Source: a phage
Assembly (NCBI GenBank): GCA_012401045.1
Contig: GCA_012401045.1_4704.2
Length of the DNA stretch: 64,000 nt
Direction: 5' to 3' (one strand)
The notes under the pieces are model-generated. The model saw only the letters and a list, made by a program, of their open reading frames with translations, made no database searches and was not told where the DNA came from. How positions within the stretch are numbered: the first letter of the stretch is position 1; each line of letters begins with the position of its first letter. Position numbers and translations under genes: made by a program. Of the stretch, positions 1-64,000 are shown in pieces.

Positions 1-37
1 CAGGCTCTCCAATGAAGGAGAGCCTGTGGCCGTCAGT

Positions 38-739
38 TTAAGATGCAGATAATCTCGCGTACTTCTGGCGAACATGGTTCTTACGGCGAACTTCGTCGTC
101 CTCGTCACGCCATTCGAGGTAAGCAACGAATCGACGTAACTGCGCCGCCGTCATCGTTGACGAGCGGTCTTCTACGTCTAGAACAACGTAACGAACATCA
201 CCAACGCCATCGCAATCAACGTAACTGAATACCAAAAGGCCATCGCCGTACTCAACGATGGTAACTTCGAATCGTTTATCGAACAAATAAAACAGTTCCG
301 ATTCAATGATCATCGGAATGACGCATAAATCAGCACGATTGAGGATTTCCATCATCACCCGTAACGCGCGAGGAGTATGGCGAGCGAACTGGTCGTTAAA
401 ACGTTGTTTCATCGCTTGTTCCACGCCATCTGTTTTTGTTCCAAACCACGGACGTACTACAGATTTCGGTGGTGTAAGACGAAAGCGATATGCTTGTATA
501 AACAACAGAATATCAGCGACGTTAGGAAATTCTTCCTGGTCTTCGTATATCTTGCGGATAATATCCGGAATCGTAACCATCAAGTATTTCTTATCGCCTC
601 CCACTTTCTCGAGATTAGCAATATGTCCTTCTACCACAGGCTGGTAAACGAAATTATACCAATGACGGTATCTTTCGGTACGTTGGTAGTTTGGGATAAA
701 ATTAAGAATAATACTCACTGCGTGTTTTAACGGGTTCAT
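38..739 (-). CDS. hypothetical protein (233 aa)
   Basis: Long ORF at the end of a co-directional minus-strand gene array; no recognisable catalytic motif. Confidence 0.45.
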   Translation of the reverse strand: MNPLKHAVSIILNFIPNYQRTERYRHWYNFVYQPVVEGHIANLEKVGGDKKYLMVTIPDIIRKIYEDQEEFPNVADILLFIQAYRFRLTPPKSVVRPWFGTKTDGVEQAMKQRFNDQFARHTPRALRVMMEILNRADLCVIPMIIESELFYLFDKRFEVTIVEYGDGLLVFSYVDCDGVGDVRYVVLDVEDRSSTMTAAQLRRFVAYLEWRDEDDEVRRKNHVRQKYARLSAS

Positions 740-753
740 CGGAAGGATCCTTC

Positions 754-1188
754 TTATGTTTTAATATGCACATCGTCAATCCCCTCGGTAATCCAGCCGA
801 TGGGAAGGACAATCGTTGTTATCGTGTTATGGGTGTAATGATTGAGAAAGTGGAAATAGTAATTTTTGTTAGACTGTTCGATCCGTAGGTCGAGGTGCGC
901 GTCTTCAGGTAACCGTAACCAAGCACCGTACAGTTCATTAAACTTACGCTGAATTTTACCGGGGTTCATTGGAACCCCACGACCACGACGATGTAGCTGA
1001 CGTAATGATTCAATCAAACACTCAGAGATACCCGTTGTCGTTCCGTTATCGCTTGTATCAATAACGATGAACTCTCGTGACCCACGACCGAGATAAAAGC
1101 CAGCGACAAAAGCTGCAGCAACAAAAATTATCGTACCGATACCAATATACCAATAGTAAGTATCCATAACGACCTCACTTATACCCAA
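754..1188 (-). CDS. hypothetical membrane protein (144 aa, N-terminal TM helix)
   Basis: Hydrophobic N-terminal segment YWYIGIGTIIFVAAAFVAGFYL; 10-nt overlap with upstream gene suggests co-translation. Confidence 0.45.
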   Translation of the reverse strand: MGISEVVMDTYYWYIGIGTIIFVAAAFVAGFYLGRGSREFIVIDTSDNGTTTGISECLIESLRQLHRRGRGVPMNPGKIQRKFNELYGAWLRLPEDAHLDLRIEQSNKNYYFHFLNHYTHNTITTIVLPIGWITEGIDDVHIKT

Positions 1189-1712
1189 TAGTCGGCAAGC
1201 GGTTTTACCTTATTAATGGGCAACTGTACTTTACCGATGTTCTCTACATCCGCATCAGCGTAGAGAACAATTTTATCACCGTCTCTTTCCCAACGAATAA
1301 TGAATCGACCAGGAAGAAGATTACTCTGTTCAAGAGACGCAGTAACCTGTTGTGTTAAAACAGACAACCAAGCAGGCATCAGTGTTGCAACATCTAAGTC
1401 ATTTGACCATTCAGCGCGTTGCTCCACTGGACGTAACATACGTTCGACGGTGCGTTGAACTGTTGCGGTGATATAGCCTTTATCTTCGTCACTGATTGGA
1501 TCAGGACGAGACACAAAACGTTCAGCAGGCTTGTGGGTAATATATTCATGCAAATCGATGAGTGGTGTTGTCATAGTACTCGCTCCATCAGAATGTAATT
1601 GGGTAACCCGCAGGGTTGTCTGCATGCTATTCAGAAGCGCAAAAGCGCCATAAACAACAATGATACTAAGTACGACCAAAACAGAAATCATTAATGTGTA
1701 TTGCATTGTCAT
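1179..1712 (-). CDS. hypothetical membrane protein (177 aa, N-terminal TM helix)
   Basis: Hydrophobic N-terminal segment LMISVLVVLSIIVVYGAFALL followed by soluble domain. Confidence 0.45.
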   Translation of the reverse strand: MTMQYTLMISVLVVLSIIVVYGAFALLNSMQTTLRVTQLHSDGASTMTTPLIDLHEYITHKPAERFVSRPDPISDEDKGYITATVQRTVERMLRPVEQRAEWSNDLDVATLMPAWLSVLTQQVTASLEQSNLLPGRFIIRWERDGDKIVLYADADVENIGKVQLPINKVKPLADYWV

Positions 1713-1807
1713 CTCCTACTCACACGTATCTTGAAGATTAGTTAAAATCAACAAAAGAAAAAACAATATAAAGCAAGGTCCTCTGATATCAGAGGACCTC
1801 GGATCAA

Positions 1808-2464
1808 TTAGCTTGCAGCTTCTTCATTTGTATCAGGTTTGCTTCCCCCTAACAAACCGTCAAACAGACCCGTATGTTTCAGGTAGAAGAGAGCGATAGC
1901 GCCCATTGCTGCTGCGCTCGTCGCCGTTAACGCAACCCCGGCACGATACTGCCATTTACGGTCGGGCTTTTGATCAAGAGCCATACGACGCATGTATTCA
2001 GCCTCTGCTTCATTCCGATGAATTTCGGATTCAGCCAAGCGGGCTAAGGTATCGCGGTCAAGGTTATCATAACGTACGTTCATGGTGGTTTCCTCTTGTT
2101 TGGAAGTTGATTGCTTAGTGGATTCTTGGTCAACAGTCGTTTCAGATGGTTCAAACGGCTGGTTGTTCATTTTCTGATCTTTATTGGTCATGATAGACTC
2201 CTTCGATTTTTGAGACGAAATTGATTTAAACCATCGTGGATGGCGGTATTCAGTTTTACATGTGCAGTTAAGTTTCTCGTGCAGGAAAGCGTAAAAACGT
2301 TTTGCGCCTACACGTAAGGCTTTCAGCATTACCCATCCACGAGCACTCAAACGGTGTAGCTGTTGCGGTATGTCGAGTTTCCTAGCCAAGCGAAAGTATC
2401 TTTCAATCACTTCGATAGGAAACCATTGTTGTTCCACATCGGTGAGACTGAAAGTCTTATCCAT
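1808..2464 (-). CDS. hypothetical protein with C-terminal TM segment (218 aa)
   Basis: ATG at 2464; C-terminal hydrophobic stretch VALTATSAAAMGAIALFYL; conserved 24-bp promoter-like motif lies 24 nt upstream. Confidence 0.5.
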   Translation of the reverse strand: MDKTFSLTDVEQQWFPIEVIERYFRLARKLDIPQQLHRLSARGWVMLKALRVGAKRFYAFLHEKLNCTCKTEYRHPRWFKSISSQKSKESIMTNKDQKMNNQPFEPSETTVDQESTKQSTSKQEETTMNVRYDNLDRDTLARLAESEIHRNEAEAEYMRRMALDQKPDRKWQYRAGVALTATSAAAMGAIALFYLKHTGLFDGLLGGSKPDTNEEAAS

Positions 2465-2488
2465 GATTGAAATCTCGCTGGCTTACTT

Positions 2489-2512
2489 CACTTAGGTAAT
2501 ATAGCCGTGAAA
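2489..2512 (-). promoter_or_regulatory. conserved 24-bp promoter-like motif, copy 1 (minus-strand reading TTTCACGGCTATATTACCTAAGTG)
   Basis: Identical 24-mer also at 15021-15044; close variants at 43179-43202 and 51362-51385; each lies 25-140 nt upstream of a minus-strand gene start. Confidence 0.45.
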
Positions 2513-2614
2513 AATGTTGGATTAAGTTAAATACCGCAACCGCAGCTAATTTTATAGGCTTTTAGCCTAAACCAATCATCTTCGGAATCATCATCTTTGA
2601 AACAGGAATCTATC

Positions 2615-3436
2615 ATGGAAAAAGTATTTGTTTGTAAGTTGTTTACCAACGGCAATAGCCAACCAATGTATCTGACCGATCCTGTTCTAGGTAATCGGAA
2701 CAGTACCGTATTCAAAGAGGCTTTCGAATACGCTAAAAATAAAGCCGTGAGAACACTGACGTCTGATGACTGTATCAACGGTATCACGTGGGCAGAGTTA
2801 ATCGGTGATGCCGTTCGACACTTCGTTCGGGATGCGAGAAAACGGGAAATCTGTCTCACGACTATTGTTGTGCGTGAAAACGCAGAAATTTTATCAAACG
2901 TTTTGGTTGATTTTAATGACGTTTGCGTGTTTAATCCAGAGAACACGTTTGAACAATACCTTACTGCCCTGAACAACCAGCTCGGTAAAGATATTCATCC
3001 CGAATTCGCCAAGTTAACATATCAGTTACTTTTTGACGACGTCGATCCAAATACGAAGATCGATACCAGCTTATCGCCCCTGGTAAAGAAATACGGATCG
3101 GTTCTCGCTACGGCAACACCCACCACCGATGGCGGTTATGATATCGAATTGGATGGTCCATTAAAAGAACAAGAGCCTACTGGGGTTAGGGCGGTACATC
3201 ACAACCTCGTCGTTAAATCTGATGGATGCGATGAACATTACGCTATGATAAACGATGAAAACAATTACCGTTTAAGTCAAGCGATTGGTGTTCTACGCTA
3301 TACCGAACCCACTGTTGTAGACGATTATACATCGACAACAACGCACACCACGTGTTTCATTTTCATCTATCCCAATGAAAGTGTGTACATTACCGACTGC
3401 TATGGCAATACCGTAGATAGCTTACGTCGTTATTGA
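2615..3436 (+). CDS. hypothetical protein (273 aa)
   Basis: ORF track starts at TTG 2597; in-frame ATG at 2615 preceded by AGGAA SD at 6-nt spacing; followed by a clean intrinsic terminator. Confidence 0.55.
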   Translation: MEKVFVCKLFTNGNSQPMYLTDPVLGNRNSTVFKEAFEYAKNKAVRTLTSDDCINGITWAELIGDAVRHFVRDARKREICLTTIVVRENAEILSNVLVDFNDVCVFNPENTFEQYLTALNNQLGKDIHPEFAKLTYQLLFDDVDPNTKIDTSLSPLVKKYGSVLATATPTTDGGYDIELDGPLKEQEPTGVRAVHHNLVVKSDGCDEHYAMINDENNYRLSQAIGVLRYTEPTVVDDYTSTTTHTTCFIFIYPNESVYITDCYGNTVDSLRRY

Positions 3437-3442
3437 TTATCG

Positions 3443-3470
3443 AGCCTGTCCTTCGGGGCAGGCTTTTTAT
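3443..3470 (+). terminator. rho-independent terminator (hairpin AGCCTGTCC-TTCG-GGGCAGGCT followed by TTTTT)
   Basis: GC-rich stem with tetraloop and T5 tract immediately after the stop of the 2615-3436 gene. Confidence 0.7.
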
Positions 3471-3545
3471 GCTGTTAAATATCAGGAATAAGAATTAACA
3501 AAATAGGAAAATGGTGTGAATATAACACAAAGGAGGGAGATGATC

Positions 3546-3662
3546 ATGTTACTCATTTTAATGGAGAGAGCATTGCTGGCGGGTATCTGCGCATTCTCTG
3601 TTAAACACGCTGTTGCTATCATGGCTGAAGAAAGGCGTAATACGCATAATGTATTACGCTGA
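3546..3662 (+). CDS. candidate small ORF (38 aa, hydrophobic peptide MLLILMERALLAGICAFSVKHAVAIMAEERRNTHNVLR)
   Basis: Strong SD AAAGGAGGGAG 9 nt upstream of ATG; below ORF-track size cutoff; hydrophobic N-terminal half; expression unproven. Confidence 0.25.
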   Translation: MLLILMERALLAGICAFSVKHAVAIMAEERRNTHNVLR

Positions 3663-3772
3663 AAACACTGTGTGCATTAGTGTATGACGAGAAATCGTCG
3701 AGGCCCCCGTCTTCACGAGGGCCAACACCTATGCATGATTATTCATCGTCTGTTAAACAAAAGGTTATAAAC

Positions 3773-4081
3773 ATGAGCAATTTGAACGTTGAATTTACTT
3801 CAACAACGCCTGTCATGAATGGTGTTGGCACTGAAACCAAAATCGTATTAGAACCCATTCCAGGGTTACGCGATCTCGGTGATTTTTATCCACTGATGCC
3901 GCGTATACGGAAGGCCTTAAACAGTATCGATCTTGATTCCAATAAAGATTTCCAACACGATACAGAAAATACCGATCATGTATTGCTGCCATCAGGGATC
4001 GCAAAATTCACCTACACGCAAACATTGAAAGCCTCTGATGGTGAAATCCGTCGTTTTATCGTTGAAGTAGAAAGCGCATAA
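3773..4081 (+). CDS. hypothetical protein (about 102 aa from ATG 3773; ORF track extends to GTG 3680)
   Basis: The GTG at 3680 and ATG at 3731 lack an RBS; ATG at 3773 has AAAAGG upstream; bidirectional hairpin downstream. Confidence 0.4.
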   Translation: MSNLNVEFTSTTPVMNGVGTETKIVLEPIPGLRDLGDFYPLMPRIRKALNSIDLDSNKDFQHDTENTDHVLLPSGIAKFTYTQTLKASDGEIRRFIVEVESA

Positions 4082-4085
4082 AAAC

Positions 4086-4117
4086 CATCCTCCCTTCCCT
4101 TACGGGTTGGGAGGATG
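4086..4117. terminator. conserved GC-rich hairpin family, copy between convergent genes
   Basis: CATCCTCCC-TTCCC-TTAC-GGGTT-GGGAGGATG; minus-strand reading has GTAA loop and is followed by GGTTTTT. Confidence 0.5.
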
Positions 4118-4134
4118 AAATATGCCGTTAAACG

Positions 4135-4764
4135 TTATTCAACAAACCCTGCATTCAACAGATTGTCGTAAACACGATTAGCGACATCAACAGGAGAATG
4201 TGTGTTACTGGTATCTATACGCAGCGTTTTCGCGTCGCCGAGATAGTCCATAAAATCCATGTAACGATAACGTCGTTTATTGAATGTCGCTTCATCGATG
4301 TTATCAAACATCTGATGTTTAGCGTGACGAACACGGAACCGCCTTAAATACGTAGGATAGTCGATATCCAGATAAACATAGTAAGACGGCATGATAATCG
4401 ACGGTAGGTTCGGCAACAATGCGTCAAACAACTTAACGTTGGCATCATTAACCTGATAAACATACGTCGAAGCAATCGAACGATCGCTAAGCACAGTCTT
4501 CCCTTCGTTAAGGGCTGGATGAATCACCTTGTTGAAGAGATGATTACGTTGCGACATCATCGCCAATAGTTCAGTTTCTGGATCGAATCTGTTCGTTGGT
4601 GTCTGATCTTCCAGGATAAGTTTACGAATGGCTTCTCCGTAGAGCGTACCACCGGGTTCACGTACGACACAGACGTTGTTTAAACGACTGTGTAAAGACG
4701 AGATAACCGAACTCTTTCCTGAATAATCCAGACCTTCAATAACGATATATTTATTACGAGACAT
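4135..4764 (-). CDS. tmk: thymidylate kinase (dTMP kinase)
   Basis: P-loop YIVIEGLDYSGKSS and REPGGT motif collinear with bacterial Tmk; ATG at 4764 with GGAG SD (ORF track begins at TTG 4776). Confidence 0.85.
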   Translation of the reverse strand: MSRNKYIVIEGLDYSGKSSVISSLHSRLNNVCVVREPGGTLYGEAIRKLILEDQTPTNRFDPETELLAMMSQRNHLFNKVIHPALNEGKTVLSDRSIASTYVYQVNDANVKLFDALLPNLPSIIMPSYYVYLDIDYPTYLRRFRVRHAKHQMFDNIDEATFNKRRYRYMDFMDYLGDAKTLRIDTSNTHSPVDVANRVYDNLLNAGFVE

Positions 4765-4780
4765 TCCCCGCTCCAATTAA

Positions 4781-6034
4781 CTACTTCGTTTTCGCCGTTA
4801 TCGGCTGCGATACTGTAATCTCGACCCGATCGACATCGGTACGTTTAACGATGATAAGGCTGCGTTCATCACCGAATGGTTCTGAGATCTTACAAGCCTC
4901 TTTAAGATTTTCGAGAATCGTGCCATGGGGTTCAAACACCGCAAAACCGGAACTAGCGTCGATTCTTATTAAATATACACGCACATTGTTTACGGTAATG
5001 GTGTCATCCGTCTTGAACCCACAGCAGGAGGGTAGACAGAACTGACCATTAACGCAATTAGCTAAGTATGCCTCACCACCGAACATTTCTATTAACGTCA
5101 CCGGTTTAAATGTTTTCTCTGGGAAAGCATTATTAAGAATATCGTTTCCATTCACAAACCAGATCGTTACTTTATCTTCGGAATACGCTAGTCTGTATGG
5201 TTGGGTTGCGGACGCCTGCGCTTTATGCTGGTTAAATAACTTTGATTTTGTCGCAATCACAGCACGACCTTGGGCGTCAAAGTACAGAACTTCATACCCA
5301 ACACATCCGATAAACACGCGACGGTTATTAAGTTCCGGAATTCTGACTACTAACGCATTACCATCTTCCGTCGGTGTAATACCACGTAGGATGATAGATT
5401 CGTTGTTCAATGTTGAGTTGCTCACGATGACGCTTCGCATTACCGCTGGCGACACTATTTCATCTGCTGCAGGTTCAAGTTGCTCCGCTGTTACAGTCAC
5501 GGATCTGTCTTCCTTTTCAACTGGCCAGTTGAAAAGGATTGTTTTATTAAGACAAACAATTGGGGTAATTTCGCCGATACTCCGTATCTTGACTGAGGGG
5601 CAATTGCACACATACGGAACAAAAACATCAATATCGTTGGTCGCTTCTTCAAGCATGCTAGCATACGCCATTGCTTCGGGACGATCGGTGAGATGAATAA
5701 CAGCATAGACGATATCGTCTTTTAACCACGCACGTTTCACTCGTCCTATAACACGATTGATGTCTACAATAACTCTCTGAGCTTTCATCTCCCATTTTAC
5801 TGCATCAGTACCACCCGCAACCACGTTCGGTTTATCCGTGTTTACACGATGAAGGAAACTATTGATTATTTCCTCATCGATCTGGATATCCTTTCTCGCA
5901 AAATTCAACAACGGAATAACGAACTCATTGTTACCGCACTTCTCTGCTCCGCGAATGATAGGAGTACACTTCTTGTTCTCATCTGATCCCCAGATAACTT
6001 TAGTCATTTTCTGTTTCCTTCTTGGGTTTTGCAC
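4781..6034 (-). CDS. hypothetical protein (417 aa), Cys-rich C-terminal half
   Basis: Long ORF in the recombination/nucleotide-metabolism cluster; no metallophosphatase motif order recognisable. Confidence 0.5.
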   Translation of the reverse strand: MQNPRRKQKMTKVIWGSDENKKCTPIIRGAEKCGNNEFVIPLLNFARKDIQIDEEIINSFLHRVNTDKPNVVAGGTDAVKWEMKAQRVIVDINRVIGRVKRAWLKDDIVYAVIHLTDRPEAMAYASMLEEATNDIDVFVPYVCNCPSVKIRSIGEITPIVCLNKTILFNWPVEKEDRSVTVTAEQLEPAADEIVSPAVMRSVIVSNSTLNNESIILRGITPTEDGNALVVRIPELNNRRVFIGCVGYEVLYFDAQGRAVIATKSKLFNQHKAQASATQPYRLAYSEDKVTIWFVNGNDILNNAFPEKTFKPVTLIEMFGGEAYLANCVNGQFCLPSCCGFKTDDTITVNNVRVYLIRIDASSGFAVFEPHGTILENLKEACKISEPFGDERSLIIVKRTDVDRVEITVSQPITAKTK

Positions 6035-6040
6035 AAGTTT

Positions 6041-6655
6041 CTAACGGCGTTTTGTACCGACCTTCCCATTTCGATGGTCATCAAGAATACGCCATTCTTC
6101 GAACAGGAGTTCGGCTGCGAAATAACCTACAGCGATGCTGTCTATCGCATGCTCATCAAGATTCGCTAACACAACACCGTTTCTGGGTGTGATGTTCATG
6201 AGGTTCAACACTTTCTGGCGAACATCGTCCTTACCAACACGGGACGTCATAATCCCAACAGCGCGTTTTGCGCTTCGGTTATCAACCCCTAAGAAAGATA
6301 CCGTAGGATCAAAATCGATAACCGTTGTCTGAATCGCTGAAAACAGCTCGCTGAGCGCCATACCGCTTTGCTTGAAACGACCGATGAATGGCGTCTCACA
6401 AGCGACCGCTTGCGGCTGGTACTCTTGCAATAACGTTGTCAGTGAACGACGGTGTTCTTGGATACGTGCGGCACGATTACCGTATCCAAGCGCAATATCG
6501 CCATCGGGATCATATCGACGTGAAGCGTGCCATGTCCCTGCATACAGCAGTTCAATATCTTCGACACGCACGTCCAAACGTAGTAACGACGCACCGAGTG
6601 TATCGGTGCCAGGGTCGATTGCCAGAATATCGTAAGCGTATTCTGGTGGGATCAT
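6041..6655 (-). CDS. RuvC-like Holliday junction resolvase
   Basis: ILAIDPGTDTLG N-terminal motif, QPQAVACETPF, and C-terminal DEHAIDSIAVGYFA collinear with RuvC catalytic regions; start taken at ATG 6655, which forms an ATGA overlap with the upstream stop (track start 6682). Confidence 0.65.
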   Translation of the reverse strand: MIPPEYAYDILAIDPGTDTLGASLLRLDVRVEDIELLYAGTWHASRRYDPDGDIALGYGNRAARIQEHRRSLTTLLQEYQPQAVACETPFIGRFKQSGMALSELFSAIQTTVIDFDPTVSFLGVDNRSAKRAVGIMTSRVGKDDVRQKVLNLMNITPRNGVVLANLDEHAIDSIAVGYFAAELLFEEWRILDDHRNGKVGTKRR

Positions 6656-7467
6656 GGTGTTACAACAGCCTCTACTGACCATGGGAAGGTTTTCGCAACA
6701 ACACCTTCCAGGAAGCGTTCAACTTCCGATTGCTCATACACCGAAAGCTTTTCGAACGGCGTTTGGTCTTCGGTTAAACCTATCGCATGAATAGGACCCA
6801 GGTCTTTAACCAGAGTAACTTCACCTTTAACGCCTTCGCGTTTAACGATGATCGCATGATCATTAACCTTGGGATCATACAGCACGCGCATCATGGTTAC
6901 CGCGTCATCCGGTTCATGACCGAAATCGATGGCAACACGGGCATTCGTCCCTTCATCGTCCAGAAGCTTGCTTAGCGCTTTACAACGGTCTTCAATCCAA
7001 TCCAAAGCGACCACGGTTTCTTGGCGTAGCTGAACCTCAACCTCTTTTCCTTGTTCGTCGATACGTTTCACGGTAACAAAATCGTGTAATAAACGGTCAG
7101 GAAGGAGAGAAGAAATAAGCTCAATGTTGGGTTCAGGTTTTTCGTTTTCCAGAATGATGGTCGCTTGTGCGTCCAGATGTTCTTTAAAACGGATGTAGCG
7201 CGTTAATCGCAGAACTTCATCTTGGGATTTTGCGTCTTCGGGAATAATCTCCGTCATGACGTTATAAATCTTTTCAGCGAACGTCGGAATTACGGTGATT
7301 GTAATTCGTGCTGGTGTACCACGCTCCTGGTACTCATCGGCTAACTTCTTCGCCATCCCGTTAAAGTAGGTCTGGAGAAACGGTTGCTGCGTTAAAAACA
7401 TTTTCTCCAGATCGGAATAGCGATGCTTGCGTGCATGGCCTAGCTTCTTCATGGGTTTTTTCATCAA
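6652..7467 (-). CDS. hypothetical protein (271 aa)
   Basis: ORF between Rad50-like and RuvC-like genes, translationally coupled to the latter; no nuclease motif identified. Confidence 0.5.
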   Translation of the reverse strand: MMKKPMKKLGHARKHRYSDLEKMFLTQQPFLQTYFNGMAKKLADEYQERGTPARITITVIPTFAEKIYNVMTEIIPEDAKSQDEVLRLTRYIRFKEHLDAQATIILENEKPEPNIELISSLLPDRLLHDFVTVKRIDEQGKEVEVQLRQETVVALDWIEDRCKALSKLLDDEGTNARVAIDFGHEPDDAVTMMRVLYDPKVNDHAIIVKREGVKGEVTLVKDLGPIHAIGLTEDQTPFEKLSVYEQSEVERFLEGVVAKTFPWSVEAVVTP

Positions 7468-7485
7468 CAGAAATCCTTATTTGTC

Positions 7486-9942
7486 TTAAATAATCGTGAC
7501 GTGTTCGTTATACGTTTCAGGGAGAATGATGTTCGTTTTATCAAGAACCATACACTCGGCTTTACGGAATGATGCATGGTTGATCACATAGTGACTGATG
7601 AACCACACCTGGCTTACGCGGTGACCATCAACCAGACGACGAACAAAATCCATGGCATTAGATTGGTGCTGTGGATCAAATGTTGATGCGAATTCATCTA
7701 ACATCAACGGATAATCCGTGAACCCTTTGTAATGCATCATCGCGATGATGAACGCGATATTGATAATTTCCTTTTGTCCCTTACTCCCATAAACAATATC
7801 TTTTCGCGGTGTCGGATACTTCTCAGTTAAAAGCGGAAAACGATAGTTCAATCCTTGCGCGTCGATAGCACACGGGAGTATCTGAAGTTGGTATTCCCAA
7901 ATACTCGCAATGATGCCGTTCATGTACTCAACGAACGCGTTGATGGGACCCGCAATTGTTTCGGCAATCAGTCCGTTGGATGGACTCAACTCATCCAGAA
8001 CAAGTTGTGCGTAACTGAGCTGTTCTTCCACCTCTTTTTGTGTCGTTTCCAACTGAGCCAGAAGCTGCTGGTCGGTTTTAGCTTCCTGTAACTGCTGTTC
8101 GACATGACTTATTCGGCGAACTGTATCAGACATCGCAGCACGTAACGATTTCGTGTAGAGGTGTTGCAGATACTCTAACCACAGTTGCGTTAACGCTTTA
8201 TCGCTGTTATCAGAACGTACCTGATCTTCCATAATCGCCGTAATGGTTTCCAATCTACCTTCCGTAGCTGTGATGGCTTGTGTTAACCGCTCAACGGTTG
8301 TTAACAACTCTGTCCTGTTCTTATAAAGCAATTCTCGACGTTGCTGTAACGGTTCAACATCAACCGCTTGTACCCGTTCGAGCATACCTTGAAGATGCTT
8401 CCGTTCCTGTTCGGCTTGTGTGTAACGCGCAAGTTTCTCAAACGCAAGCAACCAATCGTTAATGATTCCAATGCTGCGGAATCCTAAACCGTTTTTACGT
8501 CCTTCTTCCAGCAGATTATCCCACATGGGTTTAATGGCGTAATAATCCTTCGTCCAACGTGTTAACTGACGATGCTGTTCCATCCAGAGCGTATAGCGCT
8601 GAACCTTCTCACTAAGCTCAGCTAACGATTTCTCTTGTTCTTCAACCCAAGCACGGCCTTTCTGAATGCGTTGTTCAATACTCGCTTTGCTGGTCTTTTC
8701 TGTCTCACCAACGTGAAAGCGATAATTGCATTTTGGACAGCTGGTCTGGGGTTGATGATTCAGGTGGTCAAGATGCGCTTCCAAATCGGCTAACGCATGT
8801 TTCGCGTTACGCAAACGCATTCTTGCCGCCTCTTCCTCCTTGATGTAAGCTTCAGCATCGTAAACATGATAGGTGTTGTCGGTATCAATCCATTCTTGGA
8901 GTAATTCTGTTAACGGAGCCTGAACTTGCGTGAGCTGTTGTAAACAAACCGCAGCGTCCAGATTCATTGTTAAAAGCTCACCTGGATGATCTTGCTGAAG
9001 TTGTTCGTCCAAACGTGCAATGCGGGCTTTAATTTGATCGATATCACCTTCGCCAGACTGTTTCAACTGGTCAAGGATATTATCGATACCCAACAGCTCG
9101 TCAACCTGACTTTCGAGTTTCGCATTCGCATTCGCGAGTTGTTCTCTTAGTTCAGCCAGATTCTGCTGTTCTTGTTGCGATGTTCCTCCTTGGTAACGAA
9201 CAACCGCACGAAGAAGCTCGCGATTAAAATGATGGGCACGTTGTGCGGATTCCAGAAGCTGTCGTTGATCAACATCGCTATCGAATAACGGCAATCCCAT
9301 CATCGCTTCGAGCGCTGAGCGTTGCTGCTTTAACTCCGCTTCCAATCCCTGATGGTCGGTGCCGGTGTATTTCGCTTCAATGCGTTGTGATGTTTCAACC
9401 AACTTATTCAGTGTATGCTCATTCACCGCTTTCAGTGAACGTACTTGTTGCTTAACCACCTGAAACAACTCGAGTGCGTAATCGACGTTAACCGGACATA
9501 TCTGCGTTAATCGTTCGCGACGTTTCATCGGTCCCATTTCGGTGAACTGATAAGCCGTTTCGTAACCTAACAACAAACGAATGGTGTCATCATTAAGTTC
9601 AAAATGTTCTTCGATCAGTTTCCACTGGGCCGGTTGTGTGCCACCACCATTCAGGTTATCGCTATCGTTAACGTAGAACTCATGCTTAAACCCTTTTTCT
9701 AAACGACTGATAAGACGGTATTGCTTATTACGATGTTCGCAGCGGTACTCGTAATACCCGTCTTTATCAAAATCGGCACGCTCAGGAACGGTCGGATACA
9801 GCAAAGGCAATAGACTACTCTTACCGGAACCATTACTACCTAAAATGAGTTGTACGGGATTATCTGGCCGGATGACCAGCTCCCGAATCATCCCGGTATC
9901 AAAACGATTGAATCCACGTAAGTGGAGATAGGTGCATCGCAT
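7486..9942 (-). CDS. Rad50/SbcC-like recombination ATPase
   Basis: Walker A GSNGSGKSS, long coiled-coil middle with CPKC zinc-hook motif, C-terminal SKGQK signature-like and LMLDEFAS Walker B; start taken at ATG 9942 (MRCTYLHLRGF), track start 10005. Confidence 0.7.
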   Translation of the reverse strand: MRCTYLHLRGFNRFDTGMIRELVIRPDNPVQLILGSNGSGKSSLLPLLYPTVPERADFDKDGYYEYRCEHRNKQYRLISRLEKGFKHEFYVNDSDNLNGGGTQPAQWKLIEEHFELNDDTIRLLLGYETAYQFTEMGPMKRRERLTQICPVNVDYALELFQVVKQQVRSLKAVNEHTLNKLVETSQRIEAKYTGTDHQGLEAELKQQRSALEAMMGLPLFDSDVDQRQLLESAQRAHHFNRELLRAVVRYQGGTSQQEQQNLAELREQLANANAKLESQVDELLGIDNILDQLKQSGEGDIDQIKARIARLDEQLQQDHPGELLTMNLDAAVCLQQLTQVQAPLTELLQEWIDTDNTYHVYDAEAYIKEEEAARMRLRNAKHALADLEAHLDHLNHQPQTSCPKCNYRFHVGETEKTSKASIEQRIQKGRAWVEEQEKSLAELSEKVQRYTLWMEQHRQLTRWTKDYYAIKPMWDNLLEEGRKNGLGFRSIGIINDWLLAFEKLARYTQAEQERKHLQGMLERVQAVDVEPLQQRRELLYKNRTELLTTVERLTQAITATEGRLETITAIMEDQVRSDNSDKALTQLWLEYLQHLYTKSLRAAMSDTVRRISHVEQQLQEAKTDQQLLAQLETTQKEVEEQLSYAQLVLDELSPSNGLIAETIAGPINAFVEYMNGIIASIWEYQLQILPCAIDAQGLNYRFPLLTEKYPTPRKDIVYGSKGQKEIINIAFIIAMMHYKGFTDYPLMLDEFASTFDPQHQSNAMDFVRRLVDGHRVSQVWFISHYVINHASFRKAECMVLDKTNIILPETYNEHVTII

Positions 9943-10056
9943 GCTATGATAATCCTTCTTCGATACCTTCTGAACCACGGGTTCAGAATGCGAAGCTGAA
10001 GCCATACTTCAGCGTTATTTTCTATATCGTTATTTAAATCAGTAGGAGATTACAGC

Positions 10057-11145
10057 ATGAGCGACCTGGCAACAGACAATCGCACAAAAGGGAGTCAGCT
10101 AGCTCCAGACAACAACGTAAGCGTTTTCCGTATCTATGCCTTGGGTACTGTTGCTGCCGACTTTTCCAATAAAAGTCTGGAGGAAGATCCTAACCAGACG
10201 CTGGAGGTCTTTCTTGATGAGATGATGTCAGGCGCTGATGGGAAAGTTGAAGCGGCGGGAAGCGTTAAAGAAGTCAGTGCAACAGACGCTCAAGGGAACA
10301 GTTATACGGCGAAAGCGGCAACGACTACCAGTGTACAGTGTTACTGGTTACCCTTTGGTAGTAACCGGATGACAGCACCTAACTTGAGGAAAGGTCAGCG
10401 TGTGGTGGTTTGGCGTACCGCCGATGAAGAACAACTCTACTGGCAACCCAAAGGAGGGGATAGTGAGCTGATGACCATGGAATCGGTTATCCTCACCGTC
10501 AGCGCACGTCCTAGCGCCAAGAAGGACCGTAAATCGATTTCAACGGAAGACTGCTATTACCTAATGGTTGATACCTTCCTCAAGAAAGCGGTTATCGGCA
10601 CCAGCGCACAGCTTGGTGAAGTTACCCAAGTCTACATGGAACTTAATCTGGACGAGGGTTACCTACAGGTTGCGGACAGCGTTCATCAAAATCTGTTGTT
10701 ACTCCATTTTGTCGAGCATATGCTGCGTTATCAAAACCAGGACGACAGCATCATCGACGTGACAAAAAAGAACATCACGTTCCAGTGCGAGGATACGCTC
10801 AAAGCCATTGCTAAGAACGATATCCGAATGAAAGCAAAAAACATTTATACCGAATGTGAGAACTTCGAGCGTACCAGCAAAACAGAAAGCGTTACGAGTC
10901 AGAATGTTTCTTTGAAGTGTGATCGTTACACCGCGCAAGTATCAGGACAGACCACGTTTAAATGTCCGAATACGGTATTCACTGGAGCTGTAAGCTTCAC
11001 AGGTGAAGACGGAAACACGATGACGTTGAATGGGAACTTCGTACACATCGCAGGCTCTTGGCGTTCACCAACCGGAACAAACGTATACACCCACGATCAC
11101 GGTGGTGTAGATCGTGGTAGCGGTCGTACAGACCCGTTCCAATAA
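10057..11145 (+). CDS. hypothetical protein (362 aa), possibly virion or baseplate associated
   Basis: ATG with AGGAG SD; C-terminal Gly-rich region with HDH motif (THDHGGVDRGSG) loosely reminiscent of spike-tip metal sites; assignment speculative. Confidence 0.45.
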   Translation: MSDLATDNRTKGSQLAPDNNVSVFRIYALGTVAADFSNKSLEEDPNQTLEVFLDEMMSGADGKVEAAGSVKEVSATDAQGNSYTAKAATTTSVQCYWLPFGSNRMTAPNLRKGQRVVVWRTADEEQLYWQPKGGDSELMTMESVILTVSARPSAKKDRKSISTEDCYYLMVDTFLKKAVIGTSAQLGEVTQVYMELNLDEGYLQVADSVHQNLLLLHFVEHMLRYQNQDDSIIDVTKKNITFQCEDTLKAIAKNDIRMKAKNIYTECENFERTSKTESVTSQNVSLKCDRYTAQVSGQTTFKCPNTVFTGAVSFTGEDGNTMTLNGNFVHIAGSWRSPTGTNVYTHDHGGVDRGSGRTDPFQ

Positions 11146-11164
11146 AAAAGAAATGCTATACAAC

Positions 11165-11199
11165 CTCCTTCCCCGGCCTTGACGGCTAGGGAAGGAGGA
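11165..11199 (+). terminator. GC-rich hairpin terminator (variant of the conserved hairpin family)
   Basis: CCTCCTTCC...GGAAGGAGG stem followed by ATTATAGTTTATTTATT. Confidence 0.5.
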
Positions 11200-11213
11200 T
11201 TATAGTTTATTTA

Positions 11214-11603
11214 TTAACGCGTTGCATTCTGGATGATTTCTTTTCCGATCTTAACCAAAGCGGGTATCTGTACAGCGGTTGCGCCTCGATGACGAAACGC
11301 GGTCGTTAACGCGGTATCGATACTCACCGCACGTCCGTGAAGACGATCGAAATAGACTTGAGTGATTGCGGTAGCGTAATCCTTTCGCTGTTTCTTGGTT
11401 TGGCTCAACAGCGCCGCACTATGACTAACGATGAAGTAAGCGATTAAGAAGAACGCCGCTGACCGCGAACCAGGTAGAAAACCTTGTCGCTTAGGAAGCA
11501 TCTCACAATCGCGAACAGTATTATCGTTCGCGAGCTCTTCCATGTCAACACAGCATAATTTTGCATAGGTGTGGAGATAGTGGGTAAAAGTTGAATTTAA
11601 CAT
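11214..11603 (-). CDS. hypothetical small protein (129 aa), central hydrophobic segment
   Basis: ORF in array of small co-directional genes. Confidence 0.4.
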   Translation of the reverse strand: MLNSTFTHYLHTYAKLCCVDMEELANDNTVRDCEMLPKRQGFLPGSRSAAFFLIAYFIVSHSAALLSQTKKQRKDYATAITQVYFDRLHGRAVSIDTALTTAFRHRGATAVQIPALVKIGKEIIQNATR

Positions 11604-11708
11604 TTTCTTTCCTCGATTGCCATGAGTTCAATGTATAGCTTAAACGTCACAGAACGACGTATAACGGTTTGTTTTAATTTCTAAGGGGTTTCCTTATCTA
11701 AGATTGAA

Positions 11709-12071
11709 TTAAAGCGTTCTGAAGAGTTCTGTAGCGTTCTCGTCACGTAGACAGGCTTCGTTCAACAATTCAGCTAACAGCTTCGACCGAACTTCAACAA
11801 ATGTCCTGAGGCGATGCTCCCATTCTAAACGGATAGTGTACGTATTATCCAGGTTTTTGTAATCAACGACAGATGTGGAACAACGGGCTTCGCGTTTGTT
11901 CACAGCACTCCAAACATCACGGATAACCGTCACGCCTTTCTTGGTACACGTAAACGTTAAAATAAAGCGATTATTCGCTGCTTCTTCACGGACATGACTA
12001 AATTCACTTCGTAACGATGAGACTTTGATAAGTCGGTCAATAGCTAACGATAAACCGATACGTTGTTGCAT
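11709..12071 (-). CDS. hypothetical small protein (120 aa)
   Basis: ORF in array of small co-directional genes. Confidence 0.4.
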   Translation of the reverse strand: MQQRIGLSLAIDRLIKVSSLRSEFSHVREEAANNRFILTFTCTKKGVTVIRDVWSAVNKREARCSTSVVDYKNLDNTYTIRLEWEHRLRTFVEVRSKLLAELLNEACLRDENATELFRTL

Positions 12072-12072
12072 A

Positions 12073-12498
12073 TCAAATCCCCTCTTTCAGAATCTCATTA
12101 AGACCGTCAGTAATCCAGTCGAACTTCGTCTTAATCATGGCTGGGTTCAATCCATATACTTCCCACACAAGCTGGGGTTTATGTGTTCCATCGTCCAAAC
12201 AAAGCACATCGATTGAGAGTACCATACCACCCGTCAATTTCATGTTCTCGCAACTACGAAGATATGCGGATTCTAGCAATACTTTCCCTAACGCAGTGCA
12301 AGCAAATGTTAACCGGGAAGAGTACAGGTACGATGACGTTTTACAGTAGGTTGCTGATATCGGTTGAATATGTTTGCGGAGTTTGGCGTCTTCACGTAAA
12401 AGCAATAACGTGTGATGTAACCGCGTATGCTCGGTAACCGATGAGCTATACTCACCGATGCACTCTTCGGCGACTGATTTAGGCCATTTAATTTGCAT
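12073..12498 (-). CDS. hypothetical small protein (141 aa)
   Basis: ORF in array of small co-directional genes; 1-nt gap to next gene. Confidence 0.4.
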   Translation of the reverse strand: MQIKWPKSVAEECIGEYSSSVTEHTRLHHTLLLLREDAKLRKHIQPISATYCKTSSYLYSSRLTFACTALGKVLLESAYLRSCENMKLTGGMVLSIDVLCLDDGTHKPQLVWEVYGLNPAMIKTKFDWITDGLNEILKEGI

Positions 12499-12513
12499 GT
12501 TCGATTCCCCTTG

Positions 12514-12957
12514 TTAGCAGTACGTGTCGTTCAACACGCGACTCACGTCTAAATGTTCTAGTTGATGTATAATGCCATCAGCAATGCGTTGTAGATAGGC
12601 TGTCTTATCCAATACCGAATCCGATGAAATCGCCCAGTAGGCTTCTGATACCCGATATTCGCTACCTTCACCGAGACTGACCTGATTAACCAGCTTCACA
12701 TCAGCGTATCTCGTCCCACGTTCAGCGTACCAGTAGATGTTTTCCAGTACGTCCTTTCCCGTTTGTGAAAACACAAACCAAAGCTTCACGTCTAAGCCGG
12801 ATACTTCGACAACAACGCAGCGAAGATGATTCTCCAAAGGCGCAAAAGAGGCTAAACGTTCCAGCGCGTTTTGCAGCGTGGGGTGATTAAGCTTTTCTAG
12901 ATCTTTAGCGGGTTGTTTAGATGATAGCGCGATCGATTTACAGAATTTGGTTTCCAC
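12514..12957 (-). CDS. hypothetical small protein (147 aa)
   Basis: GTG start with AGAGGAA SD; 20-bp palindrome 30 nt upstream. Confidence 0.4.
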   Translation of the reverse strand: METKFCKSIALSSKQPAKDLEKLNHPTLQNALERLASFAPLENHLRCVVVEVSGLDVKLWFVFSQTGKDVLENIYWYAERGTRYADVKLVNQVSLGEGSEYRVSEAYWAISSDSVLDKTAYLQRIADGIIHQLEHLDVSRVLNDTYC

Positions 12958-12987
12958 GGTAGGTTCCTCTTGATAGATGGTAGTAAC

Positions 12988-13007
12988 GGGGATACCGCGG
13001 TATCCCC
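12988..13007. promoter_or_regulatory. perfect 20-bp palindrome GGGGATACCGCGGTATCCCC
   Basis: Located between two small minus-strand genes, about 30 nt upstream of the 12957 start; shares GGATACC half-site with palindrome at 26312. Confidence 0.3.
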
Positions 13008-13065
13008 TAAGTCTTTATAACACATTCCAAGCCATATTGGATACAGGCTCGTTACGTTCGATGAA

Positions 13066-13467
13066 TCACATCAGTTGTTCTTTAAGTTGGGTTAACTTAT
13101 TCGCAACGATGGTCTCAACATCGATGATCTTGTTCATGTTGTCGAGGGTATCCTGCCAGATGAAAATATCCACAGAACGGGTTCCGGTTAACCCGTTCTC
13201 AGGACGATGGTCGCGGGTCACGTAGCGTGGTCTCTGCGGGCTGGTTTGTAACTCGATCCAAAGCGCATCTAACGGACCGTGGTCCGTGACACCTAAGGCG
13301 AAGAATTCACCTCGTACGACCAGAACATCATCAGCCGTCCTGACACGGGTTGATCCTTCGTACACCAATTCCATCTTTGCTCGGCAGGCCGGGTTCCCGT
13401 TCCACGCCTGGACGGCATCGGCAAGGGCTATTGACGTTGCGGTGGTGTTCGTTTGATCATGTTGCAT
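13066..13467 (-). CDS. hypothetical small protein (133 aa)
   Basis: ORF in array of small co-directional genes. Confidence 0.4.
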   Translation of the reverse strand: MQHDQTNTTATSIALADAVQAWNGNPACRAKMELVYEGSTRVRTADDVLVVRGEFFALGVTDHGPLDALWIELQTSPQRPRYVTRDHRPENGLTGTRSVDIFIWQDTLDNMNKIIDVETIVANKLTQLKEQLM

Positions 13468-13543
13468 TCTAAGCTCCTGTAACGCTCTCTAAGCGTCGTT
13501 TTAAGTTAAGGTATGTTTCCCTTCCTTGGGTTAGGTTATTGCG

Positions 13544-13819
13544 TTACACGGCTTTACAGCTTGCGTAAACCACAACTGTTCCGTTGTTGATTGCCTCAAC
13601 AACATCCTGGGTCAGTTTGGTCGCGAGTTTATTATCCGCATTCGGTACGTAATAACCTTCTCCTGTTTCAGTGACTAGGCGGTAACGTACTAATCCCACT
13701 GTACGCTCGACGCGTATCACCTTTTCAAGTTTGTATTTGATGATCTTCGTCAGGCCGACTGTGTCTGACGCGTAGATTGCTTTATAAACCTTGTTCTTTG
13801 CTGTCGGTTTCATCAACAT
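13544..13819 (-). CDS. hypothetical small protein (91 aa)
   Basis: ORF in array of small co-directional genes. Confidence 0.35.
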   Translation of the reverse strand: MLMKPTAKNKVYKAIYASDTVGLTKIIKYKLEKVIRVERTVGLVRYRLVTETGEGYYVPNADNKLATKLTQDVVEAINNGTVVVYASCKAV

Positions 13820-13859
13820 GATTTCTGTTGTACTTTCCTTTTCGCTTGTTGGTGTTGGA

Positions 13860-14159
13860 TTAAGGTTTAGGTTCCGTTTTGTGTTGTGCGAGTAGTGTGT
13901 TGATCTGCTCCCGTTGTTCTTTTAAGTATGCGGGAAGCTGGTCTTCCCGTACCGTTCCGATTTCCAACGTGATGTACCAGCGTTGTTCGGAAGCCTGCCA
14001 TTGAAAACCGCTCTGTAACCGTAGGATGCTAGGATCACGTACCTTGCTTGCGCTGTAACGGTTGAACCAATCCAGGTATTCTGCTTTCCCTTCCTCGTCG
14101 GCAACGTAACGCTGCACGCTGTTCTTGCCTTTGTTCTCGTATCCCGTTGCACGTATCAT
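13860..14159 (-). CDS. hypothetical small protein (about 99 aa)
   Basis: Start taken at internal ATG 14159, which forms an ATGA overlap with the stop of the upstream gene (track start 14213). Confidence 0.4.
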   Translation of the reverse strand: MIRATGYENKGKNSVQRYVADEEGKAEYLDWFNRYSASKVRDPSILRLQSGFQWQASEQRWYITLEIGTVREDQLPAYLKEQREQINTLLAQHKTEPKP

Positions 14160-14938
14160 GCGAACGTTTCTCCTGTAACGTGTTGTGGACGTTGTAGCAT
14201 GGTAGCATCCCATTGTACGATCCGGCTCCGGCTTACCAGCATCATGACGGATTCATCGTCAAGCCCTGGTTGCGCAACCGGCAACCAACGTTCGTTAAGC
14301 ACCTTCGCTTCAACGCGTTTCTTGCGGGGATTGTAACGCACCTCGCTAACCCAAGCGAACCCAAGTGGATGCACAACCCGCGGATAATACGTGCGAAGCA
14401 ATTGATGCATCCGATCTGTCACCTCCAAGCTCGCCTCCGCCATGTAAGGTTTCACCGTGGTAAGCTTTTTGGTGTAATACGTTCCAACGGTATGGTTACG
14501 CCAACTTGGCAAGGCATGATCCCCTTCTCTCAGTTTGCTATCCGAGTTCATCGGCCAGACCTGCTGTTTACCGGCCAGCATCGCGTACTGCCGATCAACG
14601 CAACGAACCTGATCGGCGAACAATGGATCCAGAACATCATCCACCGCACCCTTATTGCGATAACCGTGATGTACCACCAACCTGCTTGCGCTCATCGATG
14701 CGGGATGCTGGCTCTTATGCGCATACAGCCCTCCGTCACCGCGAGGGTCGTAAAGATAGCCGCATGCGCCACGCCATATCACCTTGCCTACGGTTCTCTC
14801 GTTTTCAAGCAGCATCGTCGGCCCATCAAGCAAATTGGTGAACCACTGCACCTTCACGCATTCCGCTTGGACATGCTCAGGTAATGCCTGATACTCTTTT
14901 TGGGTGTATAAGGTATCAAAAATGATTTCATCGTTCAT
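14156..14938 (-). CDS. hypothetical protein (260 aa)
   Basis: ATG with AGAGGA SD; first gene downstream of promoter-like motif copy 2. Confidence 0.5.
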   Translation of the reverse strand: MNDEIIFDTLYTQKEYQALPEHVQAECVKVQWFTNLLDGPTMLLENERTVGKVIWRGACGYLYDPRGDGGLYAHKSQHPASMSASRLVVHHGYRNKGAVDDVLDPLFADQVRCVDRQYAMLAGKQQVWPMNSDSKLREGDHALPSWRNHTVGTYYTKKLTTVKPYMAEASLEVTDRMHQLLRTYYPRVVHPLGFAWVSEVRYNPRKKRVEAKVLNERWLPVAQPGLDDESVMMLVSRSRIVQWDATMLQRPQHVTGETFA

Positions 14939-15020
14939 TTAAAAGATCCTCTGTTTTTCACGTTAATTAAACAACGTATTGATTTCTATTTGACAGAACA
15001 CGAACATTGTACGTATCTAT

Positions 15021-15044
15021 CACTTAGGTAATATAGCCGTGAAA
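15021..15044 (-). promoter_or_regulatory. conserved 24-bp promoter-like motif, copy 2
   Basis: Identical to copy at 2489-2512; about 80 nt upstream of the 14938 start. Confidence 0.45.
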
Positions 15045-15151
15045 GGATTTGTGTTACTGTAAGGGTTTTGTTTTTAAGAAGGGATGGATTTAGAAGAGGT
15101 GTTTCAAGGAAGGTAAACGAGGATAGGTATTTTGATTTAAGTAAGTAAGAT

Positions 15152-15249
15152 GTTATCTGTATTGTCTAAGTTATCTTGTTTATCTTAGGTTTAAGTTGTT
15201 TTTATTTATCTTGTTTGTATGTTTAAATTAGATCAATAAGCTTATCTTC
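15152..15249. repeat. iteron-like short direct repeats (five TTATCT-containing units) in AT-rich non-coding region
   Basis: GTTATCTGT, GTTATCTTGTT, TATCTTAGG, TTATCTTGTTTG, CTTATCTTC within about 100 bp. Confidence 0.35.
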
Positions 15250-15263
15250 AAAACAATGGATAA

Positions 15264-15311
15264 CATGTGTTTACTACGCTCGTTGAGTTATAACTCAACG
15301 GTAACACATGT
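15264..15311. repeat. nested inverted repeat (ACATGTGTT ... GTTGAGTTATAACTCAAC ... AACACATGT)
   Basis: 18-bp perfect palindrome flanked by 9-bp inverted arms, inside the gene-free region. Confidence 0.35.
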
Positions 15312-15719
15312 CATCTGTGCATTACACTCCGTTACATGCTAGTTAACAACGTTTTGTGAAGACAAAACGTTCAACTCAAAAAACATTTGTGATACTCTTC
15401 TTCACGTTGTTCATCAGAGTATCTCGTCTATACTCATTGCATTCGTATACGACATAACCGTTATACGCTAACGCTACGCTTATAGCTTGATAACTCTAAG
15501 GATAAAAACATAAACTCGCTTCGCTCGTTTAGTTTTTCTTTTTCTTAGAGTTATCCTGTTGCTCGTCTCTAAAGGACTTCGCTCCTCCCCCGTCCCCCGA
15601 AGGGGCCGAGGTCGTGGAAATTTTACTTTCCAAATACATTTACAACATCTGTAAACTTTTACTCCAGGTACTTAATCTTATCATTAGAAATTATAAAAGA
15701 GAATAAACACAAACATAAA

Positions 15720-15752
15720 CCTTCCTCCTTCCCTTACGGGTTGGAGGAAGGG
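15720..15752 (-). terminator. conserved GC-rich hairpin family copy downstream of the 15763-16656 gene
   Basis: Minus-strand reading CCTTCCTCC-AACCC-GTAA-GGGAA-GGAGGAAGG followed by TTTATGTTTG. Confidence 0.5.
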
Positions 15753-15762
15753 AGAGATTAAA

Positions 15763-16656
15763 TTATTCGGAAACGTTATAACCGAATACTGCTTTACCGT
15801 AGGTGTGGGTACCGTCGGTTAACGACACCACTAACACATTGCTGTACGTAGCGTTAACACCCTTGTCGGTAGACCCGGTGGTAACACCGTTATAGACAAA
15901 GGTAGCTGTTTGCAGATTGGTTTTCAGTTCATTGATGATATCATCACTCACACCGGTCTGCTCTTTGATCAGGGTAGTCAGGTTACCTGCCAGGCTTGCA
16001 TCGATCTTGGTTTCGTTACTGGTAATAGCTTGTAAACCTGCAGTGTAGGTGCTGAAGTCTAACGGATAGGTTAACAGACGTGCTGACGTTTTGGTACCAT
16101 CGCCTTCATCAACATAGGTTAAGTTACCCAGGTTGGTAACCTTGATGATGTTAGCCAGATCCAGCGTGGTGTTATAAACTTTAACTTGAACAGAGCCATA
16201 CCACGCCAACGAATCTTCTTTGGCTTCCAGGGTGATCGTCTGGATACCATGATCGTCGAAGGTAACAGGATTAGCTAACGTATCGGCTTTGATGTCTTTC
16301 GCTTTATCCAGGAACTTCTCACCGGAAGGCGTGATCATACCGTAGCGTTGAGCTACAAGGTCAACCACATCACCGATGGTGGTGTTAGCAGTAACGTTAA
16401 CACGTACGGCGATCTTCTGGAACCACTTAGCCAGATCCAGACGATGGTAGGTAACATCGCGTTCATTGAAGTAAGGGGTACCTTCACCAGGGCTAAGCGT
16501 TAAAGTTGCTTCTGGAGCAGAAGCGCTTTTGGATTTAAGAACGTATTTAAGATCACTGTATTGGAAGCTGGCACCAGTGTCGGCGTTGAGCTGGTTGATC
16601 TCATCAACGATAAGTTGCCAAGGTGTTTTTAAAGTAAGTGAAACTTGAGTTGCCAT
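15763..16656 (-). CDS. paralogous virion-type protein family member (297 aa)
   Basis: ATG with GAGGT SD; shares about 90-aa domain (Y-x-R-L-D-L ... YG[ML] ... LAW[YT]GSVQV) with ORFs at 16798, 27716, 29538 and 30400; codon usage biased. Confidence 0.55.
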   Translation of the reverse strand: MATQVSLTLKTPWQLIVDEINQLNADTGASFQYSDLKYVLKSKSASAPEATLTLSPGEGTPYFNERDVTYHRLDLAKWFQKIAVRVNVTANTTIGDVVDLVAQRYGMITPSGEKFLDKAKDIKADTLANPVTFDDHGIQTITLEAKEDSLAWYGSVQVKVYNTTLDLANIIKVTNLGNLTYVDEGDGTKTSARLLTYPLDFSTYTAGLQAITSNETKIDASLAGNLTTLIKEQTGVSDDIINELKTNLQTATFVYNGVTTGSTDKGVNATYSNVLVVSLTDGTHTYGKAVFGYNVSE

Positions 16657-16797
16657 TTTCTACCTCTATGGTTGTTACATCACTCTCAAAAGATGTAAGT
16701 GTTTACAGAAATAAGTATATTTTATATTAATGTAAATAATATGGAGAACGACTCCGAATCTCCTTTTCGACCATCAAAAATCAGAGGACACACAATC

Positions 16798-17340
16798 ATG
16801 GCCTTAGACTTTAACAAAGCAGCGAAATCCCTTCTGCTTGATCTTATTAACACCAAAGCGACCCGCACATTGGCTGAAGAAGAACTGCAGTTCGGTACTC
16901 CGGGGGCATCTTCCGAACATGAAAAGAACACCGTTATTCAGCTGGACGCTGCAGTTGGTGCAGAAAACCTGCAGGGTAGTCAGCAGTTCTACTACGATCG
17001 TCTGGCTCTGTCCGAAGTTTTCGCTGATGTAACCGGCGATGTTACTTTCGAACTGCCGCATGGCACTGACAGCATCCAGGCTTCTGAACTGGTAAGCAAG
17101 CTGGTCACCAAATTCGGCCTGGCTTCCCTGACCGGTGAAATCCAGGAAGAAACCTTCCAGCTGTCTGCAGGTACTGTTGGTCAGGTAACTCTGACTGCGA
17201 TCGAGGGCGGCCTGGTATATACCGGCACCCTGCAGGTTGCACTGACCTACGCAGCTGCACCGAAAGATGACCTGGCAACCGTTCTGGCGAATAACGTAGC
17301 TGAAGGCTTCGAGAAACCGACCGTTAGCGTTGTTGGCTAA
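16798..17340 (+). CDS. short highly expressed paralog of the same family (180 aa), candidate abundant virion protein
   Basis: ATG 16798 with GAGGA SD (track start 16699 lacks RBS); strongly optimised codon usage; two hairpins downstream. Confidence 0.55.
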   Translation: MALDFNKAAKSLLLDLINTKATRTLAEEELQFGTPGASSEHEKNTVIQLDAAVGAENLQGSQQFYYDRLALSEVFADVTGDVTFELPHGTDSIQASELVSKLVTKFGLASLTGEIQEETFQLSAGTVGQVTLTAIEGGLVYTGTLQVALTYAAAPKDDLATVLANNVAEGFEKPTVSVVG

Positions 17341-17539
17341 TAAGCACATAGAGCAATAGTATGGGTTTTGTACAGCTCGGCTATTGCTCTTCTACAATTT
17401 GGTTGTAACAATCTGCGTGGTTGCACGCTTATCTTTCTCATTGAGCGCTTCGTATGAAGCGTGGTGTTGAAAGGGTTGTGGATCTCCTCAAGCGGCCAGG
17501 GACCCAGACCAACCTGAATAAACACGAACACCTGTTAAG

Positions 17540-17571
17540 CCCCTCCTCATCCGTTATTGGGTGAGGAGGGG
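17540..17571 (+). terminator. GC-rich hairpin terminator (CCCCTCCTCA...TGAGGAGGGG) followed by TCTTATACGTCTTTATG
   Basis: 10-bp stem, 11-nt loop, T-rich tail, downstream of the 16798-17340 gene. Confidence 0.5.
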
Positions 17572-17634
17572 TCTTATACGTCTTTATGCGTTCCGTTCGT
17601 TCTGGAGCGTTTTAGAACGGTTTACGACAGGGTT

Positions 17635-18270
17635 TTATTCAACACTGAAACCGTTCAAACAGATAGCTTCGTAACGCTTACGTTCACGACGTTTACGCGC
17701 CTGCCAACCGTAAATGAACTTCTCGTCTTTCTCACGACGTTCCGCTAATTCGATGTAATAGGTGCTCTGCATGTCCAGCATTGCATCGATGAGATAATCC
17801 TTACCGGTTGCGCCACGCTTAGCGATATAGGCATCAAGAGCCGCCAGTGATTTGGGGCCCATTGCGCCATCAGCATCAATATCTTTCCAGTAAGTTTGGC
17901 GGTTGTTCATGACGTTCAGATAACGCTGGAGGTTCTTAACTGCGACTGATTTGCCTGCGTTGATACCCAGGTCAAAGAGACGGTCAGCTAAAAACACAGA
18001 ACGTTTCATGACTTCATCAAGCTTCATCTTATCCCAGAAGTGGGCCTTGTAGATAAAGAACGCCATTTCCGTGGTAAGGTTACGCATGTTACCGTTCCAG
18101 CCGAATTTCGTTTTCAGCGTGGTTTTGTATTGATCAGCAAGTGCTTGCGTAATGCCGTGGTTTGTACATTTTCCGCTGTCGTCTGGGTCATCAACATACC
18201 CGCCTTCAACATCGGTTTTGTCGCGAATGATGAATTCGCAGGTAAAATCTTTTTCAGTAATCTTAGCCAT
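17635..18270 (-). CDS. endolysin, GH108-type lysozyme with C-terminal peptidoglycan-binding domain
   Basis: EGGYVDDPDDSGKCTNHGIT motif, YKAHFWD and DGAMGPKSLAAL segments collinear with GH108/PG_binding_3 proteins; ATG with GAGGAG SD. Confidence 0.8.
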   Translation of the reverse strand: MAKITEKDFTCEFIIRDKTDVEGGYVDDPDDSGKCTNHGITQALADQYKTTLKTKFGWNGNMRNLTTEMAFFIYKAHFWDKMKLDEVMKRSVFLADRLFDLGINAGKSVAVKNLQRYLNVMNNRQTYWKDIDADGAMGPKSLAALDAYIAKRGATGKDYLIDAMLDMQSTYYIELAERREKDEKFIYGWQARKRRERKRYEAICLNGFSVE

Positions 18271-18373
18271 TAGAACTCCTCGTTGGAATAACGATTTAGA
18301 GGAACAGGAAGGGTCTAGAACGCGATAAACGATTTAATCCAGGCAAACCCCAGGTTAAACTTTTCTAAGCGTT

Positions 18374-18387
18374 AGAACGCGTTCTAG
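18374..18387. promoter_or_regulatory. 14-bp palindrome TAGAACGCGTTCTA (related CGCGTTCTAGA repeat at about 18315 and TTAGAACGG at about 17605)
   Basis: Repeated GTTCTA-containing palindromic elements flank the endolysin gene. Confidence 0.3.
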
Positions 18388-18396
18388 AGCGCAATA

Positions 18397-20445
18397 TCAA
18401 ATACCTTTGGTTCCTTTCACGTGATGTGCAATTTCTTCAATCATTGCACGCAGGGCACGAAGCTGTTGGTCGTGTTCGTACCAACCGCCTAATAGAACCC
18501 CGCTATACACCATGGTGTCAAGACTTAACAGCCCTTTATCTGATACGTTGATCATTTCCGGGAACTGTTCTTGAACACGCTGTGCGATAACACCGATCTT
18601 CTCGACATCAGGATCGTAGTTGTGACGGAAACGGGCAAGCCCGCTGCGCGCCATTTCACGTAAACGTTCACTGAGAGATTCCGGATGATCTTTCAGATAA
18701 CGGATGTCGTGTTTACTGCGTTCATCCGAGCGGATGTATGCGTTAGGAACATCGATATTGCTGTTGAAGTACAGCGCACTACCACCGCCTGCAGAGTTCC
18801 CCCAATAGAAGCGTGTGATCTCACCGCCACCATTTTCCGTGATGATGACATGTTTACCTAAACGCGTACCACCGTTACCATCAACGAAGACCAGTTTGTT
18901 TCCGCTGTAAGAACCCCAGAACAAGCGTGTATCGATGATGTGTGTTGCAGCGAGACGGGCGTTACGTGGTGTAGAATACACGGTGTTCACATCTTGCTGT
19001 GCATGCGCATCGGAAGCGATACCGTAGTTCTGTACGTTACCCAATCCTACCTGCGCTTTTGTAACAGCATGAGGGTTATCCCGGCGGTTAGCGTGAGCGT
19101 TAACCAGATCACCCGCTAATTTCTGGATTGCCCAGTTGGTAGACTGTGGCGTCATGTAACGGTTAGTTGCAGAACCACCTTGCGCTTCAGCTTGGTTAGC
19201 GGTTGGATAGTTCTCAACGCTCCCTAACCCTACTTGTGCTTTAGACACTTGGTGTGGGTTATTCTTGTCAGCGATGTGTGCATTCAGCGGAACTAACGCG
19301 AAGGTCTCAATGGACGCTTTGGTTGTGTTCGGTGCCATTAATCGGTTAGCTGCAACACCGGCACGCGCTTCTTCTTCAGACGCCATTGGGTAGTCTTGCA
19401 CATTCCCTAACCCAACCTGTGCTTTGGTCACCCTGTGTGGGTTGTTATAATCGGCTTTATGCGCATTAAGCGGAATCAATGCGAATTGTTCGATCGCGGC
19501 AACGGTACGTAGCGGCGTCATGAAACGGTTGTTCGCTGTTCCGGCTTTCGCCTCATCATCCGAAGCGGTCGGGAAGTTATCAACGTTCCCAAGGTTAACC
19601 TGTGCTTTGGTGACGCTGTGTGGGTTATCCCGGCGGTTAGCATGCGCGTCGACTAGATCGCCCGCCAGTTTAGCAATCGCCCAGCCAACCGTTTGTGCGG
19701 TCATGTAACGGTCAGGTGCAGTACCGGCTTCTGCCTCCGCCTTGTTTGCGGTAGGATAGTTCTGTACGTTACCTAGTCCGACTTGGGCTTTTGTTACTTC
19801 GTGCGGGTTATCGGTACGGTTAGCATGCGCGTAATGCAGATCGGTCAGATCTTTATCCGCCGCTTGCATGTCTTTGCGTAGCTGATCGATTGCCGCCCAG
19901 AGACGGTTATCGGACGCAGCATCACCGATAAGTATTGCGGCTTTTAACGAATAGATCGCTAAGCAAAGATGTTCGGTACCGTAAATAGCACTAACGTGGT
20001 GGATGTGTGGTTCAGGCGGATAGAGTTCCGGTTTGTTCTTGATGTCGTCCCAGTTGATCGGACGATCGTCAAGTTTGAGTTCTTCGATAGCCTGATATAA
20101 CGCGTCAATAAGACTTACGTAAACACCACCGATGATACGATAGTCGTTAATTAACGTCCCCTCGATATCATCGTTGATGATGGCGATCGCCGCACAGATT
20201 TCTTTACCTGCGTAAAGCGTCGCATCCTGATACAAGAAGATGGGTTTATAATCCACGCCTCGTACCAGTGTCTTACCGGTAAGCTTTTCAGTGATGACCA
20301 GACTTTCGGTAAAGAACGGTCCGCCATCAAGGGCGTAACATTTATTCTCGGTTCGTGGAACGGTATGCTCTTCACCAACGATGTGGTTGCTGGCGAGTGT
20401 ACCGGTCCAGTCCTCGGGGTACTTCAGGGTAATTGGTGTCGACAT
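18397..20445 (-). CDS. tail fibre protein with C-terminal intramolecular chaperone (S74-type autoproteolytic) domain
   Basis: Five to six repeats of NPHxVTKAQVGLGNVxNY (phage tail fibre repeat type); C-terminal SDERSKHD motif with downstream chaperone-like region. Confidence 0.75.
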   Translation of the reverse strand: MSTPITLKYPEDWTGTLASNHIVGEEHTVPRTENKCYALDGGPFFTESLVITEKLTGKTLVRGVDYKPIFLYQDATLYAGKEICAAIAIINDDIEGTLINDYRIIGGVYVSLIDALYQAIEELKLDDRPINWDDIKNKPELYPPEPHIHHVSAIYGTEHLCLAIYSLKAAILIGDAASDNRLWAAIDQLRKDMQAADKDLTDLHYAHANRTDNPHEVTKAQVGLGNVQNYPTANKAEAEAGTAPDRYMTAQTVGWAIAKLAGDLVDAHANRRDNPHSVTKAQVNLGNVDNFPTASDDEAKAGTANNRFMTPLRTVAAIEQFALIPLNAHKADYNNPHRVTKAQVGLGNVQDYPMASEEEARAGVAANRLMAPNTTKASIETFALVPLNAHIADKNNPHQVSKAQVGLGSVENYPTANQAEAQGGSATNRYMTPQSTNWAIQKLAGDLVNAHANRRDNPHAVTKAQVGLGNVQNYGIASDAHAQQDVNTVYSTPRNARLAATHIIDTRLFWGSYSGNKLVFVDGNGGTRLGKHVIITENGGGEITRFYWGNSAGGGSALYFNSNIDVPNAYIRSDERSKHDIRYLKDHPESLSERLREMARSGLARFRHNYDPDVEKIGVIAQRVQEQFPEMINVSDKGLLSLDTMVYSGVLLGGWYEHDQQLRALRAMIEEIAHHVKGTKGI

Positions 20446-20458
20446 AACCTGGAGGTCC

Positions 20459-23056
20459 TTATAACGTGACTGTACCTAATTTGGTTGTCTTATTGAGATT
20501 AATGACAGAGATCTGGGTATCGCTGGTCGTAATCGTTCCGATATTAACGCGCTGTCCTTTATCATCTTCTTGCTTGTAGATGGTTAACTCCAGTTCTAAC
20601 TGGTCGCCATTAGGAACAACGGAAACGTACCATGTTTTATTACCTGGTGAACTATTATAGTCTTTTAGGTTATAATGGCCTTTAGGTAAGGTCATGGCCT
20701 TACCGGCAAACAAACATGAAATGTCCTCGTTGATATAAACGTCGAAACCGGAAGAAGCGATGACTGTTGAGGCCATTATTCGAGACGCGACGATACCACG
20801 ATTATAGTCGTCGATTGTGGTACCTATGACATTGAATACTTGCCCCCCGTTACCCATAATGGTCGATTCGCTAGTGTTTACGTAGCCGATACCCCAAGTC
20901 GGATGAATGTTCCAGCGGTACCCACTGTTTTGTAAATACGTATACAAGTCTTCATAGGCCGCATTCACCCAACTACCATCACTTTTTCGTCCAGCCCTAA
21001 ATTGGAATGTGTTGCTATTTCCAGATGTTCCTCGGCCAAGAGGGACATGTCCCGCCACCAACCAACCATCTGTACTTTGCATATACGCGAACGAACCGTA
21101 CGCTCTGTTATCGGCCCAAATATTCACGGTATCAACACGTTCAACGTAGGCGATCACCTTTTGTACGCCGGTTATAGCGATTGAACCCTTGCGTGCCGAC
21201 ACATTAACTTCAGCAATTACGACACCCATTTTCCGCTGGCTGCTGTTAAATCCCAATACGACCATTAAACACGGTGCGTTTGTTGTTTCTGGAGGAATCG
21301 TTATCGATTGTTTCCAGTCGGTGATTCCGCTGAGTTTCGTTCCAGTATATGCGTTCCAGACGGTTTGTCCAGCCGATTTCAGATTCTGTTCAGAAATAGA
21401 AATGGCCTCGCCCTCAGGGATTAACGTGTCGTAATTGAGACCAATGTTGCTGGATAGACGAAGGTCGTTTAAGTAAGATCCGCTGAGTGTGACGTTACCG
21501 TTACGATAAATTGTCAAGAATGGCGCAGCCAGGGAGTTTAATACCGTAAAGTTACTCGATGGCATGAAACCATAGACATCGATGCCATTACCGTGGTAAT
21601 GGTAGTTTGTCCAACTACCTTGATAACTTACGGTACGTGCATCGTAGTGGCCTTGTCCAAGACCGCTGCTGGATAACGTGTATATCTTGGTTGCTGATAG
21701 AAATGCGAGATATCCATGCGCTGCCAGAGCTCCAACTACCCTGTCTTTTATCTTTAACCAAGCTGAAGTATACAACGTACTGTCGGGATTCATTTTGGCT
21801 ATTTCATCGTAAGCTGTGCCTGCGAAGTTTCCGATAGTGTACGTACGTATATCCGGCTGTCCGTTATTGTCGTTCTGTACAGCAATTACTTGCCCAGAAT
21901 CATTGATATCGATATTACCGATACAGTTGTGAGCCCCCCACACCCAATATCCATCTTTATAATTGGATTCTCCTTGTGTAAATGTCGACGGTCCTCGCCA
22001 CGCGATGCCGTTCGATTCGGCGTAGTAGGTAGCTTGTCCCGATCCTGGATTCATGGCGTATCTGTTATTGGTCGGGTCAAAATCGATGTAAAAATGATGC
22101 ATTCCTTGACGTTGACGGTTGTCCCGATCATTTGTCCACCACGACGAACCGACCAGAATTCGCGCCTTACCATTTTTTACAGTGGACCATAAACGTATTG
22201 CGGCGCGCCAGACGATTTGACCGATCCCGTTGGACGGGAAACTATTCGTACTGATGCTGTTGCAGACAACGAGCTCGCTGCTGTTGTTTATTTGAGTCCC
22301 TTCAATTGTAACGCCGTTTATGTTAGTAATCAGTGTTGCCGATACACTACCCCCTGTAGGGGCGATAGAGGAACGTTGAACGGTGTAAATTTTTAGTGAT
22401 AATTTATAGCCGCTCCGAATAGCTATACCAATGTAAATAGTTCCGTTAATTTCCCAACAACAAACATCGGGCATTGTTTCTTTGAAATCGGATAAAGCAC
22501 CGTCGATATACATCGCAACGTGTTTACTGGCGTCGAATGTGCCGTCCGTTAACGCGATGAACATTTTGGCATTATTACCGTTGATATCAGCCGCTAATCC
22601 GAGTAGTATGTTGTTCTGATGACAGTAGATGGCTTTAGGTGCTAGATCCAACATAGCTGGTTGGTACTGTCGGCTTGTTGGTATTACGCTAGTAACTGCA
22701 CCATTCTGATCCGTTTTACAAATAACGTAATATACACCGTGTATGATGCTGTTTGTCGCTGACCTCAGTAGGACGATCGTCCCGTCAGATTCACGACATA
22801 TACCGTAATGGCGATAGTCGGTGATTAAACCGATAGCGCCATCGGCCGAACCTTCGATTGCCAGAGGAAAATAACTTTGGTCCCCAACCTGTTCGATATC
22901 GGTTGCGCCAATATCGATGTATTTTTCCATCTCAGTGTTGAACTCAGCGGTACTGTAGGCACCGAGATCGCTCGCCTTTAGTCCCGTTGGGTTGTCACGA
23001 CTGGCGATACGCGTAGTAACGCTACTCACCAGTTCGCTGAACTTTTTCATTGTCAT
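20459..23056 (-). CDS. tail fibre or baseplate-associated protein (865 aa)
   Basis: Embedded in fibre module; N-terminus shares a SEL...DNP...A(A/S) motif with the two downstream small proteins. Confidence 0.5.
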   Translation of the reverse strand: MTMKKFSELVSSVTTRIASRDNPTGLKASDLGAYSTAEFNTEMEKYIDIGATDIEQVGDQSYFPLAIEGSADGAIGLITDYRHYGICRESDGTIVLLRSATNSIIHGVYYVICKTDQNGAVTSVIPTSRQYQPAMLDLAPKAIYCHQNNILLGLAADINGNNAKMFIALTDGTFDASKHVAMYIDGALSDFKETMPDVCCWEINGTIYIGIAIRSGYKLSLKIYTVQRSSIAPTGGSVSATLITNINGVTIEGTQINNSSELVVCNSISTNSFPSNGIGQIVWRAAIRLWSTVKNGKARILVGSSWWTNDRDNRQRQGMHHFYIDFDPTNNRYAMNPGSGQATYYAESNGIAWRGPSTFTQGESNYKDGYWVWGAHNCIGNIDINDSGQVIAVQNDNNGQPDIRTYTIGNFAGTAYDEIAKMNPDSTLYTSAWLKIKDRVVGALAAHGYLAFLSATKIYTLSSSGLGQGHYDARTVSYQGSWTNYHYHGNGIDVYGFMPSSNFTVLNSLAAPFLTIYRNGNVTLSGSYLNDLRLSSNIGLNYDTLIPEGEAISISEQNLKSAGQTVWNAYTGTKLSGITDWKQSITIPPETTNAPCLMVVLGFNSSQRKMGVVIAEVNVSARKGSIAITGVQKVIAYVERVDTVNIWADNRAYGSFAYMQSTDGWLVAGHVPLGRGTSGNSNTFQFRAGRKSDGSWVNAAYEDLYTYLQNSGYRWNIHPTWGIGYVNTSESTIMGNGGQVFNVIGTTIDDYNRGIVASRIMASTVIASSGFDVYINEDISCLFAGKAMTLPKGHYNLKDYNSSPGNKTWYVSVVPNGDQLELELTIYKQEDDKGQRVNIGTITTSDTQISVINLNKTTKLGTVTL

Positions 23057-23068
23057 TATTCACCTCGA

Positions 23069-23554
23069 TTAAATAGGCGAGTCGGGTAGCTGACCATCAT
23101 CGATCTCGATGGTGGCCACCTTACGTGTTGCAGCAAGATGTGATGTACCCTGGATTTTGTTCCAGGTGCCGATACGCATGGCGTTTTTGTAGCTGCTATC
23201 GCTATCGTTCAGCGTGTAAACAAAACCGCTATCGGTTACGGCAAGATAGATCCAGCCTACAGACTCACTGATGCCTGACACGTCCAAAGTTGCTGCTGGC
23301 ACCGTCCCTACCACCGTGTTGTATTCCGCTGTACCTTGACCAATGCTGATCCGTCCGTTGCTGTAAGTGGCTGCCGGAAGCGTTTTATTTCGACTGAAGA
23401 AAAGAAACGGAAGGTAACGCTGAGTAACAAGCGGTGCAAGTTTAGGAGCCACTTCGGTCTTAACGTAGACGTTTGTTTGTGCTGGCGTTACCTCGTGAGG
23501 GTTCTTTTGGGTGAGATACGCTCCCCATTCAGAAAGCAATGTTGATAGCTTCAT
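23069..23554 (-). CDS. tail fibre module small protein (161 aa)
   Basis: N-terminal LSEWGAYLTQKNPHEVTPAQ resembles fibre N-termini and fibre repeat. Confidence 0.4.
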   Translation of the reverse strand: MKLSTLLSEWGAYLTQKNPHEVTPAQTNVYVKTEVAPKLAPLVTQRYLPFLFFSRNKTLPAATYSNGRISIGQGTAEYNTVVGTVPAATLDVSGISESVGWIYLAVTDSGFVYTLNDSDSSYKNAMRIGTWNKIQGTSHLAATRKVATIEIDDGQLPDSPI

Positions 23555-23558
23555 GCGG

Positions 23559-24074
23559 TTACCCCATGTAACGTTTTTGGCCGAGGATGAAGACTTTGTT
23601 AAAGACCACCGAAGTGATTCCTGTTGCGTTACAGCTCACCTGCCCGACGCGAATTGCTGTTGATGTATCGACCCCAGCACTACTCTGCCAGATCCAATCG
23701 ATCGATCCGTCTTTCTGACGAATGAAAAGATAACCGGTTTTGTTCGCCCAGTCGGAAGTAAGTTTTTTGATGTCTAGCGTTCCCTTCGCCAGAATATAGT
23801 CGGTACCGGCGATCATGACGGGTATTTCAGGATACGAGATTACCGTACCGCTGGCAGTAACGTTGCTGATGCGTTCGCTACGAATATCGGTACAGTCACC
23901 GAAATACGCTACGGGGAGTATTCCCTTAGGGAGCTTTTTGCCGATTCTCGTATCGATAGTGTTTTTATCGGGTGCGTCGATTTGCGCTGCAGTGACTTGG
24001 TTAGGGTTATCCTTCCTTGCGTACCATGTCGTCATGCGAGCACCCAATTCACTCATTTTTGTGCCCATTTTCAC
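23559..24074 (-). CDS. tail fibre module small protein (171 aa)
   Basis: N-terminal MSELGARMTTWYARKDNPNQVTAAQ resembles neighbour; paralog of 23069-23554. Confidence 0.4.
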   Translation of the reverse strand: MKMGTKMSELGARMTTWYARKDNPNQVTAAQIDAPDKNTIDTRIGKKLPKGILPVAYFGDCTDIRSERISNVTASGTVISYPEIPVMIAGTDYILAKGTLDIKKLTSDWANKTGYLFIRQKDGSIDWIWQSSAGVDTSTAIRVGQVSCNATGITSVVFNKVFILGQKRYMG

Positions 24075-24084
24075 ATCCTATCGA

Positions 24085-24120
24085 AAAATAAAAAGAAGGA
24101 AAGGTGGGTAGAACCCACCC
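24085..24120 (-). terminator. hairpin GGTGGG-TAGAA-CCCACC with T-rich tail on minus strand (intra-operon terminator or attenuator)
   Basis: Located in the 51-nt gap after the 24126-26279 fibre gene. Confidence 0.4.
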
Positions 24121-24125
24121 ATCCG

Positions 24126-26279
24126 TTATAACGTTTCGAAGTCGGTTGCTTTGATAACCGCGTTGAAGTTGGCAAGGAATTCCTTAAGCAGTGCTTGGAA
24201 GACATCACGAAACGCTGTGTTCGTCTGCAAGCTGGTTAAATAATCGTTCTTAAGGTAATCGCTCAGCTTACCGATCTTCTGCATCTTCTCGCCGTCTTGG
24301 TTCTCTCCAGGTTCTTGGCTGTTGATGTTAACCCATTTGATCCCTTCGAGATCGCCATCGGCAAGGAAGTTGGCGGGTGTCTCATCGTCGTTCAGGATTT
24401 TAATCGTATCACTGGATTCAATGCCACCGTAAGCTTCCAGAAGCTGGTTGACTGTTAGCTTATTGGTGTTGATTGAACCATTGACACCATCGATACCGAT
24501 GCCTGCACCTGTGATGGATGTCGCCGAAAGATCGATCGGTCCGGTTAACTTACCACCGTTGATCGGTAACGCACCAACTTGCTCAGCGGTGTGTGTATGG
24601 TCAGCTAACGCCGCAAACGCCACGATAGACTTATATGTCGAATACGGCGTCATATACGCTGATTGGTTGGTGTTGTCAGCCGCTTCAGTATCGGTAGCGA
24701 CATTAAAGTTCTGCACGTTGCTGAGACCGACCTGCACCTTCGTTACTTCATGCGGGTTGTTCTTATTGACAACGTGTGCTGCAAAACCATCACCAGCTAA
24801 AGCAGTGATTGCCGCTTTTGTCGCAGCCGGTGTCATATAGCGGTTGGTTGCTTCACCCGTTTGCGCCTCTTCGTCGGAAGCAACAGGATAGTTCTCAACG
24901 CTTCCCAAACCGACTTGGGCTTTTGTTACTTGGTGTGGGTTTTCGGTATTCGCAATATGACTACTGAACCCTTGACCCGCCAGTTGCTCGATTGCGTAAC
25001 GAACAAGTATTGGTGTCATGTACTTGTTGTTAACTTGACCATCGATAGCTTCTTGGGTGGTGGCAACCCCGAAGTTTTGCACGCTCCCCAACCCAACTTG
25101 CGCTTTTGTAACAGCATGAGGGTTATTGGTGTTACCGATGTGATCGGTAACCGTTGGGGTGATTAATCCTGCGATAGCGGCTGCCGTGGTCGCAGGGGTC
25201 ATGTATTTATCGTTAGCAACACCCGCAGCAGCTTCTACGTTAGATGCTACACCGTAGTTCAATACATTTCCTAACCCAACCTGCGCCTTGGTTACCCCGT
25301 GGGGGTTGTTCTTGTCTCCGGTATGGGTTGTCAACGTAGCGTTAACGTTATCGATACGCGTGCTTAAGCTATCAGTGATTGCTTTGATTGCGGCTCGTAC
25401 ACCCGCTGGTGTTGTGTACAGATCTGTGGCCGTACCGGTAATGGTTGTATTACTATCGGCTACACCGTAGTTCTCAACGTTTCCGAGTCCCACCTGGGCT
25501 TTCGTTACCTTGTGTGGGTTGTTGTAGTTGCTGATGTGCGCAGCAGCACTATCACCACTCAGGTTAGCGATCATTTTACGCGTCATCGCCAACGTCATGT
25601 ACAGATTTTCACCGATGGTTTCCAGATCGCTCTCGGTCGCCGTTGTGAAGTTCTGAACATTTCCTAACCCAACTTGAGCCTTGGTTACGCCGTGGGGGTT
25701 ATCGCGACGATTCTCGTGCTGCAGCAATGCAGTCATTGCTTTATTGAACCCTTCTTCAAGCGGTTCTTTCAATGATTCGATTGCAGCCACCACATCGTCC
25801 CACGTCATTGTGTCGGTTTCGACATTATGTTGGTGGTTGATTGGCGGGAATACGGAAGGAACGTCAGCAACCTTTTCCCAGAACGTAACGCGAGGGTCGT
25901 AAAGGTTGTTGGCTAAAACGTTAAGAATTTGTTGTTGATCAAGTGTAAACTCACCCCCCAGTGAATAGTAGTTCAGTTGCAACTGTCCACTGAATGCGGT
26001 GTCCAACAGCATGATGGAACCGTATAATTCCAGGCCGGTCAGCGCAGCCATGGCACGGAAGGGGTGAGTGCATAAAAAGTCAACGCCTTCTTCCAGATAC
26101 GCGTTTGTTTCAGGGTTGTAGATCTTTAACCCATTGCGAAAATATGGCGCGTATTTAGGAACGAGAAAGTTAAATCCGGTCCCCGTGGAAGGACGGACAG
26201 TGACGAGTTCTTCTGGAACCCATGCGCCATCCAAATTCCCCTGCGGGTTATACGGAAGGCGTTTAATTTCATCTGTCAT
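24126..26279 (-). CDS. tail fibre protein (717 aa)
   Basis: About eight repeats of NPH[GAQE]VTKAQVGLGNVxN[FY]; ATG with AAAGGG SD. Confidence 0.7.
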   Translation of the reverse strand: MTDEIKRLPYNPQGNLDGAWVPEELVTVRPSTGTGFNFLVPKYAPYFRNGLKIYNPETNAYLEEGVDFLCTHPFRAMAALTGLELYGSIMLLDTAFSGQLQLNYYSLGGEFTLDQQQILNVLANNLYDPRVTFWEKVADVPSVFPPINHQHNVETDTMTWDDVVAAIESLKEPLEEGFNKAMTALLQHENRRDNPHGVTKAQVGLGNVQNFTTATESDLETIGENLYMTLAMTRKMIANLSGDSAAAHISNYNNPHKVTKAQVGLGNVENYGVADSNTTITGTATDLYTTPAGVRAAIKAITDSLSTRIDNVNATLTTHTGDKNNPHGVTKAQVGLGNVLNYGVASNVEAAAGVANDKYMTPATTAAAIAGLITPTVTDHIGNTNNPHAVTKAQVGLGSVQNFGVATTQEAIDGQVNNKYMTPILVRYAIEQLAGQGFSSHIANTENPHQVTKAQVGLGSVENYPVASDEEAQTGEATNRYMTPAATKAAITALAGDGFAAHVVNKNNPHEVTKVQVGLSNVQNFNVATDTEAADNTNQSAYMTPYSTYKSIVAFAALADHTHTAEQVGALPINGGKLTGPIDLSATSITGAGIGIDGVNGSINTNKLTVNQLLEAYGGIESSDTIKILNDDETPANFLADGDLEGIKWVNINSQEPGENQDGEKMQKIGKLSDYLKNDYLTSLQTNTAFRDVFQALLKEFLANFNAVIKATDFETL

Positions 26280-26311
26280 GATGCGCCCTTTACAAGTTGT
26301 TAGTAAGTATG

Positions 26312-26329
26312 GGATACCCTGGGGTATCC
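26312..26329. promoter_or_regulatory. inverted repeat GGATACCC-TG-GGGTATCC in divergent promoter region
   Basis: 8-bp arms; between fibre gene start 26279 and plus-strand gene start 26384. Confidence 0.3.
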
Positions 26330-26383
26330 TGTGTTAACAGCGGTAAAATATTACTGTAACTATAAAATAAGGGGGCCTCTCCC

Positions 26384-27664
26384 ATGTATACATTGGTAAA
26401 AACTTACGGGTTACCCGTAGGTTCTGGCACGGCCTGGACAGCGCTTGAGGCGGGTGAAAGTGTCCTGAGTACGTTGTTCTCAACGTATCAAAAACTCAAG
26501 ATCCAGGTCCACGAAAGCTATGCTGACCAGCAACAAGTTATTGATCTGTACACATTTCAATCCGAGCTTCAAAACAGCAGCGATACGCTCAATGCGTGGT
26601 TGAAAGCGAAATCGGATGCGCATACCAACCTTCGTGGACAGCCTGGCGAGCTGTCGATTAAAACCCACAAGCTTTATTGTCACGACGCTATTACTGTAGG
26701 CTTTCTCCCTAAAGTCGGTAATAGTGGCTATCATCCGAGCAACGCGATCCCTGAGTCGGAACGCACTGATATCCTGTTGACGAAAGCGAATACGAATTAC
26801 GAAAATATCGGCAAACACTGCTTGTTCACCGTAGGCGGTTATGTTCATCCTCACGTCTACGGTAAAGACGTCGGTGTCTATATCCAGGGTGGGTTCAAGA
26901 CGGCACAGCGCAGCCAAGAAAACGATATCGGCATGATTGATTTTAGCCGTATCGGGAGTTTGGAAATCCATGCTATCACAGAAGAGATGATTGCTGATTC
27001 CACGAAGCTCTTGCCGTATAAGGACGAGATGTACTTGCGGTTACCGCGCAAGGTCGCCGAAGATGAAACCGTCGCGCTGGTGTTCGGGGGATATTTACAT
27101 CTTCTTGACGATTGTTACACGATCGTTAGCGACACGACAGCGAAAATAAACTGCATTAACATGTTTCTCTATGAACGGTACTTCCGTTCCCGTAAATACC
27201 TTGATCTAACATCTCTTGGTATTCTGTTGAACGAAGAAGACCCACAGTCCGACATTGTTGCCAATCGTTTATTGTCCGATAAAGCATTAAAAGCGTGGGT
27301 GACGCATCCTTGCAGTTTCTGGGTGTATATCAAAGCAACATCAATTCAGGTTACGCAAGAACCTTTACCACGAAGCGGTGTACCGGGACAGTATTTCTTA
27401 GGTAAGAAACCGGAAGGATTGATTCGGGCCGATCTCGGTGAGTTACCCGCTTACGTGCAGACCTATGAAAAACCGTTATGGGTACTTCACTCGCGCTGGG
27501 GACTTCGTAAGAACATGTTGTTTGAAAATACGTTGTACAAACATACGCGCGTTAAGCGACTTAACGATACGCCTTATCTTCACCAGGTCTGGTTGGAAAC
27601 GCATGCGACGTTGCAGACAGTACACAAGCTCGAATTGATCGATTCCAGTCAGAAAAACAAATAA
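26384..27664 (+). CDS. hypothetical protein (426 aa)
   Basis: ATG with AAGGGGG SD; divergent from fibre module; followed by conserved hairpin. Confidence 0.5.
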   Translation: MYTLVKTYGLPVGSGTAWTALEAGESVLSTLFSTYQKLKIQVHESYADQQQVIDLYTFQSELQNSSDTLNAWLKAKSDAHTNLRGQPGELSIKTHKLYCHDAITVGFLPKVGNSGYHPSNAIPESERTDILLTKANTNYENIGKHCLFTVGGYVHPHVYGKDVGVYIQGGFKTAQRSQENDIGMIDFSRIGSLEIHAITEEMIADSTKLLPYKDEMYLRLPRKVAEDETVALVFGGYLHLLDDCYTIVSDTTAKINCINMFLYERYFRSRKYLDLTSLGILLNEEDPQSDIVANRLLSDKALKAWVTHPCSFWVYIKATSIQVTQEPLPRSGVPGQYFLGKKPEGLIRADLGELPAYVQTYEKPLWVLHSRWGLRKNMLFENTLYKHTRVKRLNDTPYLHQVWLETHATLQTVHKLELIDSSQKNK

Positions 27665-27674
27665 CCAAACATAA

Positions 27675-27706
27675 CCCTCCTCCAACCCGTAAGGGAAGGA
27701 GGAGGG
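27675..27706. terminator. conserved GC-rich hairpin family copy (CCCTCCTCC-AACCC-GTAA-GGGAA-GGAGGAGGG)
   Basis: Between convergent genes; GNRA-type GTAA loop closed by CCC/GGG. Confidence 0.5.
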
Positions 27707-27715
27707 AATATGCTG

Positions 27716-28621
27716 TTATGCTACATATAACGTCAGATAACCGTCGATGAGCGTATTCATCACACTGAGTTGAAGTACGACAGCTTTACTAACATCTGTA
27801 CGTACACCGAACGGTAGTGTTTTGAATTGCTCTGGATCGGCTATTACTTGCGCATTCTGCAAGTTGAGCGGTCCAGGCATTGCTGACAATACCCAGCGAT
27901 CGTTGACCATAAGGCCGTCGATCTCTTCAGAGAGACCCAATTGCAGTGCGTTCATTTCTGCGATTAGTGCCTCCGATTGCGTATCGCCTGAGGTTAGCGT
28001 ATACCCATCGGTAAGCGATGCCAGAACACCAGCAGATACGAACCAGTTGTACGAAACAATAGCGCCTGGGAGTTTACTGCTATCTCGATCGATGATATAA
28101 TTCAACCCAGCCAACATATTGTTGCGAATGAGGTTGTTGAGGTCGTTATGTCCTGAAGTTAACTCAACAAGTAATTGACCAACCCATACTTGGTTACCAG
28201 GTTTAGGTGTTATCGCAACATGTATCGGTGATTTGGATTTATCCAGATCCGCGTCGACGATCTCGGTTTTATTGAGAAGGATACCGTACGTTGATGCTAA
28301 GACAGGTAATATCTCAGAGACCTTGGTTAGTGTATCTAAGGTTTCGATCTCGATGGGCCAGCGGTGCTGTCCACCAGGCCAAATACCCAGTTTACCAAGA
28401 TCGACGCGGTTATAATAGATGTCGACAGAGTTCACCAGCCCCGAACCCGGTTGGGGATGCACGGTTAACTTGCTGTTACGCTTGTACCCTGTGCTTTCAG
28501 AAGCCTCACCGATAACCAGTTTATCCAGCGTTACGCCTCGAGCATCGAAATCGCTATGCTTTCGAATCAGCCGAAAGAGGATTTCTTTCGATTCTAACCC
28601 TAGGATTTCACTGTACTCCAT
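27716..28621 (-). CDS. paralogous virion-type protein family member (301 aa)
   Basis: Contains the IYYNRVDLGKL ... STYGILL family domain. Confidence 0.5.
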   Translation of the reverse strand: MEYSEILGLESKEILFRLIRKHSDFDARGVTLDKLVIGEASESTGYKRNSKLTVHPQPGSGLVNSVDIYYNRVDLGKLGIWPGGQHRWPIEIETLDTLTKVSEILPVLASTYGILLNKTEIVDADLDKSKSPIHVAITPKPGNQVWVGQLLVELTSGHNDLNNLIRNNMLAGLNYIIDRDSSKLPGAIVSYNWFVSAGVLASLTDGYTLTSGDTQSEALIAEMNALQLGLSEEIDGLMVNDRWVLSAMPGPLNLQNAQVIADPEQFKTLPFGVRTDVSKAVVLQLSVMNTLIDGYLTLYVA

Positions 28622-28636
28622 TTAACACCCCTTAGG

Positions 28637-29521
28637 TTACGGTAGGATTTCTGCGCCCGTCGGGCCTGCCTTACGAGCTTCCAACGCACCAAGGTCGTAT
28701 TTCAACGTCAGCGTATCGTTGGTGGTAAATAGGTTGTGGTAAGTCGAAATCAGGTCGGTAACCTGCGCACCGACGATTTCGTTCATGTCGAAGGCAGAAC
28801 CTTGACCATCATCAGCACGAACGATTTTGTCACCAGCGGAGACCATCCCAATTTCAGAAATAACCGCGTACTCTTCACCACCTTCGGTGAGTTTAGCTAC
28901 ATTGAGGTATTCGTTAATATCCCATGGTGTCCAAACCAAAGAGACTTTACAGCTATAATCGTAATACTCCCCGGTCGCCACCAGAATTCCTGTTGTTGGA
29001 ATATCCGGTCGAGGTGGGTTGAGGTTCTTGTCGGTCGGATGCCATTCGATAGTCTGAGCAACACCATCGATGTACTTGGTATATCGCGTGGAGCGGACAA
29101 CGTTATCGAAATCGATGCGACGACCGTAATAACAGATGTATTTTTTACCGTTTTCCAGCGTCTCAATACGACGTAACCCAAATCTAGCACGTTCGTCCGT
29201 GGTCAAATCGTTACCAACTTCACGCATCACGAAAGGTTTGATTTTCCATGGTGAAAGATCGCTTGCTTCGTGAGCGATCGGCATCGAGGAAGGGATGCCG
29301 TTAGCGTTGCGGATGAATTCGTGACCTTGGTTGCCGATACAGAAGTAACGTACAGCAGGATTACCGTCGGGGTAAATCTTTGATTGAATCTGAAGCTTTT
29401 CGTTCAAGGTGCTGTGTTCTTCCCACGCATGAGGAAGACCGAGCGTAAGGTTCGTTTGTACTTGACCGCCGATAATCGTACGGACGATACGATCGGTAGC
29501 ACGGATTTGTGTAGAAGCCAT
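28637..29521 (-). CDS. hypothetical protein (294 aa)
   Basis: ORF between family paralogs. Confidence 0.5.
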   Translation of the reverse strand: MASTQIRATDRIVRTIIGGQVQTNLTLGLPHAWEEHSTLNEKLQIQSKIYPDGNPAVRYFCIGNQGHEFIRNANGIPSSMPIAHEASDLSPWKIKPFVMREVGNDLTTDERARFGLRRIETLENGKKYICYYGRRIDFDNVVRSTRYTKYIDGVAQTIEWHPTDKNLNPPRPDIPTTGILVATGEYYDYSCKVSLVWTPWDINEYLNVAKLTEGGEEYAVISEIGMVSAGDKIVRADDGQGSAFDMNEIVGAQVTDLISTYHNLFTTNDTLTLKYDLGALEARKAGPTGAEILP

Positions 29522-29537
29522 GTCTTTTCCTATTTAA

Positions 29538-30389
29538 TCAGTTATATTGCATCAACAGGATACCGCCGTAGTTCGTGCAGTAATCTTGGCTAAGCGTAAC
29601 GATAACAGCGTTAGCGAACGCGGGGTTAACAGGATAACCCTGTGCGATAAGTTCTGTTGTTTTACCGGTTGCGAGTACGGTAGACCCGTAAAGGTTGTTT
29701 TCGTCTTCACGGCCGTTATAAACCCATGGGGTTGGTGCAACGTTGTTGAATAAGCTAACCATTGCGCTTAGGTTACCACCAACCTTTAACCCGGCAAGAT
29801 CGGAACGGATTGCTGTGCAGTCTATAGCGTAACTGTAGACCAACGCTTGGATACGATTTGCGGTGTAGTACGGGAAATTGAGACCGGTCATCACCGTGGT
29901 CTTCATCATCCCCGCAATATCGTGGGCACTATCGAGAAGATAGAACGTAACGCTCCCCGTCCAAGCCAATCCAGTTGTTTTCAATTCTACGGTGTGTGGG
30001 AACGGATATTCATCGCCTCGTACAATCGGAGAATCGACGCAGCTATCCTGATCGATAACGATACCGTACGTTGATTGAATCAGAGGGATAAGATCGTGTG
30101 TCGTTTTAACCCCGGCATCGATAGCAAGCTTCGGTTCCATCCCCAAGAAGAAGTCTTGGATAGGGATACGATCGTACCACACGTAGCTGCTTTCACGGTA
30201 TTGTGCTGGTGTTACTGTTGCCGAAGGCGATACTTTCGCGCGGGTGTTCCGTTTATACGCATGGTTTCCGTTTTCAGCAACATCCGTGATATCAAGTGCA
30301 TCGAAGTTAAAGTCGAAGTCAGGATTGGCTGCCTGAATAAGTTCAGCGACCAGTACTTTAGGACTTTTGTTTAACAATTTCTGACTCAT
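29538..30389 (-). CDS. paralogous virion-type protein family member (283 aa)
   Basis: Contains YVWYDRIPIQDF ... STYGIVI ... GLAWTGSVTF family domain. Confidence 0.5.
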   Translation of the reverse strand: MSQKLLNKSPKVLVAELIQAANPDFDFNFDALDITDVAENGNHAYKRNTRAKVSPSATVTPAQYRESSYVWYDRIPIQDFFLGMEPKLAIDAGVKTTHDLIPLIQSTYGIVIDQDSCVDSPIVRGDEYPFPHTVELKTTGLAWTGSVTFYLLDSAHDIAGMMKTTVMTGLNFPYYTANRIQALVYSYAIDCTAIRSDLAGLKVGGNLSAMVSLFNNVAPTPWVYNGREDENNLYGSTVLATGKTTELIAQGYPVNPAFANAVIVTLSQDYCTNYGGILLMQYN

Positions 30390-30399
30390 TGTTTATTCC

Positions 30400-31335
30400 T
30401 TAGCCTTGTTCTTCTGGAGAACGACCCTGGAGGCTTGCGGTATGTCCGTCGACGTTGTAATAGAAAATCAATGGACCGCCAACGGCAGTACAGTAGTTTT
30501 CATCCAGACTGATCTCGATACCGTATTGGTAACCTGCTCTTGCTGGAATACGTCCGCCTAACTCACCGTTGAAAGCCACTTTAGCATTATACAGGTTATA
30601 CGGTGCGACATTGTCGTCTAATACCCAACGATCGGTAGTCATTTCAGCCAGAAGATCGGCAACCACCACATCGCTAATAACTGTACCTGTTACCAGCGAA
30701 GCCAGCAGTTCACCGTAATCAGAGGTATCACGACTGTAACTGTAAATCTCACCGCTAGCGCGTACGCCTTGACCAAAGAACTTAAGACCATCCAGCTCCT
30801 TGATCGCGATAATATCATCAAGATTCGGTACACGCGACTTCATCAAGATACGAACGCTCCCCGTCCAAGCCAGGCAGTTAGATGCGACACGAAGCAATTG
30901 TCCGTTAACAGTATCCCAGTTAAGTTCGTCGTTGACGATTTCTTCCGCGGTAAGACCAAGACCGAAACGTTCTTTGATGATAGGCCAGATATCACGCATC
31001 TTGGCGGCGTCTGGCGCATCGATAAGAATAGGCGCTACGTTACGCAGATACGCACCGATGTTAATACGGTCGTAATACAGTGTCGTCGAACCTTCGTAAT
31101 CGTCTAACTCGGTAAGCTTAGCGGTTGCTGTCGCCGTAATCTGGGTGTCGCGCTCATAGGCGCTTTGGTTGGTGGTTGGTGTTCCTAAAACCAATAATTC
31201 AGGGGTTAGGATATGCTCTCCGTTCTGAGGTGGGTTATCGTGGTTGATAAGACCATACACGAGATCGGATGAGGGTAAAGAGACGTCGACCGGGTAAAGT
31301 TCGGTGTCGTCAATAGTTGTTACCGTATCACTCAC
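30400..31335 (-). CDS. paralogous virion-type protein family member (311 aa)
   Basis: Contains LYYDRINIGAYL ... ERFGLGL ... CLAWTGSVRI family domain; GTG start with GAGGAGG SD. Confidence 0.5.
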   Translation of the reverse strand: MSDTVTTIDDTELYPVDVSLPSSDLVYGLINHDNPPQNGEHILTPELLVLGTPTTNQSAYERDTQITATATAKLTELDDYEGSTTLYYDRINIGAYLRNVAPILIDAPDAAKMRDIWPIIKERFGLGLTAEEIVNDELNWDTVNGQLLRVASNCLAWTGSVRILMKSRVPNLDDIIAIKELDGLKFFGQGVRASGEIYSYSRDTSDYGELLASLVTGTVISDVVVADLLAEMTTDRWVLDDNVAPYNLYNAKVAFNGELGGRIPARAGYQYGIEISLDENYCTAVGGPLIFYYNVDGHTASLQGRSPEEQG

Positions 31336-31394
31336 GGTGACCTCCTCGCCAGGAATTAGATAAAAAAGACTTTACGATTTGCTGCGCTATCACG

Positions 31395-33875
31395 TTAAAC
31401 GTCCTCGATAGGCAAAGGTTTAACAATCAAACGATTGAGCGGATTCGATAGACGCATACTGATAGGCTTATACGCAACATGATTCGTCTCACTTAGAGCC
31501 ACTGATCTGAAACGACCGTTCAACTGTTTGTAAATCGGTTCTATCCAGAGACCTCGAAGATCACGTTTACGGAAACGTTGTTCGAACGGTTTGATTGGGG
31601 TTACGGTTAACCCACGCAACGACTCTGACGGTAAACGCTCACGAAGGTCGCGTGGTGCCCGACCTGGGAACGGTGCAAGCCACAAACCATCGAGCGGATT
31701 TTTACGGAAACGCAACGAGACAGGATCGCTAATGACTTGTGCCCAATATTGCGTACTGAATCGAACCGTTTGGGTATTCTCGTAACCGCTACAATCACAC
31801 CAGGTTGGTTTCGGAGGCGCTTCCAAACTTTCAACCGCTGATTCACGCCAGTTCGTCATCGGGTTGTTATCATGCACGAATTTGATAACTTCCGTAGCCT
31901 GGTTATCCGTATCATGAACGTTTGCCTGTGCCCAGTCTTCCCACAGTTCTTCACTACCACTTACTAAACTCGAACCGAGACGAACGGCGATTTTGTTTAG
32001 TGGTTTGATTGGGTCACTGTTGATTGTCTGGATAAAATGGATGGTGTAACTGCTCAATGTCTTAAGCAGCTGCAGCATTCCGTATTGAATATCCTTAAGA
32101 CTGGTGACATCTTCCAAATCCTGGCCGGTGGCCTTTGTGAAGATATCGAGAGCCAGAATACCCGCCTCTTCTTGACTGATTGCGTCAAGCTCCCAATCCA
32201 TCGATAAGAACCATTCCTTGTAAAGCTGTCCAATACCGAAGTCGACACCAACATCCATGTAGAAGTTTTCAACGATGGCTTCAGCCATGCCTCGAGCTTG
32301 ATAATGTTCTTGGAGCTGATACATGAACTGATGACGACGCCAGCCCTGGTAGATCTCGGTAACGGCGCTCAGAAACTCTTCAGTACTGACGACAGCACGC
32401 AGCGTCACTTGCTTATCCAAACACCACCAGATCAGTTTATCGGGAATGATAGCAGGATCGGTAATGCTACGGAGATGGTCGAATGTCGGTAGCGTTAACA
32501 CCCTGACGTGGTTAGCATGGATCTTAGGTACTTCAATCAGCGTCATGCCCATCGAATAGTTCAGCAAATACAAGAACAGCTTGTAGGCATCTTTCATCGA
32601 CATCGTCATGGTATCACCCGTCACCGGGTTGGTTGTCGTTAACCGTGACTGATACATGCCTATTGCGCTAAGATGAATCCATTCATTCAGCAGGAAATCA
32701 TACTTAGGATACAATTCACTGTCTGTAAGGTCTTCGGCTTCACTTTCCAACACCTTGGTCGTTAAGGTATTGTTGTCATGCATCGACATTTTCTCTATCG
32801 TGCGGTTAAGCTCGGTATAATACTCCGCTTCGTTATCCCGCGCTAGAGGGAACTGTTGCTGCATCACGGTGGTGACCTTACGTCTTACCGTGCCATTACC
32901 GACGATCTCTTGAAGGTTAAGCGGTTTACGCTCCATGTAAACTGCGGGTTTTAACGTCTGGGGTATCTCGGAAGCGTCTTGTTTGATCGAGAACGCACCG
33001 ATTGGAATCCCACGATCGGTTAATACCTTTTGAATGAGCTTATCGTAGTTTTCCGTTCTGCCCATGTTTCTTTCAACGTAAGCGATGTTACGATAGAACC
33101 AGAGCATTTGGGATTCGGTCATGTACCGCTTGAATCGATCAAGGCCTTGATGGCTTGCCAGATAACTCCAGATATGGAAGCTATGGGCATAATGGGTATG
33201 ACAGTTTTCCCAACGAATACCTTTTATCATCTCAGGTATTTGTGTGAATAGGATGGCGTATAGCGCAGGCCAATGAAGCATATCGACGCTCTCGTATGCC
33301 GGATGTTCCCAGCGTCTGAAGTAATCGTCGATTTCTTGCTGTAAACGTGGAATAAGATTGGCCTCGCGTGACTCAACCTCTTGTCTATCGTACCAGAGAA
33401 TCTCATGATTGCGTGCCGCAATTGCTTTCTCGATATCGATGGGGTTAAGGATACCCAAGATCAACATACGTTGTTCCGGGTACCGCGCAATTAAACGATT
33501 GAAATAATCTCCGCCATACGCGTATTCCCTTGCCGTCATGCGATGCCGTAACATGTTTTCCTTGGTGAACTCGATCTCTTCGAGCGTATCCAGGGAATTT
33601 ACGGTCATCATTGTCTGACAAGGATGATACTCGCCAGCGAGATTCATGTAGTATAACCACGTGCGTGGGTCGTCCCCGACGGCCATCTGGTAGACTTCGG
33701 AAACCTTGAGGTTTAACCGTTCTGCCGTGATGTCGCTTTTAATAATCAGGGTGTCCGTTAGACGCTGCACGCTTTCCGAATAAAGCTGATAGTCAGTGTT
33801 GGACACGATCGGTCCTCCAAGGAGCCAGTGTAAATGAACGATATAAATAAAGGGCGCGTCGCCCTCGAACGTCAA
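31395..33875 (-). CDS. large hypothetical protein (about 803-826 aa) with C-terminal RFRK...GLW repeats
   Basis: Track start is TTG at 33875; a GTG at 33806 with GGAGGA SD is the more likely start; internal repeat RFRKNPLDGLWLAPFP / RFRKRDLRGLWIEPIY. Confidence 0.5.
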   Translation of the reverse strand: MTFEGDAPFIYIVHLHWLLGGPIVSNTDYQLYSESVQRLTDTLIIKSDITAERLNLKVSEVYQMAVGDDPRTWLYYMNLAGEYHPCQTMMTVNSLDTLEEIEFTKENMLRHRMTAREYAYGGDYFNRLIARYPEQRMLILGILNPIDIEKAIAARNHEILWYDRQEVESREANLIPRLQQEIDDYFRRWEHPAYESVDMLHWPALYAILFTQIPEMIKGIRWENCHTHYAHSFHIWSYLASHQGLDRFKRYMTESQMLWFYRNIAYVERNMGRTENYDKLIQKVLTDRGIPIGAFSIKQDASEIPQTLKPAVYMERKPLNLQEIVGNGTVRRKVTTVMQQQFPLARDNEAEYYTELNRTIEKMSMHDNNTLTTKVLESEAEDLTDSELYPKYDFLLNEWIHLSAIGMYQSRLTTTNPVTGDTMTMSMKDAYKLFLYLLNYSMGMTLIEVPKIHANHVRVLTLPTFDHLRSITDPAIIPDKLIWWCLDKQVTLRAVVSTEEFLSAVTEIYQGWRRHQFMYQLQEHYQARGMAEAIVENFYMDVGVDFGIGQLYKEWFLSMDWELDAISQEEAGILALDIFTKATGQDLEDVTSLKDIQYGMLQLLKTLSSYTIHFIQTINSDPIKPLNKIAVRLGSSLVSGSEELWEDWAQANVHDTDNQATEVIKFVHDNNPMTNWRESAVESLEAPPKPTWCDCSGYENTQTVRFSTQYWAQVISDPVSLRFRKNPLDGLWLAPFPGRAPRDLRERLPSESLRGLTVTPIKPFEQRFRKRDLRGLWIEPIYKQLNGRFRSVALSETNHVAYKPISMRLSNPLNRLIVKPLPIEDV

Positions 33876-36743
33876 ATGAGTAATAATGACGTTGCGAAGG
33901 CACTCATGAACAAATTTGTCGCTCCTGCTCCGCAGTCACGTCTTTATAATACACGTGATGCGGAAGGAGCGAACGGTCGTTTCGGGTTAGTTGTTCCCGA
34001 CCAAATGACGATGAACACGGTTACGCGTGCGACCGCGACAAACATCGAGGATAATAAAAACATCCTCGAGTTGTTCCCTGAACTTAAACGTGTGATGCAG
34101 ATCTACGTTGCCGCGTTGACGAACCCTAACGATCTTAAGACGGTCGAGATGTTTATCGATAGCGAAGATTTCCCCGGCAGAGTCGCAGAAATCGTTCAGC
34201 CGATGATCGATACCATCGACACGCATTTTAAGAATATCTATAAAATAAAGACGCTTATCCCTCGTATCATCGAAGACGTCTTCTTTATCAAGGGCAGTTA
34301 TAACTTCGTTGTTCTGCCGGAAAGCACGCTCGACCGCGCCATTAATGGTAACGGTCAACTGAAACTTGAAGAATACGGATTTAAAGACAACCATTTTGCA
34401 AGTTGGGGGCTTCTAGGTAACGACAGTCGCAAACGCCACGAAAATCAATTACCTGCGACGGTTTCGATGGAAGATTATTTCTCGGGTGTTAATGAAACCA
34501 TACCGTACGATCCTGTTGTTCGCATAGACAGCATCAAGTTTACCAATACCCTGCTTCGCGATAAGGACGGTAAATTCATTGAAGCGAAGATCGATATTCC
34601 GGATATGGTTACGGTTGTCGATAACCCAGACATCCTCCGCATGCCTATTCTGCATCAACGTCGAGCAGCGACAGCAGTGCAGCGTGCGTTACGCGCAAAC
34701 ACGTTAGGAGGTAGTGGTTTGGTAACGCTGTCAGGCGATCCGACCCTAACCGCTAACCGACGTGAGCTGTCGCAAGAACAGGTTAACGAGATCTGGAATA
34801 AGCTCAACATCCAGCGCCACACCAAGGTATCGCCCGTTTACGCGCTGGCAACCCCAGATACGCTTGATCGTCAAAGCGTTGGCCATCCTGGCGTGATGCA
34901 TGTACCACCTGAGGCATTAGAACCCGTACATGCGCCCGGTGATCCTGAGAACCATATCGGGTATTTGGTTCAGTTGGATGAGTTTGGTTATCCAGTACGT
35001 TTGGTTGAAGATGCGGCGTATTACAAGCAGTTGGAAGGTCGGTTGTCGAAGATCACCGCAGATATCGCAGGTACGTCAAGCAACGGCATGGCGAGCGAGA
35101 TGATTGGTGCAGCCAAGAACATGATCCAGGGTACGTCATGTAATCAGGTAGACATGTCGGCCTTCGTATCATCGTACGAATCGCTGATGCAACGTTACAT
35201 TGTCGAACGTATCGTTAACGGTTATCTTGGCAGTGCGGTGGAGATCGGTGCGACATCATCGTTTTATCTGTCGATGCTTGCTCGTAGCCTCGCTCACAAG
35301 CAGACCCGTGTTTTGTTTATTCCTCGAGAGATGGTGACTTACATCGCTTATGAATACAACAAATACGGTATCGGTCGTTCGCTGCTTGAAAGTACGAAGA
35401 TGATCTCATCGCAACGAGCCATGCTCATGGTTCAAGAACTGATGGCGAAAATCAAAAGTTCGTTGAACTATACGACGCTAAGCGTAATGCTTGAAGACAC
35501 CGACAGAAACCCGGTCGATACCGTCGAACAAGCGCTGCATAGTTTCGCTCGTGTCTACCAGTCTGGTTTCCCTCTGGGTGAAACTAACCCGATGGATATC
35601 ATCAACGCGTACGAACGAAGCTCGATTCGATTGAAGGTTGAGGGGAATAACCCACGCTTCCCGAAATTGAATACAGACGTCAGTGTTGAGCAGCGTAACT
35701 ATCAGTCTCCTGATAATGAGCTGATGGATCGTTACCGTCGTGACCATTTCATGGGCTTGGGTGTGTCTCCGGAGATTATCGATACTTCCTACCAATCTGA
35801 ATTCGCAGCTTCTGTGATTACAGCTAACGCGATGCAAGAGAAACAGTTCACGGTTTGTCGTGAGGTGATCACGAATGGGTTATCGGACCACATCAAGAAA
35901 TATACGGCATACAGTCCCGTGTTGTTGACGTCGTTACGAAACACGGTTCGTGCGAACATGTCTAAGCTCTCCCAGGCACAATTGAAGCAGCTTTTTGGTA
36001 GCGATTTCGAAAACGGTGTTATCCGTAACGTTAACGCCTATCAGGAGATTGACGACCAATCAGCAACAATGGATCTGGATTACACTAAACCAGAAGTCCA
36101 GGAAGTTATTGCCGATGCTTATGTGTCCATGTTCTTAAACAGCCTGCGTGTGCGTTTACCGGATAGCAATGCCCGTCGCCTTGAAGATCAGGTACGTGAA
36201 TATAATCAGTACAAGGAAGCGATTACTGCGCAACTTGATGATTATTTAACGCCTGATTACGTCATGGGTCTGGGTGGGGTTGATGAAACAACGCTGCAGA
36301 TGATCCGCGCATGCATTATTGGTACCGCGATGCGTACGTGGGCAAAAGAGAACAACTTCAATCAGGAGCTGGCTGATCTCTTCAGTCTTGACGATAAGAA
36401 GAATGCCGTGCAAGATTGGAAACGTATGTCCATGGAACATATTGAAGTCATGGGTAAATGCATGGGTGATTTTGCATTGTATATTCAGAATCTGACGAAG
36501 AAGATTGAAGAGAAGATGGGAGCTCAAGCACAGGACGGTAGCGTTTCATCTGATGGTTCGTGGTCATCCGATTCAAGTAGCGATACCGGTTCTTCTGATG
36601 ACTTCGGTGGCGGTGACGATTTCGGAGATACCGATTTCGATACCGAAACGATGGAGGAAACCTCAACAGAAGAAACAACCACATCTGAGGATACGACGAC
36701 CGACACAACGTCAGAAGACGATACTTCAGGTGACATTGTCTAA
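33834..36743 (+). CDS. portal protein candidate (969 aa) with acidic Ser/Thr/Asp-rich C-terminal tail
   Basis: Size and highly acidic low-complexity C-terminus typical of portals; ATG with AAGGAG SD; not confirmed by search. Confidence 0.35.
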   Translation: MNDINKGRVALERQMSNNDVAKALMNKFVAPAPQSRLYNTRDAEGANGRFGLVVPDQMTMNTVTRATATNIEDNKNILELFPELKRVMQIYVAALTNPNDLKTVEMFIDSEDFPGRVAEIVQPMIDTIDTHFKNIYKIKTLIPRIIEDVFFIKGSYNFVVLPESTLDRAINGNGQLKLEEYGFKDNHFASWGLLGNDSRKRHENQLPATVSMEDYFSGVNETIPYDPVVRIDSIKFTNTLLRDKDGKFIEAKIDIPDMVTVVDNPDILRMPILHQRRAATAVQRALRANTLGGSGLVTLSGDPTLTANRRELSQEQVNEIWNKLNIQRHTKVSPVYALATPDTLDRQSVGHPGVMHVPPEALEPVHAPGDPENHIGYLVQLDEFGYPVRLVEDAAYYKQLEGRLSKITADIAGTSSNGMASEMIGAAKNMIQGTSCNQVDMSAFVSSYESLMQRYIVERIVNGYLGSAVEIGATSSFYLSMLARSLAHKQTRVLFIPREMVTYIAYEYNKYGIGRSLLESTKMISSQRAMLMVQELMAKIKSSLNYTTLSVMLEDTDRNPVDTVEQALHSFARVYQSGFPLGETNPMDIINAYERSSIRLKVEGNNPRFPKLNTDVSVEQRNYQSPDNELMDRYRRDHFMGLGVSPEIIDTSYQSEFAASVITANAMQEKQFTVCREVITNGLSDHIKKYTAYSPVLLTSLRNTVRANMSKLSQAQLKQLFGSDFENGVIRNVNAYQEIDDQSATMDLDYTKPEVQEVIADAYVSMFLNSLRVRLPDSNARRLEDQVREYNQYKEAITAQLDDYLTPDYVMGLGGVDETTLQMIRACIIGTAMRTWAKENNFNQELADLFSLDDKKNAVQDWKRMSMEHIEVMGKCMGDFALYIQNLTKKIEEKMGAQAQDGSVSSDGSWSSDSSSDTGSSDDFGGGDDFGDTDFDTETMEETSTEETTTSEDTTTDTTSEDDTSGDIV

Positions 36744-36773
36744 ACGGATGTAAAAAAAATAACACATAGTTAA

Positions 36774-36809
36774 CCTTCTCCCCAACCCGATGAGGGAAGG
36801 GGAGAAGGG
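36774..36809 (+). terminator. conserved GC-rich hairpin family variant followed by T-rich tract
   Basis: CCTTCTCCCC-AACCC-GATGA-GGGAA-GGGGAGAAGG then CTATGCGCTATTTAATTTATT. Confidence 0.5.
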
Positions 36810-36828
36810 CTATGCGCTATTTAATTTA

Positions 36829-37101
36829 TTACGAGGTTAACCACGATTCAATTGTGGTGAGTTTGCTTCTCAGTACGCGCCAACTAGGGTGTGGTGGGAT
36901 CACAGCGCCTTTGTCGATTACGGTTAGCTGAACCTGGTACTTCTGCTGCATACGCGCTACCGTGTCGCTTATCGAGAGGAAAAGCTGGTAACGTTCATAT
37001 GCCGTCAGTTCACTGTCCTGTTGAACTGCGTTGGCCGCTAACGTAATTTCGCGTAAGTCCTTTGCATCCACAGAGACGGTAATGAGTTTATATTGACTCA
37101 T
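36829..37101 (-). CDS. hypothetical small protein (90 aa)
   Basis: ORF convergent with the portal candidate. Confidence 0.4.
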   Translation of the reverse strand: MSQYKLITVSVDAKDLREITLAANAVQQDSELTAYERYQLFLSISDTVARMQQKYQVQLTVIDKGAVIPPHPSWRVLRSKLTTIESWLTS

Positions 37102-37162
37102 ACGGTTTCCTTATCAACTAGGGTATTGCAAATACAATACCCACCGTCGGACGATAAGTTAA

Positions 37163-39721
37163 TTACTGCTCTTCACGTTCCAGCAGATACTCGGAAGCGG
37201 TAATACCGTTTACCGTACGTACTGCTTTCAGACGAGTATCATCGCTCAGAATTACAGTAACAGATTGCAGACCTTTTACTTTGGTTTCGAAGGTCTTGAA
37301 CACCTGATCCAGCATACGAGCAATGCTTGGGTTGGTTGCAGCCGATGCGTGGGTGTAACCGCTCTGATTCAGCTTCAGAATCTTGGCGTTGGTCGGTACG
37401 CGAACAACAACATGCGGGCGCATCGCGAATACGCTGTGATTGAACCAGTAAGCGTCGTTACTATCTTCGTCGGTAACGATGTCTGGATTAACACGCATAT
37501 CCTCGACAGCCGCATCCGCCAAACGACGTTCGATTTCATCGGCGTCCAGAGAGCCATCTTTCTCCAGTTCTGCACGATACTCACTCATGGCAACCAGATG
37601 ACGTTCACGATTCGCTGCGGATTTTTCGTGAGCTGCTTTCAGGTAGTCATGCATGTTGTACAGTTCTGCCATGGAAAGACGAATGTTCCACTGACCTTCG
37701 CCGTCACGATTGCAGTAGAGACACTTCAGCATGTTGACCCAGGTATAGTAGCAATTGGAGAATTCATCTTCAATGAACTTCTGGTCCATTTTAAGATCGT
37801 GAATCAGCCAACCGGACAGTTCTCCGATATCATCAACGAAGCTAGAGATGGTGGTTTCAGAGAAGTTCTTCGGTACGATACGTTTGATCAGCTTATTGAC
37901 GTCTTTGGTCATGCTATCGTTCAGGAAATGCCAAATACGCAGAGGAATAACATCTCGATACTGTTGCATGATCTGACGATAAGCTTTGATATCGTCGCTA
38001 CGACCTTTATCAATAGACAACGCATCCAGGAATTCATGGATTGCATCCAGCTCTTTGTCGGTATAGGTTCCCAGATAGGAATTGACGGTGGCAAGGAATG
38101 CTAATGCGTCGTTTTGGTTGACGTCGGTGTTGGTCTGCTGAATGATTGCCACTGAAGCTTTGGTTTCAGCATCCTCAACGCTTGACGCTGCGATTGCGTC
38201 GGTGACGGTAAACAGTTTCATTTCGCGCTGCTCACCGACAACGATTGGCTCACGTTGAACCGGTTTGTTAAGACTAACACGAACAACTTCTGCTTGCGCG
38301 ATGCGATCCAGTTTTGCCATTTCCTGCTCTGCCATACGACGAGCGGTTGGATCTGATTCAAGTTCGATGTATTCCACTTCTTCCTCCGTGAGGGATGTAA
38401 TGTCAACAATGGTTTCATGAAGAATTCCGTTTTCGTCGATACGTGCTCGACGAGCGAAGTGCCTGAAGTCATACAACGTCGGCCAACGACTATTAGGTGC
38501 AAAGTCTTTGGCTTTCAGACGCATCTGCATAAATTCTTCATGTTGAACAACACGACCGTAACGCTTAGCATCTTCGGTCGCATCAATTGGATTAACGGTC
38601 TTTGTTACCGTAGCAGAACGAGCCGTACGAACGGGTTCCGGTTTCACCTGCGCAGGTTCAGGTTGAACGGGTTTCTGCTGCCCAGCCTTAACATGCCATT
38701 CTGGCTCTTCGTACTGTTCAGCAAACTGTTCAGCCGCTGCAAAGATATCGTTGATACCACCAATATCTCCTTCAGGATTTGTCGAGTAAATCCGTGGTTG
38801 TGGTGCCTCGTAACGCGGCGCTGTGTTAACAGGTACCTCATCAACGATAGGATCGTCATCACCAACATCATACAAACGGTTGAACGCACAATCCTTCGAA
38901 TCGATGTATGATGGCGCTTGTGGTTGGACAACCGTAGGTCGAGGTTGTGTGCCGTATCCTGGTGTTGTTGGAGCCATACCACGCATAACTGCAGGACTAG
39001 GTTGGTATTGCGGTTGTGGGTAGGTTCCACCATACATGGCGTACGCAGGCTGTTGTGGTTGACCATACCCGTTGCTAACCATCGCGCTTGCTTGCGGCCC
39101 ACGATAAGTCATCCCCATCTGCATCACCTGCTGCTTCAAACCACGTGATTTCTGAGCGATTTGCGCCAGGCTTCCGCTTTTATTCAGCTGCGTGTACTTA
39201 TTCGCGGCTTCCGGGTTAATGCGTGATAATTCAATCGCGCGATAATATTCCGGGTACTGATTCGGTTCAAAGAGCCACGTTACAAGATGATACAGCGCAA
39301 CTGTACTCACGGCAGCAGAGACGATCTGGTCATCGGACGCGTTCTGTGGCATCGGGTTGATGTAAGAGAACACGTTCCAACAACAGTCTTCAACAAGCGA
39401 TTCCATCATCATATCGTTATTGGTATAACGTGCGACGAACTCGGTTTGTATTTTGTCTTGCTGAGCGAAGTCTTTCAGGACATTAAAGATGGCTTGACGG
39501 ATTTTGACGATCGTCGCTTCTTGGGTGATGAAGTTATAGTTCTGCTGATATGAGGGTTGTTGGTATTGTGGTGGTTGATAGGCGTTATTCGGGTATGCGC
39601 CGTACGGCGATTGCTGATACTGTTGCTGACTAACCTGTTCAGCCGCATAATTAACCGTGCTCGTATAAGGGTTTTCGCTATAGCCCATTTGTTGATACAT
39701 GTTGTTACTGCCATTATACAT
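37163..39721 (-). CDS. hypothetical protein (852 aa) with Q/Y/P/N-rich low-complexity N-terminal region
   Basis: N-terminal about 60 aa and a second stretch around residues 200-270 rich in Q, Y, P, N, G (QQYQQSPYGAYPNNAYQPPQYQQPSYQQNY). Confidence 0.55.
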   Translation of the reverse strand: MYNGSNNMYQQMGYSENPYTSTVNYAAEQVSQQQYQQSPYGAYPNNAYQPPQYQQPSYQQNYNFITQEATIVKIRQAIFNVLKDFAQQDKIQTEFVARYTNNDMMMESLVEDCCWNVFSYINPMPQNASDDQIVSAAVSTVALYHLVTWLFEPNQYPEYYRAIELSRINPEAANKYTQLNKSGSLAQIAQKSRGLKQQVMQMGMTYRGPQASAMVSNGYGQPQQPAYAMYGGTYPQPQYQPSPAVMRGMAPTTPGYGTQPRPTVVQPQAPSYIDSKDCAFNRLYDVGDDDPIVDEVPVNTAPRYEAPQPRIYSTNPEGDIGGINDIFAAAEQFAEQYEEPEWHVKAGQQKPVQPEPAQVKPEPVRTARSATVTKTVNPIDATEDAKRYGRVVQHEEFMQMRLKAKDFAPNSRWPTLYDFRHFARRARIDENGILHETIVDITSLTEEEVEYIELESDPTARRMAEQEMAKLDRIAQAEVVRVSLNKPVQREPIVVGEQREMKLFTVTDAIAASSVEDAETKASVAIIQQTNTDVNQNDALAFLATVNSYLGTYTDKELDAIHEFLDALSIDKGRSDDIKAYRQIMQQYRDVIPLRIWHFLNDSMTKDVNKLIKRIVPKNFSETTISSFVDDIGELSGWLIHDLKMDQKFIEDEFSNCYYTWVNMLKCLYCNRDGEGQWNIRLSMAELYNMHDYLKAAHEKSAANRERHLVAMSEYRAELEKDGSLDADEIERRLADAAVEDMRVNPDIVTDEDSNDAYWFNHSVFAMRPHVVVRVPTNAKILKLNQSGYTHASAATNPSIARMLDQVFKTFETKVKGLQSVTVILSDDTRLKAVRTVNGITASEYLLEREEQ

Positions 39722-39755
39722 TTCTTACGATCCTTTTTATTTATTCGGTTATGTG

Positions 39756-41552
39756 TCAATCGATTATGTCACGATCGTTAATTTCTACAATTTCTTCATC
39801 GAATCGACCGACGTCTTTCTTCAAGCCTGCATTGGTTGCTGCAACGTCATTTGCAATTTGTGGGGTAATGATTAACCGACCGCGTTCGTCGATAGGTGCG
39901 TACATACTGAACTTCTGACGTCCGGTTGGTTCGGAGTGTGGAAGATTCAGATAGCTTGCGCAGAACGGGATGGAACCACTAACCAAACGACTCTCGTCAG
40001 CCAATGCAGCACCGCCTGCGTTTTGGCTCTGGAGAACAACATGCGTGCTCACTTTGAACAGCATGCAATCACCAGGTGACTGAATCGATGTTGCCACTTT
40101 CTCACGTTTGTCACGATTGCTCTGGATATTGAGAATCGCTTCCGTTGCAACTTGATTTCGCAACGCCTTCTGTACATCGCGATTGGTCATCTCTTTACGG
40201 TTGTTCTGTCGTTTACCACGCTCCGTGGTTTTAAGATGGAACCCCAGTTTAAAGATGCTCTTACGCACATCCTCCATGACATATTCCAACACCATCAATT
40301 CCTTACCGAACATCGTCGTGGTATCAACACGACTCATTTCGATAGTAACATTGTCAATCAGATAGGCCATAAATTCATAGAAGTCGTCGCAAGGAATATT
40401 TTCCTGTTTGAACTTCTTCTGCTGAATTTCGTCAACGTAAAGATCGAGACTGTCGATGTGGTGGTTTACATCACGCAACAAACGCGCATCCGCATTGTTG
40501 TTATTAAAGATAATCAAACCGAGTAATGTACGCCAATGGTCTGGCGCATTCGCGAACTCCTCAACCGGATAGTCTTCCGGAAAACGATCGTAATAACGGT
40601 CGATGAGATACAAGAATGCACCGACAAGGCCAAGAACAATACGTTCCGTGCCTCCACGTCTTACAGCAATTTGAATATCAGGATGTTTGTAACGTACAGC
40701 GCTAGCGCTACGACTTTTACCGCTTTTGCTGATACTAAAACCTTTAGGAATAACCCCCATGGTGCGATAGATTACCCATTGGTCACGCGGAAAATCGCGT
40801 TCAGCAAGGTTCCGTCCGGTTACGGCTTCGACACCTGCAAAACGTCGGAAACACTCACCCACCCCGTACTTCGCAAAGAGATAGTGACCCAGTGTGGTTA
40901 CGCTGGTGTGGTTGATGTTGTCACCGTTCACTTTACTTTGTTTGGTAAGATGATAGATTTGTGACCAGGGTAATGACAGGTAATGACGATAATCGATACC
41001 GGTCGGTGTATCATTGCTCAGGAACTGATACGGCGTACGTTTAACCGTGATTTTGTCACGCGGAAGCATGATGAACGCCATGTCTTTCGTGTAACTGATT
41101 ACCGGGTCAGCGAGCACTGCACTGAGAATGAAGTTCGCACCACGTAGACGCATTTTACCACCCTGACCTACCGCGGGTAATAGGAGAGGATGTCGGATAA
41201 TGCAGTAGTCCTTTCCGGGTTCACGACGGTCACCTGATTCCATCGCGCCGTACCAGCGGAATTCTAGCATCACCATAAACACATCGGATGGCGCAAGGTC
41301 GAAGGTCAGCTTACCGCTATCCTTCCCTTTGGTTTTCTTTCCTCCGCTTAAGTAGTGGAACTGTTCGCGGGCCATACAGCGACGCAGGCCATGATACACC
41401 AGATCCTTAGGTAAACTATCTTTGCTGTTCCGCCAAAGACGATCAACATAGGACTCAACATCTTGCATCTTATCGACGACGATGTTGCGTGCTATCTTCT
41501 CGTTCATCTTCGGTGCAAGCCCAGCGACAGCTTTGCAGAATCTAGGATCCAT
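39756..41552 (-). CDS. hypothetical protein (598 aa)
   Basis: ATG 41552 with AAAGGAG SD (track begins at GTG 41555). Confidence 0.55.
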   Translation of the reverse strand: MDPRFCKAVAGLAPKMNEKIARNIVVDKMQDVESYVDRLWRNSKDSLPKDLVYHGLRRCMAREQFHYLSGGKKTKGKDSGKLTFDLAPSDVFMVMLEFRWYGAMESGDRREPGKDYCIIRHPLLLPAVGQGGKMRLRGANFILSAVLADPVISYTKDMAFIMLPRDKITVKRTPYQFLSNDTPTGIDYRHYLSLPWSQIYHLTKQSKVNGDNINHTSVTTLGHYLFAKYGVGECFRRFAGVEAVTGRNLAERDFPRDQWVIYRTMGVIPKGFSISKSGKSRSASAVRYKHPDIQIAVRRGGTERIVLGLVGAFLYLIDRYYDRFPEDYPVEEFANAPDHWRTLLGLIIFNNNNADARLLRDVNHHIDSLDLYVDEIQQKKFKQENIPCDDFYEFMAYLIDNVTIEMSRVDTTTMFGKELMVLEYVMEDVRKSIFKLGFHLKTTERGKRQNNRKEMTNRDVQKALRNQVATEAILNIQSNRDKREKVATSIQSPGDCMLFKVSTHVVLQSQNAGGAALADESRLVSGSIPFCASYLNLPHSEPTGRQKFSMYAPIDERGRLIITPQIANDVAATNAGLKKDVGRFDEEIVEINDRDIID

Positions 41553-41591
41553 CACACACTCCTTTCAGAAAGTTGCTTAAGCAGATTAAAG

Positions 41592-43028
41592 TTACTTTTT
41601 CGATGACGCTTTCTCAAGAATCTTGAAAAAGGTCATACCTATACCGACAACGGCCGCGGTTATGCTCGCAGCGGCTTTCCAAACATCGACGTTACGTTGA
41701 CGTCGCGCTTCTTCCGCTTCACGTTGTCTTTTTGCCTCTTCATCACGTCGACGTATCTCAGCAGCAAACTCGTCGTGCTTACGTTTGGATTCTTCGTCTC
41801 GACGACGAAGTTCAGCGACGAATTCTTCATGTTTGCGTTTAGCCTCGTCGTCACGACGTTTTAAATCAGCTTGATAATCTTCGTGTATTTGTCTACGTAG
41901 ATCATCTTGACGCTTCATTTCGGCTTGGTGTTGTTCCATCCTACGTTTTTGTTCGTCTTTAAGCTGATCGAGTTCGGCTTTATGTTGTTCATCGCGCAGC
42001 TTTGCGTCGGCGCGATGCGCCTCATGCATCTGTGAGATAACTGCCTTGTGTTCATCCGCCATACGTCGCATTTCAGCCATCACCCCTTTAAGGGTTTCTT
42101 CTGATGCCTTACGTTCGTAGCTACGTTGGTCGAAATCATTTTTGTAGGCTTCTTTTTGGATGGGGTCGCGCCAATGCAATGCCGATTCACGTGTCGGAAA
42201 AACATTGTACTTCCACATCTCTTTTTCCAAATCTTCGACCGGTACGAAGATGGAGTCATTATTCCCGAAGGTAACCAACATGCCTGGCGCGCCTGCTCCA
42301 TTCGTTGGTTTTATTTCGAACGCTTTCCCCAACACGTTAACCCATAAGCTATACGGATTATGAAAGTCGGGCGGCGTCCAATGGATAGTGAGTTGCGTTC
42401 CGAGAATCCGGAAACCCTCTGTTTTTCCCGTCAAGCTCCGCGCGCACGTTGCGATGTAGGGGTGATCAATCCCTTTCGTAACGTGGTCTGCGCTTTTGTA
42501 TTCTCCTTTAACTTTTACGATTGCCACGTTGATTTGCGCGACATAAGCGGGTTGATTAAAGTTCAACGTGTTGAGGTCAATTTGACATATTTCATCCAGC
42601 GTATCGTACCAGTCTTGCTGGTCTAATAGACGCGGCATTTTCTCTGTGTTAACAATACGACGGATATGCGGTTTCCTTATCGCGTAACCTGTACCGTTTT
42701 TAACACGGAGTATATCCCGACGTCTACCCGCGTAGACGAAGTTTCTGAATGCACCATTCGCATTAGATACGTCATGGCTGTCAACTATTACAGGACTACG
42801 AAATTTTGAACGTCGTACGATCCTGAATGTATTGCCGTCCTCAACCCTACCAGGAATGTACTGGAACATATTGTCGGAGGTGATAACCAACACGGTATGG
42901 CCAGATTCATTAATACATGCCCATCCTAATTCCAGGTCATATAACGGTTCAGCATAACCGTCAATGCGATAAGCGTGCGTACCATCCCACGGTTCGAACG
43001 CGGTATCACATATTGGCATGGAGGGCAT
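41592..43028 (-). CDS. tail-anchored coiled-coil protein (about 478 aa): globular N-domain, KR/DE-rich repeat coiled coil, C-terminal TM helix
   Basis: Three tandem 17-aa repeats RRRDEE[AS]KRKH[DE]EF[VA]AE[LI]; C-terminal hydrophobic AAASITAAVVGIGMTFFKIL; ATG 43028 with GGAGG SD. Confidence 0.55.
   Translation of the reverse strand: MPSMPICDTAFEPWDGTHAYRIDGYAEPLYDLELGWACINESGHTVLVITSDNMFQYIPGRVEDGNTFRIVRRSKFRSPVIVDSHDVSNANGAFRNFVYAGRRRDILRVKNGTGYAIRKPHIRRIVNTEKMPRLLDQQDWYDTLDEICQIDLNTLNFNQPAYVAQINVAIVKVKGEYKSADHVTKGIDHPYIATCARSLTGKTEGFRILGTQLTIHWTPPDFHNPYSLWVNVLGKAFEIKPTNGAGAPGMLVTFGNNDSIFVPVEDLEKEMWKYNVFPTRESALHWRDPIQKEAYKNDFDQRSYERKASEETLKGVMAEMRRMADEHKAVISQMHEAHRADAKLRDEQHKAELDQLKDEQKRRMEQHQAEMKRQDDLRRQIHEDYQADLKRRDDEAKRKHEEFVAELRRRDEESKRKHDEFAAEIRRRDEEAKRQREAEEARRQRNVDVWKAAASITAAVVGIGMTFFKILEKASSKK
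41690..41850 (-). repeat. tandem about 51-nt coding repeats (3 units) inside the 41592-43028 gene
   Basis: Repeated ACGACGAAG...TTCTTCATGTTTGCGTTT units encoding the RRRDEEAKRKHEEF repeats; boundaries approximate. Confidence 0.4.
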
Positions 43029-43178
43029 CGTCAACCTCCATCAGATTGAAAACTATCACGCATAATACATTTCCCTTTTCTTGTTCTTATCGAGCCGACA
43101 GCCGACGGTTTCAGCATCGTTCCTAGCGCGAGAACGACCTTACGTGTTGTCTATGCCTTATTCATCGCAGGCGTCTGT

Positions 43179-43202
43179 CACCTAGGTAATGTAAGCGTCA
43201 AA
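43179..43202 (-). promoter_or_regulatory. conserved 24-bp promoter-like motif, copy 3 (variant TTTGACGCTTACATTACCTAGGTG)
   Basis: Downstream of capsid-gene hairpin and about 150 nt upstream of the 43028 start. Confidence 0.4.
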
Positions 43203-43236
43203 TTTTTTCTATTCGCAACGATAAACGGCATAGAAA

Positions 43237-43266
43237 CCTCCCCCAACCCTTGCGGGCTGAGGGAGG
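43237..43266 (-). terminator. GC-rich hairpin (family variant) downstream of the capsid-like gene
   Basis: Minus-strand CCTCCC...GGGAGG stem followed by TTTCTATGCC. Confidence 0.45.
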
Positions 43267-43365
43267 CTGACTTATGTATCACGGTGCCGGATGAATGTCC
43301 GGTGCAATGAAACCATCCGCAACGTTGTCATCAAGAATATCATCCAACGAAGCAGCTACGGTAGT

Positions 43366-45588
43366 TCAGTTAGTCTGAACCGGCAGCTTGATGTTTTCAG
43401 TGTAGACCTTACGCAGGTTCACAACGTTAATCAGACCCAGCAGCGGGCAGTTGTTAACGAAGCGGCAGCGCGGCTGAACCATGGTTTCTTTAGAAACCTG
43501 ACCGTTACGGGTAACCTGAGCAACAGATACCAGTTCCGGTACGTACAGGAACATACCGAAGGTCAGCGGATCCGGAGAACCCTGGATACCACGAGACAGG
43601 GTCACGAAGATCTTATCGCGCAGCATGACGTTCGGGTTATCTACAACCACGAAGTTGAAGCTTACACCGACGGTACGGAAATCGCCATCGGTCTGCAGGA
43701 ACTGCGGGATGTAGTTGTCAGTTGCTACTACGCAACGCGGTTTCTCATCGGCGTTGGAAGACAGCAGCTGCAGAGCTGGCTGATAACCAGACTCGGAGTA
43801 CATGCGGTATGCCATCTCACGAATCACGTTCATGATCGCAGCAGACACTTCAGCACGACGTTCTGCAGTGGTGGTACCCTGAACAGATTTCTCCAGGTCC
43901 AGATTGATTTCTTCGAACCACGGACGGATCAGGTAACGACCGAAACCTTCGATCTGGATGTCACCGAACTGACGGAAGCGAGAGGTCGCAACCGCTTTCA
44001 GTGCGTCTTTGTAGCTGAACAGTTTCTCAACCATCAGGTTGTCGAAACGTGCGTTAGCAGCTTGGATCAGAACGTCCAGGTCAGCAGCGTTTTCTTCCCA
44101 ATCCAGCGGACGAGGAATGGAGAACGGAGCCAGCAGGCCGATTGCGTAACGTTCTTGCTTCATGTTGAAGTCAAGGTGCTTACCGCGTTCACGACGGTTG
44201 CTGTTGTTACGGCGGATACGCAGTTCGTAACCAACCAGTTTGAAGCTCAGGTCTTCAGCCAGTTGTTTGAACTCTTCGCTCTTACGCGGTTGTTCGATGT
44301 TGTCCTGATCAACCAGGCGATACAGTTCAGCGTTAGCGCCGTTAACACGCAGACCCGCTTTCTCTACGTTGGAAGAACCGTAAACTTCGATCGCCAGCTG
44401 AGCAGCAGATTTCGCATCGATGATGTCCTGCAGCGCTTCGGCTTTCGCACCTTTAACGTCTTTGGTGTTCTCATCAACGAAGATGGAGTGGGTGTCGAAC
44501 GCCAGGGTCATTTTGCGGAAGTCGCCTTCCAGGGATTTCTGGAAACCGTTGGTGATCAGACCAGATACGTCGAACGGTACGTAAGAGGTTTTGCTGTGCT
44601 TGGTAGATTTGATTTCCACCAGGATTTTGGTCAGCGTGATCTGGGCGTCCAGCGCGTCGGTGTTGTCGCTATAACCGTTAGCCAGGATGCTATCGTCTTC
44701 AGCGATACCGATCATGTCGATCAGTTTATCAACAGCCAGGTAAGACGTTTTATAAGTTACGCCTTTAATTTCGATGTCGCGCGGAGCAACGATAGCTTTG
44801 TCAACGAAGTACTGCGCGTTAGCATCGTCAGCACGATAGATCGGATGCAGATCGGTCACGTCGTTGGACAGAACGTCGTTGTACATGAACGCATCCAGCA
44901 GCGGACGACGTACCCAATCAGCCGGAGTACCGTCGGCGTTACGACGCAGGTGGTTGAACACCAGCGGACGACGGAAAGATACGTCGTAACCGATCTGGTT
45001 CGGAGCCAGAACGATGGTGTTGTACAGTTCGTTACCCATGCGGCTCAGACGAGAAGCCTTCACGTTGAACACAACGGAGTACGGCATCATGTCACGCAGT
45101 TCTTTCTGGTCGTAGGACAGCTGAACCAGTTCTTCAGATTCGCAACCGCAGGAATCAGCAGCCATCATGACGAAGTTAGAGCTGTCAACTTCACGGCCAG
45201 ACGGAGTGGTGCTGATGTTCATGGAACGTGCTTGTTTAGCATATTCCACCGGGTTACCATGAGCCAGCATGATCAGTGCTGCTGCACGAGCCTGCTGTGC
45301 GTTCATGGTGAACAGCTGTTCTTCAATACGCTGCTTCTCTTCCGGAGTGGTGGTTTCGAAGCCCAGCATGGACAGAACCGGTTCTTCTGCTTTACGGATG
45401 TCGCTGCTGAAGCTCTTAACATCCATTTCGTTAACCAGTTTGTCCATGGATTTGAAATCAACCTTAGAAGCAGATTCCATAGACAGGAAGGTGTTCTCCA
45501 GACCTTTGTCTGCTGGTTTGCTACCATTAGCGGTCAGGAACTGGCGAGTGGCCGCGACCTGTTGGCTAAGAAGGGTTTTATCATTCAT
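43366..45588 (-). CDS. major capsid protein candidate (740 aa)
   Basis: Extreme highly-expressed-gene codon bias, capsid-like size for a jumbo phage, AAGGA SD, own upstream AT-rich region; could alternatively be another very abundant virion protein such as sheath. Confidence 0.5.
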   Translation of the reverse strand: MNDKTLLSQQVAATRQFLTANGSKPADKGLENTFLSMESASKVDFKSMDKLVNEMDVKSFSSDIRKAEEPVLSMLGFETTTPEEKQRIEEQLFTMNAQQARAAALIMLAHGNPVEYAKQARSMNISTTPSGREVDSSNFVMMAADSCGCESEELVQLSYDQKELRDMMPYSVVFNVKASRLSRMGNELYNTIVLAPNQIGYDVSFRRPLVFNHLRRNADGTPADWVRRPLLDAFMYNDVLSNDVTDLHPIYRADDANAQYFVDKAIVAPRDIEIKGVTYKTSYLAVDKLIDMIGIAEDDSILANGYSDNTDALDAQITLTKILVEIKSTKHSKTSYVPFDVSGLITNGFQKSLEGDFRKMTLAFDTHSIFVDENTKDVKGAKAEALQDIIDAKSAAQLAIEVYGSSNVEKAGLRVNGANAELYRLVDQDNIEQPRKSEEFKQLAEDLSFKLVGYELRIRRNNSNRRERGKHLDFNMKQERYAIGLLAPFSIPRPLDWEENAADLDVLIQAANARFDNLMVEKLFSYKDALKAVATSRFRQFGDIQIEGFGRYLIRPWFEEINLDLEKSVQGTTTAERRAEVSAAIMNVIREMAYRMYSESGYQPALQLLSSNADEKPRCVVATDNYIPQFLQTDGDFRTVGVSFNFVVVDNPNVMLRDKIFVTLSRGIQGSPDPLTFGMFLYVPELVSVAQVTRNGQVSKETMVQPRCRFVNNCPLLGLINVVNLRKVYTENIKLPVQTN

Positions 45589-45737
45589 TGAAAGTATCCT
45601 TTACAGAATTAACTTATATAAGTCGGTCGATAGACCATAGCGTACACGCGTGCATGCGCCACTATAGTATCAGTAAACACTTACCGTTATTGAGGTCGTG
45701 ATACAACACTAAAAATGCCGCATAACTTTTCCCTACG

Positions 45738-46358
45738 TCATAAACGACGCAGGCGATAATGGATGGAACGATTGGTGCAATATGAACGGAACAGCGGCAA
45801 TTGCGCAACTTCCGCAAGACTCATATTAATTCGCAGGTGTTCAATAACGGCGCTGTAGTTATCAGCAATACGATCGCTCAATAACTCTTCTGCCAATAAA
45901 GGAAGACAATCGACAACAATCGCGATCACATCCTCATTAACATAACGCACCCGAACACTCAACGGACGTTTGTCTGGGCTGTAAGTTGGATCCGCCAAAC
46001 GACGTTCAATATCACGCGGATAGCTCGTCAGTAAATGGTAATAACCATTGTCATAACGATTGATGTACTCACACAGCACATCAACATTCTTCTCTGGCGG
46101 CAAACCTGTTTCGTCATAGTGATACGCAAACATACCACCAAGCAGGTTGTTAAGATGAACCGCAGGGTTCGCTTGTTCGTGTTCTTTCGTGATGAAGAAA
46201 GGCACATTTTGAGCTGCGAAATAAAAACCTACATCATTGGGCGATAGTATGCCGAAAAGACTTTTAGGGTCTAATAACACCTGTAAGTCATCACGCGCAT
46301 TTCGAATAATCGCGTGTTCTACCCAATTCGGAACGACGAGATATCGGAGTTCCTTCAT
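45738..46358 (-). CDS. hypothetical protein (206 aa)
   Basis: ATG with AGAGGT SD; head-to-head with plus-strand gene 40 nt away. Confidence 0.5.
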   Translation of the reverse strand: MKELRYLVVPNWVEHAIIRNARDDLQVLLDPKSLFGILSPNDVGFYFAAQNVPFFITKEHEQANPAVHLNNLLGGMFAYHYDETGLPPEKNVDVLCEYINRYDNGYYHLLTSYPRDIERRLADPTYSPDKRPLSVRVRYVNEDVIAIVVDCLPLLAEELLSDRIADNYSAVIEHLRINMSLAEVAQLPLFRSYCTNRSIHYRLRRL

Positions 46359-46397
46359 TATGATTACCTCTTTGCAAGTATCGAAAGGATTGAGTCG

Positions 46398-48008
46398 ATG
46401 GACCCAAAACAGATAGCCATTAAGATTATTACGTTACTGTTTCGTAATGCACAATTGAACCATCCCGATCCCAGTACGATCGAACATGTTAAATCCGTCT
46501 TAGATAAAGTCGAACCCCCGAAAAACCATCTCGCTACAGACGTAGATAGAGAGGTTTTCAACAACCTGATGAATACCATTCATTGGATGTTGGAACAACC
46601 ATTATCGGAACCTTTCGATAAACAACAGTTGTTACAAAGGATACGTTTGGATTGCCTTGAACAAAGCAATCTTTACGAGATTCTTGCCGACGGACTGTAC
46701 GATATCGAAGACGACGCTCATATCAGTAAGGTCTGTTCACTCTATTACAACGAATTACGTAATCTGATTACCCGTCGTCGTGTTTTCGAAACCTTTAGAA
46801 ACACGTACATGGATATCAGTAACGGGCGACTTGGGGATAAAGAATTTTTCGATGCAATGGCGAATCTGAAATTATCGCTAGACAGTATCGAAATGGATAC
46901 CGAAAATCCCGAAGAGATGTCGTGTATGATTGACGGCTTTATCGCTGACAGCGAAGACGATATCGAGAAAGTCGAACGTATGTTCGTCAAAGCGATGGAA
47001 CGTAACAGTCCTGAAGGTGGATTTGTAACCGGCTGGCAAGGCTTTAATAAAATGTTGGGGTCGGTCGGCGTTTTACGTCGCGGTACCTTAGGACTGATCG
47101 GTGCAATGCAGCACCGGAACAAGTCAGGCGTGTTGTTAAAACTGTTCACACATCTGGCATTGTACAACAAACCCCATTTCTTTTTCCCGGAGCGAGCAAA
47201 GAAAGCATTACTGATTCATTTGTCGACAGAAAACGAAGTGGAAGAAAACACGCTTCAGATATACAAGAACATGCGAGAACAGGAAACAGGCGAATATGTC
47301 GATATTCGTAAGATTGACCCTCGCGAGGCATCACGTTATGTGTTGAAGGTGTTCAACGATGCGGGTTTCTCTGTTTGTATGCGTCGTGTTGATGGGATGA
47401 GTTATAAACAACTCGCTAATCTCATCGACCATTTCGAACGCATGGGTTATGAAGTCATGGCGTTGTTCATTGACTATCTGAAAATGTTCTCATCGGAAGG
47501 GTTGGATAGAAATGGACCGACCGGCGCATGGCTCCAAGAACTCTTCAACAAAGTACGTAACCTCTGCAGCGTCAAACGTATTTTAGGTATGACTGTACAC
47601 CAGCTGTCATCCGATGCGAAGATGCGTGCGCGTGATGGTAACGATGAAGAGTTTGTTGACCAGGTCGCAGGTTTAAGTTACTGGGATGGTTGTAAAGGGA
47701 TCGACCGTGAGATTGACCTTGAAGTGATTGTTGATATCGTTAAGGAGCCGGGCAAACGTCAAAGCTGGCAGGTCTTTGCGTTAGGGAAAGACCGTCAACC
47801 GGATAACGGTTCAACGAAACCTGAAGACAAACATTTCGCGATGCCATTCCAAACCATCGGGATGCTTCCTGATGATTACGGTAAGAAAGCAGTATATTGC
47901 CGCAAGGTTGGCGGACAACCTGTCTCCGAGGGAGGTAAAGGTCCGTGGAACAAGTTCGATGAAAACGCAGCACCGAGTAATGAATTACAATTTGATTTAG
48001 AATTTTAA
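46398..48008 (+). CDS. hypothetical protein (about 536 aa)
   Basis: ATG 46398 with AAAGGA SD (track start is GTG 46314 overlapping neighbour); followed by A13 tract and conserved hairpin. Confidence 0.5.
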   Translation: MDPKQIAIKIITLLFRNAQLNHPDPSTIEHVKSVLDKVEPPKNHLATDVDREVFNNLMNTIHWMLEQPLSEPFDKQQLLQRIRLDCLEQSNLYEILADGLYDIEDDAHISKVCSLYYNELRNLITRRRVFETFRNTYMDISNGRLGDKEFFDAMANLKLSLDSIEMDTENPEEMSCMIDGFIADSEDDIEKVERMFVKAMERNSPEGGFVTGWQGFNKMLGSVGVLRRGTLGLIGAMQHRNKSGVLLKLFTHLALYNKPHFFFPERAKKALLIHLSTENEVEENTLQIYKNMREQETGEYVDIRKIDPREASRYVLKVFNDAGFSVCMRRVDGMSYKQLANLIDHFERMGYEVMALFIDYLKMFSSEGLDRNGPTGAWLQELFNKVRNLCSVKRILGMTVHQLSSDAKMRARDGNDEEFVDQVAGLSYWDGCKGIDREIDLEVIVDIVKEPGKRQSWQVFALGKDRQPDNGSTKPEDKHFAMPFQTIGMLPDDYGKKAVYCRKVGGQPVSEGGKGPWNKFDENAAPSNELQFDLEF

Positions 48009-48037
48009 ACGCAAAAAAAAAAAAAGATTGTACGGTT

Positions 48038-48069
48038 CCCTCCTCCAACCCGTAAGGGAAGGAGGAAGG
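48038..48069. terminator. conserved GC-rich hairpin family copy, flanked by A13/T13 homopolymer
   Basis: CCCTCCTCC-AACCC-GTAA-GGGAA-GGAGGAAGG; preceded by 13 A at about 48012-48026. Confidence 0.5.
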
Positions 48070-48085
48070 TTTATGACCGCTTTGA

Positions 48086-48412
48086 TTAACTTATTGTCAT
48101 GAATTCATTAGGTGAAAATTTCCAGCCGTTCTCAGTGAGAAGCGTGTTGAGTTTTGCCGCAACGATAAGCCATGCATGCATGGCCGTTACATCGTATTGG
48201 CGATTCACTCGACGTTGGTTTTCGATATTGATTTGCTCCTGTTCAGTGATGTTTGGATAAAGTGCGATAGCGCTAGGTTTACCCAGCGCGCTAGTCATCA
48301 CCGCCGTACATTCACTGATAATGTTGTTTAAGTGGTAGTTATACACCGTTCCACGCATGACGCGATGACGGCATTCGATAATAGCGTCGTAAATGATTTC
48401 TCGAGTAATCAT
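48086..48412 (-). CDS. hypothetical small protein (108 aa)
   Basis: ORF in minus-strand array. Confidence 0.4.
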   Translation of the reverse strand: MITREIIYDAIIECRHRVMRGTVYNYHLNNIISECTAVMTSALGKPSAIALYPNITEQEQINIENQRRVNRQYDVTAMHAWLIVAAKLNTLLTENGWKFSPNEFMTIS

Positions 48413-48418
48413 GATAAT

Positions 48419-48820
48419 TTAAAACATACGGTCGTTTTTAGCACGGGCGTCCATTACCAGATCGTAGATGCCTGCGGTTCGTAAGCACTCTTCGTAGTAA
48501 CGATGTGTGCCTTCCTCAGCCATCCACGATAACCCTCGGCTATCCGCAACGATAACCAGTTTGTTATTGTTGAACGCACACACCACACGGTAGGTCGCGT
48601 TGTTATTCGGATCGCGAGTGATAAGTTCGTAAACGCCGTTAACAGGTTTACTGAATTCGCCGTTTAACGGAACGAGTTCGGTAGTACCTTCAGCAAACGT
48701 TACGTTGATCGGTGATGGGTCTTTAGCGATAACAGTATATTCCACATTGTGTTCTTTACTGGTCATAATACCGAAGTAAGAACTCACAGGGGAACGCGGT
48801 ACACTAAGAATATTAAACAT
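48419..48820 (-). CDS. hypothetical small protein (133 aa)
   Basis: ORF in minus-strand array. Confidence 0.4.
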   Translation of the reverse strand: MFNILSVPRSPVSSYFGIMTSKEHNVEYTVIAKDPSPINVTFAEGTTELVPLNGEFSKPVNGVYELITRDPNNNATYRVVCAFNNNKLVIVADSRGLSWMAEEGTHRYYEECLRTAGIYDLVMDARAKNDRMF

Positions 48821-48889
48821 AAATGTTGTCCTCTTAATTGGATTTAGATTGTTGGGTATGTGATTGGAAATGAAAACGTTGTTTCGGTT

Positions 48890-49459
48890 TTAGACGATGA
48901 GTGACCAGGTGGTAAGCACCCCACTTGCGAATTCGAGCTTAAGACGTTTACCGATAAGTTGTTGCTGGATCATCTTCTCGGTGATACGTCGATCATGCTG
49001 AACCGCTTTATCAAACGCTTCTTTCGCTTCAGCTTGGTAGAAGTTCGTTTCTTCGTTTTCGTCGATCTCTTCGAGAGCATCGTCGTCGATGTCAGCAAGT
49101 TTCACTCGACCGTTTTCATCAGGTTGTTCTGCAGGTTCATTGTCATACGGCGTGTCTTTTGTTGGTGCGACACGATGTTGCAACTCGACCTGCGTTAACA
49201 TGATCTCCATCTCACCATCGATAGGAATGATTTCATCGGCGCTGCCGTTTTCGGTCAGCTCGCGACTTTCCAGTAATGTCGTCGTAACAGAGAACACCTC
49301 TTCAACAGGAACCTCATCATCGTCGATGGTGTTAACCGTGTTGCTGGTAACTTCAGCAACAACCATCAAATCAAATGCGTGAGGGTCACCTGGCATTTTG
49401 ATTCCTGGAAGTTTGTTGAGGTACCAAGGATCAAGAATCATGATTTCTGGATTAAACAT
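48890..49459 (-). CDS. hypothetical acidic protein (189 aa)
   Basis: Asp/Glu-rich ORF in minus-strand array. Confidence 0.4.
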   Translation of the reverse strand: MFNPEIMILDPWYLNKLPGIKMPGDPHAFDLMVVAEVTSNTVNTIDDDEVPVEEVFSVTTTLLESRELTENGSADEIIPIDGEMEIMLTQVELQHRVAPTKDTPYDNEPAEQPDENGRVKLADIDDDALEEIDENEETNFYQAEAKEAFDKAVQHDRRITEKMIQQQLIGKRLKLEFASGVLTTWSLIV

Positions 49460-49535
49460 CGTATTTTACCTTTCTATGTTAGGTGGATTTCGGATAGAAG
49501 AATCAATGCATAAACTAATTTAAGTTTGTTAAGGT

Positions 49536-50438
49536 TTACTTAGCCTTTGAGTTATACGGACTAACATGTTGTTGTACTCGTTGGATTGTATCGTAGTACG
49601 GGTTAAGTTGATTGAACATGTTGTTGTGTGGGTGATAGCCATATGGCGCATTTTGCCTTGTTGGTGAGAAACCTTGTTGAGAAGGACGGTTTGAATTAAC
49701 CGCGAGTACGTAGTAAACCAAATTTTGGCGGTCGAACGTTCCTTCGTTTTTGAAGGTGTCGGCGTAGGCGCTTACCGCTGGAGCGAGCCTATCACCATCG
49801 GTTGTAATGATTGTGCCATCGGGATAAACTTCCCGAACGACGCACCATGTTCCGATGAGAACATCTTTGGGTGATGTATTACCGTATCCGGTTGTAACGG
49901 TAAGGTAAGTATCGAACCCTTCAGAACAACAAGGATGACGATAGATGGGTCCTGTCATTTCCAGTCTATCGGTGTCACCGCATTTCTCTATTGAGAGCGA
50001 TGATGTGTCGGTTTTGAAATTGTCAAATTCTTTCTTTAAGTCGATTACGGGTTCTTTCGTATAGTACTTCTTGATTGCTTTGACGTAAAGATCGGGAACG
50101 GTTGTCAGCAATCCGTTATACCTGATTCTCAGGTTTTCGAGTAATCCAAAGATGCTCGCGCATGCCTGTTCGCGAGGTTTTGTAAGATAAGAGATCCCCC
50201 CAGGAACGCTGGGATCTTTGAGAAAGAAGATTGCGTTATTGTCGTTGTGCGATGCGTTGAAGAAAACGATTGATTCGATATATACGGAGCATAGGCTGTC
50301 GTTGGCGTCGTCAGATAACACCCAGATGCACTCATCGGTCGTCTTGTTTAAAAGTTCTGTTTTGTCGACCAAACGTTGTTTCATTGCGAGGAAATGTGCC
50401 TGTTGTTCAGCGGATAATTCACGATAAATGGTGGTCAT
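49536..50438 (-). CDS. hypothetical protein (300 aa), paralog of 50524-51306
   Basis: Shared motif IY-x-HP-x-C ... YLT-x-T-x-G ... REVYPDG-x-I; ATG with AAGGAG SD. Confidence 0.5.
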   Translation of the reverse strand: MTTIYRELSAEQQAHFLAMKQRLVDKTELLNKTTDECIWVLSDDANDSLCSVYIESIVFFNASHNDNNAIFFLKDPSVPGGISYLTKPREQACASIFGLLENLRIRYNGLLTTVPDLYVKAIKKYYTKEPVIDLKKEFDNFKTDTSSLSIEKCGDTDRLEMTGPIYRHPCCSEGFDTYLTVTTGYGNTSPKDVLIGTWCVVREVYPDGTIITTDGDRLAPAVSAYADTFKNEGTFDRQNLVYYVLAVNSNRPSQQGFSPTRQNAPYGYHPHNNMFNQLNPYYDTIQRVQQHVSPYNSKAK

Positions 50439-50523
50439 GTTGAGCTCCTTGATTACGATAAGGATGATTGCGGTTTTGTGGTGTTGGTAGGGCCCTAAAC
50501 AAATGAACCCTACTAATATTAGG

Positions 50524-51306
50524 TTAATCGGGATCGGCGTAGAAATGGTGAGGATAGCCGGAGTACGATCCCGCGTTACCGGTTATGGATTCTTTCTGGG
50601 AATCGACGACGAGTGCATAGAACTGTCGGGAATTTGTTAGCGTTGAGAAATAAGAGGAAAGGACTTTTTCATTCAACGCATCGCAAGGTAGACAGGTGCG
50701 ACCGCAAAACGTCACGATACGGCCGTCAGGATAGATCTCACGAATCATTCTCCACTCGCCAATATCGACTGGTGATGGCGCTGCTACACCACCTGTTATC
50801 GTTAAGTAACGATCGTACGTGGTATGGCATTCAGGATGAACGTAAATCGGTTGGGCATCAATACTATCGTTTTCTGTTTGATCTTTATTCACGTATACCT
50901 CAAGGTAGATTGTTGGTAACCCGGTTAGAACGCCAGTGTCACGACGTTTTTTGGTAATCCGGGGACGGATATTATCGAGCACGCCTTCCAGTTTTTCTGC
51001 GACTTCGTCAGCCGGTAATATATACCCGTATGTTGGTTCTGGGTCATCACCGTGGCTAAATAAGATACGACAGTCGTTTTTATTAAATTCTATATCTTCA
51101 GGTGGGAAGATGATGACGCGAACCGTATGGCGTTCTGCGATATAAAATCCTTCAGGCCCCTCAGTTTTGGTAAGTGTAAAGGACCAGGATGAATGATCTT
51201 CAAGTGACGTGCCTGCCAGGAAAAAGTCCGCCCGAATTGGTGCGTTCCATTTCGCGATCATATTGGCGTGACCAATAACGCCTAATTTTTGATAAATATC
51301 TGTCAT
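50524..51306 (-). CDS. hypothetical protein (260 aa), paralog of 49536-50438
   Basis: Shared Cys/His-containing motif; ATG with GAGGA SD; promoter-like motif copy 4 upstream. Confidence 0.5.
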   Translation of the reverse strand: MTDIYQKLGVIGHANMIAKWNAPIRADFFLAGTSLEDHSSWSFTLTKTEGPEGFYIAERHTVRVIIFPPEDIEFNKNDCRILFSHGDDPEPTYGYILPADEVAEKLEGVLDNIRPRITKKRRDTGVLTGLPTIYLEVYVNKDQTENDSIDAQPIYVHPECHTTYDRYLTITGGVAAPSPVDIGEWRMIREIYPDGRIVTFCGRTCLPCDALNEKVLSSYFSTLTNSRQFYALVVDSQKESITGNAGSYSGYPHHFYADPD

Positions 51307-51361
51307 GATTGTATCCTCGGTTATTAAGAGAATTTACAACGATAACAGTAACCGCTGTTAT

Positions 51362-51385
51362 CACCTAGGTAATGTAGTCGCGAAA
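51362..51385 (-). promoter_or_regulatory. conserved 24-bp promoter-like motif, copy 4 (variant TTTCGCGACTACATTACCTAGGTG)
   Basis: About 55 nt upstream of the 51306 start, immediately downstream of a family hairpin. Confidence 0.4.
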
Positions 51386-51419
51386 TAAACTGGAGTAATG
51401 CGAAATAAGACAGCATAAG

Positions 51420-51451
51420 CCCTCTCCCAACCCGTAAGGGAAGGGAGAGGG
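51420..51451 (-). terminator. conserved GC-rich hairpin family copy
   Basis: CCCTCTCCC-AACCC-GTAA-GGGAA-GGGAGAGGG just past the stop of the 51456-52823 gene. Confidence 0.5.
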
Positions 51452-51455
51452 AATA

Positions 51456-52823
51456 TTAAACGGTTGGACGAACGGTGTTGTCTTTTTCTGGTGCAAGCCA
51501 TAACGTGACCGTACCATGGCATGTCCACTGTGGTTCACGTACAGAAGAACCTGCCATTGTAACAGCGCAATCGGTACGCATGATAACCCCGTATGCTTCG
51601 CAGAGATTGTTATCTTGCATCCACACAACTTTAGCAGGCATGCCGGGATACAACATATCCATGTTTGCGTATTCCCACACCAACTGCATTGTTCTACCGC
51701 GTAATCCAGCAGTATTACTTAATTCACGCCATCGGTTATCGGTTACGCGTCCCATCCCTTTCGCCACCTTCACGTTATCGCTACGTTCTTCAGTTACGTA
51801 CTCGCTAACGTTTACGGTACGACTGATTATCGTATCACCCCCTTTTGATAACGTCATTCCCTGACTCATCTGACTTGCCGAAACAAAACGCCCACCCGCA
51901 TTACCTAACAACGAAGCCGCGTTATTGATGTCGCTTACCGACGCCCCTCTCGTACATGCAATTTCCACGTATTTGTCACGATTGATCCAGGTCTTGTCCA
52001 TGCCCGGAAACATGTCGGCAGGATAGTTGTAAAAGATAGCCGTGCGCCGACCGTCAGAGAAACGGGTTTCGTCGTAGAGAGGATAAATATACAGATACGG
52101 AGATTGATAATAACAACCGACATCCGCTGAATAAATACCGACCTGGTTCTGGATTTTGTCTACGAGATCCATTGCGTTGGTGCCGTGCGGAAGAATAAGC
52201 AACTTGAACAGGTTGTCGTTATTCGGTGCAACAATATCCACGCCCTGCATTTTGAACCCGGTGTCGGCTTCAACCGCAGAAAGTATCTTGCTGAATTCGA
52301 GCCGTAACACATCCAGCACTTTCGACCCGGTATAGTTTTCACCGGTTTCTGATTGCATGAAGCTTTCAAGAACAGGATCGAACAGTTGAAATTGAAGATC
52401 GACCATTTGTTCGTAGTCTTTCTTCGAAGAATCGGTTGCGGTACGTTCGTCGTTAGCAGACATACGACTGTCTACGGTTGTTAAACAAACCGCTCGGTAG
52501 ACGTAAGCTTGTGCGGCATCGTCTACGGTTTGGCGTTGTCCGCGCATCAGGCTGTACGCCTGCACGATGATGCGCATTTTAAGTTGTTGTTGGTACGGTA
52601 GAATGTATTTTCCGTAACTGCCGGGCGGGAACTTTACAGAGATATAGAGTTCATCTCCAGCGTTACGTTCATAGTCTCGATACGTGTGGACTTGAGTCAC
52701 TAAAGGAACAGACACCGTCATTGACGGCGTGATTAATTCCGCGGTGACTTTATACGCAACAGCAACTGCTTCCTGCGCAAATGTACCGATATACCGTCCT
52801 AACGGCGTCTGTTTGTAATCCAT
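51456..52823 (-). CDS. hypothetical protein (455 aa), probable structural protein
   Basis: Long ORF in head-gene region; no enzyme motif. Confidence 0.5.
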   Translation of the reverse strand: MDYKQTPLGRYIGTFAQEAVAVAYKVTAELITPSMTVSVPLVTQVHTYRDYERNAGDELYISVKFPPGSYGKYILPYQQQLKMRIIVQAYSLMRGQRQTVDDAAQAYVYRAVCLTTVDSRMSANDERTATDSSKKDYEQMVDLQFQLFDPVLESFMQSETGENYTGSKVLDVLRLEFSKILSAVEADTGFKMQGVDIVAPNNDNLFKLLILPHGTNAMDLVDKIQNQVGIYSADVGCYYQSPYLYIYPLYDETRFSDGRRTAIFYNYPADMFPGMDKTWINRDKYVEIACTRGASVSDINNAASLLGNAGGRFVSASQMSQGMTLSKGGDTIISRTVNVSEYVTEERSDNVKVAKGMGRVTDNRWRELSNTAGLRGRTMQLVWEYANMDMLYPGMPAKVVWMQDNNLCEAYGVIMRTDCAVTMAGSSVREPQWTCHGTVTLWLAPEKDNTVRPTV

Positions 52824-52825
52824 GT

Positions 52826-53431
52826 TTAACGACCCCGTTGCTGTTGTTGAATGATGAATTCTTCGATCTTCGTACCACGGAATTCGCTGTGACGAACCGC
52901 TTGCAGTTGCTCTTCAACGGTTGGGCCTGCATTGAGACCACCACGACGTGCGCGGTTGATGCCGATTTTACGGCGCTGACCGATTTCACGTAAACGTGAA
53001 GATAATCCGCTCATTTCGGTTGGGTCTTTAATGCGACCGCGTGCAACGTTCCACAGACCACCCATGAACTCTTCGAGAATACGACTGGCTTCGAGAGACG
53101 GTACGCGTGCGTTAGGATCGTTTTCGAGATTGTATTTAACGTATTCCGTGTGTTCCAGAAGAAGCATGAACATCTTCATGGCGTTCACGTCAGGATTTGC
53201 AATACGCATAGGAACACCACGAGAATGTTTTTCAGCAGCCTGCGGTACGGTAAGCTGTGCGGGCACCTCTTCGTTCATGGCCATATCGTCGATTTCTGCA
53301 ACCCCTGAAGAGTAGACGCCGCTGACCTCATTGGTGTAATTGTCCACCATGAATTTACGGGGAATCCAGAATTCGAATTTACGTTCAAATAGACGTTTGG
53401 TTGGGGTATCTTTAACGTGTTGTAGACTCAT
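52826..53431 (-). CDS. hypothetical protein (201 aa)
   Basis: ATGA start/stop overlap with upstream gene. Confidence 0.45.
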   Translation of the reverse strand: MSLQHVKDTPTKRLFERKFEFWIPRKFMVDNYTNEVSGVYSSGVAEIDDMAMNEEVPAQLTVPQAAEKHSRGVPMRIANPDVNAMKMFMLLLEHTEYVKYNLENDPNARVPSLEASRILEEFMGGLWNVARGRIKDPTEMSGLSSRLREIGQRRKIGINRARRGGLNAGPTVEEQLQAVRHSEFRGTKIEEFIIQQQQRGR

Positions 53432-54744
53432 GGTTCAATAGCTCCTGCTCGTAACAGCATAATAACGAACGGTGTGAAATAATAACGATCCAGCGGAGAA
53501 AGCAACGGTATTGCGTCAACCATCTGTTTCAGTGCCGGATGGCTGATCGCTTTCTCATCGACCATATCACGTACCATACTCTCAATAATCGTCATTGGGG
53601 CTTGGTTGCGGTAGAAAGCCTCTGTGAAAACATAGTACGGATCGTCTGCTACCGATGGAAACAACGGAACGCCGTCATACTCCATCGATGTAAGGTTGGT
53701 CACCAACGGATTTGTCGGTGGTGTGTTTTCAGGTACAGCCAACTCTTTACCGACGTCTTCACCGAGCGACGTGGTCGCAGGCCACATACAGAATCGCGCC
53801 CCGCTAAAACGAATCCCACCTGCAGCCGGGTACTGATAGAAACGCTTTGTTGACAACAGTGTGAATTTCACCGTCAACCGCGCCTCGTCTTCCCGACGTC
53901 CGTCCATTACCCATTCAAAGACAGAAATCGCATTCGCTTCCTGGCTGTCGTCTACGTTAAGACGTCCGAAGTTCCATGAAGGTTTTCCTTCAAGCGACGA
54001 CCATAATTTCGTAAACGCGTTAACACACCAGGGATCGTAGGTTGCCGCATCCTGACCAGGAACAAGTAGTGTGTTTAATTCACGGCTGTAAAATTCGTGG
54101 TAATACGCATGACAAAGTCCCAGCGCACGACGGAGATAATCATACTTACGATTGTATTTCTCCGTTGCCATTACGGGATGTTTTCCGTGCTTCAACTGGT
54201 CTTGGTCGTACAGTGTATCCTCAACGATTTTCGCTTCCAGTTCGATAAGCTGTTTTTCGTCAAGAATACGCTGGAAGGAAATATCGCATTCGTAAGCCGG
54301 TGCTAAGCTAATGTTCTTCGGCGTGATTCGGGTGATCGTGTACACCGCGATACGATGATCGAGACCGGAGATTAACAGCATGTTACCTAAAAGAGGAACC
54401 GATACCGCCGGAAGTATACACGTACCCTCGGATTGAAAACGTGCGGTCCCGTTGTCGTACGATGGCGTCAATGACGACATTAACTTGATAGGGTAATGTC
54501 TGATGCGACGGTACTGCTGTTCAGCGATATCGCGGTTAGCTTGAAAACTGCTTTGTTCATCATCGCGACCGAGAATCTGTTCGTAATAATCACATTCTAC
54601 GGAATAACCGGATGCGTAATTCACTAACCCGATTTGACTATTGTATTGCTCATCCACCACCGCAGAACGATAAACATCGTCGCGAGCCTTCGCGGGTTGT
54701 TGGGGGTTGATGATGGGTTTCGCGGGCTTCTTAGCGAGCGCCAT
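53428..54744 (-). CDS. hypothetical protein (438 aa)
   Basis: ORF overlapping upstream gene end by 14 nt. Confidence 0.5.
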   Translation of the reverse strand: MALAKKPAKPIINPQQPAKARDDVYRSAVVDEQYNSQIGLVNYASGYSVECDYYEQILGRDDEQSSFQANRDIAEQQYRRIRHYPIKLMSSLTPSYDNGTARFQSEGTCILPAVSVPLLGNMLLISGLDHRIAVYTITRITPKNISLAPAYECDISFQRILDEKQLIELEAKIVEDTLYDQDQLKHGKHPVMATEKYNRKYDYLRRALGLCHAYYHEFYSRELNTLLVPGQDAATYDPWCVNAFTKLWSSLEGKPSWNFGRLNVDDSQEANAISVFEWVMDGRREDEARLTVKFTLLSTKRFYQYPAAGGIRFSGARFCMWPATTSLGEDVGKELAVPENTPPTNPLVTNLTSMEYDGVPLFPSVADDPYYVFTEAFYRNQAPMTIIESMVRDMVDEKAISHPALKQMVDAIPLLSPLDRYYFTPFVIMLLRAGAIEP

Positions 54745-56296
54745 AGCGTTTCACTCCTACGATGGTACCGACAAGAATTCTCGGTACGAATAAACTACGA
54801 TGTTTGAACCATGAAGCGGTTGTTGGGATACGTTTGATGGCTTCGATAAGCCCGATTAGCGTATAGCATCCCCGACTGTTCTTCTTAGGCCAGTACTTTT
54901 TATCTAGACCTAATACTGCAAACAGCTCATCCACCAGATTGGGATAACAACACAATGCTTCAAGTGTTTCAACCTGTAACTGACTTAAATCTAACAGTAT
55001 CGCTAGACGAACGTGGTAATCACTCCGTAAGTCTAACGGATCTTTCGCTTCAAGATCACCAACGTCGGTTAATGTCCACGCGTCTCTTGCGTAGCGGTAT
55101 TTACCCTTCCAAACCTCAAGGAAAAAAGGAGATTGGTAATGACATTTTGACCATTCTGGGTACTCACGGAACCACCGAACAAGATCGGGATGGAATTCAC
55201 CTTCTTCGGCTAACGAGTCCAACGTCACCAACAGGTTAGGTTGTTCAGGATCGATGGCAAGCAGCGCGGTGAAAAGCGTGCTTGATGGAAGTTCGGTTTC
55301 CACACTTGATGGCGGTAGCCATTCATCCAGATCAGGATACCGATACGCTTGAATCGACTCACCCTGCTCGGGCAAGAACGAATCACGAAGAATGTCCTGA
55401 TACTGCACCACCATACCACCACGACGCGCACGGGATTTATCGCGCACCGAGAGGCTCGGTTTGTAAAGGTACTCTTCGGGGAGTATCTGTTGGTGTACTT
55501 GAACAGGATACCGTGCTACGATATGTGTTGGCGTGTCGTACGTGTAACGGTAAGAGAAGGTTGCGTTGTACGAAGAACTGTTCTCATTCTTCTCTGGCTT
55601 CGGAGCGTCGGTGAAATCAAATTGACCAGAGATCTCTTCTTGCATTTCCCTGATAACCAATTTAACGCTCTTACCGTCACCGGCAACTGTCGTCATGGTG
55701 GTTGCGCGGTTGTCGAACCCGTCTCTAAGGTATTCGCTGAACTTATCCCCGTAACCCGCTATTGCTTCCCGGTGTGTATGAATAACTTTTAACAACATGA
55801 GAAACTGTGTTGGGATCGCATAGCTGTATTCGGCGCTAAGGAAGGCAGCGACATGCTGACTTGTGAGCAACCGTTTCATGTCGTACCACCAACGTTCGGC
55901 AGTGACCTGATCTTCGAACCGTTTGGTGATCTGCATGGTTGCAACCATCGTACTGTAAACAGGTACTAACGATACGCCAAGGTTACGGTCTTCAAATACG
56001 GGAAGACTGTTTCGTTTGTAAACGGTATCGTACATAGAGGCCTGTTCTTCAGGGACAATGTTAAGCTCAATTTGGATAAACCCGTCAGCAGGCCCCTTTA
56101 CATCCTGATCAACAACTTGCGGCGGTTGCTCGTTCGCAGCACTCATTTTAGCGTGAAGAGCTTCCCCTCGAAAAAGAATGTTCTCCCGACTATAATCCCA
56201 CCCGCAAAGCTCGCTGATCTGCCGTAACACCGCGATTGCAACCGGACGTGTTACCGTCGCGTATACGTCATTGATTTTTCGATCAAGTTTAGGCAT
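54731..56296 (-). CDS. hypothetical protein (about 521 aa)
   Basis: ATG 56296 with GAGGA SD (track begins at GTG 56323). Confidence 0.5.
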   Translation of the reverse strand: MPKLDRKINDVYATVTRPVAIAVLRQISELCGWDYSRENILFRGEALHAKMSAANEQPPQVVDQDVKGPADGFIQIELNIVPEEQASMYDTVYKRNSLPVFEDRNLGVSLVPVYSTMVATMQITKRFEDQVTAERWWYDMKRLLTSQHVAAFLSAEYSYAIPTQFLMLLKVIHTHREAIAGYGDKFSEYLRDGFDNRATTMTTVAGDGKSVKLVIREMQEEISGQFDFTDAPKPEKNENSSSYNATFSYRYTYDTPTHIVARYPVQVHQQILPEEYLYKPSLSVRDKSRARRGGMVVQYQDILRDSFLPEQGESIQAYRYPDLDEWLPPSSVETELPSSTLFTALLAIDPEQPNLLVTLDSLAEEGEFHPDLVRWFREYPEWSKCHYQSPFFLEVWKGKYRYARDAWTLTDVGDLEAKDPLDLRSDYHVRLAILLDLSQLQVETLEALCCYPNLVDELFAVLGLDKKYWPKKNSRGCYTLIGLIEAIKRIPTTASWFKHRSLFVPRILVGTIVGVKRYGAR

Positions 56297-56672
56297 CGAT
56301 GTCGTCCTCGCTAATTTCCTCACCTCCTTGTTGTCGATATCCGGTATAATGAATCAGACTGCTCTGTAGAAGCTCTTTAACGAGCCCTAGACGCGTTTTA
56401 TCTGTTTCATTGGACGTTTCCATTAATGTTTCTATTTCGTTGTTTAAAACAGCGTATAGCGCTTCTAACGGCAATCCTTGGATGATTGGTTTGATGGTAC
56501 CTTCCGGTAGTGCCGCAACAGGAATCTGCACGACGGTTTCGTGTGCGGTATGTGGGTTAATACGGCAAATATACATACCGGGTACTGAATGTCGCGGGCA
56601 CGCCGCTACCAAGCATGTCTGTTGCTGCGCACCGTTAAGTGCGAGTGAAAGAAATTTTGCTTCACGTGTCAT
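56289..56672 (-). CDS. hypothetical small protein (127 aa)
   Basis: ORF in minus-strand array. Confidence 0.4.
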   Translation of the reverse strand: MTREAKFLSLALNGAQQQTCLVAACPRHSVPGMYICRINPHTAHETVVQIPVAALPEGTIKPIIQGLPLEALYAVLNNEIETLMETSNETDKTRLGLVKELLQSSLIHYTGYRQQGGEEISEDDIDA

Positions 56673-56724
56673 CGCAGATTCCTGTTTGAAAGATAAGATA
56701 TCACATGATGGTCGACAGCATAAA

Positions 56725-56744
56725 GCCCACCCCGAAGGGCGGGC
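56725..56744 (-). terminator. hairpin GCCCGCCC-TTCG-GGGTGGGC (minus-strand reading) followed by TTTATG
   Basis: Immediately downstream of the 1125-aa gene stop. Confidence 0.45.
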
Positions 56745-56760
56745 TGTTTATGCGTACGGA

Positions 56761-59700
56761 TTACTTGTAGGCACCGCAATGGGCTTTGATGAGGAAAAGC
56801 ACCGCTTGCATCGGTTTATTGAACTGTTGCCATAACGTCAATGCCGGATGGAACAACCAATCTTCCAGGCCGAGAACAATACCGTAGTTAACGACATTAT
56901 TAACATCGTTCTCAACGTTGAGTTCGCTATCCAGGAATTTATCGATTGAACGCAGGGTCTGCATGGCGTTGTCAGCAATAAGCCAAGCTTCATGTGCTTC
57001 ACGAGCCGCACGCAGCACTGCCTCCAGTTCGCTGATAGTAGCTACCGGTAATTCCTCACTGGTGAGGTCGTCAGAAACCGTAAACTGGCGATTGATACCG
57101 GTGTAGATCCACTGCATCAGTTTCGCTGCTTCCTCGTTCGGGTTGTTACGCGTTGTCGCATAAGTCGCGCTCACCTTCACGATGTGCGTTTCACCAAGAT
57201 ACGCTTTGGACCCAACACCTTTACGATCGCTGTCTTTCCACGGTTGTACGGTAGCGACCATGAGCTTATCCCATTTCTGAATAGGAATACGCTTCAGACC
57301 AACAACCGATCCAGCGGATGTTTCGGACTGGTTGCTCTTCCGCACGTCGCTGAGCTCACGATCGATCGCAACGATTAATTCACGCGTCATGTTACCAAGC
57401 ATTTTGATTTCACCCAACGCAGCGATGAGCTTCTTCACATCGGTAACAGGTTCACCACCGATGGTAAGATGACGGATGAAACGTTTCAGAATAATCCGTT
57501 CTGCTGCTGGGTTACCGCGCCGCGCTTTGGCCAACGCTTGCTGTGTTTCGGCGAACAGCTTATCCCATGGAGCCGTAGCGGCGGTATAGTAACGATGGTT
57601 GGTTTCAATCCAGTTACCGATACGGTTGACCGCGGTCTTAACGGTATCCATGAATCCTTCCATCGCAATTTCGGTAGCTTCGACGTTACCCTGGAAGTTA
57701 TCAGGACCGATCTCGCGTGCCGCTACCAGAATACCTTCCACCGCGCTCACCGCGTGGCGACCGATAGCCAGATTTCGCTGCGCTTCTTCAGCACGCTCAA
57801 CGAATTCCACCACCGCAGGATCGTCAACGATTTCCACCTCAGCAACAACACGAGTACCAGCATCGCCTTCCAGTGTTTCGATGGTGACAACAGGATCGTT
57901 TTCACCAGCAACATCCTGGTATTCTTCCTGTTTGAGATCGCCGTTATCAGCCGCTGCGACAGCGGTGAGTATACGAATGGTAACATCGCCGAGTTCTTTT
58001 GCAGCGAATCCGTAAACGGTGCATGCGGTCGTTGCAAAGTTCATCAGGGTACGTGTGCGCTGCGTGACGTAGCGTGCGCCCGATTCGTTTTCCACTTTGT
58101 CTAGATCGCGGAGTAACTGCTCAGCCGTCTCCTGAAGTTGAGTAGCTGCTTTCAGGAGGTCTTCGTCAAACAGTTTTGTTGATGCATCGATCAGCATTTC
58201 AACGCTAACGTTGGGCGGTACAGCATCATCCTGCTGTTTCATGGCGCTAAGTTCGTAACGGAACTCACGAATGCCGTTTAACGCGTCGTCGATAGAATAT
58301 CCGAACGCTTTCACGCCCGCCATTCCAAGAGCTGCTTTCATTTCAGCTGGATGCTGAACTTGCTCGCCTTCCTTGCTGTTCTTTAACTCATCGAAATATT
58401 TCTTCGACGCGTCCGCAATACGTTTACTGTCTTTAACCGCATTTACGATCTTATCGACAGATTTCGAGTCGTTTGCGAGCAGCGTATCCAGTTTATTCCA
58501 CTCAACGTCAACCTTCTTGGTGTCGCTCGGCGGAGGAAGCAGTTTCATCACTGGTGCTGTGCGTTGTTCTTTGGTCAGCTTGTTGGCCTTCTCTTCGATT
58601 TTTTTCTTATTAACACCAAAGAGATTTTTCAAACGCGCCACGAGGGCTTTTAAGAACTTCGCGACCGCTTCGTAAACCGATTTCAGAATCTGTTTAAAGC
58701 GACCCGGCTGCTTTTCCCCGTCTTCCAGATTGAGATCGCTGTTCAGTGCGACATCAAGCTGTTTGTACGATTCCATGATGTATTCGTCTTTGATTTCAGG
58801 ACGAATCTCGAAGCTTTCCATCGGACCTTCAGCCGGACGGAATTCCATTTTCAGTTCGCCTTGCAGGGTAGGGTCGACAATGGCGATCGCTTCACCCTGA
58901 CCATCAGCGTTAAAGCGTTCAGCGTAACGAGTACGGCGAACAATAACACTCTTACCCCCGTCAAGACGACGTACCACCATGGTGCCAGGAATGTACGGTT
59001 GTTCTGTTTCAATGACGGTTACATCTGTTTCACCCTCACCGAGAATAACAGATGCACGCTGTTCAACAACAGGAACATCTAATACACCACGGGCTTCCAG
59101 CTCTTGATGAATTTCGAACGACTCTTGTTTCAGATCTTCATCTTCTTCGTTTTCGTCGTCTTCATCATCGCCACCTTTGGTGTTTTCATCACCCTTGGTG
59201 GTTGTGTCGTCGGTGGCACCAGCGTCAGCGTCGGTGTTAGCAGGTTCTTCGGACGCAGGTTCGGTGGTGTTGTCCTCCGTGGACGACCCGTCAGTGTTAT
59301 CGACATCAACATCACCTTGCAGTTCTGTTTCCTGAGCAACTGCTTCGGCTTTCTGCTCGCCGGTATTGCCGTCATTAGCGTCAACGACAGGTTGTTCGTC
59401 AGCGACGGTATCTTCAACCTTTTCTACTTTCTCCACGACACGTTTAATCACGGTGACTTTGATGGGTTCTTCCGTCGTTTTGGTTTCTGGCGTCGCCTCG
59501 GCTACCTCAGCTGCTGTTTCAGCAACAGGTTCTGCTTTTTCCGGTTCGACGACATTGCCTTTAACACCTTCGGTGGTTTCTGCAGGTTGCGTCGCCTGTT
59601 CGATTTGTGCCGGATTGGTTGGATCGATGGCGTTAGCCGCATCCTGAATCTTGTTCTTCAGGTTGTCGCGGTCAGCGTTAACGGTCGGGTCGTTGGTCAC

Positions 59701-60138
59701 TTTCGGTGCCGGTGTTTCGGTCGGTGCGTTTGCCGGATACGGGTTCTTCGGCTCTTCGCCAGGTGCGGTCGGTACCGCGATCAGAACGAACGGTTGAACA
59801 TCGTTACCGTCTTCCATGGTTACGCCACCGTTGCTCGGTGTGAAACGAATTCGTAAACTACCATCAATAGGACGGGTCACAATAACAGCACGTACGACAT
59901 CCTCACCGTTCTCATCCGTGCTACGAATCACACGAACAGCGTCATCAACGGTAGCCCCTTCCTCGAGCGTATCTGATTCGATCGTCGCTTCGATGCTGTC
60001 TGGCCGTGCCGCTGTAGGTAATGCGATCACTTGCTCTTCTTTATCAGTAGAAAGCGTTGCTTTGACTTCGATAGGTGTATCGCCGCTTTCCAGGTTAAGA
60101 TGCGACTTACGCATCAGATCAGCTAACGATTTTTTCAT
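56761..60138 (-). CDS. giant acidic virion-type protein (1125 aa) with internal repeats and D/E/T-rich low-complexity region
   Basis: Central DDEDDENEEDED tract, T/E/P-rich linker, duplicated about 35-aa segment (VVRAVIVTRPIDGSLRIRF / MVVRRLDGGKSVIVRRTRY); candidate head internal or ejection protein by analogy. Confidence 0.5.
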   Translation of the reverse strand: MKKSLADLMRKSHLNLESGDTPIEVKATLSTDKEEQVIALPTAARPDSIEATIESDTLEEGATVDDAVRVIRSTDENGEDVVRAVIVTRPIDGSLRIRFTPSNGGVTMEDGNDVQPFVLIAVPTAPGEEPKNPYPANAPTETPAPKVTNDPTVNADRDNLKNKIQDAANAIDPTNPAQIEQATQPAETTEGVKGNVVEPEKAEPVAETAAEVAEATPETKTTEEPIKVTVIKRVVEKVEKVEDTVADEQPVVDANDGNTGEQKAEAVAQETELQGDVDVDNTDGSSTEDNTTEPASEEPANTDADAGATDDTTTKGDENTKGGDDEDDENEEDEDLKQESFEIHQELEARGVLDVPVVEQRASVILGEGETDVTVIETEQPYIPGTMVVRRLDGGKSVIVRRTRYAERFNADGQGEAIAIVDPTLQGELKMEFRPAEGPMESFEIRPEIKDEYIMESYKQLDVALNSDLNLEDGEKQPGRFKQILKSVYEAVAKFLKALVARLKNLFGVNKKKIEEKANKLTKEQRTAPVMKLLPPPSDTKKVDVEWNKLDTLLANDSKSVDKIVNAVKDSKRIADASKKYFDELKNSKEGEQVQHPAEMKAALGMAGVKAFGYSIDDALNGIREFRYELSAMKQQDDAVPPNVSVEMLIDASTKLFDEDLLKAATQLQETAEQLLRDLDKVENESGARYVTQRTRTLMNFATTACTVYGFAAKELGDVTIRILTAVAAADNGDLKQEEYQDVAGENDPVVTIETLEGDAGTRVVAEVEIVDDPAVVEFVERAEEAQRNLAIGRHAVSAVEGILVAAREIGPDNFQGNVEATEIAMEGFMDTVKTAVNRIGNWIETNHRYYTAATAPWDKLFAETQQALAKARRGNPAAERIILKRFIRHLTIGGEPVTDVKKLIAALGEIKMLGNMTRELIVAIDRELSDVRKSNQSETSAGSVVGLKRIPIQKWDKLMVATVQPWKDSDRKGVGSKAYLGETHIVKVSATYATTRNNPNEEAAKLMQWIYTGINRQFTVSDDLTSEELPVATISELEAVLRAAREAHEAWLIADNAMQTLRSIDKFLDSELNVENDVNNVVNYGIVLGLEDWLFHPALTLWQQFNKPMQAVLFLIKAHCGAYK

Positions 60139-60153
60139 AAAGCGTTATTCCTC

Positions 60154-61260
60154 TTAAAAGTAATATTTCAGCGCCTCGCGAGAGACATCAAGCATAGCCG
60201 CTGTTGAATTCGTAAAGAACTCGGCATAGCCCACAAGCGGCACCTTGATCCACGCGGTATACGCTGTAAGGTATCGAGAAAGGGCTACCATAGCATCATC
60301 AGAAGCAGTAGTAACTGACAACTGACCTTGTTGACGATAAACGTCGTTAAGTTTTGCTTGTAGATTCCCTGCGATTTCGAGTAACTCGTTGGCGTACTTT
60401 TTACGATGGTAACTAACCAGTAAATCAACACCCGTATTTACCGACTCGAGTAGCACACCAACTTGTTCTAATGTTGGCATTGTAACCACCATATCCCGTT
60501 CAACGGACGGTACATCCTGGACTTCAAACCGTGCGGATTGAATAGCGAGGGACTGTTGAATTGAACCAGAACCTGAGGTGGTAACCTGATCGAGTCGTAG
60601 CGTACGGTTACCCAGTAACGTTACATTGACGAGTCTCGATTCGTTCAGCGTACTGTAGACTTTATGCAATAACGTATACGCGTCACGGTTAATCACATCG
60701 ATTAATGCGGTATCCGTCTGTTTTAAGATAATGTCGAGCGCTCTATCTAACGTATTAGCGAACTGTTTGAAATCATCACGGAACGACGAAGACAAGAGAT
60801 ATTCAGCGATTGCCAAATTCTGTTTGTATAACGTATTCCCAGTTGTGAAGTCGAATCCAAAACTGTTCCCATACCGTAGGTGCGGTGCCAGCGTTGACGA
60901 AGCTTCGAAGCTTTGCGCGATGGGTTTACGACCAACGGCTTTTGTGTAGTGACGGCGGATGTTGCTGAGTTCGAGCTGTAGTGCGCGACTACGATCGATA
61001 AACCGGGCGATAAACGCAGTGATGTTCCGCAACGTTGTCCAGATTGCATCGATGATGGCTTTGATGATTTTCATCGCAAGCTGATTGTACGATTCCATCG
61101 TGAGGAGATCAGCACTTTCCGTGGTATAACTGGTTGTCGGAATACCGCCCGCTTGCTGATAAATGAGCTGGTGAATTTGTCGTTGCGTTGCTGTCTCTGG
61201 CACAGGTAATTTTTTTAACAAGCTTAACGCTTGAATCTGTCCATCATAGGTCTGCAGCAT
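60154..61260 (-). CDS. hypothetical protein (about 368 aa), head-gene cluster
   Basis: ATG 61260 with GAGGAA SD (track start 61302 overlaps upstream gene by 59 nt). Confidence 0.5.
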   Translation of the reverse strand: MLQTYDGQIQALSLLKKLPVPETATQRQIHQLIYQQAGGIPTTSYTTESADLLTMESYNQLAMKIIKAIIDAIWTTLRNITAFIARFIDRSRALQLELSNIRRHYTKAVGRKPIAQSFEASSTLAPHLRYGNSFGFDFTTGNTLYKQNLAIAEYLLSSSFRDDFKQFANTLDRALDIILKQTDTALIDVINRDAYTLLHKVYSTLNESRLVNVTLLGNRTLRLDQVTTSGSGSIQQSLAIQSARFEVQDVPSVERDMVVTMPTLEQVGVLLESVNTGVDLLVSYHRKKYANELLEIAGNLQAKLNDVYRQQGQLSVTTASDDAMVALSRYLTAYTAWIKVPLVGYAEFFTNSTAAMLDVSREALKYYF

Positions 61261-62545
61261 TGCTGGTTTCCTCAAGTTCGAGATGCGCGTCAAGATAATC
61301 ATTAAGACCGTCGATGACGTCGCAGACAGTTAACAGGAATCGGGCAAAAGCAACCGCCTGGAAGCCGACGACGTTACGCGCGATACCCACACGTTGAACG
61401 ATAGCGGATGCGGCGGTATCGTTGTTGTCCATCTGTTGTAGCAGGCGCTCGTAAGGTTGAATCCATTCGTCCTGATCGGCAAGGCTTGCTTCAAGACAAC
61501 GTTTAAATTCCAACTGTCGTAGCGTAGACCATAACGTACTTAATGCGTTGATGATCGCGTTGGTTCCGTCGATAACATCGTTTAACGGCAAGAAACGGAA
61601 TCCGTCTTTTGCTGATTGGAAAGGTACGGCTTCCCACACAACGCTGAATTGCGTTCCTGTTGCGTCTTCGATGTTGTGTAATTTAAGATAGGAAGCACCA
61701 ACAGGTACGTCAACGACTAGATCGTCTGTTCCGGTAGGCGTTAACGGCTTCTCGCATAACGCATCGTTGATGACTTCAAGGATATTCTCCCAACAGGCTT
61801 CGTTTTCTGCAGCGATACCTTCTTTGTTATCCGCTGATGGTGCTTTTAGTAGCCGCATTAATAACGGATCGAGTTGACGATGCCACGCTGCGAGGATTCC
61901 TGTGTTCGTTACGATGTTTTCTGCGGTTTGTCGTAAATCAGCAATACTGCTTACCGCACCGCCTTTCGGATGAAGATAACGCCAGTTGTAGGGAAAGTTC
62001 TCCCAGAACGCGTTATCTTCATCGACGTCGTATTCGGAAATATTTTTCAACGCAACCGCTTTCTTTAATAACGGCTTCACCTGACGAACGAATCGACGAT
62101 AACAACGATTACAGATATCGATCGCGTAACGGTATAACTCGTTCATGTAAAGCCATAACGCTCGGGTTGCTTCTTTTGCGGTCTTGTCAAAACTTTCCAT
62201 GTTCAAGCTCATCCCGCTGGAAGTTTCCTCTTCCAGACCCTCGATGATTTGGTTTGGGTCCATCCCCATCCCGGCTGCTGCGGTTGTTGCGATATGTTTG
62301 ATGGTGTTAATATCGCGTTCTTCAACTTCAGCCATGTTTGGGACAATATCCAGCCTGAGTTTATTTAATGTTTGAAGGTGTTGTTCACCTTCTTTCATCA
62401 CCGTGTTTGTTTCGTCGATTGAGTGAAACTGATTCTCAATATTACTGGCATCGAGAACGTTGCCAGCGATACCGAACGATTCTACAGGTTCATCATCAAT
62501 CCCTTGAAATAACGATGTCATGGGTTGTTGTAACACGTTTTCCAT
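61244..62545 (-). CDS. hypothetical protein (433 aa), paralog of 62694-63983
   Basis: Shared N-terminal SLF and I-x-x-IA-T/S-x-AA-x-x-GM segments with the upstream gene; ATG with AGGAG SD. Confidence 0.5.
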   Translation of the reverse strand: MENVLQQPMTSLFQGIDDEPVESFGIAGNVLDASNIENQFHSIDETNTVMKEGEQHLQTLNKLRLDIVPNMAEVEERDINTIKHIATTAAAGMGMDPNQIIEGLEEETSSGMSLNMESFDKTAKEATRALWLYMNELYRYAIDICNRCYRRFVRQVKPLLKKAVALKNISEYDVDEDNAFWENFPYNWRYLHPKGGAVSSIADLRQTAENIVTNTGILAAWHRQLDPLLMRLLKAPSADNKEGIAAENEACWENILEVINDALCEKPLTPTGTDDLVVDVPVGASYLKLHNIEDATGTQFSVVWEAVPFQSAKDGFRFLPLNDVIDGTNAIINALSTLWSTLRQLEFKRCLEASLADQDEWIQPYERLLQQMDNNDTAASAIVQRVGIARNVVGFQAVAFARFLLTVCDVIDGLNDYLDAHLELEETSNAADL

Positions 62546-62652
62546 TTGGGACTCCTACGTAGGAAAATCTTGGCGGGTGATCATGTCCGCCATTTACCTT
62601 CTGAACCGTTGATTCAGAAGTCAAAAGATAACCGGATACCAACGCCATAAAC

Positions 62653-62684
62653 CTTCCTCCAACCCAACAGGGAAGGAGGAAGGG
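62653..62684 (-). terminator. conserved GC-rich hairpin family copy (loop variant AACA)
   Basis: CCTTCCTCC-AACCC-AACA-GGGAA-GGAGGAAGG; minus strand followed by TTTATGGCG. Confidence 0.5.
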
Positions 62685-62693
62685 ATATGGTGA

Positions 62694-63983
62694 TTATGCT
62701 TTTTCGGTCGCTGCGTTGAAGTATTTCGCAGCAGCAAATACAGCATCCGCATATTGACGTATCGAAGCGCGAAGAATCTTGGTTGACAATACTGTACTTA
62801 AACGTGCCATTTCAGAAACCGCGCTTACATAAGGACGGATGGTTTCACGATCGGCTTCAGGCAGCTTGTCAAGCATATCACCCCACTTCGTTTTGATTTT
62901 CATGCCGTTGAGTTTAGCGGTACGCTCCACAGAACCAGCCAAAGCTTCAACCATGTGGAAATAAGAGGAGTCTATCGTACGGAACACGTTAAGATAGGAA
63001 GTCAATGCACCTTTCAGTTCGTTATCGTCTTTGAAAATGTTTGCGTTCTCTATCTCACCGGTCGCCGTCGTCTCGGTTTCAACCCGAATATTTTTCACCA
63101 ACGTGTAGGCTTTAATCGCATCACGTTCGTTTTCAACAGCATCGAGACCTTGAATAACGAAACGTTTCCCACCGCTCTCTGGAAAAACAACTTTATTCAG
63201 AGCCGATTTGATCGCAAGCAGGTATTTGTCTAAGATAGACGGAAGCAGTGTGAGGTCAGTGAGGTCTGCGACCTTTTTATTGATATCAGCCACTTGCTTA
63301 AACAATGAATCCACCCCGCTTGCGCTTGCAGCGAGTTGTTCGATATGCTTGCTTGCAAACACGGCATTCGCTGATTTCGCATTAGGGAACATATTGACCA
63401 TATTTCCAGTGGGCTTATCCAACTGTTTGATATGGCGCTCACCTTTATTCACAGCGGTTGCGATGTTGACAATTTTGTTGTATGCGACAACCAGGTTCTT
63501 GAACAACATCTGGAACAGTTTGAACAGCTGCTCAGCGATATTCGCAATGATTACCCAGACCGCATATAACGCTTGTGCTGCGCGTTCTTTAAAACCTTCC
63601 AGTACAATAGCTTGCCCTTCCACCAAACGATCGTCGGCTTGGAACATGTCTTCATCGGACATCCCCAGGTTAGCTGCTGACGTCGAAGCAATCTGACGGA
63701 TAAGTGCGATGTCGCTGGCGCGAGCTTCAGGGATCGTAGGTGCGATCATGTACGCGGTATCTTCCAGCGTTGCTGAGGTACGCACCGCAATTTCAGCCAG
63801 TTCGCTGGATTCATCGATCGTCTCGTCGGTACGTCGAATCACCAACTCAACTTCGTCCTCTTCGATTTCTGCGTTAGGATCGTGTTGCTCCGCTGGAATT
63901 GCTGCAAGAAGATCTTCGGCGCTGAGCAATGCGAGTTCGAATGCGTTTTTATTGACGTTATCAAAAAGAGAAATACGTGCCAT
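62694..63983 (-). CDS. hypothetical protein (429 aa), paralog of 61244-62545
   Basis: ATG with AAGGAA SD; similar size and shared motifs with neighbour. Confidence 0.5.
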   Translation of the reverse strand: MARISLFDNVNKNAFELALLSAEDLLAAIPAEQHDPNAEIEEDEVELVIRRTDETIDESSELAEIAVRTSATLEDTAYMIAPTIPEARASDIALIRQIASTSAANLGMSDEDMFQADDRLVEGQAIVLEGFKERAAQALYAVWVIIANIAEQLFKLFQMLFKNLVVAYNKIVNIATAVNKGERHIKQLDKPTGNMVNMFPNAKSANAVFASKHIEQLAASASGVDSLFKQVADINKKVADLTDLTLLPSILDKYLLAIKSALNKVVFPESGGKRFVIQGLDAVENERDAIKAYTLVKNIRVETETTATGEIENANIFKDDNELKGALTSYLNVFRTIDSSYFHMVEALAGSVERTAKLNGMKIKTKWGDMLDKLPEADRETIRPYVSAVSEMARLSTVLSTKILRASIRQYADAVFAAAKYFNAATEKA

Positions 63984-64000
63984 GTTAGTTCCTTAACCTT

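Follow-up and report, generated by a model that had tools for sequence, protein, structure and literature searches.

Probable phiKZ-type internal head protein genes in a relative of the jumbo phage Goslar

The window analyzed here, a stretch of 64,000 nucleotides, is the first 64 kb of a phage closely related to the Escherichia coli jumbo phage Goslar (Chimalliviridae; reference Escherichia phage vB_EcoM_Goslar, MK327938 / NC_048170); over this region the two share 92.6% of their nucleotides. Toward the end of the window lie four minus-strand ORFs (Table 1), all of them real and all with one-to-one Goslar orthologues in identical order and orientation; amino-acid identities are 93.2% for gp53, 97.3% for gp54, 97.5% for gp55 and 79.3% for gp56. 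The second ORF is a 382-aa open frame (60154-61302), within which the 368-aa start at 61260 has a GAGGA ribosome-binding site and agrees with the Goslar annotation.

Table 1. Genes of the cluster, their modules and candidate processing sites (arrows mark proposed cleavage positions)
Feature	Coordinates	Strand	Basis or remark
1125-aa modular acidic protein, gp53 orthologue	56761-60138	-	ORF and orthology
368-aa protein, gp54 orthologue	60154-61260	-	ORF and orthology
433-aa protein, gp55 orthologue	61244-62545	-	ORF and orthology
429-aa protein, gp56 orthologue	62694-63983	-	ORF and orthology
gp53 N-terminal part: leader up to NLE17↓SG, followed by beta-rich module 1 (aa 36-120)	59779-60138	-	
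gp53 acidic T/E/P/A/D-rich low-complexity linker, aa 121-334	59137-59778	-	
gp53 junction 1, DLKQE339↓SF (aa 335-341)	59116-59136	-	candidate prohead-protease site
gp53 beta-rich module 2, aa 342-456, with PME441↓SF and IME456↓SY at its end	58771-59115	-	
gp53 helical module, aa 457-733	57940-58770	-	hypervariable cassette
gp53 junction 2, DLKQE738-EY (aa 734-740)	57919-57939	-	
gp53 C-terminal PF12699 core, aa 828-1125, after AME827↓GF	56764-57657	-	
368-aa protein: core aa 57-368, after TME56↓SY	60157-61092	-	predicted site
433-aa protein: leader aa 1-22, ending PVE22↓SF	within 61244-62545	-	predicted
433-aa protein: pro region aa 23-117, motif INTIKHIATTAAAGMGM	motif 62261-62311	-	
433-aa protein: core aa 118-433, after NME117↓SF	61247-62194	-	predicted
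429-aa protein: N-terminal pro/anchor region, aa 1-129	63597-63983	-	
429-aa protein: helical core, aa 130-429	62697-63596	-	predicted; AF2 and BFVD
429-aa protein: conserved segment IALIRQIASTSAANLGM, aa 92-108	63660-63710	-	invariant columns, alignment A3
Major capsid protein maturation boundary EELVQL157↓SY (aa 153-159)	45112-45132	-	outside the four-gene cluster

The cluster is syntenic with the phiKZ gp92-97 operon. Orthologues of phiKZ gp89-91 and gp98-101 flank it: Goslar gp61, gp60 and gp59 correspond to phiKZ gp89, gp90 and gp91, and three window ORFs match phiKZ gp98 (w530, 1e-29), gp99 (w438, 9e-32) and gp101 (w455, 7e-40). The operon runs on past the end of the window with gp57 and gp58. 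Directly downstream are orthologues of Goslar gp52, gp51, gp50, gp49 and gp48, including the neck genes for the tail terminator (gp51), the tail adaptor (gp50) and the spike cap (gp48). The cluster had been placed upstream of a capsid-like gene in the preliminary description, but it is these neck genes that adjoin it, and the major capsid gene (43366-45588) lies 11 kb away. A distant 259-kb relative (L003) also has the cluster, with precomputed matches to PF12699 (phiKZ_IP, phiKZ-like phage internal head proteins) on genes of 449 and 387 aa.

Sequence or predicted fold places all four proteins, with varying confidence, in this family. The Pfam gathering cut-off for PF12699 is 27 bits, and the 339 C-terminal residues of the 1125-aa protein (787-1125), scanned alone, pass it marginally (27.6 bits, E = 2.2e-6, profile positions 75-319); the full-length protein gives no PF12699 match, possibly because of its acidic low-complexity region. 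The 368-aa protein, at 21.8 bits (E = 1.3e-4), falls under the cut-off with a co-linear alignment over almost its whole length (residues 53-359 against profile 89-384) and is likely a divergent member, the 387-aa gene of L003 being in the syntenic position. For the 433-aa protein there is no PF12699 match even at E ≤ 10, and its membership would be transitive only, through its orthologue P0185 (29% identity, phmmer E = 3.5e-27), which scores 28.6 bits over profile positions 44-147; phmmer against 1.84 billion representatives returned its own cluster and P0185 only. The 429-aa protein has no PF12699 match either. Its alleles P0168 and P0172 score 12-13 bits and its Goslar paralog gp57 (BLASTP 2e-19, hhalign 98%) scores 21.3 bits.

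It is the predicted fold that points to PF12699 for the 429-aa protein. The core of its AlphaFold2 (AF2) model has pLDDT values of 72-94, and Foldseek against BFVD gives 57 matches at E ≤ 1e-3 with probability 1.00. All are jumbo-phage internal-head or virion structural proteins, the top one named 'Internal head protein', and they include virion proteins of PhiEaH1, Psa21, Noxifer, PhiPA3, 201phi2-1 and SL2. This fold comparison covers the 429-aa protein only, the full-length gp53 model being too poor (pLDDT 37); a Goslar preprint likewise assigns the PF12699 fold to gp54-57 (bioRxiv 10.64898/2026.04.21.720040).

Relationships within the cluster are uneven. The 433- and 429-aa proteins are paralogs, as had been proposed, but their BLASTP similarity is limited to the N-terminal third (residues 41-166, 22% identity, E = 6e-9); their family profiles align by hhalign at 97%. 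The I-x-x-IA-[TS]-x-AA-x-x-GM segment attributed to both is real: I95, I98, A99, T101, A103, A104, G107 and M108 are invariant over the two families in alignment A3, as are E129 and F131, and in P0185 the equivalent stretch falls within the part that matches the PF12699 profile. The 368-aa protein resembles these two in size only, as first described, with no BLASTP similarity to either (E > 0.5), and hhalign with shallow family profiles linked only gp55, gp56 and gp57.

The 1125-aa protein is indeed acidic and rich in T, E and P (pI 4.61, net charge -77), with 36 D/E against 5 K/R in residues 251-350 and a T/E/P/A-rich low-complexity stretch at about residues 121-334. Its N-terminal part is 98-100% conserved among 108 homologues; the strands of beta module 1 are seen in the AF2 model at low confidence, and the peptide AVIVTRPIDGSLR, from this module, occurs among the Goslar virion peptides beginning with A to E. 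In the acidic linker, the conserved islands NPYPANAPTE and VDANDGNTGE stand among indel-rich hypervariable stretches. The helical module, modeled with pLDDT 70-86 for residues 545-725, shows no PF12699 signal. At the start of the C-terminal core, M826, E827 and G828 do not vary, even among homologues at 30% identity. An internal duplication had also been proposed but is not statistically demonstrable: BLASTP finds no off-diagonal match, the DNA shows trivial tandem repeats only, and the two beta modules resemble each other only weakly by Smith-Waterman (z = 2.7, P = 0.016) and by hhalign (P = 0.002, 13% probability). What does recur is the 7-residue junction, as DLKQESF and DLKQEEY. Junction 1 is nearly invariant in alignment A1, and junction-1-type sequences bound every helical module in distant homologues; cleavage at junction 2 is less certain because E replaces S/G at P1′.

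Going beyond the existing literature, a recurrent motif, x-[M/L/Q/V]-E↓[S/G]-[F/Y], marks the beginning of every ~300-aa helical core as well as the gp53 module junctions. It is probably the prohead-protease site of this lineage. The motif was defined after inspection of these same proteins, in which [MLQV]E[SG][FY] occurs 8 times; the other window ORFs, about 17,000 aa in total, contain it twice. When the motif is relaxed to [MLQVTFI]E[SG][FY], the Goslar cluster is 8-fold enriched for it (Fisher 3e-6; gp53 and gp55-58, gp54 having been left out by the ORF picker, over the first 224 of the 237 kb of that genome). Three proteins outside the definition have the motif at the matching position (gp57, VVE122↓GF; gp58, FE149↓SF; P0185, NME↓GF), and the predicted cores are uniform in size, at 316, 300, 312 and 298 aa for the 433-, 429-, 368- and 1125-aa proteins.

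The likely protease and the capsid protein show related sites. Goslar gp212, encoded outside the window, is the homologue of phiKZ gp175 (E = 9e-25), and its sole motif match, TME197↓GF, aligns with phiKZ ALE↓NY and lies about where SPN3US gp245 self-cleaves (AQE-203). The capsid boundary ELVQL157↓SY displays an extended motif common to sites in gp53, gp64 and gp65 (4 observed against 0.07 expected, first 224 of the 237 kb of the Goslar genome) and, by manual comparison, matches phiKZ GLE163↓NY. P1 is Leu rather than Glu at this site and in the 387-aa gp54-like protein of the distant relative. The abundance of S/A-x-E tripeptides had originally been offered as a sign of processing, but [SAG]xE is not above shuffle expectation (26 observed against 24.1 in the 1125-aa protein, P = 0.36; 3 against 6.9 in the 433-aa protein), and the argument therefore carries no weight.

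Among the Goslar virion peptides beginning with A to E, direct evidence of cleavage is weak or mixed. For the capsid protein, propeptide peptides are absent from this set and a mature peptide is present. A peptide spanning AME827↓GF uncut is weak (area 541), and the semi-tryptic EIRPEIKDEYIMESYK starts at E444, two residues past the predicted S442, and spans IME456↓SY uncut. Peptides from the N-terminal regions of gp58, gp55 and gp53 are also present in virions, which likewise speaks against complete processing or loss of these regions.

The preliminary description compared these proteins to inner-body or ejection proteins of phiKZ-like phages, and synteny, PF12699 membership, predicted fold and mass spectrometry of the Goslar orthologues in virions all agree with it. 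The interpretation is right but not new, the cluster being essentially already known: gp53-56 have been described as virion proteins with a PF12699 domain or fold, at estimated copies of ~330 (gp53), ~70 (gp54), ~50 (gp55) and ~60 (gp56), each with an error of about ±50% (bioRxiv 10.64898/2026.04.21.720040). The LC-MS/MS detection in that study applies to the Goslar orthologues, 79-97% identical to the proteins of the window phage. Goslar shows no inner body in micrographs, the C1 map or symmetry-expanded classes, and gp53-56 are listed as unmodelled virion proteins outside the 2,888-chain model (bioRxiv 10.64898/2026.04.21.720040). Given this lack of an ordered inner body in cryoEM, 'packaged, probably ejected internal head proteins' is a safer term than 'inner body'.

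We therefore consider it probable, at about 0.8, that the four ORFs encode the orthologues of gp56, gp55, gp54 and gp53, packaged phiKZ-type internal head proteins (PF12699) of a Goslar-like nucleus-forming jumbo phage. Their conserved operon has the head genes gp59-61 on one side and the neck genes on the other, and each product would be built from three parts: a short leader at the N-terminus, then a pro/anchor region, and finally a helix-rich core of ~300 aa following an x-[M/L/V/Q]-E↓[S/G]-[F/Y] site. Precursors may enter the prohead through their N-terminal regions, an anchor role modelled on phiKZ gp93, whose residues 14-84 bind the inner capsid wall and whose cleavage frees the helical domain (PMC11297242). 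An S80-type prohead protease, the gp212 orthologue, would then cut them at the predicted positions, and tens to hundreds of copies of the products would remain in the head together with the DNA. Ejection with the genome into the early-infection vesicle is suggested by analogy with Goslar gp58 and phiKZ gp92, gp93, gp95 and gp97; injection has been reported for gp58 (bioRxiv 10.64898/2026.04.21.720040) and for these phiKZ proteins and gp90.

Goslar gp53-56 are the closest counterparts, differing in the alleles of the gp56 core and of gp53 residues 501-700. The phiKZ PF12699 proteins (gp92-97, gp162 and gp163) share the syntenic operon position, multiple paralogs, a helix-rich core of about 300 aa and the placement of the largest paralog last (gp97, 816 aa; here 1125 aa). 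The leader of phiKZ gp93, KLSLE13↓S, resembles the NLE17↓S leader of gp53, both ending in L-E. However, BLAST similarity to phiKZ is almost nil (best, KZ96 against the gp53 C-terminus, E = 0.005), Goslar lacks a visible inner body, and the putative motif has M/L/Q/V at P2 and S/G-F/Y at P1′-P2′ with no S/A/G at P3. No counterpart of the gp53 acidic linker and exchangeable cassette was identified in phiKZ gp92-97, where similarity is too low to align. The SPN3US E proteins gp53 and gp54 (paralog family A, PF12699) lose a propeptide of about 125-137 aa by cleavage C-terminal to Glu, at AQE↓GW and ARE↓SLW (PMC10052503); the mature forms are about 30 kDa and start G-W or S-L-W, the propeptide is also cut internally, a short leader has its site near residue 12, and the protease gp245 self-cleaves near residue 203 (PMC10052503, PMC5694885). 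In SPN3US the paralogs number two, both very abundant, and the motif is strictly A-x-E, whereas the present lineage has six paralogs, among which gp58, outside the window, dominates, and a different putative motif. In T4, the internal proteins IPI-III and Alt carry an N-terminal capsid-targeting leader that the gp21 protease removes after Glu, are stored with the DNA and are ejected. The T4 internal proteins are small and basic, those here large, helical and acidic, and neither a sequence nor a fold relationship was found between them and the four proteins. The T4 analogy is also drawn in PMC10052503.

Superimposed on this conserved plan is marked mosaicism. The gp53 middle and the gp56 core are hypervariable cassettes swapped by recombination. 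Whereas neighboring structural proteins share 98-100% identity with their Goslar counterparts, gp56 shares 79% and gp53 residues 501-700 are highly divergent; in these residues and in the gp56 core (151-429) the alleles differ from those of Goslar and diverged anciently (dS 0.8 to saturated). Among 108 close homologues, the gp53 cassette has about 60% identity to the reference at residues 576-700. Its dS is 0.80 against about 0.12 in the flanks. Distant homologues carry 1-3 copies of it in tandem, and the helical modules of P0142 and of P0146 are homologous to one another within one protein (E = 5e-10 to 6e-40). In gp56, residues 1-150 have changed far less than the core has (dN 0.006 against 0.24).

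gp53 could accordingly be pictured as multi-modular (leader, beta module, acidic linker, beta module, exchangeable helical cassette, PF12699 core), and its DLKQE[S/E][F/Y] junctions, being of the capsid-maturation-site type, mean that it may act as a polyprotein. A tentative extension, which we hold to be possible though short of probable, is that gp53-type proteins are protease-cut polyproteins with a conserved chassis and a recombination-swapped cassette (1-3 copies in the sister lineage), and that protease specificity has shifted in the Goslar lineage. The cassette swapping among near-identical phages and the tandem copies would, under the same proposal, indicate a variable payload delivered with the DNA. 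The specificity would be hydrophobic P4, M/Q/L/V P2, E/L P1, S/G P1′ and F/Y P2′, against S/A/G-x-E in phiKZ and A-x-E in SPN3US. What the many packaged and injected chimallivirus PF12699 paralogs do is named in the recent literature as a key unsolved question. Apart from that question, the analysis has two useful by-products: (i) explicit predicted cleavage sites with a candidate lineage-specific protease motif and (ii) a map that separates what is constant in gp53 and gp56 (leader, anchor segment, junctions, PF12699 core) from what is exchangeable, which guides tagging, truncation or swapping of the two proteins.

The same diversity could mean that the gp53 cassette and the gp56 core, once injected, act as effectors of host takeover or anti-defence and are shaped by an arms race rather than by a generic packaging role, which we regard as unlikely. 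In its favor are the divergence amid nearly identical neighbors, the gp56 alleles (67-98% identity) and cassette variants that circulate among otherwise near-identical phages, the cassette copy number of 1 to 3 in a distant lineage and the host membrane and metabolic proteins pulled down by phiKZ gp93 (bioRxiv 10.1101/2024.03.24.586471). However, dN/dS in the divergent patches is about 0.2 with dS saturated, which indicates exchange of old alleles under purifying selection and leaves positive selection not demonstrable; moreover, the proteins matched no known effector, enzyme or defence-related domain and, apart from generic helical bundles, no solved structural relative.

A second alternative is that the proteins serve mainly in structure or assembly and are retained by the capsid, with their N-terminal segments lining the inner wall or vertices as scaffold or cement rather than ejected cargo. 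The phiKZ capsid structure does contain PF12699 N-terminal fragments on its inner surface (gp93 residues 14-84, and gp162; PMC11297242), the N-terminal region of gp56 is the conserved one, and estimated copies of gp54-57 (about 50-70) are near the 55-60 of one-per-asymmetric-unit capsid proteins (Table S4 of the Goslar preprint). N-terminal-region peptides also occur among those beginning with A to E from Goslar virions (gp58, 55-72; gp55, 52-62; gp53, 84-96 and 202-220). We nevertheless judge this account quite improbable: none of the proteins is in the Goslar model, the copy estimates carry the error given above, and the phiKZ paralogs gp92, gp93, gp95 and gp97 and Goslar gp58 are injected. 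It is in any case compatible with ejection, as the core might leave the head and an N-terminal fragment be left behind.

Finally, it is very improbable that the gp53 acidic stretch is a removable DNA-repelling spacer or propeptide, degraded and expelled at maturation like T4 scaffold and with no role in the virion; its extreme acidity, rapid indel evolution and flanking junction motifs would fit, but the virion peptides beginning with A to E already largely refute the idea, since AEPVAETAAAAAEVTPETK, from the linker, is among the stronger gp53 peptides (area 79,000) and thus indicates retention of the linker in Goslar particles, where the upstream beta module is also represented and gp53 coverage is 63% overall (bioRxiv 10.64898/2026.04.21.720040).

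The window is the opening 64 kb of a Goslar-like genome, as seen from its gene order; Goslar (Escherichia phage vB_EcoM_Goslar, NC_048170) is a nucleus-forming jumbo phage of the Chimalliviridae. Nucleotide identity to Goslar is 96.2% over 40-64 kb and 92.6% over 56761-63983, where all four ORFs of the preliminary description are present on the minus strand and correspond one-to-one to Goslar gp53, gp54, gp55 and gp56. The second is 382 aa long as an ORF; a start at 61260 with a GAGGA ribosome-binding site, in agreement with the Goslar annotation, gives a 368-aa protein. The acidic and low-complexity character ascribed to the 1125-aa protein is evident (pI 4.61, net charge -77), with a low-complexity stretch rich in T, E, P, A and D at aa 121-334. 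The cluster is a real feature and its reading as inner-body or ejection-type proteins is correct in outline, although already known, having been published for the 79-97%-identical Goslar orthologues. What the analysis adds is modest and testable: a candidate protease motif and a cassette architecture for gp53.

Coordinates of the features discussed, with Goslar orthologues (amino acid identity), PF12699 scores and candidate protease motifs (a slash marks the predicted cut)
Feature	Coordinates	Strand	Goslar orthologue	PF12699 (bits)	Motif at predicted core start	Other motif copies
1125-aa ORF	56761-60138	-	gp53 (93.2%)	27.6 (C-terminal 339 aa)	AME827/GF	KQE339/SF, PME441/SF, IME456/SY
382-aa ORF (368-aa protein)	60154-61302	-	gp54 (97.3%)	21.8	TME56/SY	
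433-aa ORF	61244-62545	-	gp55 (97.5%)		NME117/SF	PVE22/SF (leader)
429-aa ORF	62694-63983	-	gp56 (79.3%)		VLE129/GF	
148-nt intergenic gap	62546-62693	-				
Major capsid gene	43366-45588	-	capsid protein			
766-aa antisense ORF	43291-45591	+				
300-aa ORF	49536-50438	-				
260-aa ORF	50524-51306	-				
gp64, NC_048170	72031-74823					DLVQE/GF, KME/GY
gp65, NC_048170	74883-77687					ELVQE119/GF, KFE/SF, PTME/SF
gp212, NC_048170	203033-203839					TME197/GF
gp209, NC_048170	205366-206889					PIVE15/GF
Cluster in relative L003	4126-14128					

The Pfam family of phiKZ-like internal head proteins, PF12699 (phiKZ_IP), has a cut-off of 27 bits, which the C-terminal part of the 1125-aa protein exceeds; the 368-aa protein aligns co-linearly and almost over its full length, and Goslar gp57 and gp58 score 21.3 and 82.4 bits. 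No direct PF12699 match is found for the 433- and 429-aa proteins. The sole distant relative of the former among 1.84 billion representatives (P0185; 29% identity, E 3.5e-27) scores 28.6 bits, above the cut-off, and the latter is linked to gp57 (BLASTP 2e-19, hhalign 98%). Pairwise and profile alignment bear out the proposed paralogy of the 433- and 429-aa proteins (BLASTP E 6e-9, confined to aa 41-166; hhalign 97%), and the 368-aa protein has no BLASTP similarity to either, in line with the preliminary description. Two further proposals did not hold: (i) the supposedly abundant S/A-x-E tripeptides, counted as [SAG]xE, match the frequency expected from shuffling in all four proteins and (ii) an internal duplication of the 1125-aa protein is not demonstrable, self-BLAST and TRF both being negative. 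Its two beta-rich modules are only weakly alike (z 2.7; hhalign P 0.002); the element that recurs is a junction heptad (DLKQESF, aa 335-341; DLKQEEY, aa 734-740).

A 2026 preprint on the Goslar virion structure and proteome (bioRxiv 10.64898/2026.04.21.720040) predicts a PF12699 domain in gp53 and gp58 and finds the same fold in AlphaFold models of gp54-57. It reports ~330 copies of gp53 per virion, ~70 of gp54, ~50 of gp55, ~60 of gp56, ~50 of gp57 and ~2150 of gp58, the last described as injected; inner-body density was not seen, and the role of the PF12699-type proteins is named a key unsolved mystery. We note that the copies of gp54-57 (about 50-70, with a stated error of ~+/-50%; Table S4 of the preprint) lie near the 55-60 of one-per-asymmetric-unit capsid proteins, which hints at a stoichiometric capsid-bound fraction. 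phiKZ injects its gp92, 93, 95 and 97, which are found in association with the early-infection vesicle (bioRxiv 10.1101/2024.03.24.586471), and residues 14-84 of phiKZ gp93 line the inner capsid wall, the helical domain being freed by cleavage (PMC11297242).

The position given in the preliminary description, upstream of a capsid-like gene, was imprecise: the capsid gene exists, but the genes next downstream are of neck type, namely orthologues of Goslar gp52, gp51 (tail terminator), gp50 (tail adaptor, with Pfam head-tail joining domains), gp49 and gp48 (spike cap). One flank of the cluster is homologous to phiKZ gp98, gp99 and gp101 and the other, which in Goslar lies past the window end, to phiKZ gp89, gp90 and gp91; the cluster thus sits where phiKZ has its internal-head-protein operon, gp92-97. 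A distant 259-kb metagenomic relative, L003, has the same cluster (449 [PF12699], 461, 98, 453, 387 [PF12699] and 1375 aa), followed by neck genes. The single gp56/57-like gene of L003 (461 aa), where Goslar has two, suggests a lineage-specific duplication behind the gp56/gp57 pair; alternatively, L003 may have lost one gene of the pair. This sister lineage also has an extra gene, of 98 aa, and its gp53 homologue (1375 aa) contains two helical cassettes.

Two hairpins, CCTTCCTCC...GGAGGAAGG-TTT and TGGCGGACATGATCACCCGCCA, lie in the gap between the 429- and 433-aa genes. The second matches an annotated Goslar terminator, so the cluster may form two transcription units, gp58-56 and gp55-53. Elsewhere in the window, a 766-aa ATG-to-stop ORF runs antisense over the whole capsid gene and exceeds the capsid protein (740 aa) in length; it is probably a codon-bias artefact, though unusually long. 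Two adjacent paralogous ORFs (300 and 260 aa; BLASTP E 2e-19, 25% identity) have no match among Goslar gp41-gp61 and lie where the small genes gp44, gp45 and gp47 stand in Goslar, the window being ~1.6 kb longer there.

Because the [SAG]xE idea failed, we searched for conserved features where the PF12699 core, the helical C-terminal part of ~300 aa, begins. The motif x-[M/L/V/Q]-E-[S/G]-[F/Y] lies exactly at the core start in all four proteins. Eight copies fall in their 2,355 aa, against two in ~17,000 aa from the other ORFs of the window; since this comparison is post hoc, independent checks were sought. The motif is found at the same position in Goslar gp57 (VVE122/GF) and gp58 (FE149/SF, TE110/SY) and in P0185 (NME/GF). 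Neither E129 nor F131 varies within the gp55 and gp56 families, and the same is true of M826, E827 and G828 in 30%-identical gp53 homologues. The predicted cores (316, 300, 312 and 298 aa) agree with the maturation of the SPN3US PF12699 proteins, in which propeptides of ~125-137 aa are cut off after Glu to leave proteins starting GW... or SLW... (PMC10052503).

The prohead protease itself, Goslar gp212 (RefSeq 'head maturation protease'; BLASTP 9e-25 to phiKZ gp175), is present at ~159 copies per virion (10.64898/2026.04.21.720040). Its one motif copy aligns with phiKZ ALE/NY and lies roughly at the self-cleavage point of SPN3US gp245 (AQE-203). The first 157 residues of the Goslar capsid protein, which is 99.7% identical to that of the window, are missing from the cryoEM map, and the sequence at this boundary, EELVQL157/SYDQK, matches the known phiKZ cut GLE163/NYNEK by manual comparison, not computed alignment. 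Within the initial 224 kb of Goslar's 237-kb genome, an extended form of the motif, L-[VKT]-Q-[EL]-[SG]-[FY], is found four times versus 0.07 expected: at the capsid boundary and in gp53, gp64 (virion peptide seen) and gp65 (vertex complex). The helical modules of distant gp53 homologues (1089-1670 aa) are each bounded by DLKQE[SG][FY], ELVQLSF or DLKTEGF. From these checks we infer that the motif is the protease recognition site of the Goslar lineage. On the same basis gp212, gp64, gp65 and gp209, an abundant virion protein with the motif 15 residues from its N-terminus, are further predicted substrates, and gp53 may be processed like a polyprotein.

Because the Goslar peptide evidence, which covers peptides beginning with A-E only, is mixed, cleavage positions in the cluster proteins remain predictions from sequence. 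The capsid protein serves as a positive control: no peptide of its propeptide is present, and one of its mature part is. For gp53, virions contain peptides of both the N-terminal beta module and the acidic linker, so both parts are retained in particles. A semi-tryptic gp53 peptide starts at E444, after PMESF443, and spans IME456/SY uncut; a weak gp53 peptide crosses AME827/GF, and low-intensity peptides map to N-terminal regions in gp55 and gp58.

Relative to Goslar, neighbouring structural genes show dN/dS of 0.00-0.06 and dS of 0.04-0.21, with the small gp52 an outlier at 0.30; dS is 0.80 for gp53 aa 501-700 and saturated for gp56 aa 151-400 (dN/dS about 0.2). Across 108 close homologues of gp53, conservation is 93-100% in the leader, beta modules, junctions and PF12699 core; it falls to ~60% in the helical cassette at aa 576-700 and in the acidic linker at aa 201-225 and 276-325, where indels also occur. 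Circulating gp56 alleles share 67-98% identity. In the distant lineage the gp53 cassette occurs in one to three tandem copies, modules within one protein matching at BLASTP E 5e-10 to 6e-40; the cassette and the second beta module stand there in the opposite order from that in the window protein. This divergence and the cassette-copy pattern point to recombinational exchange of old alleles; positive selection is not demonstrable. Sister-lineage members other than L003 have one or three helical cassettes (1089-1670 aa). More than 100 distinct Goslar-like variants of the gp53, gp55 and gp56 orthologues lie on contigs of ~234-250 kb whose assemblies carry the labels Salmonella enterica, E. coli (including O157), Shigella sonnei and Enterobacter hormaechei, which suggests that Goslar-like phages are often co-sequenced with enterobacterial isolates, perhaps through a carrier state or contamination.
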